DNA of 64,000 bases from an uncultured delta proteobacterium (GTDB lineage: Bacteria; Desulfobacterota; Binatia; UBA9968). Numbering within the stretch: the first letter of the stretch is position 1; every line of letters begins with the position of its first letter. Positions 1 to 64,000 of the stretch are shown one piece after another. The notes under the pieces are model-generated. The model was not told the origin of the DNA. It saw nothing but the letters and a program-made list of their open reading frames with translations, and did not search any database. The DNA is taken from the NCBI GenBank assembly GCA_963728565.1, contig CAVSLC010000023.1:96001-160000 (forward strand), in the 5' to 3' direction. The position numbers and the translations under genes are program-made.

Positions 1-849
1 GTCGATAACTATTTGTCTACGGACCGCCGCATTCCTGTTACCTTGCTCCAGACCAACGCGTGCAGTCCGCTGGCGACCAATGCTCTCGGCGGCAACATCT
101 GGGACAATTACTCATCGCAAACCTATAAAGACTTGCCATCGGTGGGCAAGATTACCGTGCACCACCCGATCGACGGCAGCCCGCGGGAATACGAGATGCC
201 CGGCAACGGGCGCGGCTATACGCGAGTGCCGTCGCTGATCAGCCTGTGGTCGACGGCGCCTTTTCTGCTCAACAACTCGGTCGGCAAGTTCAATCCATCG
301 CCATCCGTGGAGGCGCGCATGGAGTCGTTCAATGATTCGATAGAAAAAATGCTGTGGCCGGAAAAGCGTGACAAAGATCCGATTCTCGGTGACAAGGTGC
401 CGGGCTTCATCTATCGCACCACAGCGACGAGCTATATCAAACTCGCCCCCGGATTCTTACCCGCTTCTCTGAACCATTTGCTCAGCTGGAATGATTTGGG
501 AGCGCGCTGGTTGCCTTGGCTGTTTAATGAAAAGGGGGTGCAAATCGGCCCCATTCCGAAGGGCACTCCGGTGAATCTGCTTACGAATATCGACTTAGAG
601 AGCAGCAAAATCGATTTGGCTAAGCTGTTATTGAAGATGAAAGCCGATCTCAAGGCGGTAGAAGGCAAGAGCGAACAGGAAGCGGCCGAGGTGTTTAAAA
701 ACCTCGTGCCAGATCTTTTGCAGGTCAGCAAGTGTCCGGATTTCGTGGTCAACCGGGGCCATTACTTCGGCACGAGTTTGCTGAAGGAAGAGGCTTCGTT
801 GAGCGACGAAGATAAACGAGCGTTGATCGAATTCTTGAAGACGTTTTAG
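1..849 (+). CDS. C-terminal part of a large cytochrome c-type / RoxA-like protein (5' end outside window)
   Basis: Frame is open from the window edge. It contains GRGYTRVPSLISLWSTAPFLLNNSVG and ends NRGHYFG...LSDEDKRALIEFLKTF, resembling the C-terminus of RoxA/di-heme cytochrome c-like proteins. No CxxCH lies inside the window. Confidence 0.55.
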   Translation, partial: VDNYLSTDRRIPVTLLQTNACSPLATNALGGNIWDNYSSQTYKDLPSVGKITVHHPIDGSPREYEMPGNGRGYTRVPSLISLWSTAPFLLNNSVGKFNPSPSVEARMESFNDSIEKMLWPEKRDKDPILGDKVPGFIYRTTATSYIKLAPGFLPASLNHLLSWNDLGARWLPWLFNEKGVQIGPIPKGTPVNLLTNIDLESSKIDLAKLLLKMKADLKAVEGKSEQEAAEVFKNLVPDLLQVSKCPDFVVNRGHYFGTSLLKEEASLSDEDKRALIEFLKTF

Positions 850-877
850 CGATGTTCTCCGGCGAACTCCACTAAGA

Positions 878-2737
878 ATGTCTGCGGATGCGCCATCCAA
901 CGGATATGATTATGTCGTTGTCGGATCGGGCGCCGGCGGCGGCACAGTCGCCGCGCGATTGGCCGAAGCCGGACGCACGGTCTTGCTTCTGGAAGCGGGC
1001 GGCGATCCCCTCAGTCTAGTCGGCACACGTTTGCCGGAAGACTACCAGGTCCCTGCCTTTCATCCTTTCGCGTCCGAGAATCCCGCCTTGAGGTGGGATT
1101 TCTTCGTGCGCCACTACGATAACGACGAGCGCCAGAAGAAAGACTCTAAATTCACGGCCGTGAGAGACGGCGTCCTTTATCCTCGCGCCGGCGCGTTAGG
1201 CGGTTGCACAAGCCATAACGCAATGATTCTGGTCTATCCGCACAATCAAGATTGGGACGATATCGCCGACCTGACCGGCGATCCTTCCTGGCGAGCTGAG
1301 AACATGCGCCGGTACTTCGAGCGTCTGGAAGACTGCCGGCACCGACCTCCCTATCGCTGGCTAAAGAAAATCTTGGGTTTAAATCCAACGCGCCATGGTT
1401 TCAGCGGTTGGCTGACTACGGAGCGGAGAGATCCCAGATTGGCGCTGGGTGATCGAGACATGATGAACATGATCAAGGGCTCGGCGCTGAGGGCATTCAA
1501 AGAAATGGGAGATCCGCTGACGCAAGTTAGGTGGTCGATCAAATCGCAGCACGATCCCAATGACTGGCGCTTGGTGCAGTCCAATTCGTTCGGCGTTCGC
1601 TACACACCCCTGACCACGTCCAATCAGGCGCGCATCGGCACTCGCGAGCGCGTCTTGGACGTGGCCAAGAGATACCCCGGTAAGCTGCATATCGAGCCTC
1701 ACGCTCTGGTTACGCGAGTGCTTTTCGACCAGGATAATCGCGCATTAGGCGTCGAGTACCTCAAAGGAGAGCGTCTGTACCGTGCGCATAGCGATCCCAG
1801 CAGCGACCCAGGAGAAACACGCCAAGCATTTGCTGCGCGAGAGACGATCTTGTGCGGCGGCGCTTTTAATACCCCCCAATTGCTCATGCTGTCCGGCATC
1901 GGTCCGCGAGAAGACTTGCAATCTCACGGCATCAAAGTGCGGATCGACCTTCCCGGCGTCGGCAGGAATCTTCAGGACCGTTATGAGGTGAGCGTCGTCA
2001 ATCGCATGACGCAGGACTGGAATGTATTGGCAGCGGCAAAGTTCGATCACAGCGATCCGCAATATCGAGAATGGGCCGCAGATCGGAAGGGTGTGTATGC
2101 CACTGCCGGCGCGGCGCTGGTGGTGGTTAAAAAATCCCAGCCGAGTCGTACCGTCCCGGATCTGTTCTGCCTCGGCTTTATTGGCAAATTCAAAGGCTAT
2201 TTCCCGGGATACTCACAACTCATATCAGCGCACCACAACTATTTGAGTTGGGTGGTGTTGAAAGCGCATACCCGCAACAACGCAGGAGCGGTGACCTTGC
2301 GCTCGTCAGATCCCAGAGATACCCCCGCTGTTAGTTTTCGCTATTTCGACGAGGGTAGCGACACCAGTGGAGAGGACCTCGACAGCGTTGTCGAAGGCAT
2401 CAAGTTCGTGCGCAAAATGACGGCGGCGCTCAGAGCAGAGAAGGTCATTTCAGAGGAGGAATTGCCCGGTAGTCACGTTCAATCGGATGCCGAACTACGC
2501 GACTACGTTAGCAACAACGCCTGGGGTCACCACGCTTCCTGCACGTGCCCGATCGGTCCTAAAGACAGAGGCGGGGTGCTAACCAGCGATTTCCAGGTGC
2601 ATGGCACCGAGCGGCTGCGGGTTGTCGATGCTTCGGTGTTTCCGCGTATTCCAGGCTTCTTTATCGTCAGCGCCGTGTACATGATCGGTGAAAAGGCTGC
2701 GGACGTTATCCTGGCTGATAATCGTCAGCTACACTAG
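878..2737 (+). CDS. GMC family FAD oxidoreductase (choline dehydrogenase-like)
   Basis: YDYVVVGSGAGG FAD-binding motif, RAGALGGCTSHNAM, GGAFNTPQLLMLSGIG, LPGVGRNLQD, LRVVDASVFP. Confidence 0.93.
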   Translation: MSADAPSNGYDYVVVGSGAGGGTVAARLAEAGRTVLLLEAGGDPLSLVGTRLPEDYQVPAFHPFASENPALRWDFFVRHYDNDERQKKDSKFTAVRDGVLYPRAGALGGCTSHNAMILVYPHNQDWDDIADLTGDPSWRAENMRRYFERLEDCRHRPPYRWLKKILGLNPTRHGFSGWLTTERRDPRLALGDRDMMNMIKGSALRAFKEMGDPLTQVRWSIKSQHDPNDWRLVQSNSFGVRYTPLTTSNQARIGTRERVLDVAKRYPGKLHIEPHALVTRVLFDQDNRALGVEYLKGERLYRAHSDPSSDPGETRQAFAARETILCGGAFNTPQLLMLSGIGPREDLQSHGIKVRIDLPGVGRNLQDRYEVSVVNRMTQDWNVLAAAKFDHSDPQYREWAADRKGVYATAGAALVVVKKSQPSRTVPDLFCLGFIGKFKGYFPGYSQLISAHHNYLSWVVLKAHTRNNAGAVTLRSSDPRDTPAVSFRYFDEGSDTSGEDLDSVVEGIKFVRKMTAALRAEKVISEEELPGSHVQSDAELRDYVSNNAWGHHASCTCPIGPKDRGGVLTSDFQVHGTERLRVVDASVFPRIPGFFIVSAVYMIGEKAADVILADNRQLH

Positions 2738-2809
2738 CATATCAAAATAGTGGTTCGACTCCACCGGAGTAGCGCGCCCGGAACCGCTTCATCGTCTCAC
2801 GAGTTTTGC

Positions 2810-5596
2810 CTAATTGCTTTTGAAGGACAGGTCCGCTTCTGCGTCGCGTCGCGGCTTCCAAGCGAGCGAGTAATATTCGCCGCGATCCCGGGCCCAGGGA
2901 TCGAAAACATTTACAACCTGTTCGAGTTCTTCGCGCAATTCTGGAACGGTTCTTTGAAGCACGCGCTTCAATGGCGAGACTTCGACCGTATGTCCGTTGG
3001 CTTTCTTCGGTTCGAAGATTTTGGCGCCAGGACCGTTGTTGTTTACCCAGTTATAGCCCAGGTGGGTGTAAAACGCCGGTCGAAAACTCGAGGTTAAAAA
3101 GCGATCGCTGAAAAGCCGGCGGGATGCGTTCAGGATGAAAACCTGGAATTGTGTTTCCGAGATGGCAAAACCGTGCGGCCGCGCGAATTCAGCGAGCCAT
3201 CCTACCATAGCGTCGACGTCCTCGATGTTATCCACGAGGCTGCCGTTGGGATGGCCTAGGCAGTCATTGATTTGGCTGCGGTCGTCATTGTTCTGCGCGG
3301 TCGTGATGATCTTCGAGAAATCACAGCGATGTTGTCCATAGACTTCCCGAAGCAGCTCCACGAGCTTCTGCTGCTCTGTCCATTCAACCGAGTCCTTTGA
3401 GACCCGCGGGTCGATGAAATCATCGAACTTGGTCAGCTGTTTGAGACCGTATTGGCGTCGATATTCATTATAACGCGGTATGCCGCGTTCCCGGTCGCGG
3501 ATCAGATCCAAAGCGGCGACATCTATTTTACCGCTGCCGCTTTTTAGGCGAGGCATGGATAGGCTTTGCAAAAATTTCGGATGGTTGCGCAATGTCAGCT
3601 TGCCGAGTCGCTGCCGGCCCAATGAGAGCCCCCAGTTAGCCGGCCCGTGCTGATGCATCGCTTGAGTCGCCTTGCCGCGCAGAGTTTCGGAAACCGCAAT
3701 CTTCGACTTGATGACGTTGCGGTCGCCTTTCAGCTCGCGGAGTTCGATGAAGTCGGGGAGCATCGGGTGCAAGCGGTACGCGTTGATGAACTCCTCAGGA
3801 AAATTGAACGGCGAACCGAAGTGGTTAACCCCGGCATTAACGTCGGCTTGCGTATTGCCGAGACCGACAATACCCGGTCCGGCGGCGAAAGCGGCATACC
3901 ATGCGGCGGATTTCCTGCCATTGTGGGATCGAGTAAACCGCTGGATTACCCGCTCGAGAGCGGCATTGACCAGAGGATGCTCGTTAAACAGACCCGACCA
4001 ATTGGCATTCATAGCGAGATAGACCGGCTCGTTGTAGAGCAGCTGGGTGGTCCACTCGATGGTGTGGATCTTGGCAATCTCGGCTGCAACCACTAGACGC
4101 GCGACTTCGAAGAGCTCGTCGTCTGTGACCTCCTTGTTACTGATCACGTGGTCGAGCTGCGGCGGCCGTCGTAATCCGGAATCGCCATCCGGGTTTTTTC
4201 TCATTTCCAGGCGAAAGGCGTCGACGAACAGATTGTGCTCGCGCGCGAATACGTTGTGGAAAAAACTTAGACCGATGTTCCAGTTGTCGGGGAAGGCGAC
4301 AGCCTCCTGGCCGATCCAGTGTGGATTCGTGCTATCGGCAGAGTTCAACCTCGGCAAATAAACCGGCGCCTCTTCCCTGGGCACTATCCCCGGTTCGAGC
4401 AATAGTTTGGCCGGATCGCGCTGATCGCGCTTTACCCGCCGGCGCGAAGTCTCGTCATATCCATAAATTTGCGAAGCATCCCACCATGCGGTGACTTTGT
4501 TGGCGGTGGTTCTATGCGCGCGCGTCATGTAGGAGTTTTTGCCGAGCTTGAAGGTCGGCGCCGGCATGTCCTGAGCGATCAAGCTTTTATCGATGCGATC
4601 TGCCGGGCGGCAGCCGGCCGGTCGGGCTCGGTCGGGCGCCAATCTACTTCGATCGTTTGCTGCTTGGTGATCATCGCAGCCCATCGCCATCATTACCGAT
4701 TGGTTTTGTCCTTCGTCTAGATGAGAAAACCAATCGTGGGTCACGAACTGGATCCAGAATCCAGCGAGCAAATTTAAGTGCGACGCTTTTTGATAGTCGC
4801 AACTCGCTTCGGCCGAATTTCTTAGCTCGTGACCATCGCATGTGCCGACCAATGGGCGGCTGAATAATTTTTGGCTAATGAGCTGCGGGTCGGGCTTTAA
4901 CAAACCGATTCGATCGCCGTGGCGATTTGCCGCAATCGGGTCCATGGCCAGCTCCGGAAACGTGTTCTCGAAGTCAACGTTGCGCGCAAACGGCTGGCCG
5001 GTAGAGCCCATCAGCGGATTGGTGATGTCGTTGCAAATCCCGCTGATCGTGCGAAAGCGTATCAATTCACCGGAACATAGTTGAGGACCATCGCCGCCGA
5101 CCTCACTGTAGAGCGGATGATCCTTGGGCAGGCGCAATTCGGGCCAGGTCTTTGTGACATGACCCGATGGGCTGTGCCAATCGCGCATATAAGTCGCAAA
5201 AGTGCCGCTGTTGTCGAACAGATTAAACTTGAGCAACTCGAGACGCTGGTACTCGAGATCGAGCAGCGCGCCGTTAAGGCCGCGGTTATCCGGGCTGAAA
5301 AAACCGAGCTTGCCGGCCCAACCGCGAGTCCGGCTTTCAGGGCCCGCCGCGCTCGAGTAGCGTTGCCAGTCGATCCACGGTGTGTTGCGCCAAGCCACCG
5401 CTGACTCGCCGCCGCGGCAGCGTGCGCTGTCCTCATGAACTTTTCCGAGAAAGCGCGCCGAGCGTTGCTGCGCGATTTCGCGCAAGCCGCCAAGCGCATA
5501 GGCGAGGCAGCTACCGAGCTGAGTCTGTCTGATCGAGGCATAGGCGCCAAGTAAGACCAGACCGAGCAGTAAAGAAAGCAGGAAAGTTCTTTTCAC
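2810..5596 (-). CDS. Animal-type heme peroxidase family protein, alpha-dioxygenase-like, with N-terminal signal/anchor
   Basis: WIQFVTHDW, WWDASQIYG, AKIHTIEWT, YRLHPMLPD, DRERGIPRYNEYRR, GFAISET...ASRRL; hydrophobic N-terminus after GTG start. Confidence 0.88.
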   Translation of the reverse strand: MKRTFLLSLLLGLVLLGAYASIRQTQLGSCLAYALGGLREIAQQRSARFLGKVHEDSARCRGGESAVAWRNTPWIDWQRYSSAAGPESRTRGWAGKLGFFSPDNRGLNGALLDLEYQRLELLKFNLFDNSGTFATYMRDWHSPSGHVTKTWPELRLPKDHPLYSEVGGDGPQLCSGELIRFRTISGICNDITNPLMGSTGQPFARNVDFENTFPELAMDPIAANRHGDRIGLLKPDPQLISQKLFSRPLVGTCDGHELRNSAEASCDYQKASHLNLLAGFWIQFVTHDWFSHLDEGQNQSVMMAMGCDDHQAANDRSRLAPDRARPAGCRPADRIDKSLIAQDMPAPTFKLGKNSYMTRAHRTTANKVTAWWDASQIYGYDETSRRRVKRDQRDPAKLLLEPGIVPREEAPVYLPRLNSADSTNPHWIGQEAVAFPDNWNIGLSFFHNVFAREHNLFVDAFRLEMRKNPDGDSGLRRPPQLDHVISNKEVTDDELFEVARLVVAAEIAKIHTIEWTTQLLYNEPVYLAMNANWSGLFNEHPLVNAALERVIQRFTRSHNGRKSAAWYAAFAAGPGIVGLGNTQADVNAGVNHFGSPFNFPEEFINAYRLHPMLPDFIELRELKGDRNVIKSKIAVSETLRGKATQAMHQHGPANWGLSLGRQRLGKLTLRNHPKFLQSLSMPRLKSGSGKIDVAALDLIRDRERGIPRYNEYRRQYGLKQLTKFDDFIDPRVSKDSVEWTEQQKLVELLREVYGQHRCDFSKIITTAQNNDDRSQINDCLGHPNGSLVDNIEDVDAMVGWLAEFARPHGFAISETQFQVFILNASRRLFSDRFLTSSFRPAFYTHLGYNWVNNNGPGAKIFEPKKANGHTVEVSPLKRVLQRTVPELREELEQVVNVFDPWARDRGEYYSLAWKPRRDAEADLSFKSN

Positions 5597-5840
5597 GGGA
5601 CGGCCGTTAAAGTTCTCAACTCGTTCGATGTTCTCTAATCTAATTTTTTCCTGTTTACAGGAAGGACAATCAAAGAGTCAATTTCTTGGAGCGCTGAGCG
5701 TCTAGATGCTAACCCCTTTGATGGCACGATTATTTGCCCTCTGATGTTAAAGACTGTATAGCTCAGGTGCACGTCGAAAGCAGCAGATCACGAACGTCTA
5801 CAATCTCGGTAAATTTTCCCCCAGTAATAATTCACCCAAC

Positions 5841-6719
5841 ATGGCTGCCATCCCCGCTGAATTCTACGCCCTGGCCAATGCTTTTCTATTCGCATTCCAT
5901 AACATGCTCACCAAAAAGGCGATGCGCTACTCCAATCCTGCCACCGGCGTGATCAGTAGCTTGTCAATTAACATTGTATTTCTCTGGAGCGTGTCGATCT
6001 TGTTCGTGCCGCTGTCGTCTTTGACTAGCGCGTCAATTTTGATTTTTGTCGCCGTCGGATTTTTCCAACCGGGATTGACCCGTCTGTTAACCTATAAGGG
6101 CATCGATGCGCTGGGGGTAGCGATTACCGATCCAATACGCGCCACTACGCCATTATTCAGCGCCATGATGGCGATTGTCTTTCTCGGCGAGCAAATCACT
6201 TTGCCGATCGTTATCGCCACCTTGATGATTATCGCCGGCATCACCTTATTGTCCTGGCGCAGCGGTTCCGTGAAACTTGCGGGCTCCGCCATCTTTTTAT
6301 GGTACCCCATCGGCGCCTCCGCGTTGGCGGGGGCATCTCAGGTCGTGCGCAAATTCGGTTTGGCAGCGGTTCCCCATCCGTTTCTAGCGGCGGCGGTCAC
6401 CGCTACTTCCTCTTTCGCGGTGTCGCTGTTGACGCTCTGGTATGTGGAGAAGAGCCAAGAAACCTGGAAAATGAACCGGCATTGCTTCTGGTGGTTTCTT
6501 GCGGCTGGCATTACCATCAGCCTTGGTATGGTCTGCATCTACTATGCCCTGGATCTGGGTAAAGTTTCTGTGGTGATTCCGATAAGCAGCACCGGCCCGT
6601 TCTTTTCGCTGATCTTTAGCGCGCTTTTTTTACGCGATGTCGAGCGTGTCACTCTTCGAATCGTCATCAGCGCCGCCATGATCGTCGGCGGCGTGTTGCT
6701 GCTGACGGTGTGGAAATGA
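5841..6719 (+). CDS. EamA/DMT family transporter
   Basis: 292 aa, about 10 hydrophobic helices in two repeats, with LGEQI and FLRDVERVT repeat ends. Confidence 0.88.
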   Translation: MAAIPAEFYALANAFLFAFHNMLTKKAMRYSNPATGVISSLSINIVFLWSVSILFVPLSSLTSASILIFVAVGFFQPGLTRLLTYKGIDALGVAITDPIRATTPLFSAMMAIVFLGEQITLPIVIATLMIIAGITLLSWRSGSVKLAGSAIFLWYPIGASALAGASQVVRKFGLAAVPHPFLAAAVTATSSFAVSLLTLWYVEKSQETWKMNRHCFWWFLAAGITISLGMVCIYYALDLGKVSVVIPISSTGPFFSLIFSALFLRDVERVTLRIVISAAMIVGGVLLLTVWK

Positions 6720-6981
6720 TCCGTGTGTTTAGCGTTTTCCTAATGCTGCAGAAGAGACTCCGGTTCACGACTTCTTTGTAATCTCAATGCACCCCTTCCT
6801 GGCGCGCCTCAAAGATTACGCTTTTGCAGCATGCCTAGGCGCAGGAACGGCGATCGGGGGTACTTGTAGTAGCAACGTTTCCTTGCATAGATGAAAGAAT
6901 GACCGTTTTGTGCCATGGCAGAGCCGGGGTGCTCGAGAGTCACACAGACTGCTAACGCTGCCGACATCAGGAGGTTCCTAA

Positions 6982-7686
6982 ATGATCAACGACTCGTACC
7001 ATTCAAACCGCATCATCGACCCACGGCTAGAGACTGATTCAGGCTTCCTTCGGCAGGTCATCGTTTTGATTGCTGCACTGATTGCTCTCTCGGGATTCGC
7101 GCTCAAGAATAGCGAGGCTGTCGCCGCAGATGCCGCAGACCAGCCGGGCACGTACGAGTCGGCGTTTGGATTCGGCAGGCAATCGTTGGGGATCAGTGGC
7201 GGCCATGGATTTGCACTCCCGGTTGGCGGTACTGACGGCCCGGAGTTGGAAGATATTCAATTCGTCTATGCCACCCCGCGTTGGGGCATCGGCATTTCGG
7301 ATCCGTTGGGAGGGCGCAGTTGGTACCGGGGAAACTTCGAGTTTTTGCTCGAGGGGACTTTTCTCTACATGTTCGAGCCCAAAAGCGGAATCGCCGGAGG
7401 TATCGCTCCAGGGCTGCGCTATAACTTCTTGACCAACACTCGGTTTATTCCGTTCTTTTTTGCCGGCGTCGGATTCATCGCCTTGGACGCAGATCTGGCG
7501 CGGCAATCCGATGGTTTGAATTTCATCCTGCAATCAGGGTTGGGCCTTCACTATTTCATAAGCCAACAGACAGCGTTGACCGGAGAGTGGCGCTTTCATC
7601 ATATTTCCAACGCGAGTATTCACGACAAAAATGCCGGCATCAACAGCAGTCTGTTTATGCTTGGCGTTACTTTCTTTCTCAGGTAG
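6982..7686 (+). CDS. Acyloxyacyl hydrolase / PagL-like outer-membrane beta-barrel
   Basis: C-terminal FILQSGLG...WRFHHISNASIHDKNAGINS (H-x-SNA motif of the PagL family); RBS aggagg; signal-like segment. Confidence 0.8.
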   Translation: MINDSYHSNRIIDPRLETDSGFLRQVIVLIAALIALSGFALKNSEAVAADAADQPGTYESAFGFGRQSLGISGGHGFALPVGGTDGPELEDIQFVYATPRWGIGISDPLGGRSWYRGNFEFLLEGTFLYMFEPKSGIAGGIAPGLRYNFLTNTRFIPFFFAGVGFIALDADLARQSDGLNFILQSGLGLHYFISQQTALTGEWRFHHISNASIHDKNAGINSSLFMLGVTFFLR

Positions 7687-7788
7687 AAGTTCACTGCTAC
7701 CGTCTTTCTTTCGATTCCAGGCATGTCTTCGAATCGCTCCAAGGCAGGCGTGAGTCGAAAAACGACAAGCGCAGCATCGGCTGCCTGA

Positions 7789-8494
7789 TCATACCTGGGA
7801 ATTTTCAATACCCGCGAGAGCCAATACTTCCGGGAGAGTGGCGATAGCCAGGCCGCGCCATTCTCTCGCCTCCCTATGCAACTCACTCAGGGGCTCTTCT
7901 GAGGATGATCGAATCAGTACCGGCTGTAAACCTATCTTAGCCGCCGCTGCCAATTCATACTCCTCTCCATCGGCAATATAGAGGCAGGATTCAGGTTTGC
8001 TGCCGAGTTGTTCGCATGCCAGATGATAGATCCTCTCATCCGGTTTTTTCAAACGAGCGAGGCACGAGAAAATCGGCGTATCGATTGCGCCGGCAAAATC
8101 GGTTTCCGGCCAGAGCAGCGGAATCTCCACTGAGCAATTGCTGAGCAGTCCGGTTTTGTAGCGATGGCGCTTAAGTTGGTTAAGCGTGCTTATGGCGTCG
8201 GCCTTAGGTCGCAGCGCCTTCTTGATGTATCGCCATCCGGATTGCAACGGCCTGTTCAATTTGTTCGGCTTGGGCATCTACATTCATTTCATTCAACACA
8301 TGTTCAATGCTGGCCTCGACAGTTGCAAAAGCGCCGACGACTCGCATTTCCGTGGTCTGATTCCAGAGCGGGTTGAATTGTTCGTAAGGCACCGTCAGGA
8401 CGTCGGCCATTTCCTTGTGCATTTGGCCGACCGATGCCATGAAATGGGTTACCAAGGTGCCAAACAAGTCGAAAATGACGGTATCGAATTTCAT
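7789..8494 (-). CDS. HAD-family hydrolase, split by a single +1 frameshift near 8233
   Basis: ORF 8204-8494 carries motif I (VIFDLFGTL); ORF 7789-8277 carries GLLSN, KKPDERIY and YIADG. Removing one base at about 8233 joins ...AIRM|RYIKKAL... Confidence 0.8.
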
Positions 8495-8614
8495 GTTTAT
8501 AAATTTCGAAGAGGCGCTCTGGATTTGACCCGTGTCCTCTTAGACCGAAGAAGCACCAGTTTAGCGATACTCCAACCAGGCTTTCATCCCGTCAAACTTG
8601 GTTCTTCCGACTGA

Positions 8615-9646
8615 TCACTCGTACAGCACTCTTTTGATCTTCCTCTGCATATCTTCAGGCAGATTGAAGAACGCGTTCACCCGCCGCGTCAGTTCATCGC
8701 CGGATATCGGCGCCACCCCAAGTCTGGCTTTCTTTGCTTCGGCGAGAAACTCCGGATCTCGCAGTGTCTTGTCGAACGCCGATTTGATGGTGACGATTCG
8801 ATCCTTCGGCACTCCCGGCGGAAGCATGAATGAGCGCTCGACAATATTGCCGCCATGGATCACCACGTCGATCAACTGTTTGCCTTCCTCGTTCTTGCCG
8901 AAATTGATCGCCAGCGGAACTTTGGGCAAGTCGGGATGAGCTTTCGGCGCCGCTTGAAGCACGACGATGCCATCGCCCGTTTCCATGGCTCTACTCCAGG
9001 TCGACTTGATCGAATCCCATCCCCAGCAAGACCCATCGAGCTCGCCGGCTTCCATCGCGAGCCGTACCGGCGCCGTCCCCTTGTATCCGGAGACCAGCTG
9101 AATCGGAAAGTTGGTCGCAGTGCTGAGAACTCGCAAGGTATTATCGGTCAGGTTTCCAGGTCCGACCGCCCCCATCTTCACCGGCCTTGGTGAGGCGAGC
9201 CATTTATCCGTGCTGACAATGCCGCTTGTCTTGGTAAAAGCGCAGGAGAAATGGTCCGCGGTGGGCGCGCCGAGGTAGGTAAATTTGCGCATATCGAATT
9301 CGACGCCGGGCTGCCCGAGTATTTGGCTAATGCTCTGGCTGCCGGTGAAATGGCCGATGGTGAGGCCGTCCGGCTTGGCTGCTTTGTAGATGTGATTGGC
9401 TGCGATCATCATGCCGGCGCCGGGCATATTATCGACGATGATGGTCGGGTCACCGGGAATGTGCTTGGACATTTGTCGGGCTATCATGCGCGCATAGGTA
9501 TCGAAACCCCCGCCCGGAGGGCCGCCGACGATGATGCGCATGGTCTTGCCTTTGAAAAAAGTGTCTTGCGAATAAACGCTTGATACGATCAAGAGCGGCA
9601 CCAGAAGCATCGTCAGAAAACTTGCGCAGCGGATTTGTCGTTTCAT
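8615..9646 (-). CDS. Tripartite tricarboxylate transporter substrate-binding protein (TctC/Bug family)
   Basis: Signal peptide, GGPPGGGFDTYAR, NMPGAG, KPDGLTI, GYKGT, LAMEAGELDG, PPGVP. Confidence 0.9.
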   Translation of the reverse strand: MKRQIRCASFLTMLLVPLLIVSSVYSQDTFFKGKTMRIIVGGPPGGGFDTYARMIARQMSKHIPGDPTIIVDNMPGAGMMIAANHIYKAAKPDGLTIGHFTGSQSISQILGQPGVEFDMRKFTYLGAPTADHFSCAFTKTSGIVSTDKWLASPRPVKMGAVGPGNLTDNTLRVLSTATNFPIQLVSGYKGTAPVRLAMEAGELDGSCWGWDSIKSTWSRAMETGDGIVVLQAAPKAHPDLPKVPLAINFGKNEEGKQLIDVVIHGGNIVERSFMLPPGVPKDRIVTIKSAFDKTLRDPEFLAEAKKARLGVAPISGDELTRRVNAFFNLPEDMQRKIKRVLYE

Positions 9647-9680
9647 TTAACTTTACCTCGTGAGATTTTTGCTCGTAGAT

Positions 9681-10715
9681 TTATTTCAAGCTCGCCCCCT
9701 GGGTGGCGAAGGTGCGTTCGATGAAGCCGCTTTCGTCGAGTCTCCGGGCGATGCGGCCGTCGATAACATCCTCCACTTTGAGATCGCCCACCTTGGGGGT
9801 GCGTGTTTTCAGAAGTCGCTGCACGTTGCGCAGCCCTTCCACAGAAGGGATCGGCTTGCGATCGACGCCGCGGGTTAGATCGAGATATCCATCTTCCGCG
9901 CCCGCGGCGTCGGTCCTCAGGTGACGCATCAATGATTTCGTAACCGCCGGTTTGTTCTTCGGCGCGAGGGAATAGGCCAACGCTTCGATTTCAGCTTTCA
10001 AGTAATTCTCCGCGAGATCGCTTTTTTGCTTGAGCAGAGCGCCAGGGACGACCATCGATTGGCCGGCGAGAAGCTTGGTCATCTCGGTGTATTCGTGCAG
10101 GATCGTCATGCCTTTTTGCTGGAGTTTGCGGCTGAAGGCGCCATCGAGAACCGCCGCGTCGCAGAGACCATTCTCGACCGCTTGCGCCTGGATGCCCTGA
10201 TCTCCGACCACCTGCATTTGAATCTGATCGCGCTGTTGATCCAGGCCGAGGTGTTCAAGCCACAGGAGAATGCCCATCCATGTGGTGCCGCCGATGCTGG
10301 TCACCGCGAAACGTTTGCCGCGCAAGTCTTCAGCTCTTTTGATGTTGGGCCGAACGACCAGATCATAGGTGTTGCGGCTGGAGAAGCTGGCGACGAATTT
10401 AAAATCGTGTCCCGCCGCGACCGCGGCCAGCATGGCGCTGCCGCCGGTGCGGCCGATGTGTATGTCGCCCGAGGCCAGGCCGGCTACCAGGGTCGGCGCG
10501 CCGCGGATCAGAATCGGTTGCGCATCGATGCCGTACTTGGCAAAGATTCCCTGCTCGTGAGCAATCCAGAGCGGCATCAGGCGCGCCGTGACGGTCGCGT
10601 AGCCGATGACGGTTTTCACCGGCGCGCCCGCGCTGTGCGCCGGAAGATGCCACGACAGTGGCGCGGCGAGAAAACAAAGTACAATCACAGAGAGTCTGAT
10701 GGATCGACAATTCAT
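9681..10715 (-). CDS. ABC transporter substrate-binding protein (NMT1/SsuA family)
   Basis: Signal peptide, GIFAKYGID, IKRAEDLRGKRFAV. Start moved to ATG 10715 behind an aaagga RBS. Confidence 0.88.
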   Translation of the reverse strand: MNCRSIRLSVIVLCFLAAPLSWHLPAHSAGAPVKTVIGYATVTARLMPLWIAHEQGIFAKYGIDAQPILIRGAPTLVAGLASGDIHIGRTGGSAMLAAVAAGHDFKFVASFSSRNTYDLVVRPNIKRAEDLRGKRFAVTSIGGTTWMGILLWLEHLGLDQQRDQIQMQVVGDQGIQAQAVENGLCDAAVLDGAFSRKLQQKGMTILHEYTEMTKLLAGQSMVVPGALLKQKSDLAENYLKAEIEALAYSLAPKNKPAVTKSLMRHLRTDAAGAEDGYLDLTRGVDRKPIPSVEGLRNVQRLLKTRTPKVGDLKVEDVIDGRIARRLDESGFIERTFATQGASLK

Positions 10716-10962
10716 TTCTGTTGTTCCTTTCAAAAGATCGCGAAACTTTAACCCCTTGGAAACTTTATCCTTGATGTTACTCAAATGGTAACGGGCCCTA
10801 TGCGGTGATTCGATGATTTGCGGCGTTGGCGGCTATAAAAATGATTCACTCGCGCCACGAGCTTGCAGATTCCATTTGTATTATCTCTCGTGTTGGCAAT
10901 GAATCACAGGAAGAGAGGCTGTAGGCAACTTCGATTACCGTTCAAATGCCGTGCTAGCCGTA

Positions 10963-11802
10963 TCAAGTTTTGAACTGTTCTAGCCAGCGCGTGATAATTT
11001 CGATCACCTCAGGTTCGTGTTCGTCGTAGAAGTGATTCGATCCTGGAACGATTTTGTAAGTACCGGTTGAGCCGCTCGCCTCGGCAAGCTCTTTGGCGTA
11101 TTCCGGGAAAAACGGATGTTCCGCACCACCCGCGATAGCGAGATGAGGACAGCCTAAACGGCCGGCATGAGGCCGAACGTCGTTGTTTTCGTGTTTGCCG
11201 TACTTGTTGACGTAAGTGCGCGCGCAAAACATTCCCATCGCTCCGCTCGCCGGTGCCCAAAGAATTTCTTCTCCTTTGCCTTGGGCCACCATTGCTTCCG
11301 CTTGGGCCATCAACTGCTTGAATTCGGGCTGCTCCATTGCTCGCGCTGAATAAAATTGTTTAGGGCAAGAGCAAGAGATGATGCCCACAACATCACGCCG
11401 GCGGCGGCTGCCCTGATACATGAGCGATTTGATACAACCCAAGCTGTGGCCAATTAGGATGAAGCGCTTGTAGCCCTGCCGAGTTAGGCACTCCAACGCG
11501 CCATCGAGATCGAGCGCGCTGTCTTCGAAAGTTTCATAGGCGGCACCGCCGAAGGCGGTCAAATTTCCGGCGCGGTTTATCCAATCGTGTCCGCGGGTGT
11601 TGATGACAAAGCCGTGATAGCCGCGTTCGGCGATAGCTTGCCCGAAAACAGCAAGAGGCGGCAGATAGAAATTCATCGCTACCCCATGCACGAAGAGCAA
11701 TGCGAGATTGGACAACTTATCCGCCGGTGTGAAGAGGAGACCGTGCAGAGTTTCGTCGTCCGTGGTTGTAAAACTCAATAGCTGGGTGTGGATTGTCGTC
11801 AT
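10963..11802 (-). CDS. Alpha/beta fold hydrolase
   Basis: LFVHG, nucleophile elbow IGHSLG, C-terminal GSNHFY. Confidence 0.85.
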   Translation of the reverse strand: MTTIHTQLLSFTTTDDETLHGLLFTPADKLSNLALLFVHGVAMNFYLPPLAVFGQAIAERGYHGFVINTRGHDWINRAGNLTAFGGAAYETFEDSALDLDGALECLTRQGYKRFILIGHSLGCIKSLMYQGSRRRRDVVGIISCSCPKQFYSARAMEQPEFKQLMAQAEAMVAQGKGEEILWAPASGAMGMFCARTYVNKYGKHENNDVRPHAGRLGCPHLAIAGGAEHPFFPEYAKELAEASGSTGTYKIVPGSNHFYDEHEPEVIEIITRWLEQFKT

Positions 11803-12860
11803 TGCGGTGTTTCCCTGCCACTCACATCCGAAAGTAAGACTTTTTTGAGTTTGGCGACTATCGGAGCATCGAGATCATAGAAACCGGCGAGCGTCTTGGC
11901 GGTTGCAGCACCGTCGATGGGAGCAATGTCGAGTTTCGCTTTCTTCGCATCTGCAAGAAACTCCGGGTCCTTCAAGGTGTCGAGAAATGCTTTTTGTAGA
12001 ACCCCTAGCCGGTCTTTCGGTGTCCCGGGCGGCACGGAGTAGCTGCGAAAGCTGGTGCCGTAAGCATGATCGAGGACTTCCAGCAGCTGCCGCGCTTCCT
12101 TGGTCTTTGCATAATCGATGGCGACAGGAACATCCTTCAGTTCGGGATGAGCCTTGAGGGCTGTTTGCAGGACTACTTTTACCTGGCCGGTCTCAAAGCC
12201 CTGAGCCCAAGTCGGTTTCATAGACTCCCAAGCCCAGCACCCGCCGGAGACTTCGCCGGATTCGGCTGCAAGCCGGATCGGGCCCGTGCATTTGTAACCG
12301 TCGATTACCCGAAGTGGTAAGCCAAGAGCGTCGCGCAAAATGCGGGCTGTATCGGAAGTCACCCCGCCTGGTCCATGCCCGCCCATCTTCACCGGTTCCT
12401 TGGCCGTTAGCCAGCCATCGAGAGTCGATATGCCGCTGGCTTTGGTTAGAGCGCAAACGCCGTGATCGGCGATAGGTACGCCTAGCCAACCGAATTTGCG
12501 TCCGTCGAATTTTGCCGCTTCATTGCCTAGCACATGCTGTAAGATCAACGTGCCGACAAAATGACCGATGGTTAGCCCATCGGGCTTGGCTTGATTGTAA
12601 ATATAATTTGCTGCGATCATGCCGACCGCGCCAGTCATATTCTCCACGATAGTGTTGGGATTTCCTGGGACATGTTTGCCAAAGTGGCGCGCAATTGTGC
12701 GGGTATAGACGTCGAAGCCGCCGCCGGGCTCGTATGCGACAATAAAGCGAAGAGTTTTCCCTCTGTAGAACGATTCTTGCGCGTGGAGTGGCGAGCGAAC
12801 CAGGAACAGGGCCAACAGAACCAAGTTGGATAGCCATGCAATTAATTTGATATGCCTCAT
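11799..12860 (-). CDS. TctC/Bug family substrate-binding protein
   Basis: YEPGGGFDVYTR, KPDGLTIG, LAAESGEVSGGCWAW. Start at ATG 12860 behind a ggaggagg RBS. Paralog of 8615-9646. Confidence 0.9.
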   Translation of the reverse strand: MRHIKLIAWLSNLVLLALFLVRSPLHAQESFYRGKTLRFIVAYEPGGGFDVYTRTIARHFGKHVPGNPNTIVENMTGAVGMIAANYIYNQAKPDGLTIGHFVGTLILQHVLGNEAAKFDGRKFGWLGVPIADHGVCALTKASGISTLDGWLTAKEPVKMGGHGPGGVTSDTARILRDALGLPLRVIDGYKCTGPIRLAAESGEVSGGCWAWESMKPTWAQGFETGQVKVVLQTALKAHPELKDVPVAIDYAKTKEARQLLEVLDHAYGTSFRSYSVPPGTPKDRLGVLQKAFLDTLKDPEFLADAKKAKLDIAPIDGAATAKTLAGFYDLDAPIVAKLKKVLLSDVSGRETPQ

Positions 12861-12918
12861 AAGCGGCCTCCTCCAGTTGAAAAGATAAAAAGCGAAATTC
12901 GATACGTCCTTCCTTATC

Positions 12919-13045
12919 TCACTCGTGATCGGCATAGAGTTTTTCGAAGAAGCCGCTGCCGTCCACCTTCTGCACGATACTTGAAACGACGCAGATCCTC
13001 CGTCTTGGCGTCGCCGACTCTCCGGTTTGCGCTTTCACCGGCCAT
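12919..13045 (-). pseudogene. Relic C-terminal tail of an NMT1-type substrate-binding protein gene
   Basis: With one frameshift it reads NRRVGDAKTEDL/VVSSIVQKVDGSGFFEKLYADHE*, resembling the tail of 9681-10715 (PKVGDLKVEDVIDGRIARRLDESGFIERTF). Confidence 0.5.
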
Positions 13046-13399
13046 TGCAGTTGTTTTAACTCACCCTGGTACCTTGAGATATACCAGATATACAATGGTC
13101 TGCGGTATTCCTCTATACATGCCGGGTCAGAGCGTTTAAGCTCTTCGGCAGCGGCTGGAGCGGTGACTTTGCAATGCTTGATGGTAGTATCTGAAGGTCA
13201 ATGCTTGACGCTCGTCAGAAACCATGCGCCTTGCGCCTTAGCTGATCGTACTTTCGGCATATGCACTCCCTCGCCAGCAGTGGTTTTGGCGGCGCGAGTT
13301 CGCCCAATTTATACCCTGTAATTCCCTGCTTCGAGCAAACGAAAACTCTGCTTTGATAGCTGGTTCAAAGTCCTCAAAAATATTTCCAACGATGTTTGG

Positions 13400-13873
13400 G
13401 GCGAGCGAATTGCGGTTCAGCAGTACGGCTTTACGAATTCGAGTTGACTTCAGCCAAGAACCACGCGGTGCTAGGGTGTCGAGAATTTCGATTGATCGAC
13501 GGAAGTTATCTGACGATTTCGCGCCGCTTGCCAAGCCATCGAGAAGATAACGCAGGGTTATGCCGAGGTTGTGCTTTTTACCAACGGCGCTCAGGTTGAT
13601 CATCTGTTTCGAGTGGCGGCGGAAAGCAACAATGCCGATTCACTACGTGAGGGCTTGCGGCGGGCCGTCGTGGGTTCCGTTGGGCCAATCTGCACGGAAG
13701 TGCTCGACCGGTTCGGCATTGATCCTGACATAGAGCCGGCTCATCCGAAGATGGGGTCGCTCTTAGCCGAAGTTGCCGCATCAGCGCAACCGCTGTTACA
13801 GGCCAAACGTCGGGCCTGGTTTAATTTACTCTTACCTGCCTGCTCTCGATTGCTCCGAGCAGCTCCCGCTTGA
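13400..13873 (+). pseudogene. hemD: Degraded uroporphyrinogen-III synthase (HemD-family) gene, C-terminal half
   Basis: Fragments in different frames: GERIAVQQYG, RGARVSRISIDRRKLSDDFAPL and QAIEKITQGYAEVVLFTNGAQVDHLF...VGSVGPIC...PDIEPAHPKMGSL. No recognisable N-terminal half. Confidence 0.65.
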
Positions 13874-14104
13874 TAAAAAGCACCGAAAGACTTCTTCCCC
13901 GAATAATATAGCTGACAAGACCAGATTAAGAACTTGGCTCCGAGGTCATTTGTAAATGGGTCGGTAATTTTCACCAGGTAAGTCACGCGCCCGGAGGAGT
14001 CCTGCGATTCGCTCAAGACGCGTATGGCTTGTGGCAAGATTCGGCGCGGCGGGATAGGGTAATAATCAGAATCGGTAGGGCTTGCCTCTTTTAAGAGAAC
14101 ACGG

Positions 14105-14929
14105 ATGAAAAATGAAATGACCGAGGCAGTTGCGGATAATGCATGGACACGTTCCAACTTCCGGAGGTTGCGCTTTGATCTTTTTGTTCAGCGTCTCGTT
14201 CTCGTTGCATCGTTGGTCGGCATCTGGTGGCTGTTTTCCTTATCGGTGCCGCATTACATTTTGCCCGGACCGGCGCGAGTATGGCAGGCGCTCACACTTA
14301 TCGCCGCCAACGGCGATCTGTGGAGCAATCTCGGTATTACGCTCTGGCGGGTCACCGTGGGATTTGTCATTGCGGCGCTTGTAAGTTTGCCCCTTGGGAT
14401 CTTCCTGGGAGCGAACAAACGGGCGGGCGAATTCTTTGAGCCGGTAATCCCGGTGATGAACACGGTGTCGTCTGCGATCTGGGCCATCTTCGCCATCATC
14501 TGGTTCGGCATCTCCAACGCCACGACTATTTTCGTAGTGTTCATGACTGCGATGCCATTGATCATTACCAACGTTTGGCAGGGTACGCGCACGGTCAACG
14601 CGGAGTTCATCGAGTTGGCCCAGGTGCTGCGCATGCCGAAATGGAAAGTGATGACCAAAATCTATCTGCCGACCATACTTCCTTACTTTTTCTCCGGCGC
14701 GCGCCTAGCGTTTGGCTTCGGCTGGCGCGTCTCTCTGGTCGCCGAGACCATAGGCGCTTCGAGCGGAGTCGGCTATCGTCTGCGCCAGGCGGCGGATTTG
14801 ATCCAGACCGACCAGGTATTTGCCTGGACTTTAACTCTGGTTGTTATGATGGCCACCTTGGAAATGGGACTGCTAAAGCCGCTGGAGAATCACCTGTTTC
14901 GCTGGAAGAAAGAAGCGGAAGGGCAATGA
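14105..14929 (+). CDS. ABC transporter permease (SsuC/TauC-like)
   Basis: ILPGP, six TM segments, KIYLPTILPYFFSGAR, LVAETIG. Confidence 0.92.
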   Translation: MKNEMTEAVADNAWTRSNFRRLRFDLFVQRLVLVASLVGIWWLFSLSVPHYILPGPARVWQALTLIAANGDLWSNLGITLWRVTVGFVIAALVSLPLGIFLGANKRAGEFFEPVIPVMNTVSSAIWAIFAIIWFGISNATTIFVVFMTAMPLIITNVWQGTRTVNAEFIELAQVLRMPKWKVMTKIYLPTILPYFFSGARLAFGFGWRVSLVAETIGASSGVGYRLRQAADLIQTDQVFAWTLTLVVMMATLEMGLLKPLENHLFRWKKEAEGQ

Positions 14930-15001
14930 AAAACGGAAATTGTCTTTTCAGGAGACGCATTCTACTCTCGCAACCGTGACGATCAGCGCTTATTGAAACC
15001 A

Positions 15002-15796
15002 ATGGATAGTCCGAGTTTAGCGCAGCAAGCGTGCATTGAACCGGGGCAGCCCGCAGCCGCCATCCGCCTGAGCGGCATCAGCAAAAGTTTTGCTGCCGGC
15101 GATAGCCGGCTTGAAGTGCTGAAGGATGTCAATCTTGCAGTGGCCGATCAGGCCATCGTCGGATTGCTCGGCGCATCGGGCTCAGGCAAGAGCACGTTGC
15201 TCAACATCATCTCCGGCATTGTTAAACCGGACCATGGCCAGGTATGCATCTGCGGCGCGCCCAGCGCGGAATTCAACGACTGGCGCACGATCAGTTATAT
15301 GTTTCAAGACGATCGATTGTTGCCATGGCGCAATGCGCTGCGCAATGTTGAATTCGCTTTGGAAGCGGGAGCGATGCCGAAAAGTGAAAGGATTCGGCGC
15401 GCCAGCCAAGCCTTGGAACTGGTCGATTTGAATGGTTTTGAAGCATCGTTTCCTTATCAGCTCTCCGGCGGCATGCGCAGTCGTGTCGCTCTGGCGCGTA
15501 GCCTGGTCACCGAGCCACGCATTCTTTTGATGGATGAACCGTTTTCTCGGCTCGACGCGCAAACCCGAGGGCTGATGCATGAGGAACTGCTGCGCATACA
15601 TGAGATCAAACGCATGACGGTGGTATTCGTAACGCACGACGTCGAGGAATCGGTAATTCTCGCCGATGAAGTAGCCGTGATGTCGCCGCGGCCCGGCACG
15701 ATCCGAGAGATCGTACCGATAACCTTAGCGCGTCCGCGCGACACGACCCAGCCGGAAGTCGCAAACTATATTCAGAAACTGAGAGGACTTATCTAA
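15002..15796 (+). CDS. ABC transporter ATP-binding protein (SsuB/TauB-like)
   Basis: Walker A GASGSGKST, LSGGM, LLMDEPF, FVTHD; exact start uncertain. Confidence 0.93.
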   Translation: MDSPSLAQQACIEPGQPAAAIRLSGISKSFAAGDSRLEVLKDVNLAVADQAIVGLLGASGSGKSTLLNIISGIVKPDHGQVCICGAPSAEFNDWRTISYMFQDDRLLPWRNALRNVEFALEAGAMPKSERIRRASQALELVDLNGFEASFPYQLSGGMRSRVALARSLVTEPRILLMDEPFSRLDAQTRGLMHEELLRIHEIKRMTVVFVTHDVEESVILADEVAVMSPRPGTIREIVPITLARPRDTTQPEVANYIQKLRGLI

Positions 15797-15835
15797 AAAC
15801 GATCGTCGCGAGGTGTTTCTCTGTGCAAGGAAATT

Positions 15836-15960
15836 GTTCAACCGTTCAACCGGCCGCACCGCCTATTCAAACGTTCAACGTCAGAGTTCCGCAAACGTTG
15901 AATAGCGAGCAGCGCGAGGCTGGAACTGTTGAATAGCGACCGGAAGGGAACGGTTGGAAC
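15836..15960. repeat. Intergenic nested inverted/direct repeat element (REP/MITE-like)
   Basis: GTTCAACCGTTC (15836) pairs with GAACGGTTGGAAC (15948); CTATTCAAACGT pairs with ACGTTGAATAG; direct repeat GTTGAATAGCGA at 15897 and 15928. Confidence 0.55.
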
Positions 15961-15987
15961 GCGCTCCCCAGAAAAACGGAGGTAAAC

Positions 15988-16987
15988 GTGAGAGTCGGGA
16001 AAATAATTAGGCGCGCATTGCTGCTCTGGACTTGTCCTCGCGGCCGTGGCTTTCATGCCATGCCAACTGTTCGCTCAAAAAATTAAAGTTGGTTATTGGA
16101 CCAGCGGATTCAGCCTGGGATTCGGCGCAGTTTTGGAGCAAATGAAATTGGCCGAGAAAGAGGGCCTCGATGTTGAATGGGTGAAGTTTGCCGAAGTTAA
16201 CGGACCCACTCGCGCGATCGTTTCCAATGCCATCGACCTTGCCTTTGCCGCGCCGTCGACCAATTCCATCGGCATCGCCGCTGACGGCGTGCCGGTGAAG
16301 ATCGTATTGGCGACGCAGATCGCCGAGGCGCAGGTGGTTGTGCTTGAAGGCGCGCCGATTGAAACGGCTGCCGATCTTAAGGGAAAGAAAATCGGTATGT
16401 CGCCGCCCGGCAGCGCAACCCACGCCATCAGCACCGCGATTCTCGATCAGAACTACGGCATCAAACCGAAGGAATACAGCGTCGCGCCGGGGAACGAAGC
16501 GCGGCTGGCGCAGTTCTTGACGCAGAAGGAAATCGATGCGGCAATCATCCGCTCGGTGACGATTGCACAGATGGAGGAAACCAAGTTGCGCCGCCTCGCG
16601 AGTATCGTCGATGAATGGAAAAAGCTCACCAAGAGCAGCGCCGCGCCAATTCTTGGCGTCACGATCGTGTACAGCGATTACCTGGCGAAGAATCCCGAGG
16701 CGGTAGCGAAGTTTATCGTGGCGATGAGGAAAACCGTCGAATATGGATCCAAAAACAAGTCCCGCGTTGCCGAGATACTTCAGAAAGCCGCCAACATGGA
16801 TAGCAAAGACGCCACTGCCTATGCCAGCCAGTGGGACGGCGCGTACATGGCCTCTTTCGAGCCGCAAGATATCACATCGCTGAAACGCATGCATGAGATT
16901 GTCAAGGCGCATGGCGGCGCGCAAAAAGATCCGCCTGAGAGCGCCTTTGATGCAAAGCCATACATGCGGTCTAAGCAACTTAAGTAA
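15988..16987 (+). CDS. ABC transporter substrate-binding protein (SsuA/TauA-like); probable frameshift in the signal peptide near 16027
   Basis: ggagg RBS and GTG at 15988 give MRVGKIIRRALLL, which joins GLVLAAVAF... of ORF 16046-16987 after removing one base; DLKGKKIG motif. Confidence 0.85.
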
Positions 16988-17023
16988 GTAGATAGCATTG
17001 GCGAGTAAGTAGAAGCATTGGCG
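16983..17023. repeat. Imperfect 21/20-bp tandem duplication overlapping the stop codon
   Basis: AGTAAGTAGATAGCATTGGCG is followed directly by AGTAAGTAGAAGCATTGGCG. Confidence 0.7.
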
Positions 17024-17255
17024 CAAGGGCGGATCGCCCACCCGCTGATGGACCGGCGGCAGCGAGTTCCATCCGATTGTGAGACACAGATGCTCTAGAC
17101 GGTTCGAGAAGATTTCGATAAGAGGAGTTATTGGCTAGGGGAAATCTATGCATCTGCATGGTAGAGAAGTTGCCTGTTCCAAACACTTACTCTCTCGAGA
17201 AGACTGCTGCTGCAGCCGCGGTAGCGGTTCTGGAGTTCACCGCGAAGGAGATCGT

Positions 17256-18101
17256 ATGCGACTCGATCAAGAAGGCCAAAGCACAAACGTTGAAGATCGC
17301 CGCGGCATGAGAGTGTCCCGGGGGTTGGCCGGAGGCGGGATCGGCACCATCGCTATCGTCCTGATCGGCCTATTCTTCGGCATTGATCCCAGCGTGTTAT
17401 TGCAAGGAAACATCGATAGCGCACCGCCGTCCCAACATGCTCCGCAACAAGGCGCTAGAGATGAAATGGGTCAGTTTGTTTCCAGTGTGCTTGCCAGCAC
17501 CGAACGCACCTGGGGAGAAATCTTCCGCCGGCATGGCCAAGAATATCAGGAGCCCAAGTTGGTGCTTTTTTCCGGCGCCGTCGAGTCTGCTTGCGGGTTT
17601 GCTCAATCAGCTTCCGGACCATTTTATTGCCCGCAGGACAGGAGGGTTTACATCGATCTGGAATTCTTTCGTGAGCTGCGCGACCGTTTCAAAGCGCCCG
17701 GAGATTTCGCGCAGGCCTATGTCATCGCTCACGAGATCGGTCATCATGTGCAAAATCAACTCGGTGTCATGAGAAAGACAGGCGAGTTGCAGAGCCGCTC
17801 GAGCCGTGCCCAAGCGAACGCCATTTCAGTGCGGGTGGAACTTCAAGCCGACTGCCTTGCCGGGATCTGGGCGGGCACGGCCAATCGGGATCGGAAGATT
17901 CTCGAGGAGGGAGACATCGAGGAGGGTCTGAATGCAGCCGCGCAGATCGGTGATGACCGAATTCAAAAACGCAGTCAAGGTTACGTAGTGCCGGAGGGCT
18001 TTACCCACGGCAGCGCGGAGCAACGTGTTCGATGGTTTCGTCGCGGCCTCGAGAGTCGAGATCTCGACCAATGCGATACATTCTCAGCCGGAGCCGTATA
18101 G
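17256..18101 (+). CDS. Neutral zinc metallopeptidase (YpfJ-like)
   Basis: SxNVEDRRG, GPFYCP, YVIAHEIGHHVQ (HExxH), ELQADC, FTHGS. Start at ATG 17256 behind aaggag. Confidence 0.92.
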   Translation: MRLDQEGQSTNVEDRRGMRVSRGLAGGGIGTIAIVLIGLFFGIDPSVLLQGNIDSAPPSQHAPQQGARDEMGQFVSSVLASTERTWGEIFRRHGQEYQEPKLVLFSGAVESACGFAQSASGPFYCPQDRRVYIDLEFFRELRDRFKAPGDFAQAYVIAHEIGHHVQNQLGVMRKTGELQSRSSRAQANAISVRVELQADCLAGIWAGTANRDRKILEEGDIEEGLNAAAQIGDDRIQKRSQGYVVPEGFTHGSAEQRVRWFRRGLESRDLDQCDTFSAGAV

Positions 18102-18294
18102 TGATGCGACGCGAACAATAGTGGAACGGATCAGCGATTGATGTCGATAAAATTTTTTGAGATTCCGGACATCCATTCTGTTAGCCCTAAAAGATTCGCG
18201 CTGATCCATCGTTGTTGCTGCACATCCGATCCGAGGGAGATAACCGTCTAAGCTAGGTCGCTGATCGAACCGTTTCGTGACATTGGCAGCGACT

Positions 18295-19245
18295 TTATTC
18301 AATCGCCACAAATAGCTCTTCCGGCGTTAAATGGCGCTTGGTTAGTCCCTGCTCATAGCTATACAGGGCGAACCTCTCGATATTTTTTCGATTTGCTTCA
18401 AGCCCATTGCGCCAGGGATCGAAGTTGCAAAGCGTCTCTTGCCGCTCCAGCTCGCGCCTGCCCCACATCACCATTGACCAATTAGGATCGGCCCACCGCT
18501 TTAGCGCCTGGCGTCGGGCCTGCTCAAAAATGTCGTAAAGAGCTTTAGGCAGTTCCGGCTCTCGTTGCGCCAGTTGTTTTCGGAATGCCAGCACGTGCAT
18601 GATCGGAAAATAACCCTCCGCCTCCAAGTAGCGCTCCTCCTCCGCCTGCGGGTCACTGAACAAGCGAGCGACATTTGGGTTTCCTTCGCGAAAAACTTTC
18701 GGCAGACGGGAGACAAACATTGCATGGATTTTGCCTTGGACGAACTCGGCTTCGATCTGATCCATGCTGTTCCGGGTTTCGAGTTTAACATCGCCCGGCA
18801 ACTCCAGGTCCAGCACCTCTTTGCCTGGAGTTATCCAGGTTACGGTTGTGCGCGGCACGCCATAAAAATGGCTCAGGTCGCCTTTTGCCCGCACGCCGAG
18901 GGTATTTTGATATCCGCTCAGAGCAATCCTTTTGTCGGCCAGATCCATGGGCGAATCGATGCCGCAGTGAACGTTCTTATACATTTGCGACTGGCTGAAC
19001 AAGCGCCTTGGAAAAATCGGCACGGCATGGACCGGCATTCCTCGGTCGACGGCGATCAGATAGGAAGACAGCGACAGTTCAGCAGCATCGAATTCAAAAT
19101 CTCGCAGGAAGCGCTCGTGGCGCCCCTGCTGCGGGTCGAGCTCGACATATTGCACATCGAATTGCGGGTGCTGAATACAACCTTCCAGCAGGGGCGCGTG
19201 GCGGTCGTAAGAACCCAATGCCAAAGTGATTTTGGTTTTTGCCAT
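18295..19245 (-). CDS. 4,5-dihydroxyphthalate decarboxylase-like protein (periplasmic binding protein II fold, no signal peptide)
   Basis: LALGSYDR, EFDAAELSLSSY, VPIFPRR, FPIMH, DPWRNGLEANR, YSYEQGL. Confidence 0.78.
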   Translation of the reverse strand: MAKTKITLALGSYDRHAPLLEGCIQHPQFDVQYVELDPQQGRHERFLRDFEFDAAELSLSSYLIAVDRGMPVHAVPIFPRRLFSQSQMYKNVHCGIDSPMDLADKRIALSGYQNTLGVRAKGDLSHFYGVPRTTVTWITPGKEVLDLELPGDVKLETRNSMDQIEAEFVQGKIHAMFVSRLPKVFREGNPNVARLFSDPQAEEERYLEAEGYFPIMHVLAFRKQLAQREPELPKALYDIFEQARRQALKRWADPNWSMVMWGRRELERQETLCNFDPWRNGLEANRKNIERFALYSYEQGLTKRHLTPEELFVAIE

Positions 19246-19341
19246 GATCTAAGCGTTACTAGAATTTGAGCCTGGCTGTCAAAGGCGTCTCGGCAAACGA
19301 ACTTATGCGCAGATCCATAGATCATCTGGTTATCGCACTGG

Positions 19342-19370
19342 TTGACCTGACATCGCCTTACAAATAAGAT
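19342..19370 (+). promoter_or_regulatory. Putative sigma70 promoter for the amidohydrolase gene
   Basis: TTGACC-N17-TAAGAT, ending 35 bp upstream of ATG 19406. Confidence 0.5.
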
Positions 19371-19405
19371 CCGCCCTGTGATTCAAAATTCCTAATGAGG
19401 TAAAA

Positions 19406-20509
19406 ATGTATATCGATGGCGATACTCATTATTGGCCGGTGCGCTTTATCGAACGAGTCGATCATCCCGGCCGAGGGCACGTTGAGCTCAAAAAAGGCGC
19501 CGGCGAAATGATCCGCTATGGCGAGAAATTTCCCGGCGATGCCGCGACCTACTACCGCGACGGCAAGAAGATTCATTCTTTCAGCGAAACTCGCTGGAAC
19601 CTGGAGATCCGCCACGACGTTATGGACCGCGAAGGCTTCGATTACCAGGTGGTAATTCCTGACAACCGGCCGCTCATCTACGAAGTGGAGCCGTCTCTGG
19701 GCAATGCCATGGCGCGCGCCTACAACGATACGGTTGCCGAGGATATTGGCGGCAGCGACCGATTCATCCCGATCTCCTGGGTGTATTTGCCTGACGTCGC
19801 TGAGGCTGTGCGTGAACTGAGGCGCTCTGTGACGGAACTTGGCTTCAAAGGCGTAAAATTGATGGGTGGTCATCAAAACTGCGATCTCGACGCCGAGGTG
19901 CTCTGGCCTTTCTACGAAGAGGTCTGCAAGCTGGATGTGCCGGTTTTGGTTCATCCCGGAACGCGCATCTTCGAAGCCCAGGATTGTCACCCCTGGCTGG
20001 TCGGCAGCGAACGCTACGATGGTTTTAAAATGCTCGCCACCGCGCTCGGTTTTCCGCTGACTTATATGGTGAGCGCGGCGCGACTTATCATGAGCGGTAC
20101 GCTGGATCGATTTCCAAACTTGCGGTTTGCCTTCTTCGAGGGGGGCATTGGTTGGGTGCCGTGGCTAATGAAGACGTTGAATCATCACACGTTATCCGAG
20201 TCGCCGGGGACGACATCGGTGAACGATTTCTTCAAAGGCAGAGATCGCTTGAAGAAAGAACCGAGCGCTTACTTCGAGCAGCTGTATGTCGCGGCCATTG
20301 CCTGGGAAGATTATCTGCCGAAAATCGTGGAAATTTGGCCCGACCACAACATCATCATCGGCAGCGATTTCGATCATGGCGACGCGATCTCGACCTGGCC
20401 TAACACGGTTGCGCCGATCAGAGCCATGCGCGGCTTGAGCGATAGAGACAAAGATAAGATTCTCGGCGGCAACGCCATGAAGCTGTTCGGCATGAAGGTG
20501 ACGCACTAG
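19406..20509 (+). CDS. Amidohydrolase family protein (Amidohydro_2, ACMSD/LigW-like)
   Basis: IDGDTH, ARAYND, VPVLVHP, GTLDRFPNLRFAFFEGGIGWVP, GSDFDH, KILGGNA. Confidence 0.9.
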   Translation: MYIDGDTHYWPVRFIERVDHPGRGHVELKKGAGEMIRYGEKFPGDAATYYRDGKKIHSFSETRWNLEIRHDVMDREGFDYQVVIPDNRPLIYEVEPSLGNAMARAYNDTVAEDIGGSDRFIPISWVYLPDVAEAVRELRRSVTELGFKGVKLMGGHQNCDLDAEVLWPFYEEVCKLDVPVLVHPGTRIFEAQDCHPWLVGSERYDGFKMLATALGFPLTYMVSAARLIMSGTLDRFPNLRFAFFEGGIGWVPWLMKTLNHHTLSESPGTTSVNDFFKGRDRLKKEPSAYFEQLYVAAIAWEDYLPKIVEIWPDHNIIIGSDFDHGDAISTWPNTVAPIRAMRGLSDRDKDKILGGNAMKLFGMKVTH

Positions 20510-20845
20510 CAGCTTGTCGAAAAAACTCGCACGCTCGTAGGGATCACTTGGCTTTGCAAATAAGTAATCAGCAGTACGCCGCTCTGATCAATTGCGGACC
20601 TTGCGTCTGAGCCTTTGAACAGCCTGGATTCAGAACTTTTCAGAATGTTTCGACGGCGGAGAACCGCGATCGTGGAATGTCGCGGCGCGGATCATTGGAC
20701 CATTTCTATTGATTAGGCGCATAGCGTCTGGCACCGGTCAACTTCGCGATTGCACGGTGGACTTCAAGAGAAGCGATAGTGCGCTGAGACGCGGCGCAAA
20801 TTTTTATGTTTAATCCGATCTGTTCGTATGAAATGGAGGTTTGAG

Positions 20846-21871
20846 ATGGGCAAATTTCATGTGGTTTATTTTGGCAGCAATGATGTGCCGGTGGAGCTGA
20901 TCAAGCCGATCTTGGCGGAAATCGATGCCGATATGACGATCAGGCGGCCGACCAACGATGCCGAGGTAGTCGAAATGGGCAAAGATGCCGATGGCATCAT
21001 CATGCATGGCTCGGTGCCGTTAACAAGAGAGATCATTTCACAACTCAAGCGTTGTAAAGTTGTCTGCCGCACCGGTGTCGGAGTCGATCGGATGGATCTT
21101 AAAGCAGCTTCCGATCACGGGATGATTATCTGCAATGCGGCTGGCTGCAATTCCATCGAAGTATCGGAACAGACGATCGGACTACTGATCGCTATCTCGA
21201 GAAAGCTCGTGCGCATGAATCAGTACGTGCGCGACGGTAAATGGCGGCGGCATACTGCCGAACTGCATGCCTATCGCGGCCGGGTTTATCGCATTCAGGG
21301 GCGCACGTTGGGGATCGTCGGGCTCGGCCATGTCGGTCGACAAGTGGCGCCGCGAGCCCACGGAATGAGGCTGAATGTACAAGCCGTCGATCCGTATCTG
21401 GATTCCAAAGTTGCCCAGTCCCTCGGCGTAAAGCTGGTGTCGTTTGATGAGCTGGTTGCAACATCGGACTTCATCAGCCTTCATGCGCCTCTCACGAGAC
21501 AAACCCGCAAAATGTTTAGTACGCCCCAGTTCAAAGCCATGAAAAAAACCGCCTACTTGATCAATTGCGCGCGCGGCGGTCTGGTCGACACTGAGGGTTT
21601 GTATGAAGCGCTGATGGCTGGAGAATTGGCCGGAGCGGCCCTAGACGTTACCGAACCGGAACCGTTGCCGCCGGACCACAAGATTCTTACCCTTCCAAAT
21701 GTAATCGTAACATGTCACACCGCCGCGAACTCCGATGAGTCCTACATCGATTGCCAGACACATGCGGCGCGTGAAGTTGTCAATGTTCTTAGCGGCAGAG
21801 GCCCAAGCACTGAAGTCAAAGATCCCTGGTTGTTGGCTGAAGCGCAGGATGAAGGATTCGGCGGCGTGTAA
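20846..21871 (+). CDS. D-2-hydroxyacid dehydrogenase (SerA/CtBP-like)
   Basis: RTGVGVD, GIVGLGHVG, LINCARGGLVD, AALDVTEPEP, VTCHTA; ggagg RBS before 20846. Confidence 0.92.
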   Translation: MGKFHVVYFGSNDVPVELIKPILAEIDADMTIRRPTNDAEVVEMGKDADGIIMHGSVPLTREIISQLKRCKVVCRTGVGVDRMDLKAASDHGMIICNAAGCNSIEVSEQTIGLLIAISRKLVRMNQYVRDGKWRRHTAELHAYRGRVYRIQGRTLGIVGLGHVGRQVAPRAHGMRLNVQAVDPYLDSKVAQSLGVKLVSFDELVATSDFISLHAPLTRQTRKMFSTPQFKAMKKTAYLINCARGGLVDTEGLYEALMAGELAGAALDVTEPEPLPPDHKILTLPNVIVTCHTAANSDESYIDCQTHAAREVVNVLSGRGPSTEVKDPWLLAEAQDEGFGGV

Positions 21872-22132
21872 CGTCCACCTGGTTAATCCGGCTTACTTAT
21901 ACTATGAGCTGATGCTCTCCGCGCGCCGAGTATTCGCGATGTTTTCACCGCTGCAAAATTTGATTTCAGGCGTGGCCATTCTTTGTTTGTAGCGTTCCCC
22001 CTTCAAACTTTCACTAGACGCGATGCTACACTGATCCGCATCCGGGAAATATTACAAATAAAGGATTTATGTTGAAGCTATCTTGAGTTGAGGCGCCAGA
22101 TTACATACTCTTCAGCCAGGAGGTATCGTGTT

Positions 22133-22519
22133 ATGTCAGTAAATCTCGAAGCCGCGGTTATGGAAAATATAAATGAACTCAAAGTGGCAATCTCTGAAAA
22201 GGCTCTCGAAGTAGCCGACTTGGAGAAAGAGTTGAAGCGCTATGAGTCCGTCCTGGCTCTGCTGCGTGATGATCACAATAGGAATGCGAGAAGAAAAGGT
22301 CGACCACGCGGAAAAACAGATCTCGCCGAGGTGCTAGGCGGGCTGCCCGAAACATTTACCAGCAAGGAATTTATCAAGGCGGCGACGCGCACCAAAAAAC
22401 CGTCGGTTTACCTTCGACTGGCGCTTTCCAGATGGGCAAAGGAAGGAAGAGTCAAGCGATTAGAAAGAGGTAAATACCAGAAGGTTAGAAACGGTAGCTC
22501 GCATCGGCTTGCGGCCTGA
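22133..22519 (+). CDS. Hypothetical small basic protein: coiled-coil, GRPR motif and wHTH-like C-terminus
   Basis: aggagg RBS; heptad-like N-terminus; RRKGRPRGK; LSRWAKEGRVKRLERGKYQ resembles a winged-helix wing. Confidence 0.6.
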   Translation: MSVNLEAAVMENINELKVAISEKALEVADLEKELKRYESVLALLRDDHNRNARRKGRPRGKTDLAEVLGGLPETFTSKEFIKAATRTKKPSVYLRLALSRWAKEGRVKRLERGKYQKVRNGSSHRLAA

Positions 22520-22557
22520 TCGCATCAAATCGTTGTTCAGTTTTTCCGTAATGTAGT

Positions 22558-22583
22558 AAAGGCTCCGGTCGATGACCGGAGCC
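22558..22583. terminator. Hairpin terminator between convergent genes
   Basis: Perfect 10-bp stem GGCTCCGGTC-gat-GACCGGAGCC with an A tract on its left (short U tract on the minus strand). Confidence 0.65.
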
Positions 22584-22758
22584 TCACCACCTCCGAACTG
22601 CAACAATCAAAATAGTAGCGGGAAGGGATTCCCGTTCATCTAGGGGTGTGAGGTGCAGCTTGTGCAATGGCTGCCGTTTGGCGGCGAACCCAGGCAGCTG
22701 TGATGGATAACTCGCAACCCAGCTGGTTATGACCACGTCACGTCAGTCTATTGTTCTT

Positions 22759-23571
22759 TTACCTCCCGGCCCGAGTGGCGGTCCATTTGCCGCCGGATTT
22801 GAGCGATCCGTTCATCGAGTTGCCGTTAACCCGCCCGTTGTATTGTCCCTCGCCGGCAGTGAAGGTAATCTCCTCGCCGTTTAGTTTGCCGTTGACCGGT
22901 GTGACGACGTTGCCGGATTTCAGAGTGCCGCTGATCATCTGAAAGGTTTGTTTAAGCGTCATCTCGCCATTAGGCAGCTTCCAGGTTCCGTTTATTTTCG
23001 CCGGCACGATCCACAGGTAGGCTGTGCACCAGTTGCTGCATCCTTCCGCGTTGGCGGTTTCGTCAGGCTTCCATTCTTCCATATCAAAAGAATTCGATAC
23101 AATGCGCGTGCCGGGTTTTAAGTCGAGGATCTTGGGACGAAGTTTGAGGTTGATACTGGGCAGGAGGAACATGGTGATCACCTGAGCTTGCGAGAAATCG
23201 CTTTCGAACAAGTCCGCCTTAGCAAAGGTGGCTCGGTCGCTGACGCCTTCTTTGGCGGCATTGCGCTTGGCGAGCTCGACCATGTCCGGATTGTATTCGA
23301 TGCCGTGAGCCTTGGCGCCGCGTTTAGCTGCCGTAATTACAGTGCGGCCATCGCCCGAACCCAGATCGATGACATAATCTTTGGCGGTGACTTTTGCCAT
23401 ATCGAGCATCTTGTCGACCAGAGCCTGAGGCGTCGGCACCCAGACCACGTCCTTGCCTTCTTGGCCGACCTGCGGTTCGTATTGCTTTGCCGGCTGGGCA
23501 AATCCGATTGCGGTAATCAGAGAAAGGCCAAGCGCCAATGATAAACTGCTGGATAAACGCGATACAATCAT
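22759..23571 (-). CDS. Class I SAM-dependent methyltransferase with signal peptide (tandem copy 2)
   Basis: DVVWVPTP, VIDLGSGDGR, GIEY, LKPGTRIVS; signal peptide ending AIGFA. Confidence 0.88.
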   Translation of the reverse strand: MIVSRLSSSLSLALGLSLITAIGFAQPAKQYEPQVGQEGKDVVWVPTPQALVDKMLDMAKVTAKDYVIDLGSGDGRTVITAAKRGAKAHGIEYNPDMVELAKRNAAKEGVSDRATFAKADLFESDFSQAQVITMFLLPSINLKLRPKILDLKPGTRIVSNSFDMEEWKPDETANAEGCSNWCTAYLWIVPAKINGTWKLPNGEMTLKQTFQMISGTLKSGNVVTPVNGKLNGEEITFTAGEGQYNGRVNGNSMNGSLKSGGKWTATRAGR

Positions 23572-23901
23572 CTAATCCTCCCAGATCGGTGATACTGGCA
23601 GTATCGACCGGAGAATAGAGCAGACAAAACGATCGATTCATACCTTAGCGATGCGCAATTGTCTAGAAAGGAAGAGCAGGATAACTTGGCGCTCCTAGGC
23701 GGCGCGAAGAAGTTGGATGGGTTGTTTGTGTCATTCGTCCAAGCAGCGAGAGAAACTAAGGCCCAAGTCAAAAGACTTGGGCCGCGTTTTTGTGAGCTGT
23801 TGAGATGCCGGCGCGCGGGTACCAACCTGGAGCGATAAGCAGAATGCCGCGCTTGAAGTCGGCGGCAGCAAATTGATCTACTCCAGGGTTCTGGTCACGC
23901 T

Positions 23902-24714
23902 TTACCGCTTCGTGGCGCTCCATTTGCCGCCGGATTTGAGCGATCCGTTCATCGAGTTGCCGTTAACCCGCCCGTTGTATTGTCCCTCGCCGGCAGTGAA
24001 GGTAATCTCCTCGCCGTTTAGTTTGCCGTTGACCGGTGTGATGACGTTGCCGGATTTTAGAGTGCCGCTGATCATCTGAAAGGTTTGTTTAAGCGTCAGC
24101 TCGCCATTAGGCAGCTTCCACGTCCCGTCTACCTTCGCCGGCACGATCCACAGGTAGGCTGTGCAATAACCATTGCAATTATCGGCCCTGCCCGTTTCAT
24201 CCGCCTTCCATTCTCCCATATCGAAAGTATTCGAAACGATGCGCGTTCCCGGTTTGAGATCGAGAATCTTAGGGCGGAGCTTCATATTGATGCTCGACAG
24301 GAGAAACATCGTGATTACCTGAGCCTGTGAGAAATCGCTTTCGAACAAGTCCGCCTTAGCAAAGGTGGCTCGGTCGCTGACGCCTTCTTTGGCGGCATTG
24401 CGCTTGGCGAGCTCGACCATGTCCGGATTGTATTCGATGCCGTGAGCCTTGGCGCCGCGTTTAGCTGCCGTAATTACAGTGCGGCCATCGCCCGAACCCA
24501 GATCGATGACATAATCTTTGGCGGTGACTTTTGCCATATCGAGCATCTTGTCGACCAGAGCCTGAGGCGTCGGCACCCAGACCACATCCTTTCCTTCTTG
24601 GCCGACCTCGGGCTCATAGCTTTTCGCCGGCTGCGCTTGTGCCGCCCCGGAAGCGCCGACCAGGGCGACGCACATAGACAAGATTAATACTCGCGCGAAA
24701 TACGCTGCGTTCAT
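23902..24714 (-). CDS. Class I SAM-dependent methyltransferase with signal peptide (tandem copy 1)
   Basis: Same motifs as 22759-23571; ggagg RBS; signal peptide ending AAQA. Confidence 0.88.
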   Translation of the reverse strand: MNAAYFARVLILSMCVALVGASGAAQAQPAKSYEPEVGQEGKDVVWVPTPQALVDKMLDMAKVTAKDYVIDLGSGDGRTVITAAKRGAKAHGIEYNPDMVELAKRNAAKEGVSDRATFAKADLFESDFSQAQVITMFLLSSINMKLRPKILDLKPGTRIVSNTFDMGEWKADETGRADNCNGYCTAYLWIVPAKVDGTWKLPNGELTLKQTFQMISGTLKSGNVITPVNGKLNGEEITFTAGEGQYNGRVNGNSMNGSLKSGGKWSATKR

Positions 24715-25349
24715 AAGTCCTCCATTTACATTATTGCCTGAGCATAGCAGGTTCGAACATGGGAGTGGAGTGCCGATAACAGTCCAATTTGTATTCTGCT
24801 AACTATGTCAATGTCTTGACGCCGCAACAATTCCGATCGCATGATGTCGTTATTCCGCACAATCCACGACCGATCCAGGAGCCTTGAGCCGCCGCACAAT
24901 AGCTATTTTGATTCTCTGATGGTTCGAAGGTTGCGACCCCGAGGGCATGAATACCAACGCGAAAGAAAAATTCACAACACACGTTCGAAGCTGTCGGCTG
25001 TCGTTTGAACCGACTACCTTTGCGCGGCAGCCCGGGGCCGGCGAGGACCTGGGACCGCCAGATGCAAAAAACCGATGATATTATGGAACAGAAGAAAAGT
25101 ATCGAGATTGGAGCCAAGTATATCTAGAAGAGGGCGGGTGATCCTTGCGGCGCCGTGCGCGATGTGCGGCTGGTAAATCGTTATTGAGATAGGTTTTGAA
25201 AGATTTCCCGCCGCGGCAGCCGGCACTGGGTATAGCTCGGGTTTTCTCCGCACCCCTCCATTGCAACCTTCCTGTTGCTTTATCCTGTCGGGCTAGCTAC
25301 AAAATAGGACGACTCACCGAGGTTCCGTTAGAGATACAAGGAGCAGTCA

Positions 25350-28043
25350 ATGGCACAGAAGTATGTGGACAGCTTCGGCACGCGCAAGGTGCTGAGAGTG
25401 GGCGATCGAGGCTATGATATTTTCCGGCTCGATCTGCTAGAGAACGCGGGCTTTCAGAACATTTCTCGATTGCCTGTTTCTCTCAAGGTTTTATTGGAAA
25501 ACCTGTTAAGGCAGGAAGACAACCATCACGTTACCAAGGGCGACATTGAAGCGCTTGCAAATTGGAACCCGAAGGTTAAGTCGGAAAAAGAGATTGCGTT
25601 TATGCCGGCGCGGGTGCTGATGCAGGATCTAACTGGAGTTCCCGCCGTGGTCGATCTCGCGGCGATGCGCGAGGCGATGAAGCGTTTAGGCGGCGATCCG
25701 ACGAAAATCAATCCGCTAGCTCCTGTCGATCTGGTGATTGATCATTCCGTCCAAGTCGATTTTTTCGGCAGCGCGGATGCGTTGCACAAGAATTCGGAAA
25801 TAGAGTTCAAGCGAAATGTCGAACGTTATGCATTCTTAAGATGGGGCCAAACGGCTTTTGACAATTTCCGCCTGATCCCGCCCGATACCGGAATTTGCCA
25901 TCAGGTGAACCTCGAATATCTGGCGCCGGTGGTTTTCCGCGCGCAAAAAGACGGCGCGCACTTCGCGTATCCTGATACCGTTGTCGGCACCGACTCACAC
26001 ACCACCATGATCAATGGTTTGGGTGTCGTCGGCTGGGGAGTAGGTGGCATCGAAGCGGAAGCGGCGCTGCTTGGCCAGCCGATCATCATGCTCATCCCCG
26101 AAGTGATCGGTTTTAAGCTGCACGGCAAACTTCCGGAGGGAGCAACCGCAACGGATCTGGTTTTGACGGTTGTGCAGATGCTCAGGAAAAAGGGAGTGGT
26201 TGAGAAGTTCGTCGAGTTTTACGGCGCAGGTTTGTCTAGTCTGAGCTTGGCCGATCGCGCGACCATCGGCAACATGGGGCCTGAATACGGCGCGACCATT
26301 GGGTACTTCCCAATTGACGACGAGACCTTGCGCTACTTGGAACTAACCGGCCGGGACCGACACCTCATCAACCTGGTTGAAAGCTATGCCAAAGAGCAAG
26401 GCATGTTCCGCACCGATTCTTCGGCCGATCCTATGTTCACCGATTCACTCGAGCTTGATCTGGCAACGGTGGTGCCGAGCTTGTCGGGTCCGCGCCGGCC
26501 GCAAGATCGGATACCGCTGACCGAAAGCAAGAAATCATTCAAAGAAGTGTTGCCCTCTCTGATGAAGGGTGGGGATGTCAACAAGACGGTCACCGTGCAG
26601 AATAATGGCGACAAGTTCGCGCTCACGCATGGCTCGGTTGTCATCTCGGCGATCACGAGTTGCACGAACACATCAAATCCGTCGGTCATGATCGGCGCCG
26701 GATTGCTGGCCAAAAAGGCCGCAGAGAAGGGCCTGGCGAGTAAACCCTGGGTGAAAACCAGTCTGGCACCTGGGTCGAAGGTGGTGACCGAGTATCTAAA
26801 GGATAGCGGCCTTCTGCCGTACTTGGAAGCTATCGGATTTCATCTGGTTGGCTATGGCTGCACCACCTGCATCGGCAATAGCGGACCACTGCCTGAACCA
26901 GTGGTTAACGCGATTCAGGACGGGGACTTGGTTGCCGCTGCGGTGTTATCCGGCAACCGAAACTTCGAAGGCCGTATTCATCCTAATGTCCGCGCCAATT
27001 ATCTCGCCTCACCGCCTCTGGTAGTTGCCTATGCGTTGGCCGGTAGTATGGATACCGATCTCTATAGCGAACCGCTGGGAAATGATTTGGAGGGTAAGCC
27101 GGTTTATTTGCGAGACATTTGGCCGACGCCCCAAGAAGTTCAAGAGACTATGCGTAAATCGGTGCGGTCGGAGATGTTTAAAAAGGAATATAGTCAGGCC
27201 ACCGAAGGCGATGAGCAGTGGAAGAACATGCCGGTGCCGCAGGGCGAGCTCTTCCAATGGGATCCCCAGTCGACATACGTGCGTGAAGCGCCCTACTTCG
27301 CCGGGATGTCGAGAACCCCGGCCGAGCTCAAGGAGATCAAAGGAGCGCGTGTCTTAGCGCTGCTCGGTGATTCGGTTACCACCGATCATATTTCGCCGGC
27401 GGGTTCCATCGAGAGAAACGGCCCGGCGGCGCGCTACCTCACCAACAATGATGTTTTGCCCAAAGACTTTAACCAGTATGGCGCTCGTCGCGGTAATCAT
27501 GAAGTCATGATGCGCGGAACATTTGCAAATATCCGTTTGAAAAATATGCTGGCGCCGGACACTGAAGGCGGCGTGACGGTTCATTTGCCGGACAAGAAGC
27601 CAATGTCAATCTACGACGCCGCGATGCAGTATCAAAAGGAAGGTATCCCGCTCATAGTTGTCGCTGGAAAGGAGTACGGCTCCGGTTCCTCGCGTGACTG
27701 GGCCGCCAAAGGCCCGCGCTTGTTAGGTGTGAAAGCAGTTATCGCCGAGAGTTATGAACGTATTCACCGTAGTAACTTGATTGGCATGGGAATCGTGCCG
27801 CTGCAGTTCAAGTCTGGTGAAAACCTGAAGTATCATAATCTTACCGGCTTTGAGACTTTCGAAATCGTCGGCATCTCGGCCGGCCTCAAGTTGAGACAAA
27901 CTCTTACCGTGAGAGCGACGAGGGATGACGGCGAGGTTCAAGAGTTCACGGTTATTTGCCGCATCGATACCCCGGCCGAGCTTGAATACTACCGTCACGG
28001 CGGAATCTTGGAGTTCGTGCTCAGGCAACTCCTACAGAGCTGA
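25350..28043 (+). CDS. acnA: Aconitate hydratase A
   Basis: 897 aa; [51 protein letters not shown]. Confidence 0.98.
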
Positions 28044-28110
28044 CCGCTGAAAGAAGATTCGAACACTCCAGGAAGATTGAGCTTGGGCCAGCCCCTGGCA
28101 TTCCCGACCA

Positions 28111-29028
28111 ATGCCGATGAATCGGAGACAAGCGCTTGGGTTAATCGGACCGGGTCTGGCGCTTCTCTTCGGCTCTGCGCGACTACTCCGTGGAAATACT
28201 TACGCCGTTGAAAGGCCGATAATGAATCAACCAGCTCACATCGCAAATTTTACCGCGGCTAATCCAGGCATGATGACGTTGCAGGGGACCAACCAATATA
28301 TCGTCGGCAAGGACAGCGCGGTTGTCATCGATGTGGCGCTGAGCTCAGACGGAAACATGGATGGCATCATCGAACAGGCCGAAGCCATGGGTGTCAAAAA
28401 AATCGAAAAGATCCTTCTGACGCATATCCATATCGATCACTGTGGTGGGGCATTGGCTCTTAAGAAGCGCACCGCCGCAAAGCTCGGCATTCACCGTTCG
28501 CGCGCAGGCTATCTGGGCGGGGAGGACTTTCGGTACGATGACCAAGATCGGATTCCGTTTGGTGGCGGCGAGCTCCAAGTGCTGCACACTCCAGGTCATG
28601 AATCGGGCCACTGCTGTTTCTATGAATCAGGCGAGAAGGTGCTGTTTAGCGGTGACAACATTTTGGGATACGGAACGGCCGTGATTCATCCGCCTGATGG
28701 TAACATGACCGATTACTTGCAATCGTTGGAGCGGCTGTTGGAGTTCAATATCGATTTGATTCTGCCCGGACACGGGCCTTTGGTTGGCAAACCGGAGGCA
28801 AAGATCAGGGAATACTTGCGGCATCGGATGATGCGCGAGAAGCAGGTGGTCGATGCCTTGCGCAAGGGACTTAATACCATCGGGGATATCACCCAATCCA
28901 TCTATGTGGATGTGTCCGCCGGCCTGCAAAGGGTGGCGGAGTTTTCAGTTCAGGCGCATCTGGAGAAGCTAATCCGCGACGAACGGGTAAAAAGACAAGA
29001 TGGCCGCTATTATCTGCTCGGCCATTGA
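28111..29028 (+). CDS. MBL-fold metallo-hydrolase (LACTB2-like) with C-terminal winged helix
   Basis: NPGMMTLQGTN, THIHIDHCGG, HTPGH, FSGD, LPGHG, AHLEKL. Start is 28111/28117 (Tat-like) or 28222. Confidence 0.88.
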   Translation: MPMNRRQALGLIGPGLALLFGSARLLRGNTYAVERPIMNQPAHIANFTAANPGMMTLQGTNQYIVGKDSAVVIDVALSSDGNMDGIIEQAEAMGVKKIEKILLTHIHIDHCGGALALKKRTAAKLGIHRSRAGYLGGEDFRYDDQDRIPFGGGELQVLHTPGHESGHCCFYESGEKVLFSGDNILGYGTAVIHPPDGNMTDYLQSLERLLEFNIDLILPGHGPLVGKPEAKIREYLRHRMMREKQVVDALRKGLNTIGDITQSIYVDVSAGLQRVAEFSVQAHLEKLIRDERVKRQDGRYYLLGH

Positions 29029-29248
29029 TCCATTCTGCCGAATCAATGGCATCGATTCGGGACCGCGATTTGTCAACAACCCGATCTGCCCGTCCTCGGG
29101 ACGTCTAACGTAAAACCTGACAGTGAAACTTTGGCCTGAGCAGAAAATCGCTTGCTGCCGACTGCGTCGCCGCCTCTGAAGAACCGGCAACAATTAACAA
29201 AGAGCCTGAAAACCGTGCGTGGGTATAAGGCGTTGCGACCGCACTGAT

Positions 29249-29914
29249 CTACCACTTCTCTAAAATAACAACCGGATAGCCCTCCTGTGTCACCCGTCGC
29301 GCTTGTTCTTCGGCTCTGGACCGAGTAGAAAATTGTCCGAGTTGGACACGATAAAACGTGCTCGCGCCGGTGTTCAACGGGACAATGGCGACCTCGGAAA
29401 ACTTCGAGGCGACCCGGTCGCGCAGCTGGCGAGCATTCTCGAGTACTGAAAACGAGCCTAGCTGAAGCGTGTAGTCGAGTGAATCTTTAATCAAGGATAT
29501 TTTGTCAGCGCGGTCACCGACAACTTCGATCCGCACCGGAATGGTTCCGGGACCAATCACGCCGAGTGCTTCCGCCGCCGCATAGGATAAATCTATAATT
29601 CTTCCCTTCGCGAAGGGGCCACGATCGTTGATCAGAACTTCTATGGCTCTGCCATTATCTAAGTTGGTTACCAGCACTCGAGTGCCGAGCGGCAATGTTT
29701 GATGCGCCGCCGTGAGATCGTGTTGATTATAGATGACGCCGCTGGCAGTAGTCTTGCCGTGAAAACCGGGCCCATACCATGAAGCGATGCCGGTTTGACT
29801 GACGCGCGGCGCGGTTACAGGAGGAGGGACTCTCGAGGCCGGCAAGGAACATGCTGCCAGGTAGATGACCGTTATCGAGAGGAAAACGAGCTGCAAATTG
29901 GAAATCGGCTTCAA
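29249..29914 (-). CDS. rlpA: Septal ring lytic transglycosylase RlpA family lipoprotein with SPOR domain
   Basis: Lipobox LAAC; GIASWYGPGFHG, TAAHQTLPLG, INDRGPF, RIIDLS; C-terminal LQLGSF...YRVQLG. Confidence 0.93.
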   Translation of the reverse strand: MKPISNLQLVFLSITVIYLAACSLPASRVPPPVTAPRVSQTGIASWYGPGFHGKTTASGVIYNQHDLTAAHQTLPLGTRVLVTNLDNGRAIEVLINDRGPFAKGRIIDLSYAAAEALGVIGPGTIPVRIEVVGDRADKISLIKDSLDYTLQLGSFSVLENARQLRDRVASKFSEVAIVPLNTGASTFYRVQLGQFSTRSRAEEQARRVTQEGYPVVILEKW

Positions 29915-30009
29915 GATCCCCTCCAGGCAAAATCGTCAGGATCGATGTTTATCGAATCCCTGGCGCCACCAAAGCACATCGAAACGGAGTCCCGTTCGAC
30001 ATGCCCAAA

Positions 30010-30594
30010 TCATCGACTACCTAGCAAGGCTTCCATCCTGTGGGCCCCCTGCTGCCGATCCGGAGTAGGAACTCTTTCTTGTGCGCTTATCAGACTACCG
30101 AATACGGCATCCGCCAACGGCAAAACAACATTGAGATTGCTTAGGTGTCGTTTGTGATGCATATGATGATGCGCGTCGAGCCAGCGAAACCACCGAGTCT
30201 GCTCGAGGCGCCGCCCCGTGGGAATGTGCATGCAGTAGTGCAGATACTCGTAAAGCGCATAATAAACCGCCATGGCCGCGCACGCGCCGGCGAGTATAGG
30301 GGCGCCAACAAGGCTTTGTATAAGAAGTATCGCAGGAAAGTGAAGAGCGATGATCAGCGGTGCGTTCCACCAGGCGAAGCGAACCTTCTTGAGATATTTC
30401 TTATCCGAAAGAAAGTAATCGCCACCTGTGCGGAAGAGACCATGGTGCACCAATGCGTGGGCACGAAATGGATATTTCCAGCGCGGCTGATGCATAAGAT
30501 ATTTATGTAAAGTCCATTCGAAAAAACTGCCATACACGAAAAAGGCGGCGAACGCGGCGAGTTCGCTGATGTAAAATGACATGATTTGTTTCAC
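30010..30594 (-). CDS. Fatty acid hydroxylase / sterol desaturase family membrane protein
   Basis: His boxes HKYLMH, HALVHH, HYCMH, HHMHH separated by TM segments. Confidence 0.82.
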   Translation of the reverse strand: MKQIMSFYISELAAFAAFFVYGSFFEWTLHKYLMHQPRWKYPFRAHALVHHGLFRTGGDYFLSDKKYLKKVRFAWWNAPLIIALHFPAILLIQSLVGAPILAGACAAMAVYYALYEYLHYCMHIPTGRRLEQTRWFRWLDAHHHMHHKRHLSNLNVVLPLADAVFGSLISAQERVPTPDRQQGAHRMEALLGSR

Positions 30595-30799
30595 TCCCTG
30601 TATTACGATTGAGTAAACGGCTCTGCGAAGATTTTCGGTCTATTGGAAGGCTTATGACGCCAGTTGGCAAGGCGGAATGCAGATCTTGGCTATGTGAGTT
30701 CCTATTGAGCTCATGAAAACGTGCTTCACACTACGTGGTTTTGCTCGATTGGTCAATTAGAATGCTTTCAAAAGGCGCATTTTCAACAACTAAGCGCCG

Positions 30800-30828
30800 T
30801 TTACGCAGCGCAGAGATTGTGCTACTTT
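30800..30828 (+). promoter_or_regulatory. Putative sigma70 promoter (extended -10) of the yebC-ruv operon
   Basis: TTTACG-N17-TACTTT with TG one base before the -10 box. Confidence 0.4.
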
Positions 30829-30859
30829 ACCGACAACTTACAAGGGAGTGTCTTAGTTT

Positions 30860-31606
30860 ATGTCAGGCCATTCAAAATGGAGCACGATCAAGCACAAGAA
30901 AGCTGCAAAAGACGCGAAGAAAGGCAAGCTCTTCACCAAGCTGATCAAGGAGATTACGGTTGCGGCGCGAATGGGCGGTGGCGATATTAATGCGAATCCG
31001 CGCCTGCGCACTGCGGTACTCACGGCTCGGTCTGCAAGTATGCCCACCGAGAACATCGATCGGGCGATCAAAAAGGGAACCGGCGAGCTTGAAGGTGTCA
31101 CCTACGACGAGATTCAATACGAAGGATATGGGCCGGGTGGTGCAGCCATATTGGCGCATGTGCTGACGGATAACAAAAATCGCACCGTTTCGGAGATTCG
31201 TCGCCTGTTTACAAAACACGGCGGCAATATGGGCGAGGCCGGCTGCGTCGCCTGGATGTTCGACAAAAAGGGCCTGATCACGATTGAGAAAACTCAAGTT
31301 GATGAGGATCGGTTGATGTCAATTGTTCTTGATGCCGGGGCCGAGGATGTTAGGGATGAAGATGAAATTTTCGAAGTGATTACAACCGTCGAAGAGTTCG
31401 ACAAGGTCAAGGAACGGCTCGAGCTCGAGAAAGTCGCGATTGCCAGCGCGCAAATTACCATGGTGCCGAAGAACACTGTTGATGTCGACGAGAAGAACGT
31501 CGAACAGATTTTGAAGCTTACCGAGGAACTTGAAGATCATGACGATGTCCAGAGCGTTTCGGCTAACTTCAACATCCCGAGTGAGTTAATGGAGAAGGCT
31601 AGTTGA
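30860..31606 (+). CDS. yebC: YebC/PmpR family protein
   Basis: [39 protein letters not shown]. Confidence 0.97.
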
Positions 31607-32194
31607 GCTGGGCTTCGCCTGTCCGGCGCAGAGCTGATGCACAGCCGCTGGCGCGCAGGGTTCTCGGTATCGATCCCGGTTCGGCAATCACCGGGTGGGG
31701 GGTCGTTGAGGCGGACAGGCACTTCATTGATCCATCTGGCGCATGGCACGGTGATTACGGCGGGCACTCAGGGGCAGGCGGCTCGGCTGGAGCGCATTTA
31801 CCGCGGCCTTGAGGAAGTGATCGATTCCTATAATCCGGATGGTGTTTGCGTCGAGCGGATTTTTTTCGCCCGAAACGCGCAGAGCGCGCTTAAGCTCGGT
31901 CAGGCGCGCGGCGTAGCCATTCTTGCCGCCGCGCGACGGAGCTTGGCAGTTCATGAGTATGCCGCCGTTGAGATCAAGGCCGCGGTGGTAGGCTACGGCC
32001 ATGCCACTAAACAGCAGGTACAAATGATGATTGCGTCTTTGCTGCGGCTTCGCGGCAAGTTGCCGGCCGACGCCGCGGACGCGCTTGCCGCGGCTATTTG
32101 CCATCTTCATATGCAGGTGTTGCGCGCGCGTCTCATCGAAGCCCTGCCAAGAACCATTGCGCCGTTGCGGCCGCGCAAGTCGATCCTTCCTTGA
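31603..32194 (+). CDS. ruvC: Crossover junction endodeoxyribonuclease RuvC, frameshifted near 31711
   Basis: VLGIDPG...TGWGVVE in one frame, then CVERIFF, KLGQARG and [12 protein letters not shown] in the next; one extra G at 31711. Confidence 0.9.
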
Positions 32195-32236
32195 GATGCC
32201 GAACGGCGTTGAAATTAACCGAAAGATTAAGCAGTC

Positions 32237-32830
32237 GTGATCGCTCAAATCAGCGGCACTCTGGCGCACAAGGTTGCAGGAGAAATCGTCGTCGATGTCG
32301 GCGGAGTCGGTTATCAGGTCTTCATCCCGCTCAATGTCTTTTATCATCTGCCGGAGATCGGCGCGCCGGTCCGGCTGCATATTCACACTCACTTGCGCGA
32401 GGATGCCCTACAGCTTTTCGGCTTCCAGGAACCGGCGGAAAAACAAGTTTTCTTGCAACTCAACGGCGTTGCCGGCATCGGGCCTAAACTTGCGCTAAAC
32501 ATTTTGTCGGGAATCCCCGCCGATGAACTCACCCGTGCAATCAAGGGAGGCGATCAGTTGCGCTTGGTATCGATCCCTGGCGTGGGCAAGAAACTTGCGG
32601 AGCGCATGATCGTCGAGCTTCGTGATCGCTTTGCGCTTCTCGAAGCTCAGGGCACAGAAACTCCGGCGCAAGGGCGCGACCCGCAGCTGCTCCAAGACGC
32701 TGTTTCGGCTCTTGTTAACCTGGGCTATCGTAAAGTGGAAGTTGAAAAGAACGTGCGTGACTGCGTTCAAGCGGGCAATCACAGTCTCGAGCAGGTGATT
32801 AAAGAAGTACTTCGGCGCATGAGTCGCTGA
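32237..32830 (+). CDS. ruvA: Holliday junction branch migration protein RuvA
   Basis: [44 protein letters not shown]. Confidence 0.97.
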
Positions 32831-32838
32831 CACTGATT

Positions 32839-33912
32839 ATGGCCCACTCACCCATCATCGATTCGGACAAATCCTCGGAATCGCGGGAGATCTCGCCGGC
32901 GCGAAGCGATGAGGATCTAAACTACGAGGTAAATCTGCGGCCCCGTGGATTCGAGGAATACGTCGGCCAAGATCGCGTCAAAGAAAACCTTAAAGTAGCC
33001 ATCGAGGCAGCCCGCGGTCGTGGCGAGGTTTTGGACCACCTTTTGTTTCATGGCCCGCCAGGATTAGGAAAAACATCCCTGGCCTACATCATCGCCCGTG
33101 AGATGGGCGTCAATATCAAAGGGACTTCAGGGCCGGTTATCGAACGTGCCGGTGATCTGGCGGCGATTCTCACTAATTTGGAGGAAGGCGATATCTTGTT
33201 CATCGATGAAATTCATCGCCTCAACCATATTGTCGAAGAGGTTCTATATCCCGCCATGGAAGACTTTCAAATCGATATCATGATTGGACAAGGTCCGGCG
33301 GCCCGATCCATCAAGCTCGAGTTGAAGCCATTTACTTTGATTGGTGCAACGACAAGATCAGGTCTGCTGACCTCGCCGCTGCGGGATCGCTTCGGCCTGA
33401 GCTTCCGGTTGGATTTTTATTCACCGGAAACCCTTGCTGATCTTCTCCAGCGCTCAGCTGTTATTCTCGGCGTGGCTGGCGAACAGGACGGAATCGCCGA
33501 GATCGCGCGGCGGTCGCGCGGCACCCCACGAATCGCCAACCGCCTGCTACGCCGTGTGCGCGACTATGCGCAGGTCAAAGCAGCCGGACGAATTACGCTC
33601 GCGGTGACGGTCGAAGCGTTACAGATGTTGGAGGTTGACTCCATTGGCCTCGATAAAATGGATACCATGTTGGTATTGACCCTGATCGAAAAGTTCTCCG
33701 GAGGACCGGTTGGAATCGAGACTCTGGCAGCGGCCATTGGCGAAGAAAAAGACACCATTGAAGATGTCTATGAGCCATTTTTGATTCAGGCGGGTTTCAT
33801 CCAACGAACGCCTAGAGGGCGTATGGCGACGCCCTTGGCTTACCATCACTTCGGCCAAAAACCTAAGGGACAGAAGGGCAGTGCTCCGAAGAACCAACCT
33901 AGTTTGTTTTGA
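32839..33912 (+). CDS. ruvB: Holliday junction DNA helicase RuvB
   Basis: [42 protein letters not shown]. Confidence 0.98.
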
Positions 33913-33957
33913 AGTAGCAACGACCTGAAATCCTTCCCAACCAGCGGATCGAACCCT

Positions 33958-34170
33958 ATGCCTGAGTTCGGTAGAACTTTGATCATTCTGGGGGTCGCAA
34001 TCATTGCCGTCGGAGTACTGTTTACATTTGGTGGAAAAATCCCTTGGCTGGGGCATTTGCCGGGTGATATCTACATCCAGCGAGGTCGCTTCAGTTTTTA
34101 CTTTCCCATCACCACGTGCATTGTTATCAGCATTCTCATCAGCCTTGTTCTCTATCTCTTTAGGAGATAA
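33958..34170 (+). CDS. DUF2905 family small membrane protein
   Basis: WLGHLPGDI...FYFPITTCI motif between two TM helices. Confidence 0.88.
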   Translation: MPEFGRTLIILGVAIIAVGVLFTFGGKIPWLGHLPGDIYIQRGRFSFYFPITTCIVISILISLVLYLFRR

Positions 34171-34204
34171 AATTCCTCTTGCATTTTAATCTCTTAGCAA
34201 GGCC

Positions 34205-36439
34205 ATGGGCAAAACCTTCAAAACCGAACAGCAGATCAGCGACACGCCCACGTTGGATGAAACTAAACGGCGAAAGCGTGAAGGACTGGCGATTCTCATC
34301 ACTTCACTGGTGGTGCTGGCGTTCGCATTCTTCGAGGTGCAGCTTCCCGATGTTTCCTCGGAATATTCTCTCAGCAATAACATAGTTTTCTTTCTCTTAA
34401 TCAACATCAACATCATTCTTCTGATTCTCCTGGTTTTTCTGGTCGTCAGAAACCTGGTGAAGCTGGTATTCGAACGCAAACGGCGGATCCTCGGCTCGCG
34501 ACTTAGGGTTCGCCTGGTGATTGCATTTGTCGGCCTATCGCTGATTCCGACACTGTTGCTGTTCGTCATTGCCGGGGGATTCGTCACCCGCTCCTTTGAA
34601 AGGTGGTTCGATATACAGGTCGAGACCGCGCTTCAGGGATCTTTGGAAATCGGCCAGACCTATTATCAAAACTCGGCAAACAACGCGCTTTTCTATGCAC
34701 GGCAGCTGAGCCGGCGCGTCACTGAACAAGAGCTGTTCGAGATCGGCCGGCGGAGCGATCTTAAAGAATTTATCCAGATCAAGCAGCGTGAGTACAATCT
34801 CGGGACTGTGGAATTATTTTCACCAGATCACCTGCCGGTAGTAGTGGCTTTCAATGACCAGGTACCCACTGGAGTTAGCATCAAGGCTGAAGCCGATTTC
34901 CTTAACCGCGCGCTGCGCGGCCTGGAAGTCACTCGAACTCAGGCTTTTGGCGAGGGCGACGTTATTCGCGGCGGTGTTCCGATCTATGACAGCGGCAAGC
35001 GGATTCAGGGAGTCGTCGTAGTCGATTATTACGTGCCGAAGAGCATCACCAAACGCGCGCTTGAAATCTCCCGGTCCTATGAGCAGTACAAACACCTTGG
35101 TTTTCTGAAGAATCCGGTGAAAAACAGTTACATTCTGACGCTGCTATTAATTACCCTGGTGATTATCTTCGCCGCGACTTGGTTCGGCCTTTATCTTGCC
35201 AAAGGAATCACGATCCCGATTCAGCAGGTGGCAGCGGGGACTCACGAAGTCGCTCATGGCAACTGGGATTATCAAATTGAGGCGGCCGGCGACGACGAGT
35301 TAGGAACCTTGGTTGAGTCTTTCAACCAGATGACCCGAGACTTAAAGAAGAGCAACCTGGAATTGTTGCGCCGCGGCAAGTTCGTTGAAACACTTCTCGC
35401 TAATATTACCGCAGGAGTCATTGCTGTCGATCCGAATGGCAAGATCACTTCTTGGAACAAGGCGGCCGAACAAATGTTAGGTGTGGATGGTTCTGATGCT
35501 CTCGGAAAATCCTACAGGGAAGCGTTTGAAACCGAGCCGCTAATGGTCATGCGCGACTTGATCAACAACCTCAAAGATCGCGAAAGCAGCGAGACTGAAT
35601 TGCAGATACAGCTACCGGACCATCTCCTTACCGTATTCGCGACCGCCGCTACCCTCAGAGATGATGCTAATGACAGCTTAGGTATCATGATTTTTCTCGA
35701 AGACATTACCCAGATTCAAAAAGTACAGAGGATGGAAGCGTGGCGCGAAGTGGCGCGGCGAATCGCGCACGAAATCAAGAATCCGCTCACGCCGATACAG
35801 CTCTCGGCCGAGAGACTGCGCAAACGCTATGCTAAGCTGTTGCAAGGGGATGGCGCGGTACTGGACAAATGCACGACGACGATCATCCAGCAGGTGGTCG
35901 AGCTCAAGAATCTGGTGAATGAGTTTTCGCAATTCGCAAGACTACCTACGGCTCAGCCGGTGCCCAACGACCTAAACGTGATTGTTCAGGACGCGCTATT
36001 CCTGTTTAAGGAAGGACATAACCATATCGATTTTGAATTCCGGCAGGGAGAGTTGCCGGCGCTGGAGCTCGATCAGGAGCAAATCAAACGGGTAATGATC
36101 AACTTATTAGACAACGCCGTGGCCGCCGTTGGCGGCCACGGCCATGTGCAGATATCGACTGCTTATGATTGCACTCGGAACACGGTCTACCTTGAAGTTG
36201 CCGACGATGGTTGCGGCATGGCGGCGGAAGCTCGAGTTAGAATATTCGAGCCTGGATTTTCCACAAAAAAACAGGGTACCGGTCTGGGGCTCACCATCGT
36301 CAATCAAATTGTCGAAGATCATCGAGGTTATATTCGGGTGCGGAACAACGAACCACGCGGCACAAGGTTCGTGATAGAGTTTCCGGTGCGGGAGCAGGGC
36401 GCGCTACGCGAGTTTAAAAGGAAGGCTGCGCAGCTATGA
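34205..36439 (+). CDS. ntrY: NtrY-type sensor histidine kinase (TM, periplasmic, HAMP, PAS, HisKA, HATPase)
   Basis: GSRLRVRLV, WFD, HAMP DDELGTLVESFNQMT, PAS NKAAEQML, H-box AWREVARRIAHEIKNPLTPIQLSAERL, G boxes DDGCG and GTGLGL. Confidence 0.9.
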   Translation: MGKTFKTEQQISDTPTLDETKRRKREGLAILITSLVVLAFAFFEVQLPDVSSEYSLSNNIVFFLLININIILLILLVFLVVRNLVKLVFERKRRILGSRLRVRLVIAFVGLSLIPTLLLFVIAGGFVTRSFERWFDIQVETALQGSLEIGQTYYQNSANNALFYARQLSRRVTEQELFEIGRRSDLKEFIQIKQREYNLGTVELFSPDHLPVVVAFNDQVPTGVSIKAEADFLNRALRGLEVTRTQAFGEGDVIRGGVPIYDSGKRIQGVVVVDYYVPKSITKRALEISRSYEQYKHLGFLKNPVKNSYILTLLLITLVIIFAATWFGLYLAKGITIPIQQVAAGTHEVAHGNWDYQIEAAGDDELGTLVESFNQMTRDLKKSNLELLRRGKFVETLLANITAGVIAVDPNGKITSWNKAAEQMLGVDGSDALGKSYREAFETEPLMVMRDLINNLKDRESSETELQIQLPDHLLTVFATAATLRDDANDSLGIMIFLEDITQIQKVQRMEAWREVARRIAHEIKNPLTPIQLSAERLRKRYAKLLQGDGAVLDKCTTTIIQQVVELKNLVNEFSQFARLPTAQPVPNDLNVIVQDALFLFKEGHNHIDFEFRQGELPALELDQEQIKRVMINLLDNAVAAVGGHGHVQISTAYDCTRNTVYLEVADDGCGMAAEARVRIFEPGFSTKKQGTGLGLTIVNQIVEDHRGYIRVRNNEPRGTRFVIEFPVREQGALREFKRKAAQL

Positions 36440-37754
36440 AAAATGGAGGGGCGGTGAAGGAGTTATCATCTCAGAAAACCATCCTTGTTGTCGATGACGA
36501 GGACAAGGTTCGGGAATCGGTTAAAGAAGTGCTGACGGACGAGGGATATCGGGTACTCGATACCGCTGATGCCACTTGCGTCCTGGAAATGATCGAAGCG
36601 GAGCAACCTGGGCTTGTGCTGCTCGACATCTGGATGCCGAAAATCGATGGTATTGGCTTGCTCAAAGAAATCAAGAGCAAGAACCTTCAACCAATGTAGT
36701 GATGATCTCCGGGCACGGAAATATCCACACGGCGGTGACCGCAACTAAATTTGGCGCTTTCGATTTTATCGAAAAGCCGGTCTCGCTCGACGGTCTGCTT
36801 CATACCGTGCAACGCGCCCTGGGCGAGCTCCCTGTACCTCAGAGCCTCTCCGAAATCGGCCAGCGCCATGGCGCCGAGGACGCAGACTCAGTGAGTACAG
36901 CTCCGCGGATAGTCACATCCGCCGAACCGATCCGACAAAAGACCTTGAGAAAAAGCGTGGTGAGTTCAGGTCAAGGATTGCATTCAGGTATTAAAACAGG
37001 ATTGATTCTGCATCCGCTCCCGCCAAATAGCGGCATCTTATTCGAGGGTATCTCAGGTGATGTCAGCGTACCTGCGCATTTAGATTATGTCGGATCAACG
37101 GGATTCGCGACATCATTGAGCCATCGCGGTTTTACGGTTGCGACCGTAGAGCATTTTTTGGCGGTCCTCCATAGTTACGGAATTACGAACTTGCTGGTGA
37201 AAGTTCAAGGCGAGGTTCCGATCTTGGATGGATCGGCGGCGGAGTTTTGCGAACTCATCGAGGAAGCTGGGCTGCACGAGCAAGACGAAAGCTGGTCAAG
37301 AATCGTCATCGATCGTCCTTATCGCATCGGTGACGACGGAGGAGAATGGATTAGTATTGAACCAGCGGAGACGTTTTCGGTCCACTACGTTCTGAAGTAT
37401 CCGAAACCGGTCGGCGTGCAGGAATACATATTCACACATCAAAGTCCGACTTCGTTCAAAGAAGAAATTGCGCCGGCAAGGACTTTCGGTTTTCTGCGCG
37501 ATATGGAGAAAATGCAAAAGCTCGGCTTGATCAACGGAGGCAAGCTTAGTAATTGTATCTTGATCGATGATGAGAAGATCGTAAACACCGACTTGCGCTT
37601 TCCGGAGGAATTGGCGCGTCATAAAATACTTGACATTATCGGGGATTTTTATCTGCTGGGAAGACCCATCCGCGGCAGAATCACCGCTCACATGACCGGC
37701 CATTCCGATAACATTGCATTACTTAAAGCTGTTCGCACCGGACTGGGGTTATAG
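36436..37754 (+). CDS. lpxC: Receiver (REC) domain-LpxC fusion protein; apparent 1-base deletion near 36679
   Basis: REC: ILVVDDE, LVLLDIWMP, then after the frameshift VVMISGHG and GAFDFIEKP. A linker follows, then LpxC: RQKTL...GQGLHSG, TVEHFLA, APARTFGF, RHKILDIIGD, TGH. ATGA overlap with the kinase stop. Confidence 0.88.
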
Positions 37755-37793
37755 GTTCTCTCGTTAAAGTCCCGACGACCCAAGTGGATCGGT

Positions 37794-38243
37794 ATGGATT
37801 CATCTTCGCCTTATTCCAGATTGTTCACGATCAACGAAGCGAACGCCCTTTTGCCTATAGTGCGTCCGACCATCGAACGCATTCTGGAGATCATACGGCG
37901 CCTCCGGGCCAAGAGCGAAATAGTGATTCGCGCGGAGCAGATCGACCCGGAAACGCCCAACCTGATGCGCCGTTTACAGCGCAACGATGAGATCGCCGCC
38001 TTGATCAAGCAGATCAACGACGCTGTCAATGAGATTCAACAACATGGCTGCGTGTGCAAAGGCGTAGAACAAGGATTGCTCGATTTTCCCTGTTTATTGG
38101 GAGAAGAGATTGTCTTTCTTTGTTGGCAATACGGTGAACATGAGATTGCCTACTGGCACAGAATTGAGGACGGTTTTGCCGGCAGGCGCCCATTGTTGGA
38201 CTCGACTGTCAGCGGATCGAGCGGCGGCGGGCCGCTTCACTAA
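37794..38243 (+). CDS. DUF2203 domain protein
   Basis: LFTINEANALLP, GLLDFP, VFLCWQYGE...YWH...GFAGRRP. Confidence 0.88.
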   Translation: MDSSSPYSRLFTINEANALLPIVRPTIERILEIIRRLRAKSEIVIRAEQIDPETPNLMRRLQRNDEIAALIKQINDAVNEIQQHGCVCKGVEQGLLDFPCLLGEEIVFLCWQYGEHEIAYWHRIEDGFAGRRPLLDSTVSGSSGGGPLH

Positions 38244-38336
38244 GCTTCGCCAAATTGGGTTTTCTCCAGTTGTAGTTCCGCGTCAATCTTATTCCGGAGT
38301 TTTCTGGCCTTGTGATTTCCACCGCTGAGCTCGAAT

Positions 38337-39483
38337 TTGGCCGAGCTGTCACAGCGCATCAAGAATGAAGCGCAAAGGCTCGGCTTTGAACTCGTTGGCA
38401 TCTCGCCAGTGCGGCTGCCGCCGCACGAGGAGTCGTTCGCTGATTGGCTGCGGAAAAAACTTCACGGTCATCTCGATTATATGGAGCGAACCGAGCTTTT
38501 GCGGCGCGATCCAAGGCTGCTTGTCCCCTGGGCAGTGTCAATCATTTCAGTGGGAATGAACTACTACACGCCGTTTAAACGGCCAACCCCGTCAGAACGC
38601 GGGCGCGGCTGGATCTCGCGCTATGCTTGGGGTGATGATTATCATGAGATTATCCGGGATAAATTGAAAACCCTGCTCGTATTTCTTCGTGAGATTGGCG
38701 GCGAGACGGTGGAAGGCAGAAGCTTCGTCGATTCCGCCCCGATTCTGGAGCGGGACTTTGCGGGTACTGCCGGCATAGGATGGATCGGGAAAAATACCCA
38801 GCTGATTTCGCCGAAAAAAGGGTCCTGGTTTTTCCTTGGTGAGTTGTTTACCAGTCTGCCCCTTGCTTATGATCAGGCCATTCGCGACCGCTGCGGTCAA
38901 TGTGACCTGTGCCTAAAAGCCTGCCCTACCGGCGCCTTCATCGGACCCTATCTGTTGGATGCGCGTCGCTGCATCTCCTACCTTACGATCGAGCTCAAGG
39001 GTTTTATTCCACGTCATCTGAGACCCCTTATCGGTAATCACATTTTCGGCTGCGACATCTGCCAGGAAGTCTGTCCTTATAATGTTAAAGCGAATTCCAC
39101 CGATGAACCGACTTACTTGCCGCGCCAAGGTCTTTATGCTCCCGATTTGGTTGCGCTGCTGTCGATCGACCAAGAGGAATTTCGCCGGCGGTTTCGCGGC
39201 AGTCCCATTGTCCGGGCAAAACGACGTGGATTCTTGCGCAATGTAGCCGTGGCGCTTGGCAATAATCGGCGGGCCTGAAGCCGTGCCGGCGCTGACCAAG
39301 GCACTGAATGACGAAGAGCCACTAGTTCGCGGTCATGTCGCATGGGCGCTGGGCCGGATCGGCACATCTGAGGCGCTCGCGACATTGCGGCAGAAATTGG
39401 CTTCAGAAGGTAACTCGGAGGTTAAAAGCGAGATTGAGGAGGCTCTTCGCGAGGCCAGTGAACCTGTCCCTGATCACTTGTAG
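38337..39483 (+). CDS. queG: tRNA epoxyqueuosine(34) reductase QueG with HEAT-repeat tail; frameshift near 39264
   Basis: ISRYAWGDDYH, GWIGKN, CGQCDLCLKACP, FGCDICQEVCP. ALGN|IGGPEAVPAL joins ORF 39256-39483 after removing one A. Confidence 0.93.
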
Positions 39484-39528
39484 CATGCGTCATCGATAAA
39501 AGGCTGGCATCGATAAGCAGCATCATTT

Positions 39529-39981
39529 TCAAGCAGTTTCTTCGGGTGGGCAAAGCATGATCTCGAGCGCCTTCATCAGCTCCTCCTCAATTCTCATGAT
39601 CCTGCCCTGACCATCGACACAGGCGTGCTTGGTCGAGCCGGAGGCCAGCAGCGCAGCTTCAGCCTCGCGCATGATTCGGTAGGTGAATGTCAATGATGCG
39701 CGGGTGACCGAAGCTATTCGTGTCTCGATGACGATCAGATCATCGTAACGCGCTGGTCTGAAGTATCGGCATGACAGCTCCGCAACTGGAAAATGCATGC
39801 CCCGTCGCTCGATGGTTGCGTACGGAATTCCGCTGGCACGCAGAAACTCACCGCGGCCGCTCTCGAACCAGCGTAGGTAGTTGGCGTAGTAGACCACACC
39901 CATTTGATCGGTATCACCATAGATGACTCGATAGGTTGTCACATTTAGATTGTTTAAATTGTTCGGTTTGCTCGAACTCAT
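39529..39981 (-). CDS. Acyl-CoA thioesterase (YbgC/FadM hotdog family)
   Basis: RVIYGDTDQMGVVYYANYLRWFE, PARYDD. Confidence 0.92.
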   Translation of the reverse strand: MSSSKPNNLNNLNVTTYRVIYGDTDQMGVVYYANYLRWFESGRGEFLRASGIPYATIERRGMHFPVAELSCRYFRPARYDDLIVIETRIASVTRASLTFTYRIMREAEAALLASGSTKHACVDGQGRIMRIEEELMKALEIMLCPPEETA

Positions 39982-40132
39982 GCGCTCTCACTCGTATGTT
40001 GTTTTGGAGCTTTTCTCAACGCCAGAGTTCCCGACGCGCCTTGACAATTTGAAATGAAGTATGCTTTAAGTTCTACAAATTTTCCGGCGATCATAGTCGT
40101 GAATTGCGGGTAAAAAGGTTCGGAGGAATGAA

Positions 40133-40600
40133 ATGAAGCGAACAACTGATCTCTTGACGTTATCAACCGGCTCGCTCCTGCTCGCTGCGGGCTTAATGGC
40201 GTGTTCATCTGGTCAGGAACAAATCGCCGCACCCGCGCAAAAACCGCCACCGAGCCAGGCCCAACCTGTCGCCGAAGCAAAGCCGCCCGCAGAGGCAAAA
40301 GCCACAAAGAGCGAAACAAAACAAACCAAATCCAAAGCTGTCGAAGTTGAGGGTGTCATCAGCAGCGTCGGCCAGCGAACGATTACCTTCCAAGTGGAGC
40401 GCAAGGGAAAGGTTCGCGAGGAGGTGGTTGGAGTCGATGACAAAACAAATATCGAAAAAGCCGGCAGCAGAGTCAAATTAAAAGATTTGCAGCAGAGCGA
40501 TAAAGCCTTGATCAACTATGAACCCGAAGCCTATACTCCGGCAACCGCCATCAAGGTGACTGGACAAGGTCAATTACAGAAGGTCGGTGGCGACGACTAG
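40133..40600 (+). CDS. Hypothetical lipoprotein with Pro/Ala/Lys linker and OB-like (DUF5666-like) domain
   Basis: ggagg RBS, lipobox LMAC, VEGVISSV...VDDKT...LKDLQQSDKA...ATAIKV pattern. Confidence 0.65.
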   Translation: MKRTTDLLTLSTGSLLLAAGLMACSSGQEQIAAPAQKPPPSQAQPVAEAKPPAEAKATKSETKQTKSKAVEVEGVISSVGQRTITFQVERKGKVREEVVGVDDKTNIEKAGSRVKLKDLQQSDKALINYEPEAYTPATAIKVTGQGQLQKVGGDD

Positions 40601-41487
40601 CTGCCATAGCGATTGCGGCGGTCGGCGCCGATTAAGTTTAGCTCGATACTGGTTTCGTTTCTTAAGACACGCAGACAGATGCGTTCTCCCGGTCGCTTCT
40701 TCCAAAGCTCCTGATAGAGTTGCCGCCGCGAGCGGATTTGCGTTTTCTCAACATCCAGAATGATGTCGCCCTCTTTAAGTCCCTGACGATCAGCCGGGCT
40801 CCCTTGCGTCACTCCGGCGACAACCACATGTCCGGCAAGCAAGTGGGGATAAAAACCTAACCAAGGCTTTTGACTGATCAGGGAACGTTGTTTGAACGCC
40901 TGCTCCTGATCAAGGTAATAGCGGATCGGAATGGCCAATGAGAATTTTCCAACATCCGCAAGATTCAGGGAAACCACGCCCAACAGCTCCGCTTTGAAAT
41001 TTGCCAATGTGCCGCCGCCGAAGCCCGGATTGACGGCTGTCACTCTCACCGTTTGATCGAGCATGTATTCCCAATGGCCGTCGTACGGTTCCAGTGAAGT
41101 AACATAGCCTCCACTCACTTTTCTTTCGTTGTTTCCGCTGCTGGCGACGATCAGGCTAGCCTGGCCAAGTGCGGCCGGTTCAGTCGCCGGTTTGAGAAAA
41201 GGCAGCCCGCGCACAGGGATTTTTAAAAGCGCGAGTCCGCTATCGAGATCCTGTGTGACGATTTCACCCGGATACTCTTCTCCTTCTGCCACGGTGACGG
41301 TAATGGACGAAGCTCCGGTCACCACGTAATTAACCGTTAGAATGTAGCCTTCCGGATCGACTATGGTTCCGGATCCGGTGCGCTCCGACCCTAGGTTCCT
41401 GGTGGACGGATGATCTTCTGGGATCGATGCTCGGATCTCTACTGTTGCCGGAATGATGGCATGGATCAAGCCGAGATGGCCGTTCAA
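40597..41487 (-). CDS. S1C (HtrA-like) trypsin domain + PDZ protein lacking the catalytic triad
   Basis: GSGTIVDPEGYILT, NPGFGGG, PDZ PWLG...GSPADRQGLKEGDII. Confidence 0.82.
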   Translation of the reverse strand: MNGHLGLIHAIIPATVEIRASIPEDHPSTRNLGSERTGSGTIVDPEGYILTVNYVVTGASSITVTVAEGEEYPGEIVTQDLDSGLALLKIPVRGLPFLKPATEPAALGQASLIVASSGNNERKVSGGYVTSLEPYDGHWEYMLDQTVRVTAVNPGFGGGTLANFKAELLGVVSLNLADVGKFSLAIPIRYYLDQEQAFKQRSLISQKPWLGFYPHLLAGHVVVAGVTQGSPADRQGLKEGDIILDVEKTQIRSRRQLYQELWKKRPGERICLRVLRNETSIELNLIGADRRNRYGS

Positions 41488-41928
41488 AGTCCTGCTCCTT
41501 ATGCGAGTTTACTCGCTGCTGTTACCGCGAGCACGTCGCTAGTACTATTCTGCGCGGCTTCAGCCGGTTTAAAGGTCTCCCGTGGATTCTATTGATGATT
41601 GCGAGCTTGTCAACGGTCAATGGGCGATTGCTAATTTGCTCGTTAGGCATGCGTGGATCGCGTTCAAATCTTTCATCAGCGCGATTCGCGCCTCTCTTAA
41701 GAAGGGTCAAGAGGAGCATATAAAATCGTAAATCACGGCGGCGGGTTCGAACAATCGATGGCGCAAGCGGAGCGCGGCATCAATACCGTTTGGCGCCGAA
41801 CAATCCCACTAACGGCAAATAGCAGGGCGCTGCCTTTAGCACCGCGGGTTTATTTACTGATGAAGAGGCCCAGCGTCGGAAGTTACGGATAAATCACAGA
41901 CTTTTGCATGTTTGTAATACCGGCCAAC

Positions 41929-41956
41929 TTGACAACAGAGCAGAATCCAATATATT
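41929..41956 (+). promoter_or_regulatory. Sigma70 promoter of the yceD-rpmF-plsX operon
   Basis: TTGACA-N16-TATATT, ending 30 bp upstream of ATG 41987. Confidence 0.6.
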
Positions 41957-41986
41957 CAAATGGTCCGGCCAACCAGTTCTTTCGCT

Positions 41987-42526
41987 ATGAAAATTCCCGT
42001 CGACCAGATAACTCAGTCTCCCAAAGAAATTATGTTTTCAGAGAAGATTGAGGATTTAAATTCGTTTTTCGCGAATGAAAAGTATCGTGATTTTCACTTT
42101 CCACCGGTGCTGGATGGAAGTCTGGTTTACTACAGATCGGGGCAGGAGCTTTTTTTCCAGGGATCTTTTGGCGGCAGATTCGAAGGCTGCTGCGGCCGAT
42201 GTTTAGCTAATTATTCGTTTGACGTCGAAAAGTCGTTTGACATAGTGTTAGTTCCGGACCCGGCGCGCCCCGAGCGCAAAGTTGAGGAGTTGAGGCGAGA
42301 GGAGCTAGGTTTGAGTTACTACTCAAGCGATATTATCGAGCTAGCGCCTTTAATCGAAGAGCAGGTTCTACTGGCCTTGCCGACCCGCCCGCTGTGTCGT
42401 GAAGATTGTCGAGGATTGTGTGGTGGTTGTGGAGTTAATCTCAATATTGAAGAGTGCGCCTGCGATCCCGCTGCGCCGTCCGACTCGCGTCTTGCGATTT
42501 TTCGGACGCTCAAAATCAATCGTTAG
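41987..42526 (+). CDS. yceD: YceD/DUF177 family protein
   Basis: CGRCL, LALPTRPLCREDCRGLC; lies directly upstream of rpmF. Confidence 0.92.
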   Translation: MKIPVDQITQSPKEIMFSEKIEDLNSFFANEKYRDFHFPPVLDGSLVYYRSGQELFFQGSFGGRFEGCCGRCLANYSFDVEKSFDIVLVPDPARPERKVEELRREELGLSYYSSDIIELAPLIEEQVLLALPTRPLCREDCRGLCGGCGVNLNIEECACDPAAPSDSRLAIFRTLKINR

Positions 42527-42587
42527 TTTACTGCCAGTTTTCTGAACATTGGTTCTGCCGTTTGCCGGCAGGAAGGATAGGGTTAAA

Positions 42588-42770
42588 ATGCCTGTACCAA
42601 AGAGACGAACTTCGAAACGAGTAAAAAACCAGCGGCGATCGCATGATGGCCTTACTCCGCCGCAATGGAGCACGTGTTCGCAGTGCGGCGAAACCGTCCT
42701 GCCTCATCGCGCTTGCCGTGCCTGCGGATTCTACCGCGGCCGGGCCGTTCTTAAAGTTGACGAGAGTTAG
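42588..42770 (+). CDS. rpmF: 50S ribosomal protein L32 (Zn-ribbon form)
   Basis: [10 protein letters not shown]...RRSH...[17 protein letters not shown]. Confidence 0.97.
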
Positions 42771-42784
42771 TACTTCATTCCTCT

Positions 42785-43819
42785 ATGCCGAAAATCGCAG
42801 TCGACGCGATGGGGGGAGATCATGCCCCGGCGGTTATTGTTGAAGGCGCGCTGCTTGCGGCCCAAGACGTCGATGCGGAATTGATTCTTGTCGGGGACAA
42901 ACTCGCCGTTGAACAAGAATGTTTGCGCATCGGCGGCAAGCTCCCCCGTTTTTCGATTATTAACGCCACACAAACCGTATCTATGGACGAGTCCCCCAGC
43001 GTCGCGCTGAGGAAGAGAGATTCGTCGATGAAGGTCGCGTTCGAGATGATCAAGCGCGGCGAGGCGCAAGCCGTGGTCAGCGCCGGAAACTCGGGGGCCA
43101 TGATGGCCATCGGGATGCTGGTCATCGGCACGTTACCTCAAGTCACTCGACCCGCGATTCTAGCCATTGTCCCCGGAACATCTAAGGGAACCATCATCAT
43201 CGATGCCGGAGCCAATGTCGACTGCAAGCCGCGCCAGTTACTACAGTTTGGGATCATCGGCTCGGTGTACGCAGAGCGCGGGTTGGGTATCGTCAATCCC
43301 CGAGTCGGGGTGCTAAGCAACGGCGAAGAAGACAGCAAAGGGAACGAGTTGACCCGAGCGGCCAGCGAGCTTCTTGAGAGCGCGCCGGTAAACTATGTCG
43401 GATACGTCGAAGGCCGAGACTTTTTCAACGGTAAGGTCGATGTCATCGTATGCGATGGCTTTACAGGAAACGTGGCACTGAAGACCATGGAAGGGGTAGC
43501 GAGCTTTGCCGGCGAAATTTTAAAAAGCGGCTTTGAGAAAAGCTGGTTGAGTCGTTTGGGCTATTTGCTGACCCGACAGTCGCTGCGGCATGCCTATCGA
43601 AAGCTTGATTACGCCGAATACGGCGGAGCACGATTGCTGGGATTGGATGGAGTCGCCATTGTCGCCCATGGAGGGTCAACTGCGCTGGCAATAAAAAACG
43701 CCATTCGCGTTGCCAGTGAATCAGTTTCACAGAACGTAAACGGCCACATTAGCGCGGCTTTGGAATCGGCTCAGGCCGCAACTGAAAACAAAACTTTGTT
43801 GACTAAGATGCGGCCTTGA
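42785..43819 (+). CDS. plsX: Phosphate acyltransferase PlsX
   Basis: IAVDAMGGDHAP, SAGNSGA, DAGAN, VCDGFTGNVALK. Confidence 0.97.
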   Translation: MPKIAVDAMGGDHAPAVIVEGALLAAQDVDAELILVGDKLAVEQECLRIGGKLPRFSIINATQTVSMDESPSVALRKRDSSMKVAFEMIKRGEAQAVVSAGNSGAMMAIGMLVIGTLPQVTRPAILAIVPGTSKGTIIIDAGANVDCKPRQLLQFGIIGSVYAERGLGIVNPRVGVLSNGEEDSKGNELTRAASELLESAPVNYVGYVEGRDFFNGKVDVIVCDGFTGNVALKTMEGVASFAGEILKSGFEKSWLSRLGYLLTRQSLRHAYRKLDYAEYGGARLLGLDGVAIVAHGGSTALAIKNAIRVASESVSQNVNGHISAALESAQAATENKTLLTKMRP

Positions 43820-43863
43820 TCGAATCATGCATCGGGCCAAGGCCAGAGCGAAAGGGAACTGAA

Positions 43864-44809
43864 GTGGCGATTGCGGACAATGTGGCATTTCTTTTTCCCG
43901 GCCAAGGTTCCCAGTACGTCGGTATGGGCAAAGATTTGTGCGAGCACTATCCAGTTGCCGCGCAAGCTTTTGAAGAGGCCGAACAGACCCTCGGATTCTC
44001 ACTCAGCCAGCTATGTTTTCACGGCCCGGAAGCCGATCTTCAACTCACTGAGAATCACACAGCCGGCCGTTCTATCTGTCTCGGTAGCCGCGCTCCGCGT
44101 TTTGCAATCCGAAACCGCGGTTAAACCGGCTTATGTGGCGGGTCATAGCCTCGGCGAATACAGTGCACTGGTGTGCGTCGGCGCGCTCTCGTTCAGCGAC
44201 GCCCTAAGAGTCGTGCGCGAGCGTGGTCGTTTGATGCAGGCGGCTGTGCCCCTGGGAACGGGCGCCATGGCGGTCATCATAGGTCTCGATGCGGCAGCGG
44301 TCAGCTCTATCTGCAAACAGGCAGAGGACGGGGAAGTGGTCGCGCCTGCAAATTATAACGGCGGCGGTCAAATCGTGATCGCCGGTTCCAAGGCTGCCGT
44401 AGCCCGCGCAATGCTTCTTGCGAAGTCCGACGGCGCAAAGCGTGTTCTCGAGCTGCCGGTCAGCGCGCCATTTCACTGTCCATTGATGAAGCCGGCGGCA
44501 GAAGGATTGAAACGTATTCTGAACGATGTGGCGATTCATCCATTCACGGTCGGGGTTATCAGCAACGTAAACGCCGAGGTGAATCTCGATGCTGCCCGGA
44601 TCAAGTTATTGCTAACAGAGCAAGCGATGAGACCGGTACGTTGGGAAGAGTCCGTCAAGAGATTGGAGAGTCTCGGCATCTCTAGAATGCTTGAAGTCGG
44701 TCCTGGAAGAGTTCTAAAAGGATTGGTGAAGCGGATCAGCCCGAACATACGGGTCGATACGTTCGAAGCACCGAAAGACCTTGCCCGCTTAAGGGATGAC
44801 ATCAAATGA
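43864..44809 (+). CDS. fabD: Malonyl-CoA:ACP transacylase FabD, frameshifted near 44056
   Basis: AFLFPGQGSQ...LTEN|TQPA after removing one C; GHSLGEY, VSAPFH, PVRW. Confidence 0.93.
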
Positions 44810-45549
44810 AATTGAGCGGGCAAGTAGCTCTGGTGACAGGCGCAAGTCGCGGCATCGGTCGGGCTATCGCCGTGGCTCTCGGTCAAGCGGGAGCATACGT
44901 GATAATTAATTACCGTGGCAATCAAGAGGCTGCTGAGTCGGCGCTCGAAGAGCTTCACGGCGCCGGTGGCCAAGGGGAACTTTGCCGATTCGATGTCGCA
45001 GTGGAAACTGATGTTGAGGCGGCTGTCAAGAAAATCGTTGACGGACAAGGGAAAGTTGATATTCTGGTCAATAATGCCGGGGTGACCTCTGATACTCTTC
45101 TAATTCGCTCAAAGGCCCAAGATTGGGATCAGGTCATAGGGACTAATCTCAGGGGAACGGTTCTCTGTACCAAATCGGTTTGCCGTGCCATGATCCGCCA
45201 GCGTTATGGTAGGATCGTTAATCTTTCTTCGGTGGTTGGACAGACCGGCAACGTCGGACAATCAATCTACGCGGCAACAAAGGCGGGCATCCTCGGGTTT
45301 ACCAAATCAATCGCGCGGGAACTCGCGTCGCGCGGGATCACTGTGAACGCCGTGGCTCCGGGTTTTATTGAAACCGAAATGACCGCGAATTTATCGCCGC
45401 AACTTCAGGAGGAGTTTCTTCGCTCGATTCCCTTGGGCAGGTTTGGCAGGAGCGAGGAAGTGGCGCAAATGGTGGTGTTTCTCACGGGACCGGGAGCAGC
45501 CTATATTACCGGTCAAGTGATGAATGTTAATGGCGGACTTTACATGTAG
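44806..45549 (+). CDS. fabG: 3-oxoacyl-ACP reductase
   Basis: [30 protein letters not shown]. Confidence 0.96.
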
Positions 45550-45581
45550 CAAGAATGGCGAATAAGCAGGAGGAAAACAAA

Positions 45582-45818
45582 ATGGCGGCATCTGTGCAGG
45601 CTAGGGTAAAAGAGATCGTGTGTGAACAGTTGGGGGTAAGCGAGGATGAGGTGGTTCCTGAAGCATCTTTCATCGAGGATCTAGGGGCGGATTCGTTGGA
45701 TATTGTCGAATTAGTGATGGCTCTGGAAGAAGAGTACGAGATGGAGATTTCCGACGAGGATGCCGAGAAAATTAAGACTGTGCAGGACGTCATCTCGTAT
45801 ATCGATAATCATCGTTAA
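45582..45818 (+). CDS. acpP: Acyl carrier protein
   Basis: [19 protein letters not shown]; ggagg RBS. Confidence 0.97.
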
Positions 45819-45962
45819 CTGTTGGTCCATTCAGAATTTCGGCGGCGAGATAATGCATCCCGAGCTGGAGCTTTGACCCATTAGGACTCGGGCTCGCACG
45901 AGGGGTACAACGATTCCTGCAACCTCGCTTTCGCCGGGAGAAGATTCCATCTCGATAATTTC

Positions 45963-46427
45963 ATGATTGCTATGGGTAGTGACCACGGCGGAGTAGAACT
46001 CAAAGATTTCTTAGCCGGCGTGCTCCGTTCAAAAAATATCGAGGTGCAGGACCTCGGCACACATAGCAGTGAATCGGTCGACTATCCCGACTTTGGCCGG
46101 CTGGTGTCGCAGCAAGTCTCAGAAGGAGAGGCGGATCGAGGAATATTAATCTGTACCACCGGGATTGGGATGTCCATCCTAGCCAACAAGTATCCCAATG
46201 TTCGGGCCGCTTTGGTGCAGGATCGTGAAACAGCGCGCACCAGTCGCGAGCACAACGACGCAAATGTTTTAGTTCTCGCCGGAGCTACCACCGAACCTGC
46301 CGTAGCCCGCGAGATTTTGGAGATCTGGATTAACACGCCTTTTGCCGGCGGGCGCCATCAACGACGTCTCGATAAGATAACTGAAATTGAGCGAGATTTA
46401 GTAACACTGAGAAAACACCGGCGGTAG
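45963..46427 (+). CDS. rpiB: Ribose-5-phosphate isomerase B
   Basis: GSDHGG, SVDYPD, CTTGIG, HNDAN, GGRHQRR. Confidence 0.96.
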   Translation: MIAMGSDHGGVELKDFLAGVLRSKNIEVQDLGTHSSESVDYPDFGRLVSQQVSEGEADRGILICTTGIGMSILANKYPNVRAALVQDRETARTSREHNDANVLVLAGATTEPAVAREILEIWINTPFAGGRHQRRLDKITEIERDLVTLRKHRR

Positions 46428-46449
46428 CAAGCGCGAAGGATCTTGATTG

Positions 46450-47703
46450 ATGTCTTTTCTGCAGCAAACCGACAGCGAAGTTTTTGCCTCGATCCAAAAG
46501 GAAACGAACAGGCTCGAACAGAATTTGGAGCTGATCGCGTCTGAGAACGTCGTCAGCGAAGCGGTGTTGGAAGCTCAGGGCTGCGTGATGACTAACAAGT
46601 ATGCAGAAGGCTATCCAGGCAAGCGCTATTACGGCGGCTGTGAATTTGTCGATGAGGTCGAATCTCTGGCCATAGCCAGGGCCCGAGAGCTCTTCGGCGC
46701 CGATCATGCAAACGTGCAGCCTCATTCCGGCAGCCAAGCTAACATGACCGTCTATCTGTCCGTGCTTAAGCCGGGCGATTGTTATCTCGGGATGAATCTT
46801 GCGCATGGTGGCCATTTATCGATGGGCAGCCCAGTCAATTTTTCCGGCATCCTGTACCGCGTCATCCCCTACGGGGTCTCAGAAAAAACTGAAACCATCG
46901 ACTATGATGAAGTGGCCAAACTCGCGCGCGAACACCGGCCGAAACTGATCATTGCCGGTGCCAGCGCCTATCCGCGAATCATAGACTTTGCTGAATTTCG
47001 TCAAATTGCAGATGAGGCGGGAGCGCTTTTGATGGTAGACATGGCGCATATTGCCGGTTTGGTTGCAGCGGGTGCCCATCCTAGCCCAGTCCCTTATGCC
47101 GATTTTGTTACCACCACGACCCACAAAACTCTAAGAGGCCCTCGCGGAGGAATGGTCTTGTGCCGCGCCGCTCATGCTAAAACAATCGACAGCAAAGTCT
47201 TCCCCGGCATGCAAGGCGGTCCGTTGATGCACGTAATCGCTGCCAAGGCCGTGGCCCTGAAAGAGGCGCTCGATCCAGGGTTCAGGATCTATCAACAGCA
47301 AATTGTAAAGAACGCTCAAGCCCTGGCGAAATCTCTCAGCTCGAACGGCTACCGCCTTACCTCAGGGGGTACCGACAATCATTTGATGCTGGTGGATCTG
47401 CGGAAATCTGAACTGACAGGCAAAGCGGCACAGGAGACTCTCGATCGGGCGCACATTACGGTTAACCGCAACGCGGTGCCATTCGATACGCGGTCCCCGT
47501 TTATCACCAGCGGAATTCGCATCGGTACGCCCGCCGTTACGAGCCGTGGCATGAAGGAGGAGGAAATGGGCCTGATCGGCGATTTGATCGCCAGGGCGCT
47601 CGGCCATGTGGATGATGAAAACATTTTAAGCGAGGTTGCTAAGCAGGTGGCCGCGCTGTGCAGAAAATTTCCAGTTTATCCGCACCGGCTTCCGTCAAAT
47701 TGA
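46450..47703 (+). CDS. glyA: Serine hydroxymethyltransferase
   Basis: [36 protein letters not shown]. Confidence 0.98.
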
Positions 47704-47827
47704 CCTGATCGGTATAGTCAACCTACATTAATCCCGCCAACCCCACAGGATTTACTCTGCGGTCCTGCGATAATCTATTGCCTGGTTTACATAAGAACTA
47801 GCTGGCTGTGCTCGAAGGAACAATCGG

Positions 47828-48331
47828 ATGAAATGCCCCTTTTGTCATGAGACCGAGAACCGCGTCATCGATTCACGCTTGAGCAAGGATAGCAATATGA
47901 TCCGGCGCCGGCGCGAGTGCTCCAAGTGCTCGCGCCGATTCACCACCTATGAACGGGTCGAAGAGATGATGCCATTGGTGGTCAAAAAAGATGGACGTCG
48001 GGAAGCTTACGAGAGGATCAAGATAATCAATGGGCTTAAACGGGCCTGTGAGAAGCGACCCGTCAGCATCAATACCATCGAAGCCATTGCCGACCGGATC
48101 GAGCGCAATCTTCAGGAACGCGGGGAAAAAGAAATATTGAGCTCAGTTATCGGCGAGGCGACGATGCGAGAACTTCACGATACCGATGAGGTGGCTTACG
48201 TTCGGTTCGCTTCAGTGTACCGCTCATTCAAAGATATCAACGAGTTCATGGTGGAGTTGGAGGAGCTTCTCAAGGAACGAAAAGAAATATCCGCGGCTCG
48301 AGTAAGCGCTTCGCGACAGAAAAGGAGTTAG
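47828..48331 (+). CDS. nrdR: Transcriptional repressor NrdR
   Basis: [18 protein letters not shown] cone, [10 protein letters not shown]. Confidence 0.97.
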
Positions 48332-48334
48332 CCG

Positions 48335-49437
48335 GTGCGGCTGCGACGCCAACAGCAACTTGATCGCCTCTATATGCGGATGGCCTGCCGCCTTGCTGCG
48401 AAAGCCGCCGGAAGGACCAGCCCCAACCCTATGGTCGGCGCGGTGCTGCTGCGCGATGGGAAAATGATCGCATCCGGTTTTCACCAATTTGCCGGCGGCG
48501 ACCATGCCGAGATCGTTGCGCTTAAAAAGGCCGGCAATAAGGCTAAGGGAGCCACACTCTATATCAATCTTGAACCATGCAATCATTACGGTAGAACACC
48601 GCCATGCACCCGCGCTTTGATCGCTGCAGGTGTCAAGGAAATAGTTGTCGGCATGAAAGACCCTAATCCGTTGGTATCCGGCAAAGGACTGCGGGCGCTC
48701 ATCCGGGTGGGCATCAAAGTTCGCACCGGTGTTCTCGAAGAAGAATGTCGAGCACTGAACGAGGCATTTACCAAGTTCATCACTCGCGGAGTGCCGTTTG
48801 TTGCGCTCAAGCTGGCGGCGTCACTCGACGGAAAGATTGCGACGGCAAGCGGAGATGCCCGTTGGATTAGCTGCGAAGAATCTCGCGCCACCGTGCATCG
48901 CTTGCGCAATAGCTATGATGCGGTGCTGGTGGGAGCGGGCACGGTGATTACCGACAATCCGCAATTGACTTGCCGTATGCCGGGAGGACGAGATCCGTGG
49001 AGGATCATCCTTGATGCGCGTTTACGAATTCCTCTTGACGCCAAGTTTTTGCGCCAGCGCAGCAGCGATAAAAACATCATTGTGACAAGCGATACCGCTC
49101 CCGCGGGTAAGATTCGCGCGCTGGAAAATTTAGGCGCAACGGTTTGGCGGATGCCTGCGCGCGAAGGCGCGGTGCGGTGGCTTCCGCTGCTGAGAAAACT
49201 GGCCAAAACCGGCATTGCCAGCGTGCTTATTGAAGGTGGGGCAACCACCGCTGCCGGCGCTTTGAAGGAGAAGATGGTAGACAAAATGCTGCTTTTCTAC
49301 GCCCCAAAACTTCTGGGTGGCGACGGGCATTATATGATCGACAGCTTGGGAGTCGAACATATCAAGCAATCTGTCATGCTTCAAAATCTGACAATTCAGA
49401 AATCAGGCGCCGACTTGCTGGTTTCAGGATATCTTGA
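48335..49437 (+). CDS. ribD: Bifunctional deaminase/reductase RibD (stop codon apparently lost; reads into ribE)
   Basis: TSPNPMVG, HAE, LEPC...TPPC, SLDGKIA, IEGG; domain ends at DLLVSGYL near 49435. Confidence 0.92.
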
Positions 49438-49486
49438 GACGAGCGGCGCTGATCCGATTGCGCTAAGCTATAGGTTCGCCTGCATC

Positions 49487-50092
49487 ATGTTTACCGGTCT
49501 AATCGAAGATGTCGGACGCGTCGCGAGCTTAGTGCTGAGTAAGCAGTCAGCGGTTTTGACTGTGGAATCAAGTTTGGCGCTTCGGGGGATCCCATTGGGC
49601 GCCAGTATCGCCGTCAACGGCGCATGCTTAACGGTCGTTCAAAAAGACAAAAGGACAGTGGCATTTGACGTTTCGCCGGAGACATTGGAGCGTACCAGTT
49701 TAGGTACCGTCCAACCTGGCACACTGCTCAATCTCGAACGTTCGATGCGGCTCGAGGATCGGCTGGGCGGGCATTTGGTTACCGGCCACATAGACGGCGT
49801 CGGGATTGTGCATTCGGTCGAAAAAAAAGGAGACTTCACGTTTTTTTCCTTCCGGCTTGGGCAACGTTTGGGATCACTGCTGGTTTCCAAGGGGTCGGTT
49901 GCCGTTGATGGCATCAGCTTGACTGTGAACCAATGCAGCGCCCGGAGGTTCAGCGTCGCGATCATCCCATTTACTTTGCAAAACACTAATTTGCGCGCCC
50001 GTAGGGTTGGTGATAAAGTCAATGTCGAAACTGATCTAATCGGCAAGTACGTTCGTCACTTCGTTAACCAACGAACTAAGAATCAGCTTTAA
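49487..50092 (+). CDS. ribE: Riboflavin synthase
   Basis: MFTGLIE N-terminal motif, SIAVNGACLT, GGHLVTGHIDG, KGSVAVDGISLT, VNVETD. Confidence 0.95.
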   Translation: MFTGLIEDVGRVASLVLSKQSAVLTVESSLALRGIPLGASIAVNGACLTVVQKDKRTVAFDVSPETLERTSLGTVQPGTLLNLERSMRLEDRLGGHLVTGHIDGVGIVHSVEKKGDFTFFSFRLGQRLGSLLVSKGSVAVDGISLTVNQCSARRFSVAIIPFTLQNTNLRARRVGDKVNVETDLIGKYVRHFVNQRTKNQL

Positions 50093-50117
50093 CGCTCGAC
50101 GCCATTTAGGTACCACC

Positions 50118-51344
50118 ATGCCCATCTCCAGTATCGATGAAGCCCTCGAAGATCTTCGCCAGGGGCGGATGATTATTCTCGTCAATGAGGAGGCTGCCGA
50201 CAGCGACGGGTTTTTTTGCATTCCGGCGGAGAAAGTCAACGCCGAGATCATCAATCAGATGCTGCACCACGGCAGAGGGGTCATTTATCTGGCACTCACC
50301 GAAGAACGAATTCGCCAACTGGGCATTCTGCTGATTCCGCATGAAAGCAGCAACTTCTCCGGGCATCTATTCGGAGCGGCTTTTTCCGCGCGTCTTGAAG
50401 GTGTGCCTGCGGTCTCCGCCAAGGGGCGCGCGCATACGATTCAAGTCGCCGTTGCGGATCAAGCAAAACATGCGGACTTAATCGTTCCGGGACATATCCA
50501 GCCGATCCAAGCGCGCTCCGGGGGAGTACTGGCACGCTCGGGGCGAGCGGAAGCTTCGATCGATTTAGCGCGCTTGTGCGGATTTACCCCTGCAGGGGTG
50601 ATCTGCCACATACTCAACGATGACGGTGCTGTGGCATTGTTGCCGGATCTGGAACAGCTCGCGGAGCGAATGGGAATAAAAGTCGTGGCCGTGACCCGGC
50701 TGATCGCTTATCGCTTGCGCAATGAAAGCTTGGTAAAACGAGCCGCCGAGGAGATCTTTCCGACAATCCATGGCGGCATGTACAAGGCTATCGTTTATCG
50801 AAACGAAGTGGATGCTTCCGAGCATATGGCGCTGGTTAAGGGGGATATCAGCAATCCTGATAGCGTCCTGGTGCGTTTGCATTCGGAATGCTTGACCGGA
50901 GATGTTTTCGGCTCAGAGCGCTGCGACTGTGGCGACCAGATCCGCCAATCGCTCAGGCTCATTGATCAGGCTGGCAAAGGCGTACTCGTTTATATGCATC
51001 AAGAGGGTCGTGGCATAGGTCTCACCAACAAGATTAAAGCATATGCGTTGCAGGATCGGGGCTTTGATACCGTGGAGGCCAATCTGGAACTAGGGTTCAA
51101 AGAAGATCTCCGGGACTATGGGATCGCCGCTCAGATGCTGCGGGATCTGGGGGTGAAAAGCGTTCGCCTGTTGACCAACAACCCGCGAAAAATTTCTGGT
51201 ATCGAAGAGTACGGGGTGAGGGTCAAAGAAAGAGTTCCTCTCGAAGTATCGCCTCGTGACACCAATATTCATTACCTGCGCACTAAGCAAAAAAAACTCG
51301 GCCACTTGCTAACCAATCTGGAAGCGAAACCGGCTAAATCTTGA
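50118..51344 (+). CDS. ribA: RibBA-architecture protein: degenerate DHBP synthase domain plus GTP cyclohydrolase II
   Basis: C-terminal RLHSECLTGDVFGSERCDC, QEGRGIGL, DTVEAN and LLTNNP are intact; the N-terminal RibB fold has lost its catalytic motifs. Confidence 0.9.
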   Translation: MPISSIDEALEDLRQGRMIILVNEEAADSDGFFCIPAEKVNAEIINQMLHHGRGVIYLALTEERIRQLGILLIPHESSNFSGHLFGAAFSARLEGVPAVSAKGRAHTIQVAVADQAKHADLIVPGHIQPIQARSGGVLARSGRAEASIDLARLCGFTPAGVICHILNDDGAVALLPDLEQLAERMGIKVVAVTRLIAYRLRNESLVKRAAEEIFPTIHGGMYKAIVYRNEVDASEHMALVKGDISNPDSVLVRLHSECLTGDVFGSERCDCGDQIRQSLRLIDQAGKGVLVYMHQEGRGIGLTNKIKAYALQDRGFDTVEANLELGFKEDLRDYGIAAQMLRDLGVKSVRLLTNNPRKISGIEEYGVRVKERVPLEVSPRDTNIHYLRTKQKKLGHLLTNLEAKPAKS

Positions 51345-51354
51345 CCTTCCGTTT

Positions 51355-51825
51355 ATGGCCAAAGTCATCGAAGGCACTGTTAGTGCGCGCGGCATGAAAA
51401 TCGGCGTCATTGTCAGCCGATTCAATAATTTTATTACCGTCAAGCTTCTCGAAGGCGCATTGGAAGGTCTGAAGACTCATGGCGGCGCGGATGACGATCT
51501 GACGCTGGTTCATGTGCCGGGAGCGTTTGAAATTCCCATCGTCGCGGCAAGGATGTCAGCCAGCGGAAAATTTGATGCGCTCGTGTGTCTGGGTGCCGTG
51601 ATTCGAGGAGATACGCCGCATTTCGAGTATGTCTGCGATGCTGTAACTCATGGAATTAGCAAGGCCGTTTGGGAATACCACATCCCGATCGGTTTCGGCG
51701 TCCTGACAACCGACAACGTGCAACAGGCAATGGAACGCTCCGGAGTGAAGGATGCGAACAAAGGATATGAAGCCGCTTTAACTGCCATCGAGATGGTAAA
51801 CGTGCTGCGCCAGCTTGCTCGATAA
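51355..51825 (+). CDS. ribH: 6,7-dimethyl-8-ribityllumazine synthase
   Basis: VSRFN, VPGAFEIP, LGAVIRGDTPHFEYV, NKGYEAA. Confidence 0.97.
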   Translation: MAKVIEGTVSARGMKIGVIVSRFNNFITVKLLEGALEGLKTHGGADDDLTLVHVPGAFEIPIVAARMSASGKFDALVCLGAVIRGDTPHFEYVCDAVTHGISKAVWEYHIPIGFGVLTTDNVQQAMERSGVKDANKGYEAALTAIEMVNVLRQLAR

Positions 51826-51897
51826 CCGTATGGATTTGTCGTGGATCGAGGGGACTGGCGTCCGATCGTTCAGAATATCCACAAGATTCTTTTAGTC

Positions 51898-52314
51898 ATG
51901 GGAACTAGGCGCAAAGGCAGGGAGTTGGCCCTCCAGGCTCTCTATCAGATTGAAATTACCGGGGATGCTTCAGCGGCAGCGGTTGATCTCTTCCTCAGTC
52001 ATTTCGAAGGCAGTGCGCCGGCCAAAGAATTCGCGCGCCGTTTAGTATCCGGCGTCGTCAGCCAGCGTCCCGATATCGATCGATTGATCGAGCAGTGCAC
52101 GGAAAACTGGAGGCTCGTGCGCATGGCCAAAGTGGATCTGCTAATTCTCCGGATGGCCGCATACGAATTGATATTCTGTCCGGACATTCCCCTCAATGTC
52201 AGTCTGGATGAAGCTATCGAGATGGGCAAAAGGTTCGGCACCGGCGATTCGGGCTCGTTTATCAACGGCGTGTTGGATCAGCTGGCGCATGCAGAGATTG
52301 CCAAAGCTCACTGA
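51898..52314 (+). CDS. nusB: Transcription antitermination factor NusB
   Basis: [37 protein letters not shown]. Confidence 0.96.
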
Positions 52315-52318
52315 CAGC

Positions 52319-54913
52319 ATGGAATCGCGTTACCAACCCAGAGAAATCGAAGAGAAGTGGCAGAAATTCTGGGAGGAAAATAAATCCTTTCAAGCTGCCG
52401 AAGAGCAGGGAAAACCTAAGTATTACGTGCTTGAGATGTTTCCTTATCCTTCGGGCCGTATTCACATGGGCCATGTGCGCAATTATTCCATCGGTGATGT
52501 GGTTGCTCGTTACAAGCGCATGCGCGGATACAACGTGCTTCATCCCATGGGGTGGGATGCCTTCGGCCTTCCCGCGGAGAATGCTGCCATCGAACGGGGA
52601 ATTCATCCCGAAAAGTGGACTCAAGAGAACATCTTGTACATGAAAGCGCAGCTCAAGCGTATGGGCCTGTCCTACGATTGGTCGCGTGAGATTGCCACTT
52701 GCCATCCCGAATATTACCGCTGGAACCAATGGATATTTCTACAGTTCTATAAACGCGGGCTGGCATACAAGAAGAGTTCTTTAGTTAATTGGTGTCCTTC
52801 CTGCGAAACGGTCCTCGCTAATGAACAGGTGATTGAAGGCGTTTGTTGGCGCTGTGAATCGACAGTGACTCAGAAAGAATTGGATCAATGGTTTTTTCGC
52901 ATTACCGAGTACGCCGAGGAGCTGTTACAAGATCTCGAACGACTACCTGGTTGGCCCGAGAAAGTTCTGCTCATGCAGCGCAATTGGATCGGCAAATCCG
53001 TCGGCGCAGAAATCATCTTTCCGCTCGTCGGGCGTGCAGAAACGCTGAAAGTTTTCACCACTCGTCCTGACACCGTATTTGGCGCCACGTTTATCTCGCT
53101 TGCGGTTGAGCATCCTTTGGCTTTGAAGCTTTCTCAAGGGCTACCACAAGAAGATGCTGTTCGAGAATTTACCGACAGAATAAAACAGCAGAAGTCGACG
53201 GGGCGCGGCAGTGAAGAAGGTGAAAAGGAAGGAATCTTCACCGGAGCGTACTGCACGAATCCCTTCACCGGTGAAAATATTCCGATTTATCTTGCGAACT
53301 TTGTGTTGATGGAGTACGGCACAGGCGCCGTCATGGCGGTGCCTGCCCACGATCAAAGGGATTTCGAATTCGCCCGCAAATATGGATTGCCGATCCGCGT
53401 TGTGATTCAACCCGCGGGCAGCGTTCTGCGCGCCGAAGATTTGACCGAAGCGTATGTTGATGAAGGCATGATGGTCAATAGCGGGCCGTTTAGCGGTTTA
53501 AGCAACATCGACGGAAAAGAAAAAATTGCCGAACATCTCGAGAAAGAGGGATGGGGTAAAAAGGCCATTCGCTACCGCCTGCGCGATTGGGGTGTGTCGC
53601 GGCAACGTTATTGGGGAACGCCGATTCCGATTATCTACTGTGAGCGTTGTGGCGTCATGCCCGTGCCTGAAGATCAGCTGCCTGTTACCCTTCCCATCGA
53701 TGTGCCGTTTACCGGCAAGGGCCGCTCTCCGCTTGCTGCCAGTAAAAATTTTACTGATGTTCAGTGCCCCCAATGCGGTGTCGCCGCTCGTCGCGAAACC
53801 GACACCATGGATACTTTTGTTGATTCGTCCTGGTATTACTTGCGTTACGCTTCTCCGAGAACGATTACTGCTCCCTTTGATGCTAAACAGGCCGAGTACT
53901 GGATGGCGGTGGATCAATATATCGGCGGTGTCGAGCATGCCGTGCTGCACCTGCTCTATGCTCGGTTCTTTACCAAAGCTCTGAGGGATGTTGGGCTTGC
54001 CAAAATGGACGAGCCTTTTACCAATCTTCTTACCCAAGGAATGGTTTGTAAAGAAACCTATCGCTGCCTGGAGCATAATTGGCTCCTGCCCACCGAACTT
54101 GCCGGTTCGGAAAAGGATGGATGGCGCTGCCCTCATTGCACACGGCCGGTCGAAAAGGGCCGCGTTGAAAAAATGTCCAAGTCGAAGAAAAACATCGTCG
54201 ATCCGGAAGAACTTGTCGCAGCCTACGGCGCCGACACGGCTCGGCTATTCACCTTGTTTGCGGCTCCTCCCGAAAAGGATCTTGAATGGAGCGATCAAGG
54301 AGTAGAGGGGGCGTCTCGGTTTCTAAGTCGGCTGTGGCGCTTTGTTTCACAGCATCGAGAAATGCTGCTTGTTGACGATGCCGATTTGGGACAGGTCAAC
54401 GGAGCCGCTGAGCTCCGTGACCTCCGTCGCATGATCCACCGGACGATCAAGAAGGTCACGGATGATATCGATGGAAGATTTCACTTCAATACCGCGATTG
54501 CGGCTATCATGGAGCTCTTTAACGCGCTCAGTATTGCCGCGAGCCCGGACGGAGGACGCTTGGCTGCGCCGGTGATCCGGACCGGCATGGAAACGATCAT
54601 CCTGCTTCTCTATCCATTCGTACCGCACTTGATGAGCGAACTCTGGCAAAACATCAACAAAAGCCAGCCACTGGATCACAAACCCTGGCCGGAGTATTCA
54701 CCGGAGGCGCTCGAAGAAGAGCAACTTCTTATCGTCTTGCAAGTCAACGGCAAAGTGCGCGGTAAAATGACCGTTCCTGCCGATATCCAAAGAGATCAAG
54801 TTGAGAGTGACGCTCTGGCAGAGCCAAGGGTTAAAGCTTTTATCGGCGGGAAAAAGGTCCAGCGGATCGTTTACGTACCGCGGAGGCTGGTCAACATTGT
54901 CTTGGAGGGATGA
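52319..54913 (+). CDS. leuS: Leucine--tRNA ligase
   Basis: [28 protein letters not shown] editing motif, SRQRYWG, KMSKS, QVNGKVR. Confidence 0.98.
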
Positions 54914-54940
54914 GGCTTGAGAAATACTCTGCGGCAAACT

Positions 54941-55540
54941 ATGAAACGGGCAAGTGCGTTAACCACCCTCGGTTACCTTTGTGCCGTTCTGTTAATGGCT
55001 GGCTGCGGCTATTCATTTGCCGGACGAAGCGAGGCGTTTCCGAACGACATCCGGACGGTTTACATTGAACCGTTCATCAATCAAACGCGCAATGTCGGTC
55101 TGGAGAAAGAACTAACCTCGGCACTGCGTAGCGAATTTTACCGGCGCGGGCAACTCCGTGTGGTTGATACGCTTGATCAAGCCGACGGGATTGTTGCGGG
55201 AGTCGTGCGCTCGTTTGACAGCCATGTTGCTTCAGTTAACCGCTATGACGAGGTGCTGCAGTATGAAACGGCCATGGTTGTCGATGCATCGCTGCGTCGT
55301 CGAGAGCCAAATGAAATTATCTGGCGAACTCAGGGCACGCGCCTGACGGATATCTCTGGCGGCTCCCGGGCCGCGGTAGTGACCAGCTCCTCGGAATTCA
55401 AAACCAGGACGTTGAACGCGTCGGACGTTCGTCGGCTGACTGATATCCAATTGACCGAGACAGAAAACCGCGCGGTGCGGGGACAGCTAGTCGAGCGTTT
55501 TGCGCGAGAGCTGCATCAAAGATTGATGGAGATGTTCTGA
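54941..55540 (+). CDS. lptE: LPS assembly lipoprotein LptE family
   Basis: Lipobox MAGCGY, IRTVYIEPFINQT; conserved position after leuS. Confidence 0.78.
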   Translation: MKRASALTTLGYLCAVLLMAGCGYSFAGRSEAFPNDIRTVYIEPFINQTRNVGLEKELTSALRSEFYRRGQLRVVDTLDQADGIVAGVVRSFDSHVASVNRYDEVLQYETAMVVDASLRRREPNEIIWRTQGTRLTDISGGSRAAVVTSSSEFKTRTLNASDVRRLTDIQLTETENRAVRGQLVERFARELHQRLMEMF

Positions 55541-55588
55541 CGCCGACAGTCCCGTGGCCGCATTCGACGGCTAGCCAGGGTACGCTGG

Positions 55589-55861
55589 CTATGCAGACGG
55601 GGAAGTACGAGCGGCCGCCCGTGCCAACCGGGAAAGCCAGCGTGATGCGGTATTTCGATTGATGATTCCCTTGCTCACCGCCTTACCGAGTGCCTTATTG
55701 ACGGCTTTAATATCAGCACCTTGGGAATCAGGTGTTTGAGTTGAGACTGCTTGGCGCGCTTTTTTGATCAAGGTTCTCACCTTGGATCTCGTCTCCTGGT
55801 TTCTTGCCTTTCGTTTCAGACTTTGCCTGTGTCTTTTAATTACCGACGGATGAACTGCCAA
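55589..55861 (-). CDS. rpsT: 30S ribosomal protein S20
   Basis: HPSVIKRHRQ...RN...SKVRT, KAVSKGIINRNTASR; aggagg RBS with TTG start. Confidence 0.95.
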   Translation of the reverse strand: MAVHPSVIKRHRQSLKRKARNQETRSKVRTLIKKARQAVSTQTPDSQGADIKAVNKALGKAVSKGIINRNTASRWLSRLARAAARTSPSA

Positions 55862-55919
55862 AGCTAGCCTCCTAAATAATGTTTCCATTTACCTATCATC
55901 TTGGGTTATCGGAGTCAAT

Positions 55920-57587
55920 TTGAACGAGGAAGCCGGGAAATTAACGCGGGCCGCCGGAGTGGTAGGCTTTTTCACCTTGCTCAGCCGAATCTCGGGTTTG
56001 TTGCGCGATGTTGTTATCGGCTTTCTCTTCGGCGCGCAGGGTGCCGCGGATGCCTACTTCGTCGCCTTCAGAATTCCCAATCTTTTGCGGCGGCTTACAG
56101 CGGAAGGCGCTTTGACCGTAGCCTTTATACCGGTCTTTACCAACTACCTGGCCAAAGAAGGAAAGACCGAGGCGATTAAAGTTACGCAAATTGTATTTAC
56201 TTTTTTAGCTATATTTCTTGCTTTGATTACATTGTTGGGGGTCGTTTTTGCCCGCCCTCTCACTCAATTCTTCGCGCCCGGTTTTGTCCAGGAGCCTGAG
56301 AAATTTGAAATGGCGGTATCGCTGACCCGTTGGATGTTTCCCTATATCTTTTTCGTCAGTCTGGTTGCTTTGGCCATGGGAGTACTCAACGCGCTGCGCC
56401 ATTTCATGGCGCCAGCGATGTCGCCCGTTCTATTCAACCTCTGCAATATCGTCTGCGCAATTCTGTTTTACCCGTTGCTGGATGAACCGATCCTTGGACT
56501 GGCGTTCGGAGTTCTGATCGGTGGAGCGGCGCAGCTTTTATTTCAGATACCTTATTTGCTGAAACAAGGTATTCATTTGCGGTTTAATTTCAATTTAAAA
56601 CACCCGGGATTGGGTCGCCTGTTGTATCTGATGGGACCCGCGGCGTTCGGCGCGGCGGTGTATCAAATCAACGTTCTGGTTAGCACTATGCTGGCTTCCT
56701 TTTTGCCAAGCGGAAGCGTTTCGTATCTGTATTATGCAGACCGATTTTTAGAGTTTCCGGTGGGAATTTTTGCTATAGCCCTGGGCACGGCAGCCCTCCC
56801 CAGCTTTTCCACATTGGTGGTTACGGGTAACGTCAAAGAGCTTCGCGCGACGCTGGCGTACGCGCTCAGAATCGTTAATTTCATTTGTTTACCCGCGACA
56901 GCCGGGTTAGCTGTCCTGGCGGTTCCGCTATTCGCGATCTTTTTTCAACGAGGCGCGTTCGATTCGACCGCCACGCTGAACTCGGCTCAAGCCCTTGTTT
57001 TTTTTTCATTCGGCCTCTGGAGTATCTCAGGAACGAAGTTAGTCGCGCCAATGTTCTATGCAATGGAGGACACTAAAACCCCGGTATTTGTTGGAATCAT
57101 AGCGTTTGTCATAAACCTCGTTGCCAGTCTTGCGCTGATGGGTGAGATCAATGTCGACGGCAATTCCGCCGGCGTGATAACCCAAATGATCGCTTCGGCA
57201 TCAGTTTACATCGGTTTAGTTTCGTTGGGTCACGGCGGCCTTGCGTTAGCGACGACAATTTCCTCCTTATGCAACTTCTTTATCTTGCTGCTTATCCTGC
57301 ATAGGCGGCTAGAAGGAATTCCTCTACGAGAGGTCGCCCACTCCTTTCTGCGGAATCTCGTCAGTACCTTGCTTATGGCGACACCGCTTTTTTGGCTTGC
57401 TGGTAAAGTTGACTGGACAGGCAGCGGAATCGCCGTTTATTCGAAAGCGTTGATTCTGGCTTGCCTGATTGGTCTCGGAATATCATTGTATCTCGGGCTC
57501 AGCTATCTGCTTAGGAGTACTGAATGGCAGATTTTGGATCAATTCCGGCGCGCGGCGCAGTCGCGCCTGCGCGAGGCTGACTCGTAA
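55920..57587 (+). CDS. murJ: Lipid II flippase MurJ
   Basis: LSRISGLLRD, AFRIPNLLRRLTAEGAL, YYADRFLEFP, FYAMEDTKTP. Confidence 0.96.
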   Translation: MNEEAGKLTRAAGVVGFFTLLSRISGLLRDVVIGFLFGAQGAADAYFVAFRIPNLLRRLTAEGALTVAFIPVFTNYLAKEGKTEAIKVTQIVFTFLAIFLALITLLGVVFARPLTQFFAPGFVQEPEKFEMAVSLTRWMFPYIFFVSLVALAMGVLNALRHFMAPAMSPVLFNLCNIVCAILFYPLLDEPILGLAFGVLIGGAAQLLFQIPYLLKQGIHLRFNFNLKHPGLGRLLYLMGPAAFGAAVYQINVLVSTMLASFLPSGSVSYLYYADRFLEFPVGIFAIALGTAALPSFSTLVVTGNVKELRATLAYALRIVNFICLPATAGLAVLAVPLFAIFFQRGAFDSTATLNSAQALVFFSFGLWSISGTKLVAPMFYAMEDTKTPVFVGIIAFVINLVASLALMGEINVDGNSAGVITQMIASASVYIGLVSLGHGGLALATTISSLCNFFILLLILHRRLEGIPLREVAHSFLRNLVSTLLMATPLFWLAGKVDWTGSGIAVYSKALILACLIGLGISLYLGLSYLLRSTEWQILDQFRRAAQSRLREADS

Positions 57588-58040
57588 ACATGGACCGAAC
57601 TAGGGGAAAGACTGCTGTCAAACCGGGCATTCTGCTAGGATCCCCAATCTTTCGCCGGTACACGCTGGTTCTCGATCGGTTATCAACAGCTTATGCACAC
57701 GAACTGTGATCAACATCATTCCTGGGATCCAAATTCGCGGGCCATTGGCTGGCTCGTATGGGGACTCGCTACTGCCTACACAAAGATAGCTTTTGGTTTG
57801 ACTGATCTCCGGCACAATATCTCTGCTGCTTTGAACGGAGAGCTGGCCAACGTATGAAGAGCGAGTGAAATGTTGTGCGCAGCAATTCTTGATGCAAGTC
57901 GCTCTCTTCTGTAATCGTTTACCATAGCGGCGCGCCCTCTCGAAGAGTTCAAAAGCCTTGCATCCACGACTGAGTTATGTAATAAAATTTACTTAGTTAA
58001 ACGTTTTTTGTAGATGTGTGACGGGAAAGGAGGTGAACTA

Positions 58041-58289
58041 ATGATCGGTAAGAAAATTGTTCTAATGTCAGGGATATCCCTCTTTACTTTGACTCTCGCA
58101 ATTGCAGGGTGCGGCAAGAAAGAAGAGCCGGCTCCACCGCCGCCTCCGCCTCCACCAGCTGCAGAGCCAGCACCGGCGCCAGCTCCGGCGGAACCGGCAC
58201 CAGCGACGCCGACACCGGGTGGCGATGCAGGGGCTCCAGCCACTAGTGAAAAAGCTCCTGTAACGAAGGACGAGGCGAAAACCAAGTAA
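58041..58289 (+). CDS. Small Pro/Ala-rich lipoprotein
   Basis: Strong RBS aggaggtg, lipobox IAGC, then GKKEEPAPPPPPPPP low-complexity tail; followed by a terminator. Confidence 0.75.
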   Translation: MIGKKIVLMSGISLFTLTLAIAGCGKKEEPAPPPPPPPPAAEPAPAPAPAEPAPATPTPGGDAGAPATSEKAPVTKDEAKTK

Positions 58290-58318
58290 GGTTCTAACCC
58301 TCAGGTTATTTGCCAACC

Positions 58319-58352
58319 AAAAAGGGGAAGGGTAATTATCCTTCCCCTTTTT
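58319..58352. terminator. Bidirectional Rho-independent terminator
   Basis: AAAAAGGGGAAGG...CCTTCCCCTTTTT inverted repeat. Confidence 0.85.
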
Positions 58353-58375
58353 GCAATTTGCGCCGTGGAAGGCCC

Positions 58376-59104
58376 GTGGTATCGGATAGTTATTTAACTT
58401 TTACGGAGCATCTTGAAGAGCTTCGTTGGTGCTTGCTAAGGGCGTTGGCTGCGGTTGTTGTCGCTTCACTGGCCTGCTATTTTTTCGCCGATGCGATCTT
58501 TGCGGTTATGGTGGATCCGCTCAAGCAAATTCTGCCTCCCGGCCAAAATCTAATTGGTACTACCGTCACCGAAGCCTTTTTCACTGAAATAAAAGTCTCG
58601 TTTTTAGCGGGCGTGCTTTTTTCCTCTCCTTTCGTTTTTTACGAAGTCTGGCGTTTCATCAGACCGGGCCTAATCGGCAACGAGAGCAGATTAGTCATCC
58701 CGTTTGTTCTGTGTGCGACTTTATTCTTTCTCGGCGGCGCGTATTTCTGTTACCGAATTGTCCTTCCAGTGGCGTTTTCGTATTTTATCGAACAGTACGG
58801 CACTTTGGGAGTTACGCCGGCAATCCGCCTAGGCGAGTACTTCACTTTTTTTTTTCGTATGGTGCTGGCCTTCGGAATCACCTTCGAGTTGCCAATTATC
58901 ACATTTGTTCTCGTCCGGTTGGGAGTCTGGGATCACCGCTTCATGCGACGGTCCTTTCGTTATGCGGTTATTGTGATATTCATACTGGCTGCGTTTTTAA
59001 CACCGACGCCGGATATCATTAATCAATTGTTGTTAGCCGTACCAATGCTGCTGCTATACATTCTCAGTATAGGTGTCGCGTATATCTGGCGTAAATCTGA
59101 GTGA
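58376..59104 (+). CDS. tatC: Twin-arginine translocase subunit TatC
   Basis: EHLEELR, EAFF, EVWRFIRPGL, FGITFELP, AAFLTPTPD. Confidence 0.95.
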   Translation: MVSDSYLTFTEHLEELRWCLLRALAAVVVASLACYFFADAIFAVMVDPLKQILPPGQNLIGTTVTEAFFTEIKVSFLAGVLFSSPFVFYEVWRFIRPGLIGNESRLVIPFVLCATLFFLGGAYFCYRIVLPVAFSYFIEQYGTLGVTPAIRLGEYFTFFFRMVLAFGITFELPIITFVLVRLGVWDHRFMRRSFRYAVIVIFILAAFLTPTPDIINQLLLAVPMLLLYILSIGVAYIWRKSE

Positions 59105-59138
59105 GCTTGTTTATCAGTCAAAAGGACGAGGAGGATTG

Positions 59139-61262
59139 ATGGTTGCATTTGTTATCGCCGTAAGCTTTTTGTCGCTGGTATTCGCTATCTATCTGGCGCG
59201 TTGGGTGCTGGCGCGCGACACCGGTACCCCGAAGATGCGGGAGATATCCGATGCCATCAAGGAAGGCGCTGAAGCTTTTCTCTCGCGGCAGAATCGGACG
59301 ATTATATTGATGTCCGCTGTTTTGGCCGCGGTGATCTTTTTTCTGTACGCATATGTTCGCGCGCCCAGTCCGGCAGATCCGGTCGCGCCCGTACAAATGG
59401 CCTTTTGGACGACTTTTTCTTTCGTTCTCGGGGCTCTTTGTTCGGTGATTGCCGGTTACATCGGCATGTGGGTGTCAATTCGCGCGAATATCCGAACCGC
59501 TTCGGCTGTCCGCACTAGTCTCAACGAAGGCCTGCGCATCGCAATGCGCGGCGGCGCTGTGTCAGGCTTATTTGTCGTTGCTATGAGTCTGCTCGGTGTC
59601 GGCGGCCTCTACGCGCTGCTCGAGTTCCTTGGGCACGACCCGCAGAAGATTCCATTCACGATTGTCGGATACGGCTTTGGCGCATCGTTTGTCGCGCTTT
59701 TTGCTCAACTCGGCGGCGGCATTTACACCAAGGCAGCGGATGTCGGCGCGGATTTGGTCGGCAAAGTAGAAGCCGGCATCCCTGAGGACGATCCGCGTAA
59801 CCCAGCCGTTATCGCAGACCTGGTTGGCGACAATGTCGGGGACTGCGCCGGCCGTGGTGCTGATTTGTTCGAATCCACCGCGGCGGAGAATATCGGCGCG
59901 ATGATTCTCGGCGTGGGGCTCTATCCCTACTTCGGCATCAAAGGAATCGTTTTTCCGTTGGTGGCGCGCGCCCTTGGTCTCCTCGCCTCGATCGTCGGTA
60001 TCATGATCGTTAAAACAGATGAGAACGGCGACCCGATGCACGCTTTGAACCGGGGATATTACGTAACCAGCGGGTTAGCGATGGTTGGCTTTTTCGTTTG
60101 CGCTCAATGGCTTCTAGCTGTCGATCCAGCGAAGTATCCAGAAGCCCAGTCCGCGTGGTTTTACTTTTTTCTCTGCGGCGTCATCGGCATTCTGATGGCG
60201 CAAGCTTTCGTCTATATAACGCAGTACTATACTGAATATAAATATCGTCCGGTGAGAGAAATCGCCGAGGCCTCTCAAACCGGACCGGCAACAAACATTA
60301 TCGCGGGAATCGCGGTTGGCTTTGAGTGTGTAGCGGCGCCGGTAGTCGTCATTTCGGTAGCGATTATTGCTTCCTATTATTTGGGGCTGAATAGCGGAGT
60401 TAAAAATGCGGGCCTTTTCGGCACCGCGGTTGCCACTATGGGAATGCTTGGAACGGCGGCATATATTCTTGCAATGGACACCTTCGGTCCGATCACCGAC
60501 AACGCCGGCGGTATCGTGGAAATGAGCGGCCAGGCCGAGGATGTTCGCCGTAAAACCGACAGGCTCGACGCGGTGGGAAATACCACTAAGGCGTTGACTA
60601 AGGGTTATGCTATAGGATCAGCGGCTCTTGCGGCGTTCCTGCTATTTTCCGCTTATCTCGACGAAGTGGCTCACTATGGTCATCCGCTCGAAGCGGTCAA
60701 CATAGCCAAGCCGGAAGTATTTGTCGGCGCACTGCTCGGGGCAATGCTGGTTTTTCTTTTTTCCGCGTACGCGATCCGGGCAGTCGGCAAAGCCGCGTAT
60801 TACGTTATCAACGAGGTTCGGCGCCAGTTCAAAGAAAATCCAGGCATACTTCAGGGCACGGTAAAACCTGATTATCGTCGCTGTGTCGATATCGTTACGG
60901 TGGGTGCGCTGAAACAGATGATCCTTCCCGGCGTGGTCGCGGTGACGATGCCAATTGGCGTCGGCTTACTGTTCCGCTCTTTCGGCGTCGGTGCCGAGGC
61001 GGTCGCGGCATTTCTAATGGTAGGCACCATCGCCGGTATTCTCGTCGCTACCTTTCTCAACAATAGTGGCGGAGCCTGGGACAATGCCAAGAAATATATC
61101 GAAACCGGTGCCTACGGCGGCAAGGGATCGGAACCACATAAAGCCGCGGTGGTTGGAGACACGTTAGGTGATCCTTTTAAAGATACTGCGGGTCCCAGTT
61201 TGCACGTGCTGATCAAATTATTGGCGACAATTACGCTCGTGTTGGCGCCGCTTTTCGTGTAA
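59139..61262 (+). CDS. hppA: Membrane-bound pyrophosphatase, K+-independent H+-pumping type
   Basis: GGGIYTKAADVGADLVGKVE, EDDPRNP, DNVGD, GDPFKDT; Lys in GNTTKA is the K+-independent signature. Confidence 0.94.
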   Translation: MVAFVIAVSFLSLVFAIYLARWVLARDTGTPKMREISDAIKEGAEAFLSRQNRTIILMSAVLAAVIFFLYAYVRAPSPADPVAPVQMAFWTTFSFVLGALCSVIAGYIGMWVSIRANIRTASAVRTSLNEGLRIAMRGGAVSGLFVVAMSLLGVGGLYALLEFLGHDPQKIPFTIVGYGFGASFVALFAQLGGGIYTKAADVGADLVGKVEAGIPEDDPRNPAVIADLVGDNVGDCAGRGADLFESTAAENIGAMILGVGLYPYFGIKGIVFPLVARALGLLASIVGIMIVKTDENGDPMHALNRGYYVTSGLAMVGFFVCAQWLLAVDPAKYPEAQSAWFYFFLCGVIGILMAQAFVYITQYYTEYKYRPVREIAEASQTGPATNIIAGIAVGFECVAAPVVVISVAIIASYYLGLNSGVKNAGLFGTAVATMGMLGTAAYILAMDTFGPITDNAGGIVEMSGQAEDVRRKTDRLDAVGNTTKALTKGYAIGSAALAAFLLFSAYLDEVAHYGHPLEAVNIAKPEVFVGALLGAMLVFLFSAYAIRAVGKAAYYVINEVRRQFKENPGILQGTVKPDYRRCVDIVTVGALKQMILPGVVAVTMPIGVGLLFRSFGVGAEAVAAFLMVGTIAGILVATFLNNSGGAWDNAKKYIETGAYGGKGSEPHKAAVVGDTLGDPFKDTAGPSLHVLIKLLATITLVLAPLFV

Positions 61263-61338
61263 GCGGCTGGTTTGAAACTTTCTCGTTAGACGTTGTTGAT
61301 CGAGATGGCAGAATATTTTGAGCGATGGTTTTTTTACC

Positions 61339-61428
61339 GCCCGGATGGTGGAATTTGGTAGACACACGGGACTTAAAATCCCGAGGACCGAAAGGTCCGT
61401 GCCGGTTCGAGTCCGGCTCCGGGCACCA
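61339..61428 (+). tRNA. tRNA-Leu (anticodon TAA)
   Basis: Acceptor stem GCCCGGA/TCCGGGC plus ACCA, anticodon arm CGGGA-cttaaaa-TCCCG, long variable arm GGACC-gaaa-GGTCC, T-arm GCCGG-ttcgagt-CCGGC. Confidence 0.96.
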
Positions 61429-61599
61429 CGCGAGCCTGGCTAGAGCATCCGCGGTTCAGCCCAGTCGAGGTTTTGTGTGGTGAAACCTGTGGCCGGTGCA
61501 TCTAGCACCGGGCTACCAGCCACCGGGAACTAGAAGTAAGTTAGTGCTGATGATGCGTGCTTTGAACTTGTAGAGTGGTGAAAAGGAGGTAGTTTCATC

Positions 61600-61836
61600 A
61601 TGCCTCAGTATGAAATCCACGTACTGTGCAGTGAATGTGGTGCCGAACATCCAATGCGTGTTCGCCTGCACCTCGATGACGGTCCAGCCGATAAGCGCAG
61701 TATCAGTGAAACTTACAAGGGAAGAAACCAGCCTCCTCAGCTTCTCGCCGTTGGCGGCCATAAAACTTTGTGCCTAAAGACGGGTAGGATGTTTGTACAG
61801 GAAAATGAGGACCAAATCTTCCTCATACCTCGATAA
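61600..61836 (+). CDS. Hypothetical small Cys/His protein (possible Zn ribbon)
   Basis: aaggagg RBS; CSECGAEH and a distal CLKTG. Confidence 0.65.
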   Translation: MPQYEIHVLCSECGAEHPMRVRLHLDDGPADKRSISETYKGRNQPPQLLAVGGHKTLCLKTGRMFVQENEDQIFLIPR

Positions 61837-61963
61837 GTTGCAGTCTCTAACAAAAGGCTGTACGATTTTCCCGCTCATGGGACAAATAGCGCCCTCCCGT
61901 TGCAGTCTGTATACAATAAACTTAGGACTTGCTCTATTTCCCACGCTTTTTAAGCCGCGGGCG

Positions 61964-61978
61964 TGGCATATGATTTGC
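61964..61978 (+). promoter_or_regulatory. Putative sigma54 (-24/-12) promoter
   Basis: TGGCATATGATTTGC gives GG-N10-GC, matching TGGCAC-N5-TTGC, about 60 bp upstream of ATG 62041. Confidence 0.55.
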
Positions 61979-62040
61979 CCCTCGATTCTTGGATTCTGAC
62001 ATGTAAAGATCGTCGCGATCAAATCACTAGGAGGTTTTCT

Positions 62041-62511
62041 ATGAACGAAGATGTTTTCTCAGGAAAATGGCGAGAAATGCGCGGCACGTTACGATCTTGG
62101 TGGGGCCGGCTCAGCGACGATGATCTAGAGAGAATCGGCGGAGAAAAAGATAAGCTGATAGGCTTGGTACAAGAAAAGTACGGCCAAACTCGTGAGCAGG
62201 CGGAAAGAGAAGTCGATCGTCGCCTTTCCGAGTACGGAACCGGCGCCGGTGGTATAGGTTCCAATGTGAGAGCTCGAGTTGACGAATTGGGAGCCGCCGT
62301 GTCCAACAAAGCCGGTGAGGCGGCGGGGGCGATGGCTAGCCGAGTGCAATCTGCTCGGTCTTATTTGCAGGAGCGAGATTTTGATGAATTGACCGGTGAG
62401 ATAGCCGCATGGGTTCGTCGCTATCCAATTCAATCCTGTTTGATCGGCATCGGTTTGGGCTACTTGATAGCGCGTAGTATTGGCGGCGGTGGTCGATCCT
62501 ATGACGAATAA
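62041..62511 (+). CDS. CsbD family protein with C-terminal ElaB/YqjD-like membrane anchor
   Basis: MNEDVFSGKW...WGRLSDDDL...LIGLVQEKYG (CsbD/YjbJ); tail VRRYPIQSCLIGIGLGYLIAR; aggagg RBS. Confidence 0.85.
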   Translation: MNEDVFSGKWREMRGTLRSWWGRLSDDDLERIGGEKDKLIGLVQEKYGQTREQAEREVDRRLSEYGTGAGGIGSNVRARVDELGAAVSNKAGEAAGAMASRVQSARSYLQERDFDELTGEIAAWVRRYPIQSCLIGIGLGYLIARSIGGGGRSYDE

Positions 62512-62576
62512 AGTTGATTGTGCATTCGAGATTAGGGCGGACTGATCATCCGCTCCGGAACGTTGTCATCCACTGT

Positions 62577-62612
62577 AAAATGCCCCGATCGCCCCTGCGC
62601 CGGGGCATTTTT
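62577..62612. terminator. Rho-independent terminator-like hairpin
   Basis: AAAATGCCCCG-N13-CGGGGCATTTTT. Confidence 0.65.
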
Positions 62613-62990
62613 GTGAGTTGTATGGCTTTGGGCGGATCAATAAATCGAAAACCAACCCGTCGCGAACAAAAACTTGGAACCGACGCGCTAAAATCCTTCG
62701 ATAATACGAAAATCGTAAGCTGTCATAAAAGAACTGGTTGAGCCAAGTTCAATCTACAATGGCTCGAACGATCGACCTCTAAGTAATCCCCTACAATCTT
62801 TCAAAATTACAGGCGATGTGTCATTAGACAGGAACAACATGATGCATCGCATAGTGCCAAAGCAAGAAGTGCCGAGTAGAGGAGCCGGGTCCCATGTGAA
62901 CGGTTTAGCCTTCCCATACCAAAGTACGTAGAAAAATAAACCGAAGAATGAGCGCTAGACTCAAAGATTTGCACATGACGGGAGGTATCT

Positions 62991-63905
62991 GTGGCTTTCG
63001 CGAAGATTGGAATCATGAGCATTGGCGAGATGGGGTATCACTGGGCAAAGCTCTTGAAGGCTCGGGGTGCCGAGGTGCTGACTTATGATCGAGATCGTAG
63101 CCCGGTGACACAAAGGCGCGGTGAAAACGCAGGAGTCAAGTCCACTGCTTCCCTGACAGAATTGTGCTCGAGCGCGGATCTGATTGTCTCGATCGTGGTG
63201 CCATCGGCGGCACTCAAGGTCGCAGCAGAAATCGCCAAGGCCGCGGGCGAGGCTAATCGCAAGAACTTGATCTATTTCGACGCCAACGCGATTTCGCCCA
63301 TGACCGCGGAGTCGATTAGCAGAGTGGTCAATGAAAGCGGTGTGAACTTTGTTGATGGCTGCATAATCGGTTCAGCTTCTAAAATGGATAAAGGAGCGGT
63401 GATATACGCCTCCGGTCCCGACGCATCCCGCATTCTCGAGCTTGGCGGTTATGGTCTAAGCGTGCAAGTTCTTGGAGGTGGAACATCGCAGGCATCCGCT
63501 TTCAAAGTAGTCTATGCCGGGTTGACGAAAGGATTGCAGGGACTGTTCGTTGAACTGCTGATCGCCGCCAAGCGTTTCGGTCTGCTCGATGAGATCATCA
63601 AACGATATGATGAGAGCTTCCCCGGTTTGCTCGAAAAAGTCAGTTCTAGCATCGTCGGCCTGCGCATCCATGCGGGACGTCGCGCTGAGGAAATGGATGA
63701 GCTCCAGCGCACGTATGCGCATTACGGTATGCAAGCTTTGATGGCCCCGGCGATCCAAAAAATTCTGGGCAGCATTGCCGATTTGGAAATCCGCGAAAGC
63801 TCGGCCAAAGGCGCGCGTGAGGGAGATCTCATGGAGACGCTGGAGTTGTTTTATCAACAGGGACTTTTGAGCAATACGCGTCTTGCGTCAAATGCGAGCA
63901 AGTGA
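62991..63905 (+). CDS. NAD(P)-dependent oxidoreductase (3-hydroxyisobutyrate/6PGD-like, DUF1932 C-terminus)
   Basis: IGIMSIGEMG, YFDANAISP, FVDGCIIG, ASAFK.VYAGLTKG, HAGRRAEEM; ggagg RBS with GTG start. Confidence 0.88.
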   Translation: MAFAKIGIMSIGEMGYHWAKLLKARGAEVLTYDRDRSPVTQRRGENAGVKSTASLTELCSSADLIVSIVVPSAALKVAAEIAKAAGEANRKNLIYFDANAISPMTAESISRVVNESGVNFVDGCIIGSASKMDKGAVIYASGPDASRILELGGYGLSVQVLGGGTSQASAFKVVYAGLTKGLQGLFVELLIAAKRFGLLDEIIKRYDESFPGLLEKVSSSIVGLRIHAGRRAEEMDELQRTYAHYGMQALMAPAIQKILGSIADLEIRESSAKGAREGDLMETLELFYQQGLLSNTRLASNASK

Positions 63906-63961
63906 TAGGCGCATGTTGATTGAATTGACCTAGGCTGTTCCTAAACACGAGGAGACACACA

Positions 63962-64000
63962 GTGGCGAAATCGCAAAGCAGGGTAGAAAAGAAGCAACCA
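63962..64000 (+). CDS. Probable start of a gene running off the window
   Basis: gaggag RBS then GTG GCG AAA TCG..., open to the window end. Confidence 0.4.
   Translation, partial: MAKSQSRVEKKQP

Follow-up and report, generated by a model that had tools for sequence, protein, structure and literature searches.

LpxC catalyses the committed, flux-controlling and essential step of lipid A synthesis and is a long-standing antibiotic target; to our knowledge, most of what has been learned of its regulation comes from a few proteobacteria. In the 64000-nucleotide stretch of DNA analysed in the present study (the window), a gene for an NtrY-type sensor histidine kinase is followed by a gene that joins a response-regulator receiver domain (REC) to LpxC, raising the question of whether LpxC can itself be the output of a two-component system. 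The presence of both genes was confirmed, and the proposal of the first-pass annotation that LpxC is under direct phospho-control is partly supported by our sequence comparisons. These suggest that a soil bacterium, whose only LpxC is fused to a receiver and encoded behind an NtrY-type kinase, may switch the lipid synthesis of its outer membrane directly by a two-component signal. The reading that we prefer, with a probability of roughly 65%, is a two-component pair with an enzyme as response-regulator output, in which an NtrY-type kinase is followed by an NtrX-like receiver, a disordered tether of ~30 residues and the cell's only LpxC, the activity of which would be set by phosphorylation of Asp64.

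The kinase and the REC-LpxC protein

All five domains of the NtrY-type architecture, NtrY_N, HAMP, PAS, HisKA and HATPase_c, were found in the kinase above their Pfam cut-offs (Table 1). Hydropathy analysis gave four hydrophobic segments (approximately residues 27–47, 58–82, 103–127 and 308–330), with a loop of ~175 residues between the third and the fourth, and His522 is presumed from its H-box motif to be the autophosphorylation site. The 4-nt overlap between the kinase and REC-LpxC genes recurs in the relative G001. Promoter scans gave little around the pair: no match to the sigma-54 consensus lies between positions 32000 and 60000 (six matches with at most one mismatch in the whole window, compared with 5.29 expected), and sigma-70 promoter and terminator scans of positions 32800–38400 stayed at chance level.

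Table 1 Coordinates of the kinase/REC-LpxC locus and its neighbours in the window
Feature	Position	Strand	Basis or remark
DUF2905 small membrane protein	33958–34170	+	Just upstream of kinase; Pfam; context, same position in G001
NtrY-type sensor histidine kinase	34205–36439	+	744 aa; ORF, Pfam, hydropathy
NtrY_N domain	34292–34684	+	Pfam, 36.1 bits (cut-off 23.2)
HAMP domain	35198–35347	+	Pfam
PAS domain	35381–35707	+	Pfam
HisKA domain	35741–35944	+	Pfam
Codon of His522, H-box AHEIKNPL	35768–35770	+	Inside HisKA match
HATPase_c domain	36071–36391	+	Pfam
ATGA overlap, kinase stop/REC-LpxC start	36436–36439	+	TGA over ATG
87-aa ORF with VVDDED and LLDIWMP	36436–36699	+	Response_reg profile positions 1–69, E 4.7e-18
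Receiver (REC) domain, residues 1 to ~130	36436–36824	+	Split across two frames at 36683/36684
392-aa ORF with MISGHG...FIEKP, linker and LpxC with TVEH, HKILD, TGH	36576–37754	+	
Codon GAC of Asp64, predicted phospho-acceptor in LLDIWMP	36625–36627	+	Asp in 36/37 diverse members
1-nt deletion, G of Lys83 codon	36683/36684	+	Alignments to G001 and G004
Interdomain linker, residues ~131–162	36825–36920	+	Poorly conserved, length variable among relatives (alignment)
LpxC (UDP-3-O-acyl-GlcNAc deacetylase) domain, residues 163–439, and stop	36921–37754	+	Pfam, E 4.5e-83
DUF2203 protein	37794–38243	+	Just downstream of REC-LpxC; Pfam; context, same position in G001

The intact REC-LpxC protein has 439 residues. 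Its receiver, divided between two ORFs in the window, matched PF00072 with both its N-terminal half (65.8 bits) and its C-terminal half (32.5 bits) above the cut-off of 30.2 bits, the latter over profile positions 65–110 (E 1.1e-7). In P0001–P0067 and further homologues the receiver is intact, and the receivers of relatives match PF00072 at E 1e-28 to 1e-31. The best solved relatives of the receiver are PDB entries 5m7n (E 3.9e-29) and 4d6x (E 4.4e-28), which we take to be Brucella NtrX structures, with the best NtrC-family chain some seven orders of magnitude behind (E 5.7e-22), and the AlphaFold2 model has the five-fold strand/helix pattern. No sigma-54-type AAA+ domain was found by Pfam in the window's REC-LpxC protein, which thus departs from the NtrX/NtrC-family architecture, and a Fis-type HTH is absent from its C-terminus, which Pfam assigns to LpxC. 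The LpxC match covers profile positions 1–266 of 268, and solved LpxC chains match the domain at approximately E 1e-50.

The site residues of the receiver (Asp20, Asp21, Asp64, Ser92, Phe111 and Lys114) are all present in the window's protein. In a survey of 37 diverse REC-LpxC proteins, with identities down to 30%, Asp21, Ser92 and Lys114 were kept in all 37 and Asp64 in 36, the single representative P0140 having asparagine at the acceptor position; position 20 was aspartate in 34 and glutamate in three, and position 111 was phenylalanine or tyrosine in 34. On the LpxC side, Glu239, His240, His396, Lys397, Asp400, Asp404 and His423 were kept in 37 of 37, and mapping on to E. coli LpxC presumably makes these the zinc-ligand and catalytic residues. 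This near-full conservation of both the phospho-site and the LpxC catalytic residues makes direct phospho-control a well-motivated proposal.

The linker had a pLDDT below 50 at residues 133–160 and was disordered in the single-chain model (pTM 0.74); being long and unconserved, it offers no obvious path from the receiver to the LpxC domain. One metatranscriptome library contains a 775-nt contig that spans receiver, linker and LpxC. Taken together, what the first-pass annotation had read here, an NtrY-like kinase overlapping the next gene by ATGA, an NtrX-like receiver with its acidic pair, aspartate, serine and lysine, and a complete LpxC with its zinc and catalytic motifs, was borne out, with the linker shortened from ~40 to ~30 residues.

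Origin of the fusion

A longer form, REC-AAA+-LpxC, occurs in other lineages and was confirmed by Pfam in five of five candidates, which fits the earlier view that LpxC stands where NtrX has its output domains. Its AAA+ domain is degenerate, both the GAFTGA motif and the Walker-B glutamate being missing from 20 of 20 proteins. In a tree of LpxC domains, a branch with SH-aLRT support of 95 separated 59 stand-alone proteins and one other from all 57 fused proteins, four labelled stand-alone and two others; the four may reflect gene calls that were cut short or a fusion that was lost secondarily. The REC-LpxC and REC-AAA+-LpxC rows are interleaved within this tree.

In unfused genomes, ntrY is followed by genes for REC-AAA-HTH regulators (of three scanned, two have HTH_8), and these lineages keep lpxC-DUF4390-ntrY-ntrX clusters. 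The lpxC gene lies just upstream of the ntrY-regulator genes in G304, G333 and G074 and in eight named records, including Desulfonema magnum. The named stand-alone lpxC loci used for comparison came from the listed matches of a generic LpxC-motif search of genome contigs, and among the loci listed at least two are fused (L041 and L042).

From these comparisons we infer a history in which an NtrY/NtrX-like pair once regulated lpxC transcription; the DNA-binding end of the regulator would have been replaced by the target enzyme, giving REC-AAA+-LpxC, and the idle AAA+ domain would then have decayed and been lost several times, giving REC-LpxC. That an NtrY/NtrX-type system exchanged its DNA-binding domain for its target enzyme, so that aspartate phosphorylation switches the sole LpxC after translation, seems to us a somewhat better than even bet.

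Is the receiver a working partner of the kinase?

The receiver could instead be passive or vestigial, a solubility aid, scaffold or historical remnant through which LpxC is not regulated at all. The disordered, unconserved linker would suit such a protein, as would the asparagine of P0140 and the arrangement in distant families, where the kinase does not adjoin the fused gene in nine of 16 loci. In those nine, an NtrY-like kinase is found elsewhere in the genome with no regulator beside it, so that the pairing of kinase and REC-LpxC in distant lineages rests on inference. A passive domain would, however, hardly be expected to keep its phosphorylation set in 36–37 of 37 proteins, and in the LpxC tree the receiver persists wherever the AAA+ domain was lost. 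In 40 of 41 relatives, moreover, a single kinase orthologue per genome lies directly upstream of REC-LpxC on the same contig, with start/stop overlap, a conserved synteny of the kind that the first-pass annotation proposed to check. We therefore consider a passive receiver improbable.

A further alternative is that the signal runs backwards or sideways, with LpxC not controlled by the kinase: the LpxC domain could inform the receiver of whether substrate or product is bound, or REC-LpxC could serve as a phosphate sink or a connector, adjusting the signalling of NtrY to a different regulator. Single-domain and enzyme-linked receivers are known as phosphate sinks in other systems, and genomes with unlinked fused genes also have many NtrC-family regulators. 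Yet searches at E ≤ 1e-40 gave no more than one NtrY-type kinase per genome, and no second regulator lies in the operon. In other lineages, receivers encoded next to ntrY share 51–53% identity with the fused receiver, compared with only 43% for the next most similar receiver in the window's own genome. The ancestral logic published in PMC4045070, of which part of the text was available, likewise has the kinase acting on the regulator and the regulator on lpxC. Such a flow thus appears decidedly improbable.

The frame break is probably an assembly error

The interruption of the receiver, at first placed at position 36679, was relocated by alignment to a single missing G, the window having AAGAA-CCT where G001 has AAGAAGCCT. 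The C-terminal half of the receiver and LpxC share one stop-free frame, so the fusion, as had been claimed, does not depend on correcting the break. We asked whether the frameshift might be genuine in the strain, the receiver being inactivated and an unregulated LpxC being made from an internal start (such as the ATG in VVMISGHG or a GTG further on). The deletion is present in the window as assembled, the open frame still spans the C-terminal half of the receiver and LpxC, and no public run with this exact strain was found, the best match sharing only 0.54 of the words. Against this, the extra base is present in both close relatives, G001 and G004, and in five of five contigs that bridge the site, from four public runs of four studies; ruvC (31715) and queG (39267), within ~8 kb, are broken alike, each differing from both relatives by a single-base indel, and all three genes are intact in G001. 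Assemblies in few contigs (G005 and G400) have REC-lpxC likewise in pieces and those in many contigs have it whole. The extra base in relatives and bridging contigs and the similar breaks nearby indicate that the frame break is probably an assembly indel and not biology, and a genuine frameshift is very improbable. A mis-assembled junction between receiver and LpxC was rejected because the same junction occurs in more than 100 independent genomes.

Spread of the fusion and sole-copy status

PF03331 and PF00072 occurred together in 117 of the 120 best homologues, and intact two-domain homologues of 432–442 residues are abundant in public data; judged by this abundance, the two-domain architecture is far beyond chance. 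In a class-wide sample of 121 genomes, one uninterrupted REC-linker-LpxC match (from residue ≤15 to residue ≥432) was obtained in 112, a match in pieces or cut short in seven and no match in two. In the 119 class genomes that gave a match, no second LpxC gene was found, the two matches each in G400 and G428 being pieces of one gene, and a single match only was found in the window's genome (80.55% complete). The fusion is thus real and conserved, and the check for a second stand-alone lpxC, proposed at the outset, detected none in the window's genome or in the class sample. LpxD, LpxB and LpxK of this genome are all on contig C10, and on this finding the Raetz pathway is otherwise present.

The genome G074 has a stand-alone LpxC in addition to a fused copy that is divergent, with a 10-residue insertion and serine for Thr350, as might be expected if the fused domain were a paralogue with another substrate and a different deacetylase served lipid A; with no second LpxC in the window's genome or the 119 class genomes, all catalytic and zinc residues kept and the remaining Raetz pathway present, that idea is scarcely credible.

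How the receiver might act on LpxC

In the preferred reading of an enzyme-output two-component pair, kinase and REC-LpxC would be translationally coupled at the ATGA overlap. A signal related to the envelope would reach the kinase at the extracytoplasmic loop, the PAS domain or both, and the kinase would set the phosphorylation state of Asp64; the receiver, in its phosphorylated or its unphosphorylated form, would then alter LpxC activity in the cell and, post-translationally, the lipid A flux at the committed step.

A linker of such length, variability and disorder makes rigid receiver–LpxC allostery unlikely. By analogy with CheB, the receiver may dock reversibly on the LpxC domain and be freed by phosphorylation; this is a tentative choice, somewhat short of an even chance, within the main model. 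Dimerization of the receiver driven by phosphorylation is doubtful, control of LpxC stability through proteolysis rather more doubtful, and recruitment of REC-LpxC to the membrane-bound kinase unlikely. Complex predictions for the receiver (residues 10–132) and the LpxC domain (residues 160–439) with 37-row alignments gave no answer, with scores of 0.01 and 0.00, and bear neither way on docking. A search for the LapB zinc ribbon gave one match (contig C4), but the control also matched ten of 14 genomes, including Gram-positives, so the search was uninformative on the LapB pathway.

If the preferred reading is true, the sole LpxC of a whole class would be under phospho-control, a new regulatory principle that uses phosphorylation instead of proteolysis or transcriptional control, and a mode of outer-membrane homoeostasis unrelated to the FtsH/LapB paradigm. 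It would also be one of few documented instances in which a transcription factor fused with its own target, and the series that starts with lpxC next to ntrYX, passes through REC-AAA+-LpxC and ends in REC-LpxC would be a natural example of regulatory wiring collapsing into one polypeptide. As the signal sensed by NtrY is still debated, REC-LpxC would in that case be a concrete read-out for the NtrY kinase family. Our literature searches found no publication describing a receiver–LpxC fusion.

Comparison with known systems

In enterobacteria, LpxC is controlled by FtsH/LapB/YejM-dependent proteolysis. Such control, like the further routes covered by the reviews PMC12444477 and PMC13333357, works by degradation or partner proteins, whereas the fused LpxC lacks the C-terminal tail (median 1 residue, compared with 25 in the comparison set; the window's protein is tail-less). 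The available portions of both reviews make no mention of an LpxC fusion or a response regulator, and that of PMC13333357 none of a receiver, two-component control or NtrY either.

The NtrY/NtrX systems of alphaproteobacteria share with this locus the kinase architecture, the kinase-then-regulator order and the best solved relatives of the receiver (5m7n and 4d6x). However, NtrX is a REC-AAA+-HTH protein acting on transcription, whereas REC-LpxC is without AAA+ and HTH and has an enzyme as its output. NtrYX is tied to lpxC and lipopolysaccharide levels in Rhodobacter sphaeroides and Caulobacter crescentus in the accessible text of PMC7240162 and PMC12444477, the former giving an 8.8-fold rise in lpxC mRNA on loss of ntrYX in R. 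sphaeroides.

Dedicated two-component control with lpxC as the only target is also found for Desulfovibrio DVU2931/DVU2934 (Dde_3000/Dde_3003 in D. alaskensis). According to the excerpts available, the only site bound by DVU2934 lies upstream of lpxC (PMC3333781) and lpxC was the sole up-regulated gene in a Dde_3000 kinase mutant (PMC4045070); this control differs in that a DNA-binding regulator acts through a sigma-54 promoter (PMC4045070). The excerpt of PMC3333781 also has lpxC adjoining the orthologous operon in Syntrophobacter fumaroxidans, a layout that matches the lpxC-DUF4390-ntrY-regulator clusters seen in our comparison. We liken DVU2931 and Dde_3000 to the present kinase through their pairing and lpxC target, and not through membership of the NtrY-type family.

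In the order of receiver, flexible linker and catalytic domain, REC-LpxC resembles CheB and the GGDEF, HD-GYP and PP2C-type regulators. The active site of CheB is obstructed by its receiver as long as the latter is unphosphorylated. The likeness to CheB is a working analogy: unlike in these regulators, the output of REC-LpxC is a housekeeping biosynthetic step, catalysed by the only copy of the enzyme in the genome.

A receiver–LpxC fusion downstream of an NtrY-type kinase

The first-pass annotation had described an NtrY-type kinase gene followed by a receiver fused to LpxC, and this observation was confirmed, with all of the quoted motifs present in the window. A hydropathy scan of the kinase revealed four hydrophobic segments, a ~175-aa loop separating the third from the fourth, and its H-box histidine is residue 522. 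The REC-LpxC gene is split over two reading frames in the window. The frame break proposed at 36679 exists, but alignment to the close relative G001 places it between 36683 and 36684. Similarly, a linker joins the receiver to LpxC, but alignment and AlphaFold2 pLDDT give it ~30 residues rather than ~40.

Positions of the kinase, the fused gene and sigma-54-type motifs (window coordinates, or those of the named locus in other genomes or records)
Feature	Position	Strand	Evidence
NtrY-type histidine kinase ORF, 744 aa	34205..36439	+	Pfam NtrY_N, HAMP, PAS, HisKA, HATPase_c, all over cut-offs
Kinase stop/REC-LpxC start overlap, ATGA (TGA over ATG)	36436	+	ORF reading
Receiver N-half, 87-aa ORF	36436..36699	+	Pfam Response_reg profile positions 1-69
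Receiver C-half + LpxC, 392-aa ORF	36576..37754	+	Response_reg 65-110, then LpxC 1-266/268, E 4.5e-83
GGCAC-N5-TTGC motif	L033 4871-4884	-	exact match
GGCAC-N5-TTGC motif	L051 2910; L053 2929; L058 2944; L059 2905	+	exact match
GGCAC-N5-TTGC motif	L068 2975; L100 2942; L109 2961	+	exact match

G001 (99% identical) has AAGAAGCCT where the window has AAGAA-CCT, and a second close relative, G004, likewise has an extra base at the break. Public contigs aligned on 36300–37100 gave a further check of the break. They come from four runs, each of a different study (three sequenced DNA, the other is a metatranscriptome), and are 95–99% alike to the window and therefore not from the source strain; the best run contains just 0.54 of the sampled words. 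One extra base was present in all five contigs bridging the break, a G behind 36683 in four and a C behind 36682 in the second contig of run X5. Within ~8 kb, single-base indels relative to both G001 and G004 also break ruvC (31715) and queG (39267), whereas in G001 ruvC, the 439-aa REC-LpxC gene and the 389-aa queG are all intact. The window's genome comprises 28 contigs; the gene is in pieces also in the few-contig assemblies G005 and G400, and whole in many-contig assemblies. Judged from relatives and public-run contigs, an assembly error is the likeliest cause of the break.

As to the neighbouring genes, ruvC (ORF 31637..32194) has one additional base at 31715, so that the RuvC N-terminus (...VLGIDPGS... 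at the start in G001) is out of frame; this is probably another assembly indel. In queG, a single ORF in G001, an additional C at 39267 separates epoxyqueuosine reductase from its own C-terminal HEAT-like part (ORFs 38337..39278 and 39256..39483).

Conservation, copy number and kinase linkage

The receiver plus LpxC architecture proved abundant elsewhere: PF03331 and PF00072 were both found in 117 of the 120 best database matches, proteins of ~407–442 aa with the source labels 'Deltaproteobacteria bacterium' or 'Candidatus Binatia bacterium'. Across the nearest genomes, taken up to order level, all 41 showed a match over the receiver C-half, linker and LpxC, with an open frame of at least 434 aa in 36; in the remaining five the gene was frameshifted (G000 and G005) or cut by contig ends (G009, G020 and G031). 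In the class sample a match was present in 119/121 genomes, and a single uninterrupted one (residue ≤15 to ≥432) in 112/121. Searching these 121 genomes with the Pfam LpxC profile revealed one LpxC gene in each, the two matches each in G400 and G428 being two pieces of one gene. No second stand-alone lpxC was found in the window's own genome (80.55% complete), which has a single LpxC match; its LpxD, LpxB and LpxK are clustered on contig C10. Judged by this gene content, the fused gene is conserved and probably serves as the housekeeping LpxC. The counts over 41 relatives, here and for the kinase, take in the unpublished genomes G012 and G018, and those over 121 genomes the unpublished G404. 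Seven genomes of genus g95 (family f48, same phylum; 99–100% complete) gave no LpxC hit to this query at E ≤ 1e-30; their LpxC may be divergent or absent.

Synteny with ntrY was kept: in 40/41 relatives the fused gene is directly preceded, on its own contig, by the one NtrY-type kinase found at E ≤ 1e-40, the lone exception being G033 (81% complete). At 16 loci of more distant families, the kinase was directly upstream in five, non-adjacent in nine and ambiguous from contig ends in two; in five genomes whose fused gene is unlinked, a full-length NtrY-like kinase occurs elsewhere, without a neighbouring regulator. In five of five genomes with stand-alone LpxC, ntrY is followed by a regulator gene, and three such regulators were scanned (REC + AAA+ in all three, an HTH_8 match in two). 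The gene order is lpxC, DUF4390, ntrY, regulator in G304 and G333, and in G074 ntrY directly follows a stand-alone lpxC. Eight among the 78 LpxC-part-only loci listed, including Desulfonema magnum, Geopsychrobacteraceae, Rokuibacteriota and Acidobacteriota records, have an NtrY-like kinase start within ~1.1 kb downstream of lpxC. The receiver of P0006, the intact REC-LpxC reference, is 51–53% identical to the ntrY-adjacent receivers of L055 and L079, and no other receiver of the window's genome exceeds 43% identity to it.

A DUF4390 gene lies immediately upstream of the NtrY-like kinase at L039 (G333), L037 (G304) and L038 (G079), in lineages with stand-alone LpxC; in the window a DUF2905 gene, not DUF4390, precedes the kinase. 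Besides its stand-alone LpxC, G074 (L024, L033) has a REC-LpxC that is divergent and whose LpxC domain contains a 10-aa insertion.

Conserved sites and a second fused form

Among 37 full-length REC-LpxC proteins (30–92% identical to P0006), receiver D21, S92 and K114 and LpxC E239, H240, H396, K397, D400, D404 and H423 were conserved in 37/37; residue 64 was Asp in 36/37, and residue 20 Asp or Glu. The exception at 64, P0140 (Asn), adjoins REC-AAA-LpxC rows in the tree and may be a phosphorylation-independent variant. The solved structures nearest the receiver were 5m7n (E 3.9e-29) and 4d6x (E 4.4e-28), which we take to be Brucella NtrX, the best NtrC-family chain giving 5.7e-22. AlphaFold2 (37-row alignment; mean pLDDT 87.2, pTM 0.74) predicted a five-fold strand/helix receiver and a confident LpxC, with pLDDT < 50 at residues 133–160. 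A median of 1 residue follows the LpxC domain in fused proteins compared with 25 in stand-alone ones, and fused LpxC domains have five clade-specific residues in common (G189, Y248, K256, C272 and L376).

In a phylum-wide sample of 301 genomes, among the 150 of 414 matches listed, stand-alone LpxC (frames of ~300 aa) occurred in most families; REC-LpxC extended beyond the class to several families, and in others LpxC terminates frames of ~690–840 aa. Five of five such long proteins contained Response_reg, Sigma54_activat, AAA_lid_14 and LpxC (Pfam). In 20 REC-AAA+-LpxC proteins Walker A was mostly retained, the GAFTGA loop missing in 20/20 and the Walker-B Glu substituted in 20/20; for comparison, regulators of unfused lineages had GAFTGA in 2/3 and DE in 3/3. 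The best 150 representatives (50% identity; a 166-row tally minus 16 added rows) comprised 51 REC-LpxC (many partial), 15 REC-AAA-LpxC, 6 N-terminally cut AAA-LpxC, 73 LpxC only and 5 receiver only. In the ESM Atlas, 17 named clusters of at least 50 members each had both families in every member. The P0122 cluster of REC-AAA+-LpxC is named 'nitrogen regulation response regulator NtrX' by JGI but LpxC by NCBI, so that automatic names hide the fusion; cluster P0123 carries the label Nitrospinota.

A maximum-likelihood tree (quick search, unrooted) of 123 LpxC domains with at least 245 aligned residues was divided by a branch of SH-aLRT 95 into 59 stand-alone domains plus one other, and all 33 REC-LpxC, all 24 REC-AAA-LpxC, four 'stand-alone' and two other. 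The two fused forms are interleaved, e.g. P0131 beside P0142. We infer a single fusion origin, after which a decaying AAA+ module would have been lost repeatedly, the direction of change being only a deduction because the tree is unrooted.

Proposed mechanism and comparison with known lpxC control

The analysis shows the architecture and how well it is conserved, the adjacent kinase, and intact catalytic and phospho-acceptor sites. We propose that NtrY would phosphorylate Asp64, and that this would alter LpxC output post-translationally. Given the length and variability of the tether, a CheB-type reversible contact between receiver and LpxC is favoured; receiver dimerization, controlled proteolysis or membrane recruitment would be alternative modes. 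About a third of the probability goes jointly to rival explanations: a frameshift that is real, a receiver that is vestigial, signalling that runs in reverse or sideways, and a paralogue not serving lipid A. Literature searches found no description of a receiver–LpxC protein, supplementary tables and possible orthologue lists being outside their coverage, and the reviews PMC12444477 and PMC13333357 (2026) mention neither a fusion nor a response regulator. The receiver–LpxC finding is real and broader than the first-pass annotation could see, and as far as these searches reach REC-LpxC is an uncharacterized, predicted enzymatic-output response regulator, with a clear evolutionary path and simple decisive experiments suggested by it.

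An exact sigma-54-type GGCAC-N5-TTGC was observed ~15–100 nt upstream of stand-alone lpxC or the match start at at least eight loci, from Acidobacteriota, Nitrospirota and Rokuibacteriota records and G074, where ~0.03 matches would be expected in these upstream stretches by our own arithmetic. This placement is consistent with the sigma-54-dependent lpxC control published for D. alaskensis, in which, according to PMC4045070, a Dde_3000 kinase mutant had only lpxC up-regulated, via the sigma-54 activator Dde_3003. In R. sphaeroides without ntrYX, lpxC mRNA was up 8.8-fold and LPS was up (PMC7240162). PMC3333781 gives lpxC as the single target of D. vulgaris DVU2934, which shares an operon with the kinase DVU2931, and in S. 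fumaroxidans places lpxC directly upstream of the orthologous operon. A kinase/regulator pair dedicated to lpxC has a published precedent in these sources.
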